Shown: one piece after another, positions 1 to 20,139 of the stretch
Position numbering within the stretch: the stretch's first letter is position 1
How the letters are laid out: the number at the start of each line of letters is the position of its first letter
Virus record (IMG/VR): IMGVR_UViG_2728369187_000007
Location: 1 to 20,139 of that record
Source of the DNA: a virus
Taxonomy: Duplodnaviria > Heunggongvirae > Uroviricota > Caudoviricetes
Reading direction: 5' to 3' (one strand)
DNA: 20,139 nucleotides
Position numbers and translations under genes: made by a program
The notes under the pieces: generated by a model
The model's input: the letters and a program-made list of their open reading frames with translations, nothing else
What the model was told of the DNA's origin: nothing
Databases searched by the model: none

Positions 1-1
1 A

Positions 2-1282
2 TTAATTTTTCATTGCTTCGTTATGGGGCATGGTTGGGGCAAACTCGCTTAACTGTGTATTTAACAAAGCTACCTGTGCATTATTGTTTTCAGACATCCA
101 TTTTCCGTATACCTGAAATACCATTTGCGCATCTGCATGGCCCATCTGGTTTGCTATAAATGCCGGGTTAGCACCAGCTGTCAGCGACCAGCAGGCATAA
201 GTATGTCTCGACTGATATGATTTTCGATGGCGGAGTCCGGCACGTTTTATCGCTGCGTCCCACATCTGCCTTATTGAGTCAACGGTAAAATGGTCACCAT
301 AATTTTTTACTCTCGCTGACACTTCAGGTTGAAAAACAAAGGTGCATTTATGTTTTTCTGTTCTGCCATACTCTCTGAGGTGAACATCAATGATATGCTC
401 TTTGCTCAGTCTCGTTAATGTCATCTGACTCCGGAGAGCGTCGATTGCTGGCTTAATAAGATGAATGACCCGATTGGTTCCCGCCTGTGTTTTTGGTACC
501 GTGAAACGGTCTTTTGCTAAATTTCTCCTGATCATCATTGTTCCATTTTTCAGATCTATGTCCTCCCATCCAAGTGCACACAGCTCACCAGGGCGAACGC
601 CAGTATAAACAGAAACACACCATAAATTTTTGGCTTGCTGATTTCTGCACGCATCGATAAGACGGATGAATTCCTCCCGCGAAAGAGGATCCGGAATGGT
701 TCTTGATTCCTTTAATGGCGAGATCCCCTTAAACGGGTTATCTGCCAGGTAACCGTTATCAACACCAAACTGGAACACGGCGTTAAGATTTGTCATGTAA
801 TTATTTACAGTTACAGCCGATCTCCCTGGTTGTGTAACAATATAGTTACTTTTGGGGCTCTGGTATCCAGTCAGTAGCTCTTTACGAACCTCCAGTAATT
901 TTTCTTTATTAATCGATGAGGCAAGATTTTTTTCACCGATTATGCTCAGGATATTTTTGATGACGGCACGGTATGTGTTGAGTGATGTTTTTGCGACTTC
1001 AGTTTCTTTCAGTGCCAGAAATTTTTCAGCCAGTTCTTTTATGGTTAAATCTTGTCGGGTCTCACCAAATTTTTCCAGATTGCGTGAGGAGGGAAACTGT
1101 TTTGCATAGTCGAAAACACCAGTTTTTATTGCGTAACAAACAGAGGCGCGTAGCTCACCTGCAACGCGCCTGTTTTTTGCTGTGTCAGGAACCCCCAGGT
1201 TTTCCCTGACTCTTACGCCTTTATAAACAAACCAGATACGTAATTTCCCTCCATGGTTTTCCACGCCTGTCGGATATTTCAT
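2..1282 (-). CDS. int: Tyrosine recombinase (phage integrase)
   Basis: C-terminal catalytic signature (SRHTYACW box II, then the tyrosine in VFQVYGKW). Last gene of the leftward operon. Start chosen at the Met at 1282 (MKYPTG...), which has an upstream GAGAAG; the ORF-track start at 1297 has no RBS. Confidence 0.85.
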   Translation of the reverse strand: MKYPTGVENHGGKLRIWFVYKGVRVRENLGVPDTAKNRRVAGELRASVCYAIKTGVFDYAKQFPSSRNLEKFGETRQDLTIKELAEKFLALKETEVAKTSLNTYRAVIKNILSIIGEKNLASSINKEKLLEVRKELLTGYQSPKSNYIVTQPGRSAVTVNNYMTNLNAVFQFGVDNGYLADNPFKGISPLKESRTIPDPLSREEFIRLIDACRNQQAKNLWCVSVYTGVRPGELCALGWEDIDLKNGTMMIRRNLAKDRFTVPKTQAGTNRVIHLIKPAIDALRSQMTLTRLSKEHIIDVHLREYGRTEKHKCTFVFQPEVSARVKNYGDHFTVDSIRQMWDAAIKRAGLRHRKSYQSRHTYACWSLTAGANPAFIANQMGHADAQMVFQVYGKWMSENNNAQVALLNTQLSEFAPTMPHNEAMKN

Positions 1283-1316
1283 TTCAACTTCTCTCATTAG
1301 TTAGTGTGGCTTTTAG

Positions 1317-1568
1317 TCAAGTAAGATGACGTCTTGGTCTTGCTGATGCCTGGCGCTCAATCCAGCGATCAATTTCTTCCAGGTTGTAAAAGCATGGACT
1401 GTTATCCCATGGCATACCGTCATGAGCGACATGCTTATATTCCCTTCCTTCCATAAACGATTTTTCCCGGGCCTTTTTTAACGTACCTTTTTTTATTCCT
1501 TTCAGCGCAATTAACTGCTCTTCGGATACCCATTTGCCGGGAGAGACAATCATGATTACTTCGCTCAT
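1317..1568 (-). CDS. xis: Excisionase-like small DNA-binding protein
   Basis: 83-aa basic protein immediately upstream of int on the same strand; size and position typical of a prophage excisionase. Family not verified. Confidence 0.55.
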   Translation of the reverse strand: MSEVIMIVSPGKWVSEEQLIALKGIKKGTLKKAREKSFMEGREYKHVAHDGMPWDNSPCFYNLEEIDRWIERQASARPRRHLT

Positions 1569-1640
1569 CGATTTCTTTATCTCTTACATCAGACGAGCGC
1601 CGGTTGCAGAATACCAGTCACAACCGGCGACAGTTGAACA

Positions 1641-4112
1641 TTAAGAATCAGCCTGACTCGGGATCAGTTTTTGCCAGATAACTGAAACGTATTTTGCTTG
1701 GTAACGGGCGTCATCAAGTGCATTATGGCGCTCACCTTCGAATGGAATAGCCGTTCTGGCATCGAAATCTATGGCTTTCCCCAGCTCAACGATTGTGCGT
1801 ACATCGCGATCGTTGTAGTAACGCCACGGGCAGGGGATCCCCTGCCGTTCGTATGAACGGCGCAAAATCGTGTTGTCGAAGTTGGCTCCATTTCCCCAAA
1901 CCTGAACAAAAAATTCACCGGAGTTTTCGTCGATAAATTCCCGCAATTGTAACAGTGCATCATCTAACGGGATTTCATCGGTCATAATGGCAGATTGTGC
2001 TTCGCGTGATTGCTTAAGCCACCATTTAATGGTGTCCCGATCAATGACTCCGCCAGCAGTTTCCAGATCGATAGTCTTACTAAATTCCGGTCCTATATCT
2101 CCGGTTTGCGGATCGAAAAATATTGCACCTATTGAGATGATCGGTGCATCAGGATTTTTTCCCATGGTTTCAAGGTCGATCATTAGATGGTCACACGTCC
2201 TGCTGGTGGATGTGATTTCGTGATGACCGTTCACCTTAATTGAGTGATCTGCCGTCTCGCCAGTTTCATTATCGCTATTGTGATGCTGATTGCCGCCAGT
2301 GTTCTCCTTGTGTGGATGTTCAGCGCCTTCCATTTCCTCCGGATCATCTTCCTGAACTTCAACCTGATACTCTTCATCGAATGTTTCTTGGTATGTTGCG
2401 TCGCCCATCACCGCGCCACAATCAGGGCAGTTGCCGCCGCCGGTCTGACCGCAGGCGGTGCAGACTTTTTCCACTTCCTGTTGCGCCACTGGTTCAGGCT
2501 GTTTCGTTTCTGGCTCGTTTTGTAACGCATTTGGGCTGTTTTGTTCCGCTTTTTGGTAGTTCCGTTCCGATTCATGCTGGTTCTGGTTCACAGAATCGCG
2601 GGTCTGGATCCCCTTAACCCATTTCGGATCATTCGGGTCACTAATCCCTTCAACAAATTCACCATGTGATGCAGCAAGCAACTTATCGGCGTCAGGCTGG
2701 CTGATATTGGCTGCCTGCATAATTTTGTTTACTTCGTCAGCGGTAACTTTTATCGGCTCTGGTTGTTCTGAATCTTCAGCGGTATCTACATTTTGCGGTA
2801 AGCCCGTGTATGTGCCATTTTTTCGGGCAAAATATTCTTCTTTTGTGATTTCAGTGGCGCCAGCAGCCAGTGCCTTATCCAGACCAGAAAGTTTGTTTGC
2901 GCGACCGTATTTTTCTCCGTCCTTATCTGCGAAGAGGAAATAGAACGGCCCCTCACGCTCTACAGATGGTTCAGCTTCCGGCGCGGTTTCATTTTTTGGG
3001 ATATCAGATACCTCAGTTTCCACTGCATCAGTTTGTGTTTCTGATGACTGGAGAACATCAACAGTGCCCAGGTCTGTTTCTTCATTCTCAAACACGCCCT
3101 TTGTCGTCAGGTATTCGCAGATATATTTGTTCAGTGCTACGGGATCTTTGTGAATGTCGATCGGACGCTCACGGACAAGGCCAAAAATAGTTTGGCGGTC
3201 GTAGCGAAGGGCATCAGGCTGTTTGCGCATTGATGCCGAGATACGCTTCCAGTCTTCGCGGTCGTTGTCGATAACTTCTTTTTTTGCCCAGCGATGGATG
3301 CTGCCGTCAATGTTTCCGGCATCCACATCACCAGGCCAGAGAGCGTAGGCCAGTTCGTCATCCAGTGTTTTCCATGTCTGCTTGTATTCGCGATGAATGG
3401 CAGCAATGACCGGGCTGATTTTTCCTGTTGAATTTTCAGTGTACTGTTGATTGGCTCTGGCGCGGGCGAGATCAACAACAGACGTGTATTTTCCGGTTTC
3501 CTTGCGTTCACCTTCGCGACGTTTTTTCCAGATGCGCATCTCTGCCTGAATTTCGGGCCATTTAGCACCAGGAATACATTTATGCTTAACCCACCCAATG
3601 GCGTGCAACTTAAGCTCCGGATACATGGCGTTAACTTCTGGCATTTTCATCAACGCTTCAACGATATGTCCGTCGAATGTTGCCATGTCTTCCTGCAACA
3701 ATTCCTGTGCGCTAATAACCATATCAACGGTGATGTTTTCACATGTGTCGAACTTAACCATGACAGCGTTCTGTACTTCAGGGGCCAGCTTGTCAAAAGT
3801 GACGTTCATCGGATCGGATTCAGTCTCAACCGGGACAAAAGAAGCAGACTCCTCATCCCAGCGGTTTTCCTGCATATATTCAGCATCCCATGAATCGAGG
3901 GCAGGGCGGGGTATGCCAGGTTTATCCTCGCAGACAATAAATTTATAAGCGCAGTCCTGAGCAGCCGGATAATGTTCCAGGAACTGCCAGTGAAATTTTG
4001 CTCGAGCACGGCGTTCGTCGCCAGCTTCAATGGCTGTGGCTACAGCCACAGCGCCTTCTTCCCTTGTTGCCAGTTCGTCAGGAATAGCGGCGCAAATAAA
4101 GACTTTACTCAT
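1641..4112 (-). CDS. RecE-like exonuclease (exodeoxyribonuclease VIII-like) with C-terminal DEDD-type 3'-5' exonuclease domain
   Basis: 823-aa ORF. C-terminal LMIDLETMG matches the Exo I motif (D-x-E-T-x-G) of DnaQ-like exonucleases. Acidic low-complexity linker in the middle. Sits where lambda has exo. Confidence 0.7.
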   Translation of the reverse strand: MSKVFICAAIPDELATREEGAVAVATAIEAGDERRARAKFHWQFLEHYPAAQDCAYKFIVCEDKPGIPRPALDSWDAEYMQENRWDEESASFVPVETESDPMNVTFDKLAPEVQNAVMVKFDTCENITVDMVISAQELLQEDMATFDGHIVEALMKMPEVNAMYPELKLHAIGWVKHKCIPGAKWPEIQAEMRIWKKRREGERKETGKYTSVVDLARARANQQYTENSTGKISPVIAAIHREYKQTWKTLDDELAYALWPGDVDAGNIDGSIHRWAKKEVIDNDREDWKRISASMRKQPDALRYDRQTIFGLVRERPIDIHKDPVALNKYICEYLTTKGVFENEETDLGTVDVLQSSETQTDAVETEVSDIPKNETAPEAEPSVEREGPFYFLFADKDGEKYGRANKLSGLDKALAAGATEITKEEYFARKNGTYTGLPQNVDTAEDSEQPEPIKVTADEVNKIMQAANISQPDADKLLAASHGEFVEGISDPNDPKWVKGIQTRDSVNQNQHESERNYQKAEQNSPNALQNEPETKQPEPVAQQEVEKVCTACGQTGGGNCPDCGAVMGDATYQETFDEEYQVEVQEDDPEEMEGAEHPHKENTGGNQHHNSDNETGETADHSIKVNGHHEITSTSRTCDHLMIDLETMGKNPDAPIISIGAIFFDPQTGDIGPEFSKTIDLETAGGVIDRDTIKWWLKQSREAQSAIMTDEIPLDDALLQLREFIDENSGEFFVQVWGNGANFDNTILRRSYERQGIPCPWRYYNDRDVRTIVELGKAIDFDARTAIPFEGERHNALDDARYQAKYVSVIWQKLIPSQADS

Positions 4113-4205
4113 TTTGTTTTAACCTCATGACAGATTTAAGGATGAACAAATCCCTGCCATTGCTGGCATATAAGAATGAAACCGGATATTTATTACGGAA
4201 CTGTT

Positions 4206-4397
4206 TTAAAGACCTGCCGGGATTTCGATATTATCCTGGTGAATAACTTTATCGACCGGGTAACAGTTACCGGGAATTTTCTGTTCGGTTGCTGCAGTCA
4301 TACACTCCTGCATTGTCCTGTTAACACTGTCTGCAATATCAACTGGCTCTCCGGAAACAAGAAAAACTGTCAGAACAAGCGCAAATGCTGAATTCAT
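4206..4397 (-). CDS. ydfD: YdfD-like small lysis protein
   Basis: 63-aa product from the internal Met (MNSAFALVLTVFLVSG...), hydrophobic N-terminus. Its ATG overlaps the dicB stop (ATGA). Matches the Qin dicB-ydfD order and length as I recall them. Confidence 0.6.
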   Translation of the reverse strand: MNSAFALVLTVFLVSGEPVDIADSVNRTMQECMTAATEQKIPGNCYPVDKVIHQDNIEIPAGL

Positions 4398-4582
4398 TGT
4401 GTACATCCTTTTGGCATCAGACGTAAACGAGCCAGCATTGAAACAATGCATATTTTATTTAATAGCTCCCGTTCTTGTTTTCTCTTGTTAATGGCATCTT
4501 CAGTAAATACAGGGTTACTGATAGTGACACCAATTTCAAAACAACCTTCAGACGTATTAACGTTTGGTAATAACGTTTTCAT
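4394..4582 (-). CDS. dicB: DicB cell-division inhibitor
   Basis: 62-aa product from the internal Met (MKTLLPNVNTSEGCFEIGV...LMPKGCTQ), matching DicB as recalled. Lies just downstream of DicF on the same strand, as in Qin. Confidence 0.75.
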   Translation of the reverse strand: MKTLLPNVNTSEGCFEIGVTISNPVFTEDAINKRKQERELLNKICIVSMLARLRLMPKGCTQ

Positions 4583-4751
4583 TATCGCGTCCTCAACAAT
4601 GAATTTTGTGATGCAGTGCCTGGTGCCTCCAGGTGACGTTAACCAGTTAACAATTAACGCCGGATACAGAGAATCCACCCATAACACTGTTTTTGGTTTT
4701 AACTGTTCCGCGTGCGCTTAGCCGCATTCACCGCATCACAAAATTCACTTT

Positions 4752-4809
4752 AAAAATGGCGGCAGAGCAGTCACGGAGTAAAACTGATACCGCCAAACGT
4801 CACCAGAAA
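4752..4809 (-). ncRNA. dicF: DicF small regulatory RNA (ftsZ-targeting sRNA of Qin-type prophages)
   Basis: Reverse complement reads UUUCUGGUGACGUUUGGCGGUAUCAGUUUUACUCCGUGACUGCUCUGCCGCCAUUUUU, near-identical to the DicF sequence as I recall it. Ends in a GC stem plus U-run; located between the leader and dicB. Confidence 0.75.
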
Positions 4810-5084
4810 ATTGATAACAGAGGGCGTTGCAGCGGGGTTGTCACTTAAGCGTATGGTCAACCTGACAACTCGGTGTCCTCAACGGGGAAGGAATAACCCC
4901 GCCATACTTACCGCCGCGCCATTTCGCGGGTTGCCACAACCGGAAGCGCACGGTCGAATTAAATTTAACGACACCGTACAGTGAGACGAACTTCGCCGTG
5001 CGCTTTCGTGTTGTGTGCCTGCTTTTAACCACGTCAGGCGAGGTGGTATCCTTCTTATCCCGAATAACCAAGAAGGAAATCTAT

Positions 5085-5285
5085 ATGACTAAAGAAGAAT
5101 TTGTCTCTTATATTTTTGATAAAACGGTTGAAATGTATGCCGCTACTTACGGGTCCTGTAATCCTCTGAATAAACCAGAGGGGAAAGATGATTTCGACAA
5201 AATTTACCGCTTCTTGGAGGACCGCTATATCAAAAGGTTAGAGGACGCAGGGATCAAATCCCCAGTGAAGTCACCATTGTCCTGA
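5085..5285 (+). CDS. Hypothetical 66-aa protein (moron-like, opposite strand to the early operon)
   Basis: ATG at 5085 preceded by GAAGGA; possible promoter TTTAAC-17-TATCCT upstream. AT-rich. Converges on and overlaps the 3' end of the 5254..5631 gene by 32 bp. Confidence 0.4.
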   Translation: MTKEEFVSYIFDKTVEMYAATYGSCNPLNKPEGKDDFDKIYRFLEDRYIKRLEDAGIKSPVKSPLS

Positions 5286-5631
5286 GAACTTGCAGGACGT
5301 CATGATCGTAACTTCCATCCAAACCGCGACGGCAAATTGCTTCTCGTATTACCGGAAGCAGTTCGCTGGAAATCTCGGTGCATATTTCACCTGATAATAC
5401 GCCTGGCTCAAGTGAGAATATTGGTGAACTTACGGTCTTGGTCTCGACAGTTTCAGAGTCAGTGCCAACATTATAAAGCTCAACGAAAGCGGTCTTGATT
5501 TTCCGGGCCAGATCTTTTGCTGGCTCGCTTGCAATATCTTTCCCGATTTCTCGCAGCACAGAATGCAATGTATGAGCTGCTGTTTTCTGTACATCAGACG
5601 GTAAATCTTTAAATTCCATCGTCAGCCTCAT
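5254..5631 (-). CDS. Hypothetical acidic protein (125 aa) of the early leftward operon
   Basis: ATG overlaps the stop of the upstream gene (ATGA coupling); an alternative start at 5619 has a GAGG RBS. No motif recognised. Confidence 0.5.
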   Translation of the reverse strand: MRLTMEFKDLPSDVQKTAAHTLHSVLREIGKDIASEPAKDLARKIKTAFVELYNVGTDSETVETKTVSSPIFSLEPGVLSGEICTEISSELLPVIREAICRRGLDGSYDHDVLQVLRTMVTSLGI

Positions 5632-5783
5632 CAGTCAGTGTTTCTGGCTAACCAGCAACGCGCGCCAGATTCGGTTTTAAACGTTTTGCTTTTGGTATAC
5701 GTCATCGCGGTGAACGTGCCGTCCTGGTTGGGGAACACGCCACATACCAGAGATTCGCTGTTGCCAAGATCGATAGTATCCAT
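5631..5783 (-). CDS. Small protein (50 aa), YdfA-like by position (first gene of the DicA-repressed operon)
   Basis: Start at the internal Met (MDTIDLGNSE...) with a GAGG RBS 5 nt upstream. Lies immediately downstream of the pL-like promoter and operators. Confidence 0.5.
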   Translation of the reverse strand: MDTIDLGNSESLVCGVFPNQDGTFTAMTYTKSKTFKTESGARCWLARNTD

Positions 5784-5860
5784 GCTGACCTCATTTCCCC
5801 TTAACGCCGGGGTAGCGGAACTGTTTGCTGAGAACACCGTGCGGTGTCTTGATGGAAAGT

Positions 5861-5915
5861 AATTTAGAATAACCTAACATAAGAGGCAAGTGTTTTTTGT
5901 TAGATTAGTCTAACA
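5861..5915 (-). promoter_or_regulatory. Left operator/promoter region (OL/pL-like): two operator palindromes flanking a leftward promoter
   Basis: Perfect 18-bp palindrome TGTTAGA-TTAG-TCTAACA at 5898-5915 and a weaker site TTTAGA-ATAA-CCTAACA at 5863-5879. Minus-strand promoter candidate: -35 TTGCCT (5884-5889), 17-bp spacer, -10 TAAATT (5861-5866). Confidence 0.55.
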
Positions 5916-5951
5916 AAAAGAGTGGGCGCAACTAATCACTTGAAAAGAATG

Positions 5952-6359
5952 TTATTTTATTGATTTATTTTTACGCGCTTTAAGCATTTCTTCGAAGAGT
6001 TTGTTGAAGTTTTCTACTCTTGCGCGCATTTCAGACAGCAAGGCTTCCTGCTCGGAAGATGGAAGAGCATCGAATAATTCGATCAATTCTTTGTGGTTGG
6101 GAGTTAGCTCTGTTTCCACATGAAGTTCTTGTGCCGGCACTGGTGCCTTGTCTTCGTCACCAAACATTAGCCATGTAGGTGAGCACTTCAGAGCATCCGC
6201 TAAAGCAAACAATCGTTTTCCGACTGGCTGGGTTTCGTCTCTTTCCCATTGTGAAATTGTGACGTGAGCAACCCCAGCGAGGCGCGCAGCTTCTCGTTGT
6301 GTTAAGCGTAATTCTTTTCGTCGCGCCAGAACTCGCTGGCCTAGGGTTCTTGTATCCAT
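5952..6359 (-). CDS. dicA: DicA-like HTH (XRE-family) prophage repressor
   Basis: N-terminal HTH (LTQREAARLAGVAHVTISQWE). C-terminal half (CSPTWLMFGDEDK...EMRARVENFNKLFEEMLKAR) closely matches DicA as recalled. Divergent from the cro-like gene. Confidence 0.8.
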   Translation of the reverse strand: MDTRTLGQRVLARRKELRLTQREAARLAGVAHVTISQWERDETQPVGKRLFALADALKCSPTWLMFGDEDKAPVPAQELHVETELTPNHKELIELFDALPSSEQEALLSEMRARVENFNKLFEEMLKARKNKSIK

Positions 6360-6360
6360 A

Positions 6361-6426
6361 GTTAGGTAATTCTAATTTTTCTTGACTTAGGTATCCCGCG
6401 CACAATAATGTTAGAAAAGTCTAACA
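6361..6426 (+). promoter_or_regulatory. Right operator/promoter region (OR/pR-like) between repressor and cro-like gene
   Basis: Perfect 18-bp palindrome TGTTAGA-AAAG-TCTAACA at 6409-6426 and a weaker site GTTAGG-TAAT-TCTAAT at 6361-6376. Rightward promoter: -35 TTGACT (6382-6387), 16-bp spacer, -10 AATAAT (6404-6409). Confidence 0.6.
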
Positions 6427-6439
6427 ATAGGAGGCTTTG

Positions 6440-6667
6440 ATGCTTAAAGCTGACGCAATTACTTTTTTTGGCAGCAAAACAAAGCTTGCCAATGCCGCAG
6501 GAGTGAGACTGGCAAGTGTTGCTGCTTGGGGGATACTGGTTCCTGAAGGTCGCGCGATGCGTCTACAGGAGGCATCTGGCGGGGAGCTTCAGTATGATCC
6601 CAAAGTTTATGACGAATATCGTAAGACGAAGCGGGCGGGGCGGTTGAACAATGAAAATCACTCCTGA
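6440..6667 (+). CDS. dicC: DicC-like Cro-type regulator
   Basis: 75-aa protein from the ATG at 6440, with AGGAGG 5 nt upstream (the ORF-track start at 6437 is TTG). Divergent from the repressor; sequence resembles DicC/YdaS-type Cro proteins. Confidence 0.7.
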   Translation: MLKADAITFFGSKTKLANAAGVRLASVAAWGILVPEGRAMRLQEASGGELQYDPKVYDEYRKTKRAGRLNNENHS

Positions 6668-7172
6668 ACAGGCTCGTGAGGCTCTGGATGCCTGGATATG
6701 TCGACCAGGAATGACACAGGAGCAGGCGACGATATTAATCACTGAAGCATTCTGGGCTTTGAAAGAGCGCCCGAACATCGATGTTCAGCGTGTCACAGAT
6801 GAAGGTGGCGCGGTTGATCAGCGAGCGCTTGGCGTTAATCGAGTGAAGATATTCGAACGCTGGAAGGCTATCGACACTAGGGATAAGCGTGAAAAGTTCA
6901 CGGCGCTAGTGCCTGCAATTATGGAGGCTATCCGGATTAATGATTTCAGGTTGTATCGTGAAATTAGTGACGGAAAAAGCATCACGTACATGATCGCCGG
7001 GTTAAACAAAGAATATGGCGATGTGGTGGAGTCCGGACTGCTTTTTGCTGATCCTGCCGTAGTGGATCGTGAAACTGACGAACTTATAGAAAAAGCAATT
7101 GCTTTCAAACTTGCGTATCGACTGCAATACCAACAAAAAGCTGGATGGAATTATGAGCCTTCTTTTTGCTGA
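6651..7172 (+). CDS. YdaT/CII-like regulatory protein (putative)
   Basis: 173-aa ORF directly after the cro-like gene, overlapping its end; the position corresponds to cII/YdaT in lambdoid prophages. Assignment is by synteny only. Confidence 0.4.
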   Translation: MKITPEQAREALDAWICRPGMTQEQATILITEAFWALKERPNIDVQRVTDEGGAVDQRALGVNRVKIFERWKAIDTRDKREKFTALVPAIMEAIRINDFRLYREISDGKSITYMIAGLNKEYGDVVESGLLFADPAVVDRETDELIEKAIAFKLAYRLQYQQKAGWNYEPSFC

Positions 7173-8118
7173 ACGCCCACTGGTTATAAACACACAGCTT
7201 GCGATGAAGATTGGCTTAAATGAAGCCATTGTGTTGCAGCAGTTGCATTACTGGTTGAGAGATACCAATTCCGGCATGGAATGTGATGGTGTTCGCTGGA
7301 TTTACAACACAACGGAACAATGGCTGGAACAGTTCCCATTCTGGTCAGAGTCAACGTTAAAGCGCGCGTTTGCAAGTCTGAAAACGCTGGGGCTTTTGCG
7401 TTGTGAAAAGCTCAATAAATCAAAGCGCGATATGACCAATTTCTACACGATCAACTATGGGAGCGAGCTTTTAGATGGTGGCAAATTGAACGAATCCATC
7501 GGTTCAAAATGCGCCGCTCCATCAGGTCAAAATGACACGATGGAAGAGGTCAAAATGAAACGCTCCATTGGTTCAAAACGACCCAATGTCATCGGGTCAA
7601 AATGGCCTGATGATCTTACAGAGAATACAACAGAGATTACTACAGAGAATAAAAACACTTTTCGTCCGGAAGCTTCGCAACCGGACCCGCAGACCGCTGA
7701 ACAGGATTTTTTAACCCGGAACCCCGACGCGGTTGTGTTTAGTGCGAAAAAACGCCAGTGGGGTAGCAGGGAGGATTTGGCGTGTGCGCAGTGGATTTGG
7801 GGGCGGATCGTGAACCTTTACGAACAGGCTGCCAGCGACGATGGAGAGATCATGCGACCAAAAGAGCCTAACTGGACAGCCTGGGCCAATGACGTGCGCA
7901 CAATGCGGATGCTGGATGGCAGAAGCCACAGACAAATTTGCGAAATGTTTGGTCGGGTACAGCGAGATCCATTCTGGGTAAAAAACATCATGAGCCCGTC
8001 AAAACTCCGCGAAAAATGGGACGAACTGGTCATCCGCTTGGGACGTTCACCTGTACAGCGTTGTGTGAATCATATTTCTGAACCGGATACAGAAATTCCG
8101 CCTGGTTTCAGGGGATAA
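7153..8118 (+). CDS. Replication initiation protein (lambda O-like replisome organizer)
   Basis: N-terminal region typical of phage replisome-organizer proteins; an iteron array lies inside the gene, as in lambda O. Start set at the ATG at 7153; the ORF-track start at 7099 is TTG. Confidence 0.7.
   Translation: MSLLFAERPLVINTQLAMKIGLNEAIVLQQLHYWLRDTNSGMECDGVRWIYNTTEQWLEQFPFWSESTLKRAFASLKTLGLLRCEKLNKSKRDMTNFYTINYGSELLDGGKLNESIGSKCAAPSGQNDTMEEVKMKRSIGSKRPNVIGSKWPDDLTENTTEITTENKNTFRPEASQPDPQTAEQDFLTRNPDAVVFSAKKRQWGSREDLACAQWIWGRIVNLYEQAASDDGEIMRPKEPNWTAWANDVRTMRMLDGRSHRQICEMFGRVQRDPFWVKNIMSPSKLREKWDELVIRLGRSPVQRCVNHISEPDTEIPPGFRG
7492..7655 (+). repeat. Origin-of-replication iterons plus AT-rich tandem repeats inside the O-like gene
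   Basis: Five direct repeats of about 11 bp (consensus GGT(T)CAAAATG) starting at 7501, 7525, 7548, 7570 and 7595, spaced 22-25 bp. Followed by three 12-bp tandem repeats (ACAGAGAATACA / ACAGAGATTACT / ACAGAGAATAAA) at 7616-7651. Confidence 0.65.
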
Positions 8119-8158
8119 GTGTTGATTTCAGGTCATGAGGTAATTTTAAGGAGGACTT

Positions 8159-8581
8159 GTGGCAAAAGTTTTTACACAGGAAGAGCGGGAAAAAATTAAA
8201 GAGCAGGTGGTCGAACTTGTGCGCCAGAGCGGTCGCGAGACATTACGACAGTTGGAAGCTAAAACAGGTGCGACAAGATATCTGATGAGCATTCTTGCCA
8301 GAGAGCTGGTTGCCAGTGGTTATGTATACAACTCCGGCTACGGGTTATTCCCGTCTGAACAGGCACGAAAGGACTGGCAAAATGCCCGCAAAAAACTCTC
8401 TAGGGCGAAGGTGAAGAAACCCGCTGTGGTTGATCCGGACCTTATCTGGTCACTACCTGATGGAGAAATACGTCGCTACGACAGTCGTCTAAACATAATC
8501 TGTCGCGAGTGCCGGAAGAGCGAAGTTATGCAGCGCATATTGTCGTTTTATCAGGGAAATGTTCGGTATCTATTTAAGTGA
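8159..8581 (+). CDS. Hypothetical protein (140 aa), replication-module associated
   Basis: GTG start with a strong RBS (AAGGAGGA, 8147-8154). Normal GC. No motif recognised; it does not look like a lambda P or DnaC-type helicase loader. Confidence 0.6.
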   Translation: MAKVFTQEEREKIKEQVVELVRQSGRETLRQLEAKTGATRYLMSILARELVASGYVYNSGYGLFPSEQARKDWQNARKKLSRAKVKKPAVVDPDLIWSLPDGEIRRYDSRLNIICRECRKSEVMQRILSFYQGNVRYLFK

Positions 8582-8896
8582 CGAGATTAAAGTGCATTAG
8601 TTAAGATGTAAATTGACATTTTCATGGCATAGGGTAGAGGTAGCGTGGTTGTCTGCTTTGTGCCATGAACTGATGTCGCTTGTGTGCGTGGCAATTAGTG
8701 TATAACGGATATCATCAGACTCCAGCAGTAGCATTGCTTGAGCATACTAACATATGAAATCTTTAGTTAACGTAAGATAAATTAGATTTAGTTTTTTTGA
8801 GTATGAGCTCATAAATAATCAAAAAAACTTGATACGCCATATGACTTTGATTTATTTTGGAAAAACATAAAGGTAATGTAATGTAAAGAGGAAAAT

Positions 8897-10384
8897 GTGG
8901 ACATTAGAGACTGGCTACCAGAATTTCAAGTTTCAGCAGAAACAGATCGGGACTTACAGACCTATTTTTTTAAGCTACCGGCGATAAAGGATATTATTGA
9001 AAGTAGGGCTTGGTTGGTTCTTGGAAGAAAAGGTACTGGTAAAACAGCCATTTATGAACACCTTAGAAGAGGAAAACCAGCCAATCTCAACGGGTTTTAC
9101 TCAGTATGTCTAAATTTTAGTGACTATCCATGGCCAGCCCATCAACTTTACAAGGATGCAATGGCTGGAGAACTTTCCGCTTATCAAAAAAGTTGGATGT
9201 ATCTTTTTTATATTAAGGCATTATCTAAACTTATTGAAATAAAAAATGATGCTGGAGAGACTTTAAACAAAGATCTAACGTGGGCACATAATTATATCAA
9301 AACTATCTTTGGTAGTCCCGACCCAACTCTTAGGGAGGTTTTGTTTTCAAAAATAACCAGATTAAAAACCATAAAAGGGCCCAGTGCTGGTCTTAATGAA
9401 GTATCATTGGACGCAGGTGAAATTTCGTTAGAGGAAGTTGCTGAGAATGCTCAGCTAAAGCAAAAGCTAAGAGCTAATGCTTTCACATTGCTTACGTATT
9501 TTGAAAAAATTTTTAAAGATAACATTGGTAATGAAAAAATAATTATCGCCCTTGACCAATTAGACGAAAACTGGCTAGAGGGGCAAATTGAAGAATATAG
9601 TAAGGTTTTAATAAATCTGCTAAATGTCTGTAGAAACATAGCATCTGATGAACGCCTCAATGATAAATTAAAAGTCATTCCCTTCCTACGAACGGATATT
9701 TATCATTCTTTGAAATTCAATGATAAAAACAAATTATTGCAAGATAGTGCTATCATAATCTCATGGAATGAAAATAATCTAAACGATATGTATTATGAGA
9801 GGATAAAGAAATACAAACCTAATGATCTCATATTAGATGACGAAAAGGACAGATCTGGGAAAGTATTTGAGGTTTCATTCGTTAGGCAGGGGACTCCTCC
9901 ATTTAAATATATATGTCGCCGTTCTTTCTTTAGGCCTAGGGATATTATTGTCTACTTCAACAAAATTAGGGCATGTCATAAAAATAATGTCTCAGGTCTT
10001 TACACTTCCAATGAGCTTTATGAAGCTGACCGTGAAGCATCTATAAGTGTGTACAATGAGGTGATTGATGAATGGTCCAACCAATTCCCTGAAATTGAGA
10101 ACTTACTAACTGTTCTTCAAACTATCCAAGTAGAAACATTCGATTTTAATGATTTCTCCGAGAAGTGCCGTAATGAATTTGCAGGTATTTCTGATGGGGT
10201 GATACGTCAATATATCAACTTCCTGTTTGATAACTCACTTATCGGACAAAAAAAACAAGGTAGATGGGAATACGTAAGTAGTTTGCCTAACTTAAAAATT
10301 AATCTACAAAATGAGTTTAGGACACATCATGCTTTAAAATACAGGTTGCATTTAATAGAAAGCAGACCGAGCCAAAATATTTAG
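8897..10384 (+). CDS. P-loop NTPase of unknown family (495 aa) on an AT-rich island; candidate accessory/defence gene
   Basis: GTG start with a GAGG RBS 5 nt upstream; in-frame stop 18 nt upstream. Walker A GRKGTGKT (aa 43-50); candidate Walker B IIIALDQLDE (about aa 215-224). Markedly AT-rich relative to flanks, preceded by about 315 bp of AT-rich non-coding DNA. Confidence 0.85.
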   Translation: MDIRDWLPEFQVSAETDRDLQTYFFKLPAIKDIIESRAWLVLGRKGTGKTAIYEHLRRGKPANLNGFYSVCLNFSDYPWPAHQLYKDAMAGELSAYQKSWMYLFYIKALSKLIEIKNDAGETLNKDLTWAHNYIKTIFGSPDPTLREVLFSKITRLKTIKGPSAGLNEVSLDAGEISLEEVAENAQLKQKLRANAFTLLTYFEKIFKDNIGNEKIIIALDQLDENWLEGQIEEYSKVLINLLNVCRNIASDERLNDKLKVIPFLRTDIYHSLKFNDKNKLLQDSAIIISWNENNLNDMYYERIKKYKPNDLILDDEKDRSGKVFEVSFVRQGTPPFKYICRRSFFRPRDIIVYFNKIRACHKNNVSGLYTSNELYEADREASISVYNEVIDEWSNQFPEIENLLTVLQTIQVETFDFNDFSEKCRNEFAGISDGVIRQYINFLFDNSLIGQKKQGRWEYVSSLPNLKINLQNEFRTHHALKYRLHLIESRPSQNI

Positions 10385-10656
10385 CTTACATCCATCTCCA
10401 TTAAGAAATCTTGCTATTGTTCTTATGGATCGTCTTTCTGACTGATTTCATATTGGCGAGGTAAAGGTAGTTAAGTAGAATGGCTGCGGGTGCTTGAGGC
10501 TATCTGCCTCGGGCATGAACACCAAAGGCAGATAGAGAAAAGCCCCAGTTAACATTACGCGTCCTGCAAGACGCTTAACATTAATCTGAGGCTCAATCTA
10601 TGAACGGCAAATCTAGGTTAGCCTCTTACGTGCCGAAAGGCAAGGAGAAGCAGGCT

Positions 10657-10812
10657 ATGAAGCAGCAAAAGGCGATGTTAATCGCCCTGATCGTCATCTG
10701 TTTAACCGTCATAGTGACGGCACTGGTAACGAGGAAAGACCTCTGCGAGGTACGAATCCGAACCGGCCAGACGGAGGTCGCTGTCTTCACAGCTTACGAA
10801 CCTGAGGAGTAA
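10657..10812 (+). CDS. hokD: Hok/Gef-family membrane toxin (HokD/RelF-like)
   Basis: 51-aa product MKQQKAMLIALIVICLTVIVTALVTRKDLCEVRIRTGQTEVAVFTAYEPEE with the single TM helix and conserved Cys of Hok toxins. RBS AAGGAGAAG upstream of the ATG at 10657. Confidence 0.85.
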   Translation: MKQQKAMLIALIVICLTVIVTALVTRKDLCEVRIRTGQTEVAVFTAYEPEE

Positions 10813-10883
10813 GAGACCTGGCGGGGGAGAAATCCCTCGCCACCTCTGATGTGTCTGGCATCCTCAACGCACCCGCACTTAAC

Positions 10884-10900
10884 CCGCTTCGGCGTTTTTT
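10884..10900 (+). terminator. Weak intrinsic terminator downstream of hok
   Basis: Short GC hairpin (CGC-TTCG-GCG) followed by T6; a degenerate copy of the stronger terminator at 11547-11572. Confidence 0.35.
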
Positions 10901-10955
10901 CCGTTGATTAACTCTAGTTATTAGAGAACCGAACTTTTATTGATGGGGCAGGGAG

Positions 10956-11348
10956 ATGAAGAAACTTGTTTTAGTCGCAGGTGTAATGATTGCAACAGTA
11001 ATGTTGGGAGGGTGTGCAGCAAAGGTCGATCCAGCGTTGAAAGCAGAAGCAATGAAGCCACTAACATGTAATGATGAAAAGCAATGTGACTTTTATTGGA
11101 AACGAGCGCAATTCTGGTTGGCTAATAATTCCTCATGGAAAATTCAAACGGCGACAGACACGCTAATTTCCACTTATAATCCCTCTCCAAATAGTCCATT
11201 CCTCGCTTATCAAGTGAGTAAAATGCCAAATGAAGATGGATCCTCAAGAATTTTCATCAAGCCTTTTTGCGATAATATGTTTGGCTGTCAACCAAACCCC
11301 TATCAGGCAGTTGTTTCCTTTAAAAACTTCGTTAAAACAGGGCAGTAG
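10956..11348 (+). CDS. Lipoprotein of unknown function (moron)
   Basis: Signal peptide with lipobox (VMLGGC, Cys20) plus four further Cys. GGGAGA RBS. Lower GC than the backbone. Bracketed by terminators upstream and downstream. Confidence 0.7.
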   Translation: MKKLVLVAGVMIATVMLGGCAAKVDPALKAEAMKPLTCNDEKQCDFYWKRAQFWLANNSSWKIQTATDTLISTYNPSPNSPFLAYQVSKMPNEDGSSRIFIKPFCDNMFGCQPNPYQAVVSFKNFVKTGQ

Positions 11349-11546
11349 TGTATAGCTTGGACGATAAATTATTAGTGAAAACGCCGTAAACCCTCACCCA
11401 ATGTGGACTAAGTCTATCAAACATGACTGTGATGATTAGTCCGTAGTTGTTGCCTATGAAATCTGGATTGAGTCAGGGTTTAATCCAATAATTATTCTAT
11501 CGTTCCTTTACAAGTCCGGTATATTACTTTCAGTTTGTTTTAGCAT

Positions 11547-11572
11547 ACCCGCTTCGGCGGGTTTTGTTTTTT
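11547..11572 (+). terminator. Rho-independent terminator
   Basis: 6-bp stem ACCCGC / GCGGGT with a TTCG loop, followed by TTTTGTTTTTT. The ORF-track TTG start at 11564 lies inside it and is rejected. Confidence 0.7.
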
Positions 11573-11644
11573 CCTGGCATTCTGGTTTACAATTCGCACG
11601 CCAGCCTGAACAACTGGCACCTGCTGCGCCAGCAGAGACAACCG

Positions 11645-11923
11645 ATGGCGCACGATACCAAATTACACAATTCTGATTATTCTGCCGTCTTTGCCAGCAG
11701 GCACGGGCGGCGTTCCCGCACTTTCAAATCTGACTGGTTCCAGCATGACCCATGTACTGAAGAACAGGCCGAATGGCTAATTCATAACTATCGCAGACGC
11801 GGATACGAGATTAAGAAAGCCCTCAGCCTCGATTATCGTCACTGGATAATCTATGTCAGGCTCCCTTATTCCGAACGCCCACCGCGCCCATCCCGCACAT
11901 ACCAGCAACGGATCTGGAGGTAA
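11645..11923 (+). CDS. Hypothetical basic protein (92 aa); possibly Rem-like by position
   Basis: ATG at 11645 (the ORF-track TTG start falls in the terminator). Its stop abuts the GTG start of the DUF968 gene. No motif recognised. Confidence 0.5.
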   Translation: MAHDTKLHNSDYSAVFASRHGRRSRTFKSDWFQHDPCTEEQAEWLIHNYRRRGYEIKKALSLDYRHWIIYVRLPYSERPPRPSRTYQQRIWR

Positions 11924-11924
11924 C

Positions 11925-12974
11925 GTGCGGATATTACTTCGACCTGTTCTGGTACCGGAACTCGGGCTGGTGGTCCTTAGGCCGGGCCGTGAATCCATGC
12001 AAGTATTTCATAACCCTCGAGTGCTGGTGGAGCCTGAACCGAAAAGCATGCGCGGTCTGCCGTCCGGAGTCGTCCCTGCCGTTCGCCAGCCGCTGGCGGA
12101 GGATAAATCATTACTGCCATTTTTCAGCGATGAGCGGGTGATTCGTGCTGCTGGCGGCGCTGGGGCACTGTCTGACTGGCTGTTGCGTCATGTCAAATCC
12201 TGCCAGTGGCCTCATGGTGACTATCATCACAGTGAAATCGTCATACATCGTTACGGTACCGGCGCGATGGTGTTGTGCTGGCACTGCGACAACCAGTTGC
12301 GTGACCAGACATCCGAATCACTCGGGCAACTTGCTCATCAAAACCTGTCAGCATGGATGATTGACGTCATACGCCATGCAATGAATGGCACGCAGGAGCG
12401 GGAATTGTCGCTGGCTGAATTATCCTGGTGGGCGGTCTGCAATCAGGTGGCGGACGCGCTTCCGGAGGCAGTATTACGTCGTTCTCTGGGGTTACGTGCG
12501 GAAAAAATCCGCTCCTTGTACCGCGAAAGCGACATCGTACCGGGAGAGCAGACCGCCACCAGCATACTGAAGCAGCGCACAAAAAATCTTGCGCCGTTGC
12601 CTCATGCCCACCAGCAACAGAACCCACCACAGGAAAAGACGGTGGTATGCATCACCGTTGATCCGGAGTCTCCGGAATCTTTCATGAGGCGACCTAAACG
12701 TCGCCGTTGGGTAAATGAGAAATATACGCGCTGGGTGAAGACACAGCCGTGTGCGTGTTGTGGTCAGCCAGCCGACGATCCCCATCACCTGATTGGTCAC
12801 GGTCAGGGAGGGATGGGAACAAAGGCCCACGATATTTTCACGCTACCGTTGTGCCGGGAACATCACAACGAACTTCATGCGGATCCGCTGGCGTTCGAAG
12901 AAAAGCATGGTTCCCAGGTTGATTTAATTTTTCGTTTTCTTGATCACGCCTTTGCAACCGGCGTGCTCGGGTAA
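11925..12974 (+). CDS. ydfU: DUF968/YdfU-like protein with C-terminal Cys/His (HNH-like) motif
   Basis: 349 aa from the GTG at 11925 (GGAGG 4 nt upstream), the length I recall for Qin YdfU. C-terminal CACCGQPADDPHHLIGHG...LCREHHNELH. Confidence 0.7.
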   Translation: MRILLRPVLVPELGLVVLRPGRESMQVFHNPRVLVEPEPKSMRGLPSGVVPAVRQPLAEDKSLLPFFSDERVIRAAGGAGALSDWLLRHVKSCQWPHGDYHHSEIVIHRYGTGAMVLCWHCDNQLRDQTSESLGQLAHQNLSAWMIDVIRHAMNGTQERELSLAELSWWAVCNQVADALPEAVLRRSLGLRAEKIRSLYRESDIVPGEQTATSILKQRTKNLAPLPHAHQQQNPPQEKTVVCITVDPESPESFMRRPKRRRWVNEKYTRWVKTQPCACCGQPADDPHHLIGHGQGGMGTKAHDIFTLPLCREHHNELHADPLAFEEKHGSQVDLIFRFLDHAFATGVLG

Positions 12975-12986
12975 AAGAGGTTACTG

Positions 12987-13346
12987 ATGCGTATAGAGTT
13001 TGTTTTGCCTTATCCGCCGACGGTGAATACTTACTGGCGACGTCGTGGCAACACATATTTTGTATCAAAAGTCGGTGAGCGTTATCGCCGTGATGTGGCA
13101 CTAATTGTTCGCCAGCAGCGGTTGAAATTAAACCTGTCCGGAAGGCTGGCAATAAAAATTATTGCAGAGCCACCGGATAAGCGCCGCCGCGACCTGGACA
13201 ATATCCTGAAGGCACCACTGGATGCGCTGACGCATGCCGGACTTCTTATAGACGACGAGCAGTTTGATGAAATCAATATTGTGCGCGGACTGCCTGTTCC
13301 TGGTGGTCGGCTGGGGATAAAAATCACAGAACTGGAGTGCGCATGA
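12987..13346 (+). CDS. rusA: RusA-family Holliday junction resolvase
   Basis: 119 aa with the conserved PDKRRRDLDN catalytic region and a GGRL...I motif near the C-terminus. RBS AAAGAGG. Confidence 0.85.
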   Translation: MRIEFVLPYPPTVNTYWRRRGNTYFVSKVGERYRRDVALIVRQQRLKLNLSGRLAIKIIAEPPDKRRRDLDNILKAPLDALTHAGLLIDDEQFDEINIVRGLPVPGGRLGIKITELECA

Positions 13347-14032
13347 ATAACCAGTATTTACAGTTTGTGCGTGAGCAGCTCATTATCGCTACCGCTGATT
13401 TGAGTGGGGCAACAAAAGGTCAGCTTGAAGCCTGGCAGGAGAATGCCATGTTTGATACAGGGCGTTACAGGCGTAAAAAAATCCGGTACCGCGATGAAGT
13501 GACTGGAAGAATGATAACGCGGGATAGTCCACCGATACCGGGAAAACAATCACTGGCGAAAGGCTCATCAATTGCTCTGGTAAGTCAGGTTGAGTTTTCG
13601 ACATCATCATGGCGACGGGCAGTTCTGTCTCTTGAAGAACATCATAAAGCCTGGTTGTTGTGGTGTTACAGCGGGATTATTTGTTGGGAATATCAGATCG
13701 CGATAACACAGTGGGCGTGGAATGAATTTAATACTCAATCCGGTACCAGAAAAATTGCAGGGAAAACGCAGGAACGCCTGAAAAAATTAATCTGGCTGGC
13801 GGCGCAGGCAGTAAAAGCAGAACTTTTTGGTGGGGAAGGTTATGAATACCAGGAGCTGGCATTACTGGCGGGAGTGACAACTAAAAACTGGTCCAAAACA
13901 TTTACTCGTCACTGGGTTGCAATGAAACACATTTTTCACCGACTTGATAGTGAGGCTTTATTGTTTGTAATGAGAACACGTTCAAAACAAAAGGCGGCAT
14001 TTTCAAAGCAAAGTGTTGCAAAAGTAGATTGA
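13343..14032 (+). CDS. Late-gene antiterminator Q-like protein (putative)
   Basis: 229 aa; ATG overlaps the rusA stop (ATGA). Last gene before the promoter/terminator/lysis region. Assignment is by position, not by a recognised motif. Confidence 0.5.
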   Translation: MNNQYLQFVREQLIIATADLSGATKGQLEAWQENAMFDTGRYRRKKIRYRDEVTGRMITRDSPPIPGKQSLAKGSSIALVSQVEFSTSSWRRAVLSLEEHHKAWLLWCYSGIICWEYQIAITQWAWNEFNTQSGTRKIAGKTQERLKKLIWLAAQAVKAELFGGEGYEYQELALLAGVTTKNWSKTFTRHWVAMKHIFHRLDSEALLFVMRTRSKQKAAFSKQSVAKVD

Positions 14033-14044
14033 AAGGCATATATT
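14016..14044 (+). promoter_or_regulatory. Candidate late promoter (pR'-like) overlapping the 3' end of the Q-like gene
   Basis: -35 TTGCAA (14016-14021), 17-bp spacer, -10 TATATT (14039-14044), about 50 nt upstream of a strong terminator. Confidence 0.35.
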
Positions 14045-14095
14045 TCATGCAAATCTGATATTTTGCCGATTTTGTACGTGATGGCAAAAGCAAAC

Positions 14096-14121
14096 AAAAC
14101 CCGCCCACAAGCGGGTTTTTT
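14096..14121 (+). terminator. Rho-independent terminator (tR'-like)
   Basis: AAAACCCGC-CCACAA-GCGGGTTTT stem-loop followed by a T-run. Confidence 0.65.
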
Positions 14122-14226
14122 GTGCCACTTATCTCGGATAGACATGGTGAATGCGCTGGTGGAGGAGATAAGGGTGATTTTTGAATGCTTGCAACATTGA
14201 TTTCGTAACGTTATTATCCTGCGCCC

Positions 14227-14302
14227 GGCCCTTTAGCTCAGTGGTGAGAGCGAGCGACTCATAATCGCCAGGTCGCTGGTTCAAATCCAGCAAGGGCCAC
14301 CA
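14227..14302 (+). tRNA. tRNA with anticodon CAT (elongator Met or Ile2-type)
   Basis: 76 nt. 7-bp acceptor stem GGCCCTT/AAGGGCC, D-arm GCTC...GAGC, anticodon loop CTCATAA, T-arm GCTGG-TTCAAAT-CCAGC, encoded CCA. G1-C72 pair argues against an initiator. Confidence 0.85.
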
Positions 14303-14303
14303 G

Positions 14304-14380
14304 CCGCCACTAGCTCATCAGGAAAGAGCGTCAACCCTTTAAGTTGAGTGTGCGAGGTTCGAGTCCCCGGTGGCGGTCCA
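14304..14380 (+). tRNA. tRNA-like gene, anticodon TTT (Lys) as read, atypical anticodon loop
   Basis: 77 nt. Perfect 7-bp acceptor stem, D-arm GCTC...GAGC, anticodon stem TCAAC/GTTGA with loop CCTTTAA (C at position 33), T-loop TTCGAGT with one A-C mismatch in the T-stem, encoded CCA. Confidence 0.6.
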
Positions 14381-14382
14381 GT

Positions 14383-14458
<76 letters not shown>

Positions 14459-14461
14459 TAT

Positions 14462-14536
<75 letters not shown>

Positions 14537-14541
14537 GTTAG

Positions 14542-14669
14542 AGTCTTTCAGTCTGCGATGATGGGAAATCCCGGAGTGACTGAAAGACGTTTAAGTTATG
14601 AATGATCGCCTTTTTTTGCAAAATTGCTGTGCAGAAATACTAACCTTCGGGCAGGCGATCATTCATAAG
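14542..14669 (+). other. Two long perfect inverted repeats downstream of the tRNA cluster
   Basis: IR-A: AGTCTTTCAGTC (14542-14553) pairs with GACTGAAAGAC (14578-14588), 11 bp, 24-nt loop. IR-B: TTATGAATGATCGCC (14596-14610) pairs with GGCGATCATTCATAA (14654-14668), 15 bp, 43-nt loop; the left arm is followed by T7. Confidence 0.6.
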
Positions 14670-14828
14670 CACTCTGCTTTTATTCCGATTAACTGTGGGT
14701 GGTTTGTTGGATAGAGTGCTTTCCTTTCTGTATATATCGTTTCGCCCGCTTTTGCGGTTTTTTCTTTTCAAATCCCTTTCATTTCTCAGTGTAAAACTAC
14801 GCCATCCGTTATTTGCGGAGGTGAGGCT

Positions 14829-15044
14829 ATGAAATCCATGGACAAAATTTCAACGGGCATTGCCTACGGCACCTCCGCAGGCAGTGCTGGCTACTGGTTT
14901 TTACAGTGGCTTGATCAGGTCAGTCCGTCACAGTGGGCTGCGATTGGTGTACTGGGGAGTCTGGTTCTGGGCTTCCTGACTTATCTGACAAATCTGTACT
15001 TCAAAATCAGAGAAGACAAGCGTAAGGCTGCACGGGGAGAGTAA
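14829..15044 (+). CDS. Class II pinholin (phage 21 S-like) with dual-start motif
   Basis: 71 aa, [24 protein letters not shown]..., two TM segments. Met1 and Met4 give the S21-type 71/68 antiholin/holin pair. Confidence 0.85.
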
Positions 15045-15048
15045 TTCA

Positions 15049-15363
15049 ATGACTCAAAACTATGAACTGATTGTGAAAGGGATCCGCAATTTTGAGAATA
15101 AAGTTACGGTAACTTTAGCGTTACGGGACAAAAAACGCTTTGACGGTGAAATTTTTGGCTTGGACATCTCGCTGGACCGTGTTGAAGGTGCCGCGCTGGA
15201 GTTTTATGAGGCAGCAGCCAGAAGGAGCATCAGACAGGTCTTCCTGGATGTTGCTGCCGGGCTATGTGAAGGGGACGAGCTGTTGCCAGAAACGCGCCCC
15301 TGTTCAGAGGCGCGGTATACCATAAAAATTAACAGTTCTGATAACTCGATTACAGGTTGTTAG
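15049..15363 (+). CDS. Hypothetical protein between holin and endolysin (YdfR-like by position and length)
   Basis: 104-aa ORF starting 5 nt after the holin stop. In the K-12 Qin prophage a 103-aa gene (ydfR) sits in the same place, as I recall. No motif recognised. Confidence 0.6.
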   Translation: MTQNYELIVKGIRNFENKVTVTLALRDKKRFDGEIFGLDISLDRVEGAALEFYEAAARRSIRQVFLDVAAGLCEGDELLPETRPCSEARYTIKINSSDNSITGC

Positions 15364-15418
15364 CTTTTTGCAGTTGGCTTTCCAGTATCTTTCATTGGTA
15401 GCATCCTGATAAATATCC

Positions 15419-15952
15419 ATGAGCGCAAAAATCAAATACGGCCTGTCAGCTGCTGTTCTGGCGCTGATTGCTGCAGGCGCGTCTGCTCCTCAAATACTTG
15501 ACCAGTTTCTGGATGAAAAAGAGGGTAACCACACTACGGCATACCGCGATGGTTCCGGCATATGGACCATCTGCCGCGGTGCAACGATGGTGGATGGTAA
15601 GCCAGTCGTACCAGGAATGAAACTGTCGAAGGAAAAATGCGCTCAGGTTAATGCCATTGAGCGTGATAAGGCGCTGGCATGGGTGGAGCGCAATATAAAA
15701 GTTCCACTGACCGAGCCACAGAAAGCCGGTATCGCATCATTCTGTCCCTATAACATTGGCCCCGGTAAGTGTTTCCCGTCGACGTTTTATAAGCGGCTGA
15801 ATGCCGGTGATCGTAAGGGCGCATGCGAGGCGATTCGCTGGTGGATAAAAGATGGTGGGCGCGATTGCCGCATACGTTCAAATAACTGCTATGGACAGGT
15901 TATTCGTCGTGACCAGGAAAGCGCATTAGCCTGTTGGGGGATAGATCAGTGA
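15419..15952 (+). CDS. SAR endolysin (phage lysozyme with N-terminal signal-anchor-release domain)
   Basis: 177 aa. Weakly hydrophobic N-terminus ([17 protein letters not shown]) followed by the lysozyme catalytic triad spacing E-x8-D-x5-T ([18 protein letters not shown]). Confidence 0.85.
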
Positions 15953-16413
15953 GCAGAGTCGCCGCGATTATTTATGCTCTGGTTATTTGCATCATCGTCT
16001 GCCTGTTGTGGGCGGTCAATCATTACCGTGATAACGCCATCGCCTACAAAGAACAGCGTGATAAAAAAGTCAGTGAGCTGAAGCAGGCGATCGCCACCAT
16101 CGCTGACATGCAGCAGCGTCAGCGTGATGTTGCTGCGCTCGATGCAAAGTACTCGAGAGAATTAGCCAATGCGAAAGCTGAAAATGAAACTCTGCGCGCT
16201 GATGTTGCCGCTGGTCGTCGTCGGTTGCACATCAAAGCAGTCTGTCAGTCAGTGCGTGAAGCCACCACCGCCTCCGGCGTGGATAATGCAACCAGCCCCC
16301 GACTGGCAGACACCGCTGAACGGGATTATTTCACCCTCAGAGAGCGGCTGATGACGATGCAGATGCAACTGGAAGGGGCACAGGAGTATATCCGCACTCA
16401 GTGCATTAAGTAG
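15949..16413 (+). CDS. rz: Rz i-spanin
   Basis: GTG start overlapping the endolysin stop (GTGA). N-terminal TM helix then coiled coil; near-identical in pattern to lambda Rz (MSRVTAII...). The ORF-track TTG start at 15934 is rejected. Confidence 0.85.
16169..16351 (+). CDS. rz1: Rz1 o-spanin lipoprotein, embedded in the +1 frame of Rz
   Basis: 60 aa, lipobox LVVVGC, proline-rich (PPPPPAW); matches lambda Rz1. Lies entirely within Rz. Confidence 0.8.
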
Positions 16414-16455
16414 CCTTTTTATCGTGGTAAACATTTCGCAGGGTATGAGGTATTT

Positions 16456-16806
16456 ATGCCATCACGAATCCCACGCGCCTGCCGTAAGCGTGGATGTGCA
16501 GGTACAACCACAGACAGTTCTGGTTACTGCGATAAACATCGTGGCGAAGGATGGGTACAGCATCAACGCGGACTGAGCCGCCACCAGCGTGGCTATGGCT
16601 CGAAATGGGATGCCATACGTGCGCGCATACTGAAGCGTGATAATCATCTGTGTCAGAACTGCCTGCGCAATGGGAGAGCCGTTGAAGCCAGAACTGTGGA
16701 CCACATCATTCCGAAAGCTCATGGTGGCACGGATGCAGACAGTAACCTGCAGAGTCTGTGCTGGCCCTGTCATAAAGCAAAAACAGCGCGCGAACGCATC
16801 AATTGA
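16456..16806 (+). CDS. HNH endonuclease (terminase-associated)
   Basis: 116 aa with Cys pairs (CxxC...CxxC) and HNH catalytic region (VDHIIPKAHGGTDADSNLQSLCWPCH). GAGGT RBS. Immediately upstream of the terminase genes. Confidence 0.85.
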   Translation: MPSRIPRACRKRGCAGTTTDSSGYCDKHRGEGWVQHQRGLSRHQRGYGSKWDAIRARILKRDNHLCQNCLRNGRAVEARTVDHIIPKAHGGTDADSNLQSLCWPCHKAKTARERIN

Positions 16807-16953
16807 TAACAGTTCCCATCTGTAGGGGAGGGGCGGGTCAAATCTCTGCAACCCTGGCTGCTCAGTACCGCCGCCTGACCCTTCCTCACATCGCCGCAGG
16901 TTCGAAAACTTTTTTTGGAAATGTGAACAAACGATTGATAGGTAAGACCGATT

Positions 16954-17436
16954 ATGTCAGGACCTCCGAAAACCCCGCCACACCTGCATTTGATTCGAGG
17001 CAACCCCTCAAAGCGCCCCGTTAAAGACCACAAAAAAACCGCTAAAAAGGATGAAAAAGGTCTTCCTAAAATTCCGCAGCATTTAGGGGCTCAGGGGAAG
17101 TACTGGTTCAGGCGAATGGCGGAAGAGCTGAATGCGGAAGGGATCATTTCTCAGCTTGATGCGCGTGCGCTCGAGTTGCTGGTGGAAGCCTACACCGAAT
17201 ATCGGCATCACTGCGAAACACTCGATGTTGAGGGGTATACCTACCGCACGGAAACGCAGAGCGGTGATGTACTGATTAAGGCGCACCCCGCGGCGGCAAT
17301 GAAAGCGGATGCCTGGAAGCGGATCCGGGCAATGCTTGCAGAGTTTGGTATGTCACCGGCAAGCCGGGCTAAAGTAAATATCGCCGGACCGGATGATGTT
17401 GATCCGCTGGCGGAGCTTTTAAAAGCGAGAGACTGA
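16954..17436 (+). CDS. Terminase small subunit
   Basis: 160-aa protein directly upstream of the large terminase, with overlapping stop/start (ATGA). Basic N-terminus. Confidence 0.75.
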   Translation: MSGPPKTPPHLHLIRGNPSKRPVKDHKKTAKKDEKGLPKIPQHLGAQGKYWFRRMAEELNAEGIISQLDARALELLVEAYTEYRHHCETLDVEGYTYRTETQSGDVLIKAHPAAAMKADAWKRIRAMLAEFGMSPASRAKVNIAGPDDVDPLAELLKARD

Positions 17437-19193
17437 TGGCAAAAGTGGCTGACGGGATCCGCTACGCCGAACGTGTTGTTGCAGGAGAAATTGTTGCTGG
17501 CGAATTTGTCCGCCTGGCCTGCCAGCGTTTTCTTGATGATCTGAAGTACGGCGAAGAGCGGGGGATTTATTTCAGTGAACCCCGTGCGCAGCACATCCTG
17601 AATTTCTACAAATTTGTGCCTCATGTAAAAGGGGCGCTGGCAGGCCAGCCCATTGAGTTGATGGACTGGCATGTATTTATCCTCATTAATATTTTTGGTT
17701 TTGTCATTCCGCTGGTCAATGAAGAGACCGGGGAAGTTGTCATGCGCAGCGATGGCAGCGGACGTCCGGTGATGGTGCGCCGGTTCCGGACGGCGTACAA
17801 CGAAGTCGCCCGTAAAAACGCAAAATCAACTCTGTCATCGGGTATCGGCCTGTATATGACGGGGGCAGATGGTGAAGGCGGAGCTGAGGTGTATTCAGCC
17901 GCAACCACGCGTGACCAGGCCAGAATCGTGTTTGAAGACGCCAAAAATATGGTCAGAAAAGCCAGGTCGACACTCGGGCGGTTGTTTGATTTCAACAAGC
18001 TGGCGATTTACCAGGAGCAGAGCGCATCAAAATTTGAACCGCTTTCTTCGGATGCAAACAACCTGGATGGTCTGAACATCCACTGCGCCATTATTGATGA
18101 GCTGCATGCACATAAAACCCGTGACGTGTGGGACGTTCTGGAAACGGCAACCGGTGCCCGTCTGCAGTCCCTTTTATTTGGTATCACCACGGCAGGGTTT
18201 AACAAGGAAGGGATTTGTTACGAGCAGCGTGATTACGCCATCAAGGTATTGCGTGGCTATAACAGCGACGTGGAGGGCGCGGTAAAAGACGACTCCTACT
18301 TTGCGATTATTTACACCCTCGATGAGGGAGATGATCCGTTTGATGAAACGGTCTGGCAGAAAGCGAATCCCGGCCTGGGCATCTGTAAACGCTGGGATGA
18401 TCTGCGTCGCCTGGCGAAAAAAGCGAAAGAACAGGTCTCTGCGCGGGTGAATTTTTTTACCAAACACATGAATGTGTGGGTAACAGCAGAGTCTGCCTGG
18501 ATGGACATGATTAAGTGGGAGAAGTGCGAATACATTGCCCCACGACATGAGCTGAAAACGTATCCCATGTGGGTCGGCGTTGACCTTGCTCATAAGATTG
18601 ATATCTGTGCGGCGGCAAAACTCTGGCGAACGGATAACGGGCATGTTCATGCCGATTTTAAATTCTGGCTTCCGGAAGGACGACTGGAACGATGCTCGCG
18701 GCAGCAGGCAGAACTTTACCGGAAGTGGGCGGAGATGGATAAGCTGATTCTGACGGATGGTGATGTTATCGATCATGCTCAGATAAAAAGTGACTTACTG
18801 GAATGGATTGGTGGTGAAAACCTCAGGGAACTGGGATTTGACCCGTGGAGCGCGATGCAGTTCAGCCTGGCACTGGCTGAAGAAGGGATACCGCTAGTGG
18901 AGGTTCCGCAGACGGTTCGCAATCTGTCAGAGGCCATGAAGGAAACGGAATCACTGGTCTATGCCGGGCGTTTCCATCACAGCAATCATCCGGTCATGAA
19001 CTGGATGATGTCTAACGTTACGGTAAAACCGGACAAAAACGACAATATCTTCCCGAATAAATCCACGCTGGAAGCCAAAATCGACGGCCCTGTTGCGATG
19101 TTTACAGCAATGAGCCGGATGCTGGTCAATGGTGGTGAACCGGAGCTGGATCTGTCTGAACATCTGGTCAGCGTGGGCATCCGCTCGCTTTAA
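17436..19193 (+). CDS. Terminase large subunit
   Basis: 585-aa protein; ATPase region followed by nuclease region; the standard position after the small terminase. Confidence 0.85.
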
Positions 19194-19204
19194 CCGAGGT
19201 CATT

Positions 19205-19387
19205 ATGTTTCTGATAATTCTCGCGCCACTGGTGGGCGTGCTGGGTGCGCTTTTGCTGGCGTATGGTGCCTGGCTGATTTATCCCCCGGCGGGTTTTGTT
19301 GTTGCCGGGGTGCTGTGTCTGTTCTGGTCGTGGCTGGTGGCGCGATATCTCGACCGTACACAGCCGTCTGTCGGCGGAGGTAAATAG
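19205..19387 (+). CDS. Small hydrophobic protein (60 aa)
   Basis: GAGGT RBS 4 nt upstream of the ATG. Two predicted TM segments. Stop overlaps the portal GTG start (TAGTG). Confidence 0.45.
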
Positions 19388-20139
19388 TGTTCTTTTCGGG
19401 ATTATTTCAACGAAAAAGTGACGCGCCGGTGACCACGCCAGCAGAGCTGGCGGATGCCATCGGGTTGTCTTACGACACCTATACCGGAAAGCAGATCAGC
19501 AGTCAGCGGGCCATGCGACTGACGGCGGTTTTTTCCTGCGTCAGAGTGCTGGCAGAGTCGGTCGGGATGTTGCCCTGCAATCTGTATCACCTGAACGGCA
19601 GCCTGAAACAGAGGGCCACCGGCGAACGTCTGCATAAGCTGATCTCCACGCATCCCAATGGCTATATGACGCCGCAGGAGTTCTGGGAGCTGGTGGTCAC
19701 CTGTCTGTGCCTGCGGGGAAACTTTTACGCCTACAAAGTGAAAGCATTTGGCGAAGTGGCTGAACTGCTGCCCGTCGATCCCGGTTGTGTAGTACCGAAG
19801 CTTAACAGTCGCTGGGAACCGGTCTATCAGGTCACATTCCCGGACGGTTCCACGGATGTACTGAGCCAGGAAGATATCTGGCATGTGCGCACGCTGACGC
19901 TGGACGGTCTGGTGGGACTGAATCCCGTCGCCTATGCCCGCGAGGCAATATCGCTGGCAGCAGCGACCGAAGAGCACGGGGCCAGACTGTTCAGCAATGG
20001 TGCGGTGACGTCCGGTGTGTTGCGTACAGAACAGACGCTGTCGGATCAGGCTTATGAGCGCCTGAAGAAAGATTTTGAAGAGCGTCACACCGGGCTTGGC
20101 AATGCTCACCGCCCGATGATCCTTGAGATGGGGCTGGAC
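19387..20139 (+). CDS. Portal protein (HK97-type), 5' partial; continues beyond the window
   Basis: GTG start with GGAGGT 5 nt upstream. Open frame of 251 codons to the window end with no stop. Not in the ORF track because it has no stop in the window. Confidence 0.8.
   Translation, partial: MFFSGLFQRKSDAPVTTPAELADAIGLSYDTYTGKQISSQRAMRLTAVFSCVRVLAESVGMLPCNLYHLNGSLKQRATGERLHKLISTHPNGYMTPQEFWELVVTCLCLRGNFYAYKVKAFGEVAELLPVDPGCVVPKLNSRWEPVYQVTFPDGSTDVLSQEDIWHVRTLTLDGLVGLNPVAYAREAISLAAATEEHGARLFSNGAVTSGVLRTEQTLSDQAYERLKKDFEERHTGLGNAHRPMILEMGLD

Follow-up and report, generated by a model that had tools for sequence, protein, structure and literature searches.

The stretch of DNA analysed here, referred to throughout as the window (20,139 nt), belongs to an Escherichia coli lambdoid prophage and includes a sok/hok locus as well as DicF. 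E. coli strain 165 has an identical region, whose annotation reads, in order, RusA, antiterminator Q, four tRNAs, a class II holin, YdfR, lysozyme, lysis protein, HNH and terminase. Mapped to the window from this annotation, the Q gene spans 13343–14032. A promoter scan identified a late promoter-like site resembling PR′ at 14016–14044 on the + strand, followed on the same strand by a strong, tR′-like intrinsic terminator with a T run at 14096–14119 (14016–14125 for the site together with the promoter). By sequence, the two resemble a PR′/tR′ pair and would mark the start of the late leader; sub-threshold Rfam matches to isrK and isrJ fall at 14048–14121. Further downstream lies a sigma-70 promoter-like site (TTGCAA-17 nt-TATTAT, 14189–14217, + strand) that is separated from the first tRNA by 9 nt including a G+C-rich stretch and is presumed to be the promoter of the tRNA operon in the lysogen. 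A promoter for prophage tRNAs has been mapped between tR′ and stx2 in the Stx phages of EHEC (PMC7547250). The tRNA cluster itself, Met/Ile(CAU), Lys(UUU), Thr(UGU) and Gly(UCC), occupies 14227–14536 on the + strand, with tRNA-Gly (14462–14536) as its last member, and the class II holin gene that opens the lysis cassette (14829–15044, + strand) starts with an ATG at 14829.

The first-pass annotation of this DNA had pointed to two inverted repeats between the tRNA cluster and the holin gene, in the leader of the late transcript. Both statements hold: tRNA-Gly ends at 14536, ahead of the repeats, and the holin ATG lies beyond them, while Q, the promoter-like site and the tR′-like terminator are found upstream and the holin gene downstream. 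The hairpins formed by these repeats are part of the late leader and also the 3′ trailer of an apparently autonomous tRNA operon.

A repeat search recovered the first inverted repeat exactly as it had been described, with 11-bp, 100% complementary arms at 14543–14553 and 14578–14588 and a 24-nt spacer. The second, previously given as a 15-bp stem with a 43-nt loop, exists but is one pair longer, its 100% complementary arms of 16 bp (14596–14611 and 14653–14668) enclosing a 41-nt spacer, and a third repeat (14667–14675 and 14713–14721) adjoins it. When arms of 11 bp or more and spacers of up to 60 nt are counted, the window has four perfect inverted repeats, whereas 200 dinucleotide-preserving shuffles of its 20 kb have 0.3 on average. 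An 11-bp repeat arose by chance in 26% of these 200 shuffles and one of at least 13 bp in 3.5%, whereas none of the 200 yielded a 16-bp repeat. The 11-bp stem on its own is therefore unremarkable and only the 16-bp stem is remarkable, so that the earlier view of both stems as improbable by chance stands for the longer one and falls for the shorter. Both stems are nonetheless real, because they are conserved in relatives.

On the + strand, the 239-nt RNA from 14537 to 14775 folds at −78.7 kcal/mol (z = −4.96) into three consecutive hairpins, H1 to H3. Structure prediction, proposed earlier as a check, thus turns both repeats into hairpins and adds a third hairpin and a terminator. H1 (14543–14588, + strand), recovered by the repeat search and by consensus and single-sequence folding, has a lower stem in which the 11 perfect pairs are lengthened to 13 bp by G-U and C-G pairs. 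Above it lie an asymmetric internal loop (GAUGA at 14557–14561 opposite GA at 14574–14575) and a 4-bp upper stem (14562–14565/14570–14573) capped by a variable tetraloop. Inspected by eye in an alignment of 32 variants, the internal loop and the pairs that close it vary little or not at all. The distance from the last tRNA to the start of H1, also read by eye, is 4–6 nt in three loci, namely the window and L124, where that tRNA is Gly, and L119, where it is Met/Ile.

H2 (14596–14668, + strand) is bounded by a perfect outer stem of 15–16 bp that closes a three-way junction. Inside it, an 8-bp sub-hairpin (14613–14620/14630–14637) carries AAAUUGCUG as its 9-nt loop and is followed by a CC-UUCG-GG mini-hairpin (14644–14651); the interior sequence UUUUUGCAAAAUUGCUGUG is almost invariant across relatives. 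In the relative L156, a 32-nt deletion has removed the H2 interior and the stem is retained with three G-U pairs (by eye). H3 (14668–14721, + strand) abuts H2 directly and is built of a basal stem of 8–9 bp, a 7-nt bulge and an upper stem of 6+4 bp; the sequence of its apex and 3′ side, GGGUGGUUUGUUGGA, is almost invariant, three of its pairs are altered on both sides, and G-U pairs are conserved. It is swapped for unrelated sequence in eight loci and missing in L119. Folding further revealed a weak intrinsic terminator on the + strand (CCGC-UUUU-GCGG followed by U6, 14746–14763), which is a degraded allele of the GCCCGC-UUUU-GCGGGC of relatives. The first-pass annotation had missed both H3 and this terminator behind it. 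In nearly every version with readable downstream sequence an intrinsic terminator stands 10–25 nt past the last hairpin, although these terminators share no homology from clade to clade; in phage HK639 the same terminator site was annotated by the depositors and is also found by a terminator scan.

These hairpins recur across homologues, one of the checks by which the first-pass annotation proposed to judge them. RNAalifold applied to 34 diverse versions returned the same three hairpins as in the window. Standard pairs fill 98.2% of the 2020 pair cells, compared with 38–47% when the 3′ partners are slid by 1–3 columns, and 12 of the 60 pairs are changed on both sides, compared with 1–5 after sliding, most of this covariation separating two main clades so that the independent events are fewer than the cell counts. 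Neither the observed percentage paired nor the covariation score was matched in any of 500 shuffles. Six of the double-changed pairs belong to the outer stem of H2, and double changes are also present within clades, at alignment columns 84/100, 69/128 and 73/124 and in several H1 variants. Aligned separately in 32 variants, H1 has 96.7% of its cells paired and five double-changed pairs.

The same alignments reveal the strand on which pairing matters. G-U cells number 279 and A-C cells 33, and a hand count on the alignment tables gives 11 clade-wide pair positions with G-U and one with A-C. For the consensus fold the energies are −64.3 kcal/mol (+ strand) and −28.4 kcal/mol (− strand), and all 34 sequences fold more stably as the + strand. 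Pairing is maintained by selection, as RNA on the + strand. The suggestion that the repeats might be protein-binding sites is, in its purely DNA-level form, disfavoured by the asymmetry between G-U and A-C.

Selection has also acted on the loops. Between the two clade consensuses, 26 of 120 paired columns differ, compared with 29 of 79 unpaired columns, with the linkers differing most (4/7 and 6/9 columns) and the H2 interior at 8 of 45 columns; since the latter differs at so few columns, some loops are more constrained than the stems. The loops whose conservation exceeds that of stems are the K-turn-like loop of H1, AAAUUGCUG and GGGUGGUUUGUUGG. Judged from their sequences, such invariant loops would imply at least one specific factor that recognises the RNA.

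A K-turn consists of a C-stem, a 3-nt bulge, tandem G-A and A-G pairs and a non-canonical (NC) stem. This sequence pattern is present in H1 at 14555–14565 and 14570–14577, between flanking stems that covary: a C-stem (GC/GU), the bulge GAU, tandem G-A and A-G, and an NC stem starting with U-G. Of the 32 H1 variants, 31 retain the tandem G-A/A-G (by eye), and the loop fits the description K-turn-like. There is a likeness to box C (RUGAUGA) in the H1 strand GCGAUGA and to box D (CUGA) in the strand CGGA, but the upper arm of H1 has only 4 bp and a variable tetraloop, and the likeness is one of sequence pattern only. E. coli is not known to have an L7Ae-type K-turn-binding protein.

The 292-bp interval that contains the element occurs in 530 of 5426 complete E. 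coli genomes (about one in ten), always on the chromosome, with a median of one and a maximum of five copies per genome; among the matches listed, no RefSeq E. coli row carries an annotation for it. Blastn against a phage collection returned six records, four of them near-identical and two representing HK639 (GenBank and RefSeq) at 76% identity. Pattern scans, two of IMG/VR and one of GTDB genomes, brought the set to about 150 loci. The true GTDB matches are confined to Enterobacteriaceae (Escherichia, Shigella, Enterobacter, Phytobacter, Yokenella and Citrobacter); 12 of the 20 GTDB pattern matches, in non-enterobacterial taxa, were discarded as chance, having no blastn similarity. Most of the 62 distinct versions of the element belong to a ‘window type’ or an ‘HK639 type’; several are outliers. 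A dispersed repeat of the REP or MITE kind was rejected on the basis of the median of one place per genome and the single copy per prophage.

All three hairpins are present in 124 of the 148 loci covered by a module count, H2 and H3 in 12 and H1 and H2 in 8. Rarer sets are H2 alone (2 loci), H1 alone (1) and H1 with H3 around a gutted H2 (1). One of the two H2-alone loci, L081, looks like a chance match. The varied combinations fit hairpins that behave as independent units. Upstream of H2/H3 lies either tRNA-Gly directly or protein-coding accessory genes without a tRNA, and downstream, in all loci examined, comes the lysis cassette, with holins of different families. The element closes the accessory (‘moron’) segment on its 3′ side, past Q and before the lysis cassette, and in all loci examined it is placed between functional units of the polycistronic transcript, tRNA or accessory genes on one side and lysis genes on the other. 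Every locus examined in detail belongs to a prophage late region.

Two relatives are informative about this setting. The diverged locus L123 repeats the layout of the window, with a PR′-like promoter, tR′, a TTGCAA-17-TATTAT promoter, four tRNAs and H1–H3. In HK639, tRNA-Gly is a pseudogene that has lost its 5′ half (27.5 bits against a threshold of 29), and the promoter scan found no promoter-like site between Q and the holin gene; the three hairpins are intact and followed by the annotated terminator. Because the hairpins of HK639 have been kept without a working tRNA or a local promoter, they probably matter in the Q-dependent late transcript too. Taken together, the element represents a family of structured non-coding RNA in lambdoid phages and prophages of Enterobacteriaceae.

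Known families do not account for it. Rfam searches of the window and HK639, at the gathering threshold and with E up to 10, returned only tRNAs and sub-threshold noise; in the literature, the conserved oligonucleotides matched only one unrelated paper, and nothing specific was found on prophage 3′-ETS sRNAs. Identity with PasA or PasD was rejected, as blastn-short against the published PasA and PasD1 fragments gave no match and the PP2 region of E2348/69, which holds PasA and PasD2, is without the element; AsxR-type and StxS-type sRNAs were likewise rejected for want of a sequence match. Neither ARAGORN nor the Rfam tRNA model called a tRNA or cloverleaf in 14537–14721. H1 was also considered as a duplicated T-arm of tRNA-Gly and rejected, the two having only the 7-mer GATGATG in common (p = 0.18 against shuffles); the earlier idea of a remnant of a tRNA-associated element is thus right in that H1 is tRNA-linked and fails on its similarity to tRNA-Gly, which is not significant. 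A promoter in the H2 loop (TTGCAA, 16 nt, TACTAA/TACTGA) was dismissed, having a poor −10 that lacks the final T, being unconserved and not being flagged by the scan. The combination of a K-turn with GGGUGG prompted a T-box-like or attenuator reading, which was rejected because Rfam gave no T-box match with E up to 10 and is further disfavoured by terminators that differ between clades, which H3 does not. A put-like antiterminator was rejected as well, with no blastn match to HK022 and with Q present in both the window and HK639. The element is absent from Rfam and is neither annotated nor described as an RNA in the sources searched.

What we have is a module of three hairpins in + strand RNA, with constrained loops, at the boundary between accessory and lysis genes and with a terminator behind it. 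Our best reading, held tentatively and at a little under an even chance, is that it would act in cis as a processing and stability module of the late leader and tRNA-operon trailer. In the lysogen, the module would form a trailer of about 230 nt on the prophage tRNA operon, transcribed from the candidate promoter at 14189–14217 and ending at the terminator; during lytic growth it would lie inside the Q-antiterminated late transcript. Excision of the tRNAs by RNase P and RNase E would cut that transcript, and the hairpins would mark the cut ends. On one side they may shield the 3′ side of the upstream tRNA or accessory RNA from 3′ exonucleases; on the other, the downstream lysis and structural mRNA would be left with a base-paired 5′ end that begins no more than about 6 nt from H1, which could resist 5′-end-dependent attack by RNase E. 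RNase III, a double-strand-specific nuclease, may in addition cut the long stems, much as it is reported to do in the lambda late leader.

Several observations sit uneasily with this cis-acting reading. It leaves unexplained why the K-turn-like loop, AAAUUGCUG and GGGUGGUUUGUUGG are more conserved than the stems, a terminator alone would protect a 3′ end, and the covariation, lying mostly between two clades, reflects fewer independent events. The stems, moreover, approach but do not reach the length of typical RNase III substrates, which in the classical case have about 20 bp, or about two helical turns, with internal loops allowed: H1 has 13 bp, a 5/2 loop and 4 bp, H2 has 15–16 bp, and H3 has 8–9 bp, a bulge and 10 bp. 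A close rival, possible though on balance unlikely, is that the processed trailer (H1–H3 or H2–H3 with the terminator) accumulates as a stable small RNA acting in trans, whose invariant loops would either pair with RNAs of host or phage, making it a sponge or regulator in the manner of 3′ETS-leuZ and the prophage anti-sRNAs, or bind and sequester a protein. The excess conservation of loop sequences speaks for it, as do the gene-like layout with a terminator behind nearly every version, the retention of the element beside a non-working tRNA in HK639 and the location, a niche that holds known sRNAs (AsxR/AgvB, PasA/C/D, StxS, lambda 6S and LPR2). One RNA with one function would, however, not be expected to have its hairpins shuffled and lost independently, and the terminator, normally the Hfq-binding module, is unconserved in sequence. 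HK639 offers no promoter for such an RNA, Q-modified polymerase would read through the terminator, and comparisons with Rfam and the PasA and PasD1 fragments gave no homology to known sRNAs. In a more specific version, which we find rather doubtful, H1–H3 would be a factor-binding K-turn RNA, processed out of the tRNA or late transcript, whose invariant loops would do more than mark that transcript: in trans, they would occupy a host RNA-binding protein, nuclease or sRNA as a decoy or sponge; tRNA-targeting defence would be one example of a setting.

The remaining readings are each unlikely. The first-pass annotation had raised the possibility that the hairpins are RNase III sites that serve to free the tRNAs from the late transcript, which we consider improbable. 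[quoted passage not shown] (1988, Virology 167:568), as cited in PMC7547250. Against this, H2 and H3 are also found after protein-coding genes without any tRNA, HK639 has kept its hairpins beside a tRNA-Gly pseudogene, and stems of 13–16 bp fall short of some 20. Release of tRNAs needs RNase P, RNase E and exonucleases, and RNase III is not known to be required for maturation of E. coli tRNAs at either the 5′ or the 3′ end. We regard as very improbable an element working at the level of transcription, whether as a put-like RNA that modifies polymerase or as an attenuator that controls the terminator and leakage into the lysis genes. H2 and H3 are adjacent stem-loops just upstream of a terminator, and HK639, which carries the module, was reported by King and colleagues in 2011 to use RNA-mediated antitermination in its early operons. 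However, no region from HK022 or another put-bearing phage appeared in the phage-collection blastn, an RNA antiterminator is not needed where Q is present, and read-through into the holin gene from a constitutive tRNA promoter would be harmful; terminators that vary between clades while the hairpins do not leave no conserved antiterminator pairing.

It is equally hard to believe that the repeats are DNA-level palindromes without RNA function, be they protein-binding or recombination sites or quasi-palindromes corrected by template switching. The window has perfect arms, modules are exchanged at the mosaic boundary where the element lies, and quasi-palindrome correction can mimic compensatory change. 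Palindromes in DNA predict no strand bias, yet G-U far exceeds A-C both in cells and at clade-wide positions, the consensus fold of the − strand is far weaker, and L156 retains its H2 stem with G-U pairs. Finally, a 38-codon ORF at 14598–14714 (MNDRLFLQNCC...GWFVG) spans H2 and H3, and an ORF of equal length with the same C-terminus is open in both main clades, with a hypothetical protein annotated there in one or two phage records. That it encodes a 38-residue micro-protein is scarcely credible, and we rejected the candidate for its frameshifts, TTG start and absent codon-position bias. Specifically, no Shine-Dalgarno sequence is visible by eye, the two clades differ in their start codon (ATG or TTG), about one-quarter of the copies are truncated by one-base changes in the length of a T run, and the 32-nt deletion in L156 is out of frame. 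Differences between the clades are spread 11:14:15 over the codon positions, without third-position bias, and the differing codons comprise 4 synonymous and 15 non-synonymous changes.

These results add a well-supported structured RNA family to the leader between Q and the lysis genes of lambdoid phages, a region that governs Shiga-toxin and lysis expression and in which regulatory RNAs are already known. If the processing and stability reading is true, it would explain how phages can keep tRNA genes within the late transcript while the lysis and structural mRNA downstream stays stable; if the module acts in trans, it would represent a new phage–host regulatory RNA. Either reading is testable directly by standard E. 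coli genetics.

The wider class to which the element belongs, non-coding RNA elements of the lambdoid late leader, is already known, and its members and some more distant systems offer points of comparison. The tRNA cluster of phage T4 yields stable, structured, non-tRNA RNAs called species 1 and 2; these resemble the element as structured RNA co-transcribed with a phage tRNA cluster, in an unrelated type of phage. A sponge for sRNAs, 3′ETS-leuZ, was reported by Lalaouna and colleagues in 2015 to be cut from the 3′ external transcribed spacer of the E. coli glyW-cysT-leuZ tRNA operon. The element is similar in lying between the last tRNA and the intrinsic terminator of the operon, as in the window and L123, from where it would be freed as a by-product of tRNA maturation, but it is about four times longer, far more structured and found also without tRNAs.

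Closer in location are the prophage sRNAs: AsxR and AgvB, from the accessory-gene site downstream of PR′ (PMC4104026), PasA, PasC and PasD, from the same class of site (PMC8550237; bioRxiv 10.64898/2026.05.13.724894), StxS, downstream of PR′ (PMC7547250), and the 6S and LPR2 RNAs of lambda, again from that class of site (bioRxiv 10.1101/2024.10.31.621285). With these the element has in common its location between Q and the lysis genes, its non-coding nature and its association with a terminator, whereas it has no homology to them, is longer and is dominated by long stems. Phage lambda itself differs in sequence, showing no similarity and being absent from the blastn matches, and the leader described here additionally carries tRNAs. 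The late leader of lambda nevertheless occupies the same niche, as an untranslated region that runs from the Q-dependent late promoter and terminator to the holin gene, and it too folds into several long, imperfect hairpins.

Between H3, the last of the three adjacent hairpins, and the holin gene lies a terminator (14744-14765) that occupies the same site in L008, L011, L018, L043, L063 and other related loci, and its sequence varies between near-identical prophages, the window included. The 3' arm occurs as GCGGGC, GCGGGT, GCGGTT (the allele of the window) or GCGTTT, and across these alleles the stem goes from 6 bp to 3-4 bp. Because stem length varies in this way, how well the holin gene is insulated from the predicted tRNA promoter may, judging from these sequences, also vary from strain to strain. 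Two further related loci carry deletions that could be used as natural mutants. In L122 (1912-1962), the interior of H1 is joined to the 5' half of tRNA-Gly, and in L156 (410-569) the interior of H2 is short by 32 nt, with the H2 stem kept.

In phage HK639 (L002), a predicted tRNA-Asn and a tRNA-Gly pseudogene lie directly downstream of tR' (2337-2488). The pseudogene scores 27.5 bits, under the threshold of 29, and by eye resemblance to tRNA-Gly is left only in its 3' half. Given that no promoter-like site was found at the tRNA region, the HK639 tRNA genes look like decaying genes beside an intact hairpin module.

Among the four tRNAs of the window, tRNA-Lys(UUU) (14304-14380) has the weakest score against the Rfam tRNA model (44 bits, versus 65-74). 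Inspection by eye places a C at the normally invariant U33 of its anticodon loop (CCUUUAA) and an A-C mismatch in its T stem. These features point to a possibly unusual phage tRNA and, if so, could bear on tRNA-Lys-targeting defences. The tRNA with a CAU anticodon (14227-14302), called tRNA-Met by ARAGORN and tRNA-Ile in RefSeq for an identical sequence, is probably a lysidine-modified tRNA-Ile2.

Elsewhere in the prophage, an Rfam match to the sok antitoxin RNA (10488-10662, + strand, 110 bits) indicates a hok/sok locus, and DicF is matched at 4757-4808 (- strand, 73 bits). The early region also holds two A+T-rich, intergenic, perfect 11-bp inverted repeats, TTTTTGTTAGA...TCTAACAAAAA (5894-5919) and AGTTTTTTTGA...TCAAAAAAACT (8790-8829).

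At the holin gene start, a perfect 10-bp inverted repeat (14814-14823/14870-14879) makes the Shine-Dalgarno region (GCGGAGGUG) complementary to codons 14-17. The holin N-terminus, MKSM, would permit a possible dual-start holin/antiholin arrangement, as in lambda S. In Rfam, isrK and isrJ match the short interval between PR' and tR' (14048-14121) at E = 0.014-0.037, under the gathering score, and this interval is the positional analogue of the short late-promoter RNAs lambda 6S, StxS and IsrK. Like the leader of the window, the lambda (L191) late leader from tR' to S (995-1368; fold z-score -4.25) carries several inverted repeats that are long but imperfect, with 13-15-nt arms, along with a perfect 10-bp hairpin followed by a T run (1232-1261).

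Follow-up and report, generated by a model that had tools for sequence, protein, structure and literature searches.

A YdfR/DUF1327-family gene in an optional slot between holin and endolysin of a lambdoid lysis cassette, with a possible link to RNase E

The DNA analysed in this study (hereafter the window, i.e., the whole stretch of 20,139 nt from a virus of the class Caudoviricetes) contains a late region in which the lysis cassette, an HNH endonuclease gene and the genes for both terminase subunits all have intact open reading frames. The lysis cassette comprises a holin gene, an ORF of 104 aa, an endolysin gene and the spanin genes Rz and Rz1, 3' of which the HNH endonuclease gene and then the terminase genes are found (Table 1). 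The holin begins with MKSMDK, which contains a dual-start motif (MKSM), and is annotated in RefSeq as 'class II holin family protein'. The endolysin is related to phage 21 R (structures 3HDE/3HDF, E=2e-16) and to RrrD (4ZPU), and its sequence contains an E-x8-D-x5-T motif. Its N-terminal segment is weakly hydrophobic and Gly/Ala-rich (19-residue Kyte-Doolittle mean, KD19, of 1.78 at residue 9), which is consistent with a SAR domain. The start listed for Rz is that of the longest ORF, and the start of the RefSeq homologue is equivalent to position 15949.

Table 1. Positions of the lysis cassette and associated features in the window
Feature	Position	Strand	Evidence or remark
Candidate late promoter, TTGCAA-N17-TATATT, overlapping the end of the Q gene	14016-14044	+	promoter-like site; putative function
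Predicted intrinsic terminator, hairpin plus T-run, AAAACCCGC-CCACA-AGCGGGTTTTTTG	14096-14125	+	direct reading of the + strand
P21-type class II holin (pinholin type), 71 aa	14829-15044	+	PF04971, E=1.4e-35; phrog_9876 and phrog_20 ('holin')
Shine-Dalgarno GGGGAGAG (15034-15041), then holin TAA, then 4-nt spacer	15034-15048	+	Shine-Dalgarno within the last holin codons
ORF, 104 aa	15049-15363	+	ATG start; TAG stop ending at 15363
DUF1327/YdfR core domain, residues 1-72	15049-15264	+	PF07041, E=8.3e-38; AlphaFold2; family alignment
Variable C-terminal tail 'type A' (...LLPETRPCSEARYTIKINSSDNSITGC), residues 73-104 plus TAG	15265-15363	+	low-confidence model
Deletion scar, 3' end of a convergent phrog_21218 gene (last ~13 codons plus stop, ...LPMKDTGKPTAKS-stop)	15360-15403	-	alignment with Perceval
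Conserved endolysin leader TCCTGATAAATATCC, A/T-rich, without Shine-Dalgarno	15404-15418	+	precedes R in cassettes with DUF1327
SAR-type endolysin (phage lysozyme), 177 aa	15419-15952	+	PF00959, E=1.7e-24
Rz i-spanin	15934-16413	+	PF03245, E=2.4e-49; RefSeq 'lysis protein'
Rz1 o-spanin, embedded in Rz	16169-16351	+	PF06085, E=6.4e-20

A preliminary description of this DNA had reported a soluble-looking ORF of conserved position and uncharacterised function between the holin and the SAR endolysin, and the layout that it gave was confirmed. The ORF starts on the fifth base past the holin stop, the holin TAA (ending at 15044) being followed by a 4-nt spacer (ttca, 15045-15048), and its own TAG is separated by exactly 55 nt from the endolysin ATG. 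The junction GGAGAG-TAA-N4-ATG was kept in 11 of the 11 Escherichia/Shigella loci extracted. With its embedded Shine-Dalgarno sequence, this 3' end of the holin gene appears to serve any gene that comes next after the holin.

Upstream of the cassette lies a Q gene (PF06323, E=3.4e-89), and the promoter-like site and the hairpin downstream of it form a layout of the pR'/tR' type, which would place the lysis genes under Q antitermination. The hairpin was also reported on the minus strand by a terminator scan. Between 14829 and 15419, no promoter- or terminator-like sites were detected on either strand, consensus scans being weak evidence in this respect, and no RNA family overlapping the ORF was found in an Rfam search. 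Because Q and the pR'-like and tR'-like sites are located upstream and internal promoters or terminators were not detected, the ORF protein would be synthesised late, alongside the holin. The ORF would thus be the second protein gene transcribed in a late operon that depends on Q, its translation would be directed by the Shine-Dalgarno sequence embedded in the last holin codons, and its product would be made late in lytic growth, in the cytoplasm and at roughly holin-like levels.

The ORF protein matched the Pfam family DUF1327 (PF07041) with 128.9 bits (cut-off 25; profile positions 1-90 of 93) and phrog_2735 over its full length (E=2.1e-54), and it is identical to RefSeq WP_000193292.1, which is annotated as 'DUF1327 domain-containing protein'; the NCBI name of the family is 'YdfR family protein'. 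These matches, together with the low dN/dS of the core described below, show that the ORF is a genuine, already annotated coding gene of the YdfR/DUF1327 family and not a chance frame. Its base composition is the same as that of the neighbouring genes. Since the exact protein sequence is already present in RefSeq and the family has already been described, the ORF offers nothing new as a discovery and is unsurprising to a specialist. The cassette most similar to that of the window in E. coli, in which the ORF bears the annotation given above, differs by 1 base in 1,801, and phage Perceval encodes a protein 99% identical to that of the window.

DNA matches to the DUF1327 gene were found in approximately 80% of complete E. 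coli genomes (4,347 of 5,426), at 8,559 places and with up to 9 copies per genome, and numerous Stx1 and Stx2c phages are among the carriers. Of the prophage genes of E. coli that are still uncharacterised, it is one of the most widespread. Its taxonomic range is narrow: a scan of one genome per species, covering 185,579 species, returned 8 loci, all of which belong to Escherichia/Shigella except for two MAG contigs labelled Veillonella and Bacillota. These two were treated as probable binning contamination, because the Veillonella contig encodes a K-12-type tail and its match statistics are the same as those of the E. coli and E. ruysiae loci. A protein search added a few Salmonella entries. 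Only 81 DUF1327 hits were obtained in a profile search of 1.84 billion representative proteins, and no link between them and any annotated family emerged from that search. When two distant members were used as queries against phage genomes, only the E. coli family was returned, at 28-37% identity.

Within Escherichia, the gene occupies its slot facultatively. A P21-type holin is present in 438 phage records, 101 of which carry DUF1327 (absent in 77%), and the complete E. coli genomes contain 16,888 places with a P21-type holin versus 8,559 with DUF1327. In phage 933W, the ATG of the endolysin gene R is located in the exact slot of DUF1327, at the junction GGGGAGAG-TAA-N4-ATG, and the holin (S) and endolysin (R) genes abut in the DLP12-type cassettes of mEp332 and Lambda_ev203, so that P21-holin cassettes exist without the DUF1327 gene. 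The expectation in the preliminary description that S and R are normally adjacent is therefore correct for lambda, 933W and the DLP12 type, but it does not extend to the holin type of the window as a whole, for which an intervening gene is common. The DUF1327 gene can be regarded as an optional passenger behind the P21-type holin in Escherichia lambdoid prophages. Where it is present, DUF1327 uses the holin-embedded Shine-Dalgarno sequence, and the start of R reads ...CCTGATAAATATCC-ATG, without a Shine-Dalgarno sequence. The form ...(C)CTGATAAATATC(C/T)ATG was found before R in the window, BP-4795, Perceval and three further loci (L004, L005 and L010); in K-12, the bases homologous to this leader are read as the last ydfR codons.

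The closest point of reference is the cryptic Qin prophage of K-12 MG1655, in which YdfR (b1555, P76160; 103 aa) occupies the same slot in the order essQ-ydfR-rrrQ and starts 4 nt past the holin stop, as in the window. The preliminary description had mentioned a gene of the same length at this position in Qin; the two genes are indeed homologous, with 64% identity between the proteins overall and 80.6% over residues 1-72, whereas the C-terminal tails are unrelated from about residue 70. The downstream junctions also differ: ydfR overlaps the start of rrrQ by 4 nt (ATGA), and the window has 55 nt of scar plus leader instead. Moreover, Qin is cryptic, whereas the late-region ORFs of the window are intact. 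The order holin-DUF1327-lysozyme with the 4-nt junction is shared by the window, K-12, BP-4795, Perceval and seven other loci.

An AlphaFold2 model of the ORF protein, based on an alignment of 36 curated relatives, contains three beta-strands (residues 5-14, 18-27 and 34-43) followed by a long amphipathic helix (50-76), with pLDDT values of about 72-88, and the values drop below 50 at residues 75-96 and 99-104. In the alignment itself, conservation extends from residue 1 to about 76, and the C-terminus is variable. The family has at least five alternative tails, with total protein lengths of 103, 104, 114/116, 161 and 176 aa, and the identity of the window to other alleles at the DNA level ends sharply at nucleotide 252 of the ORF (at nucleotide 206 in the comparison with K-12); the tail sequence may depend on which DNA follows downstream. 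The most distant relatives consist of the core alone (72-76 aa), and one protein has tandem cores. Two residues alone, Y53 and E54, do not vary across the family, even in members that share as little as 22-38% identity; they are located at the N-terminus of the helix, and both are present in the window. Pairwise dN/dS values against other alleles over the first 76 codons range from 0.14 to 0.55, with dS up to about 1.8, and the core is thus under purifying selection. As shown by this comparison, the functional unit is a soluble beta-beta-beta-alpha module of 72 residues and the 32-residue tail an appendage, since standalone relatives of 72-76 aa, one tandem duplication and at least five tails are known and the tail is disordered in the model.

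The impression of solubility was upheld as well. The maximum KD19 of the ORF protein is 0.75 (1.72 for the adjacent holin), neither a membrane segment nor a signal sequence was found, and the protein has a pI of 5.0. Because a hydrophobic segment is absent and the pI is low, the protein is probably cytoplasmic. Such acidity is unusual for direct RNA binders and speaks against this type of binding. Searches based on sequence and fold returned little beyond the family itself: no match was obtained among PDB chain sequences even at E<=10, by Foldseek against BFVD at E<=0.001, among NCBIfam models, or among holin families in Pfam and PHROG. PADLOC-DB gave no hit at E<=0.01 for the window protein, the long variants or two convergent partners, and Pfam revealed no second domain in the long variants (176-287 aa).

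The DNA between the ORF and the endolysin gene, which would ordinarily be taken as an intergenic spacer, has a different origin. Perceval, E. ruysiae (L005) and one E. coli locus (L006) have a gap of 340-370 nt between DUF1327 and R, which holds a convergent gene on the minus strand; in Perceval this is an intact ORF of 79 aa (L003, 4312-4551, minus strand) belonging to phrog_21218 (E=1.9e-57). Compared with the Perceval gap, the window retains the first 40 nt joined to the 15-nt leader of R, with approximately 315 bp missing. The minus-strand reading of the 40 nt, which ends in LPMKDTGKPTAKS and a stop, corresponds to the C-terminus of the phrog_21218 gene, and E. albertii (L004) and E. coli OHT76-1 have the same scar. 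Because these 40 nt encode the phrog_21218 C-terminus and the rest is missing relative to Perceval, the 55-nt spacer is the scar of a deleted convergent cargo gene plus the R leader, which is a practical point for annotation. A minus-strand ORF of 43 aa (15304-15435) had no family match and was dismissed as chance.

The convergent genes in S-R slots fall into three PHROG families (21218, 2411 and 2572; E 1e-53 to 1e-59), one of which is annotated in RefSeq, and the complete E. coli genomes contain them at approximately 1,683 places in total; nothing significant was found for the convergent partners in Pfam. The S-R slot behind the holin is therefore a hotspot for cargo. A related arrangement was observed among the core-only DUF1327 genes on metagenome contigs, none of which, among those examined, was located between holin and endolysin. 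Their sites include tail clusters (after the tape measure gene, after a gpI-like gene, between gpM- and gpL-like genes, and between gpL- and gpK-like genes), a position after the Rz spanin gene, and positions upstream of the unrelated holins Phage_holin_8 and Phage_holin_3_7. In all of the distant standalone cases examined, an opposite-strand gene is present 20-50 nt downstream of DUF1327; it belongs to phrog_25324 or phrog_18578, apart from one 70-aa ORF without a family assignment. The placement of distant members outside S-R slots argues against an intrinsic tie of the DUF1327 family to lysis; DUF1327 travels in late operons as a small accessory unit, in most cases with an opposite-strand companion that varies.

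Experimental information on the function of the family comes from K-12 YdfR. An RNase G-bait two-hybrid screen yielded three identical clones containing ydfR codons 1-72 (Göpel et al. 2026, PMC13232886). This fragment gave a stronger two-hybrid signal with RNase E constructs, and full-length YdfR was positive only with Rne1-597 and not with full-length Rne or Rne1-415/498 (PMC13232886). FLAG-Rne1-598 co-eluted with Strep-YdfR and not with the PtsN control, and nucleic acid resistant to DNase co-purified with YdfR; the pull-down was carried out without nuclease treatment of purified YdfR, so that RNA could bridge the interaction (PMC13232886). Overproduction of YdfR altered few transcripts and did not impair growth, and ydfR is virtually silent in uninduced K-12 (PMC13232886). 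The interaction with RNase E comes from one paper and was obtained with tagged and overproduced protein (PMC13232886). The interacting fragment coincides with the autonomous core delineated above, and its differences from the window protein (80.6% identical) are mostly conservative. The earlier statement that nothing in the sequence reveals a function thus holds in essence for sequence and fold searches, to which the experimental RNase E lead for K-12 YdfR (PMC13232886) can now be added.

Based on these data, the ORF product is tentatively proposed to act on RNase E or on RNA decay as a modulator expressed late, a proposal to which we give somewhat less than an even chance. The core would bind to RNase E in its N-terminal, catalytic half and, less strongly, to RNase G, perhaps jointly with RNA. 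During expression of the long late transcript, the processing or decay of RNA would be modulated by such binding; the protein would then act outside the holin-endolysin-spanin lysis pathway. We infer that the window allele, too, may bind RNase E directly and with a consequence for RNA decay during infection. This allele has G37, where about 94% of the retrieved relatives have D, so that its binding to RNase E could differ. The few changed transcripts and normal growth upon YdfR overproduction argue against a strong global effect on RNase E. In broader terms, the product is more likely to be a cytoplasmic host-targeting protein than a lysis-timing factor, and the probability left over by this proposal and by the alternatives considered below falls to a different host target.

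Among the alternatives, an unlikely one is that DUF1327 is functionally tied to the convergent gene in a two-gene cargo or conflict module, in which it could be the late neutraliser, or a co-factor, of an exclusion or defence factor expressed in the lysogen, and the window copy would be an orphan after deletion of its partner. Such a tie would account for the opposite-strand gene beside each distant standalone member examined, for the phrog_21218, phrog_2411 and phrog_2572 genes after DUF1327 in Escherichia S-R slots and for the phrog_21218 3' scar retained in the window, and the narrow taxonomic range and heavy mosaicism of the family are typical for conflict genes. However, five unrelated partner families accompany one conserved core, which speaks against a specific pairing between proteins, and the approximately 1,683 partner places are far outnumbered by the 8,559 DUF1327 places in E. 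coli. K-12 and the lineage of the window are partnerless, yet their DUF1327 genes are intact and the core is still under purifying selection; PADLOC matches are also absent for both DUF1327 and the two partners searched.

The preliminary description had suggested, on the basis of position, a role in lysis timing or in the regulation of endolysin release. According to this idea, the protein tunes the triggering of the pinholin or SAR-endolysin release; as an anionic soluble analogue of releasins or antiholins, it could bind the short, basic, cytoplasmic N-terminus of the endolysin (MSAKIK...) or the cytoplasmic C-terminus of the holin. Some observations are compatible with it: in Escherichia the gene is always directly behind the holin with the same 4-nt junction (11 of 11 loci), it is expressed along with the lysis genes, its product is acidic like the cytoplasmic domain of Mu gp25 (PMC9239132), and a K-12 mutant lacking ydfR was a hit in a screen for envelope leakage (PMC3879167, supplement). 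The last of these was discounted, since a polar effect on rrrQ is plausible given the 4-nt overlap of ydfR with the start of this lysozyme gene; this explanation of the Keio mutant is our own. The invariable linkage to the holin in Escherichia, for its part, is left unaccounted for by a role in RNA decay and counts against the RNase E proposal. On the other hand, the gene is missing from 77% of the phage records with the same holin type (carried by 101 of 438), including 933W and mEp332, the transmembrane tether that defines releasins and antiholins (PMC9239132) is absent, as is a DUF2730 match, and distant relatives reside in tail modules outside S-R slots. In addition, overproduction of K-12 YdfR was harmless and caused no growth defect (PMC13232886). 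A role as lysis regulator, the support for which is positional, is thus regarded as quite unlikely and the inference from position is not supported, although a subtle timing effect is possible, including one exerted in cis through the Shine-Dalgarno sequence taken from the endolysin gene.

A mainly cis-acting insertion, which captures the holin-embedded Shine-Dalgarno sequence and resets the endolysin:holin ratio while the protein is a selfish or neutral passenger, would fit the use of GGAGAG-TAA-N4-ATG by R of 933W as opposed to ...CTGATAAATATCC-ATG without a Shine-Dalgarno sequence in DUF1327 cassettes, as well as the minimal phenotype of YdfR overproduction (PMC13232886), but it is very unlikely because a core dN/dS well under 1 between alleles with dS up to about 1.8, the retention of Y53-E54 and of the beta-strand pattern down to about 25% identity, and the maintenance of core-only homologues in non-lysis contexts point to selection on the protein itself.

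Returning to the proposed modulator of RNase E or RNA decay, a more far-reaching version of it, which we consider rather doubtful, would combine both aspects of the locus: the DUF1327 core would be a dedicated lambdoid modulator of RNase E/RNase G, coupled to the pinholin and situated beside a recombination hotspot for convergent cargo. RNA would then be stabilised or reprogrammed in the last minutes before lysis, and prophages would swap lysogen-expressed convergent cargo of at least five unrelated families, one of which has been deleted in the window. If this were true, temperate coliphages would have their first RNase E-directed factor in the most widespread 'hypothetical' lysis-cassette gene of E. 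coli. Should the RNase E lead be confirmed, lambdoid late expression would be linked to host RNA decay, and the RNase E catalytic domain would gain a small natural ligand, 72 residues in length. What the present analysis adds is evidence that the S-R slot is an optional cargo hotspot and that the spacer is a deletion scar, together with the delineation of an autonomous 72-aa core that also occurs in tail operons and matches the published RNase E-binding fragment. For annotation, the lesson is that a gene sited between holin and endolysin need not be a lysis gene.

Several known systems share individual features with the DUF1327 gene. Among accessory regulators of lysis, the Mu releasin gp25 (DUF2730), the nearest analogue known for such a role, has an N-terminal transmembrane tether and an anionic cytoplasmic domain and acts on SAR-endolysin release (PMC9239132). 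Both gp25 and the antiholins (S21-71, P1 LydB) are membrane-anchored, whereas the ORF protein has no hydrophobic segment; it gave no match to the DUF2730 HMM, DUF1327 being its only Pfam hit, and the role of an S21-type antiholin is already supplied by the dual start of the holin gene itself. Morons of the lambda type (bor, lom) are cargo genes in late operons that are independently transcribed. The DUF1327 gene resembles them in its optional, mosaic distribution and its insertion between essential late genes, and the convergent partners beside it fit the moron pattern, like bor downstream of Rz in 933W and Perceval. It differs from them in being co-oriented and translationally embedded behind the holin gene, with no predicted promoter or terminator of its own, and because of this shared Shine-Dalgarno sequence, co-orientation and lack of own signals, it behaves as a part of the late operon and not as an autonomous moron. 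Identities as holin, antiholin, releasin and autonomous moron were each considered and rejected, the defining features of each being absent from the gene or its product.

Other phages also encode proteins directed at RNase E. phiKZ Dip (gp37) and T7 gp0.7 target the C-terminal scaffold of RNase E and not its catalytic half, and these modulators of the RNA degradosome show no homology to the ORF protein. T4 Srd, which belongs to the early gene set of a virulent phage and not to a lysis cassette, is the nearest precedent for the proposed mechanism, as a small cytoplasmic phage protein for which contact with RNase E in its catalytic half has been reported. A sequence or fold relationship between Srd and the ORF protein was not found in Pfam, PDB-sequence and fold searches. 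According to the account of Qi et al. 2015 given in PMC13232886, Srd binds RNase E in its N-terminal half and stimulates the decay of host mRNA, a demonstrated effect that differs from the few transcripts changed by YdfR overproduction. K-12 YdfR, T4 Srd and RapZ can be grouped as a functional class of binders of the RNase E catalytic domain, and the ORF protein would be the lambdoid counterpart of T4 Srd in a functional sense only.

The 55-nt 'intergenic' spacer between the DUF1327 gene (the YdfR-family ORF) and the SAR endolysin is the scar of a deleted gene plus a leader, rather than neutral filler. The scar retains the final ~13 codons and the stop of a convergent gene of the PHROG family phrog_21218, of which phage Perceval has an intact copy, and it is joined to a conserved endolysin leader. 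Relative to Perceval, ~315 bp have been deleted from the spacer of the window, and the identical scar was also found in E. albertii (L004) and E. coli OHT76-1 (L027). In differing Escherichia prophages, the same gap is filled by three unrelated small convergent genes, belonging to phrog_21218, phrog_2411, and phrog_2572 (approximately 114, 1,234, and 335 places in complete E. coli genomes, respectively). These genes overlap the 3' end of the DUF1327 gene, and whichever of them does so appears to set the type of the DUF1327 C-terminal tail.

Features of the window and of the DUF1327-endolysin gap in comparison loci
Feature	Location	Strand
DicF sRNA (Rfam, 73 bits)	4757-4808	-
sok antitoxin RNA of hok/sok module (Rfam, 110 bits)	10488-10662	+
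Four-tRNA cluster (CAT, Lys-TTT, Thr-TGT, Gly-TCC), between Q antiterminator and holin	14227-14536	
phrog_21218 gene remnant	15360-15403	-
Conserved 15-nt endolysin leader	15404-15418	
HNH endonuclease, immediately upstream of terminase genes	16456-16806	
Small terminase, P27-family	16954-17436	
Large terminase	17436-19193	
Small convergent gap gene, phage Perceval	L003 4312-4551	-
Small convergent gap gene, E. ruysiae	L005 3311-3589	-
Small convergent gap gene, E. coli	L006 3500-3766	-
Small convergent gap gene, comparison locus L026	L026 2311-2583	-

Core-only DUF1327 genes of 72-76 aa recur on the metagenome contigs L012-L022, where they lie in tail-gene clusters, behind a spanin, or ahead of unrelated holins; no close relatives of these genes were found in sequenced phages. 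The convergent gene behind each of them belongs to phrog_25324 (~99 aa) or to phrog_18578 (~182 aa), the exception being one 70-aa ORF without a family match. The core-only gene and its convergent partner form a conserved, tail-to-tail two-gene module. A distant metagenomic relative, P0185 (176 aa), consists of two DUF1327 cores in tandem, which supports the view that the core folds and functions autonomously, possibly as a dimer.

Within the core, residue 37 of the DUF1327 protein of the window (codon 15157-15159) is Gly, in the context EIFGLD. This site, which lies in the loop or strand preceding beta-3, is almost invariant, and Gly is rare there: of 136 matches in a motif scan across the relatives retrieved, 128 have Asp and three have Gly. 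Lysis-cassette DNA encoding K-12-type YdfR tails was also found on two contigs of Firmicutes MAGs, labelled Veillonella parvula (L008) and Bacillota bacterium (L010), which might imply a wider host range of the family. This reading is disfavoured, and both contigs most likely represent binning contamination, as suggested by the tblastn statistics of L008, which equal those of the E. coli and E. ruysiae loci, and by the Escherichia-type holin-YdfR junction of L010.

Upstream of the holin, the region 14016-14125 holds a promoter-like site, which coincides in part with the end of Q, and, ~50-80 nt downstream of that site, a strong + strand hairpin with a T6 run (the scan tool gave the same hairpin only on the - strand). 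Together they constitute a pR'/tR'-type arrangement, and the tRNA cluster sits within the late transcription unit. The first tRNA was called Met(CAT) by ARAGORN, and the identical gene is annotated as tRNA-Ile in RefSeq; its CAT anticodon is probably lysidine-modified.

The early region of the window prophage is Qin-like, and its lysis cassette and terminase genes are intact, whereas Qin itself is cryptic. The order of HNH, small terminase, and large terminase corresponds to the HK97-like arrangement, in which HNH aids cos cleavage. In DUF1327-bearing cassettes, the SAR endolysin is preceded by a conserved A/T-rich leader, CCTGATAAATATCC-ATG, without a Shine-Dalgarno sequence (15404-15421 in the window and equivalent positions of L002, L003, L005, and L010), whereas the 933W endolysin has a strong GGAGAG inside the holin 3' end; this difference may alter how much endolysin is made relative to holin. 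The equivalent bases in K-12 serve as the final codons of ydfR, which overlaps rrrQ by ATGA.
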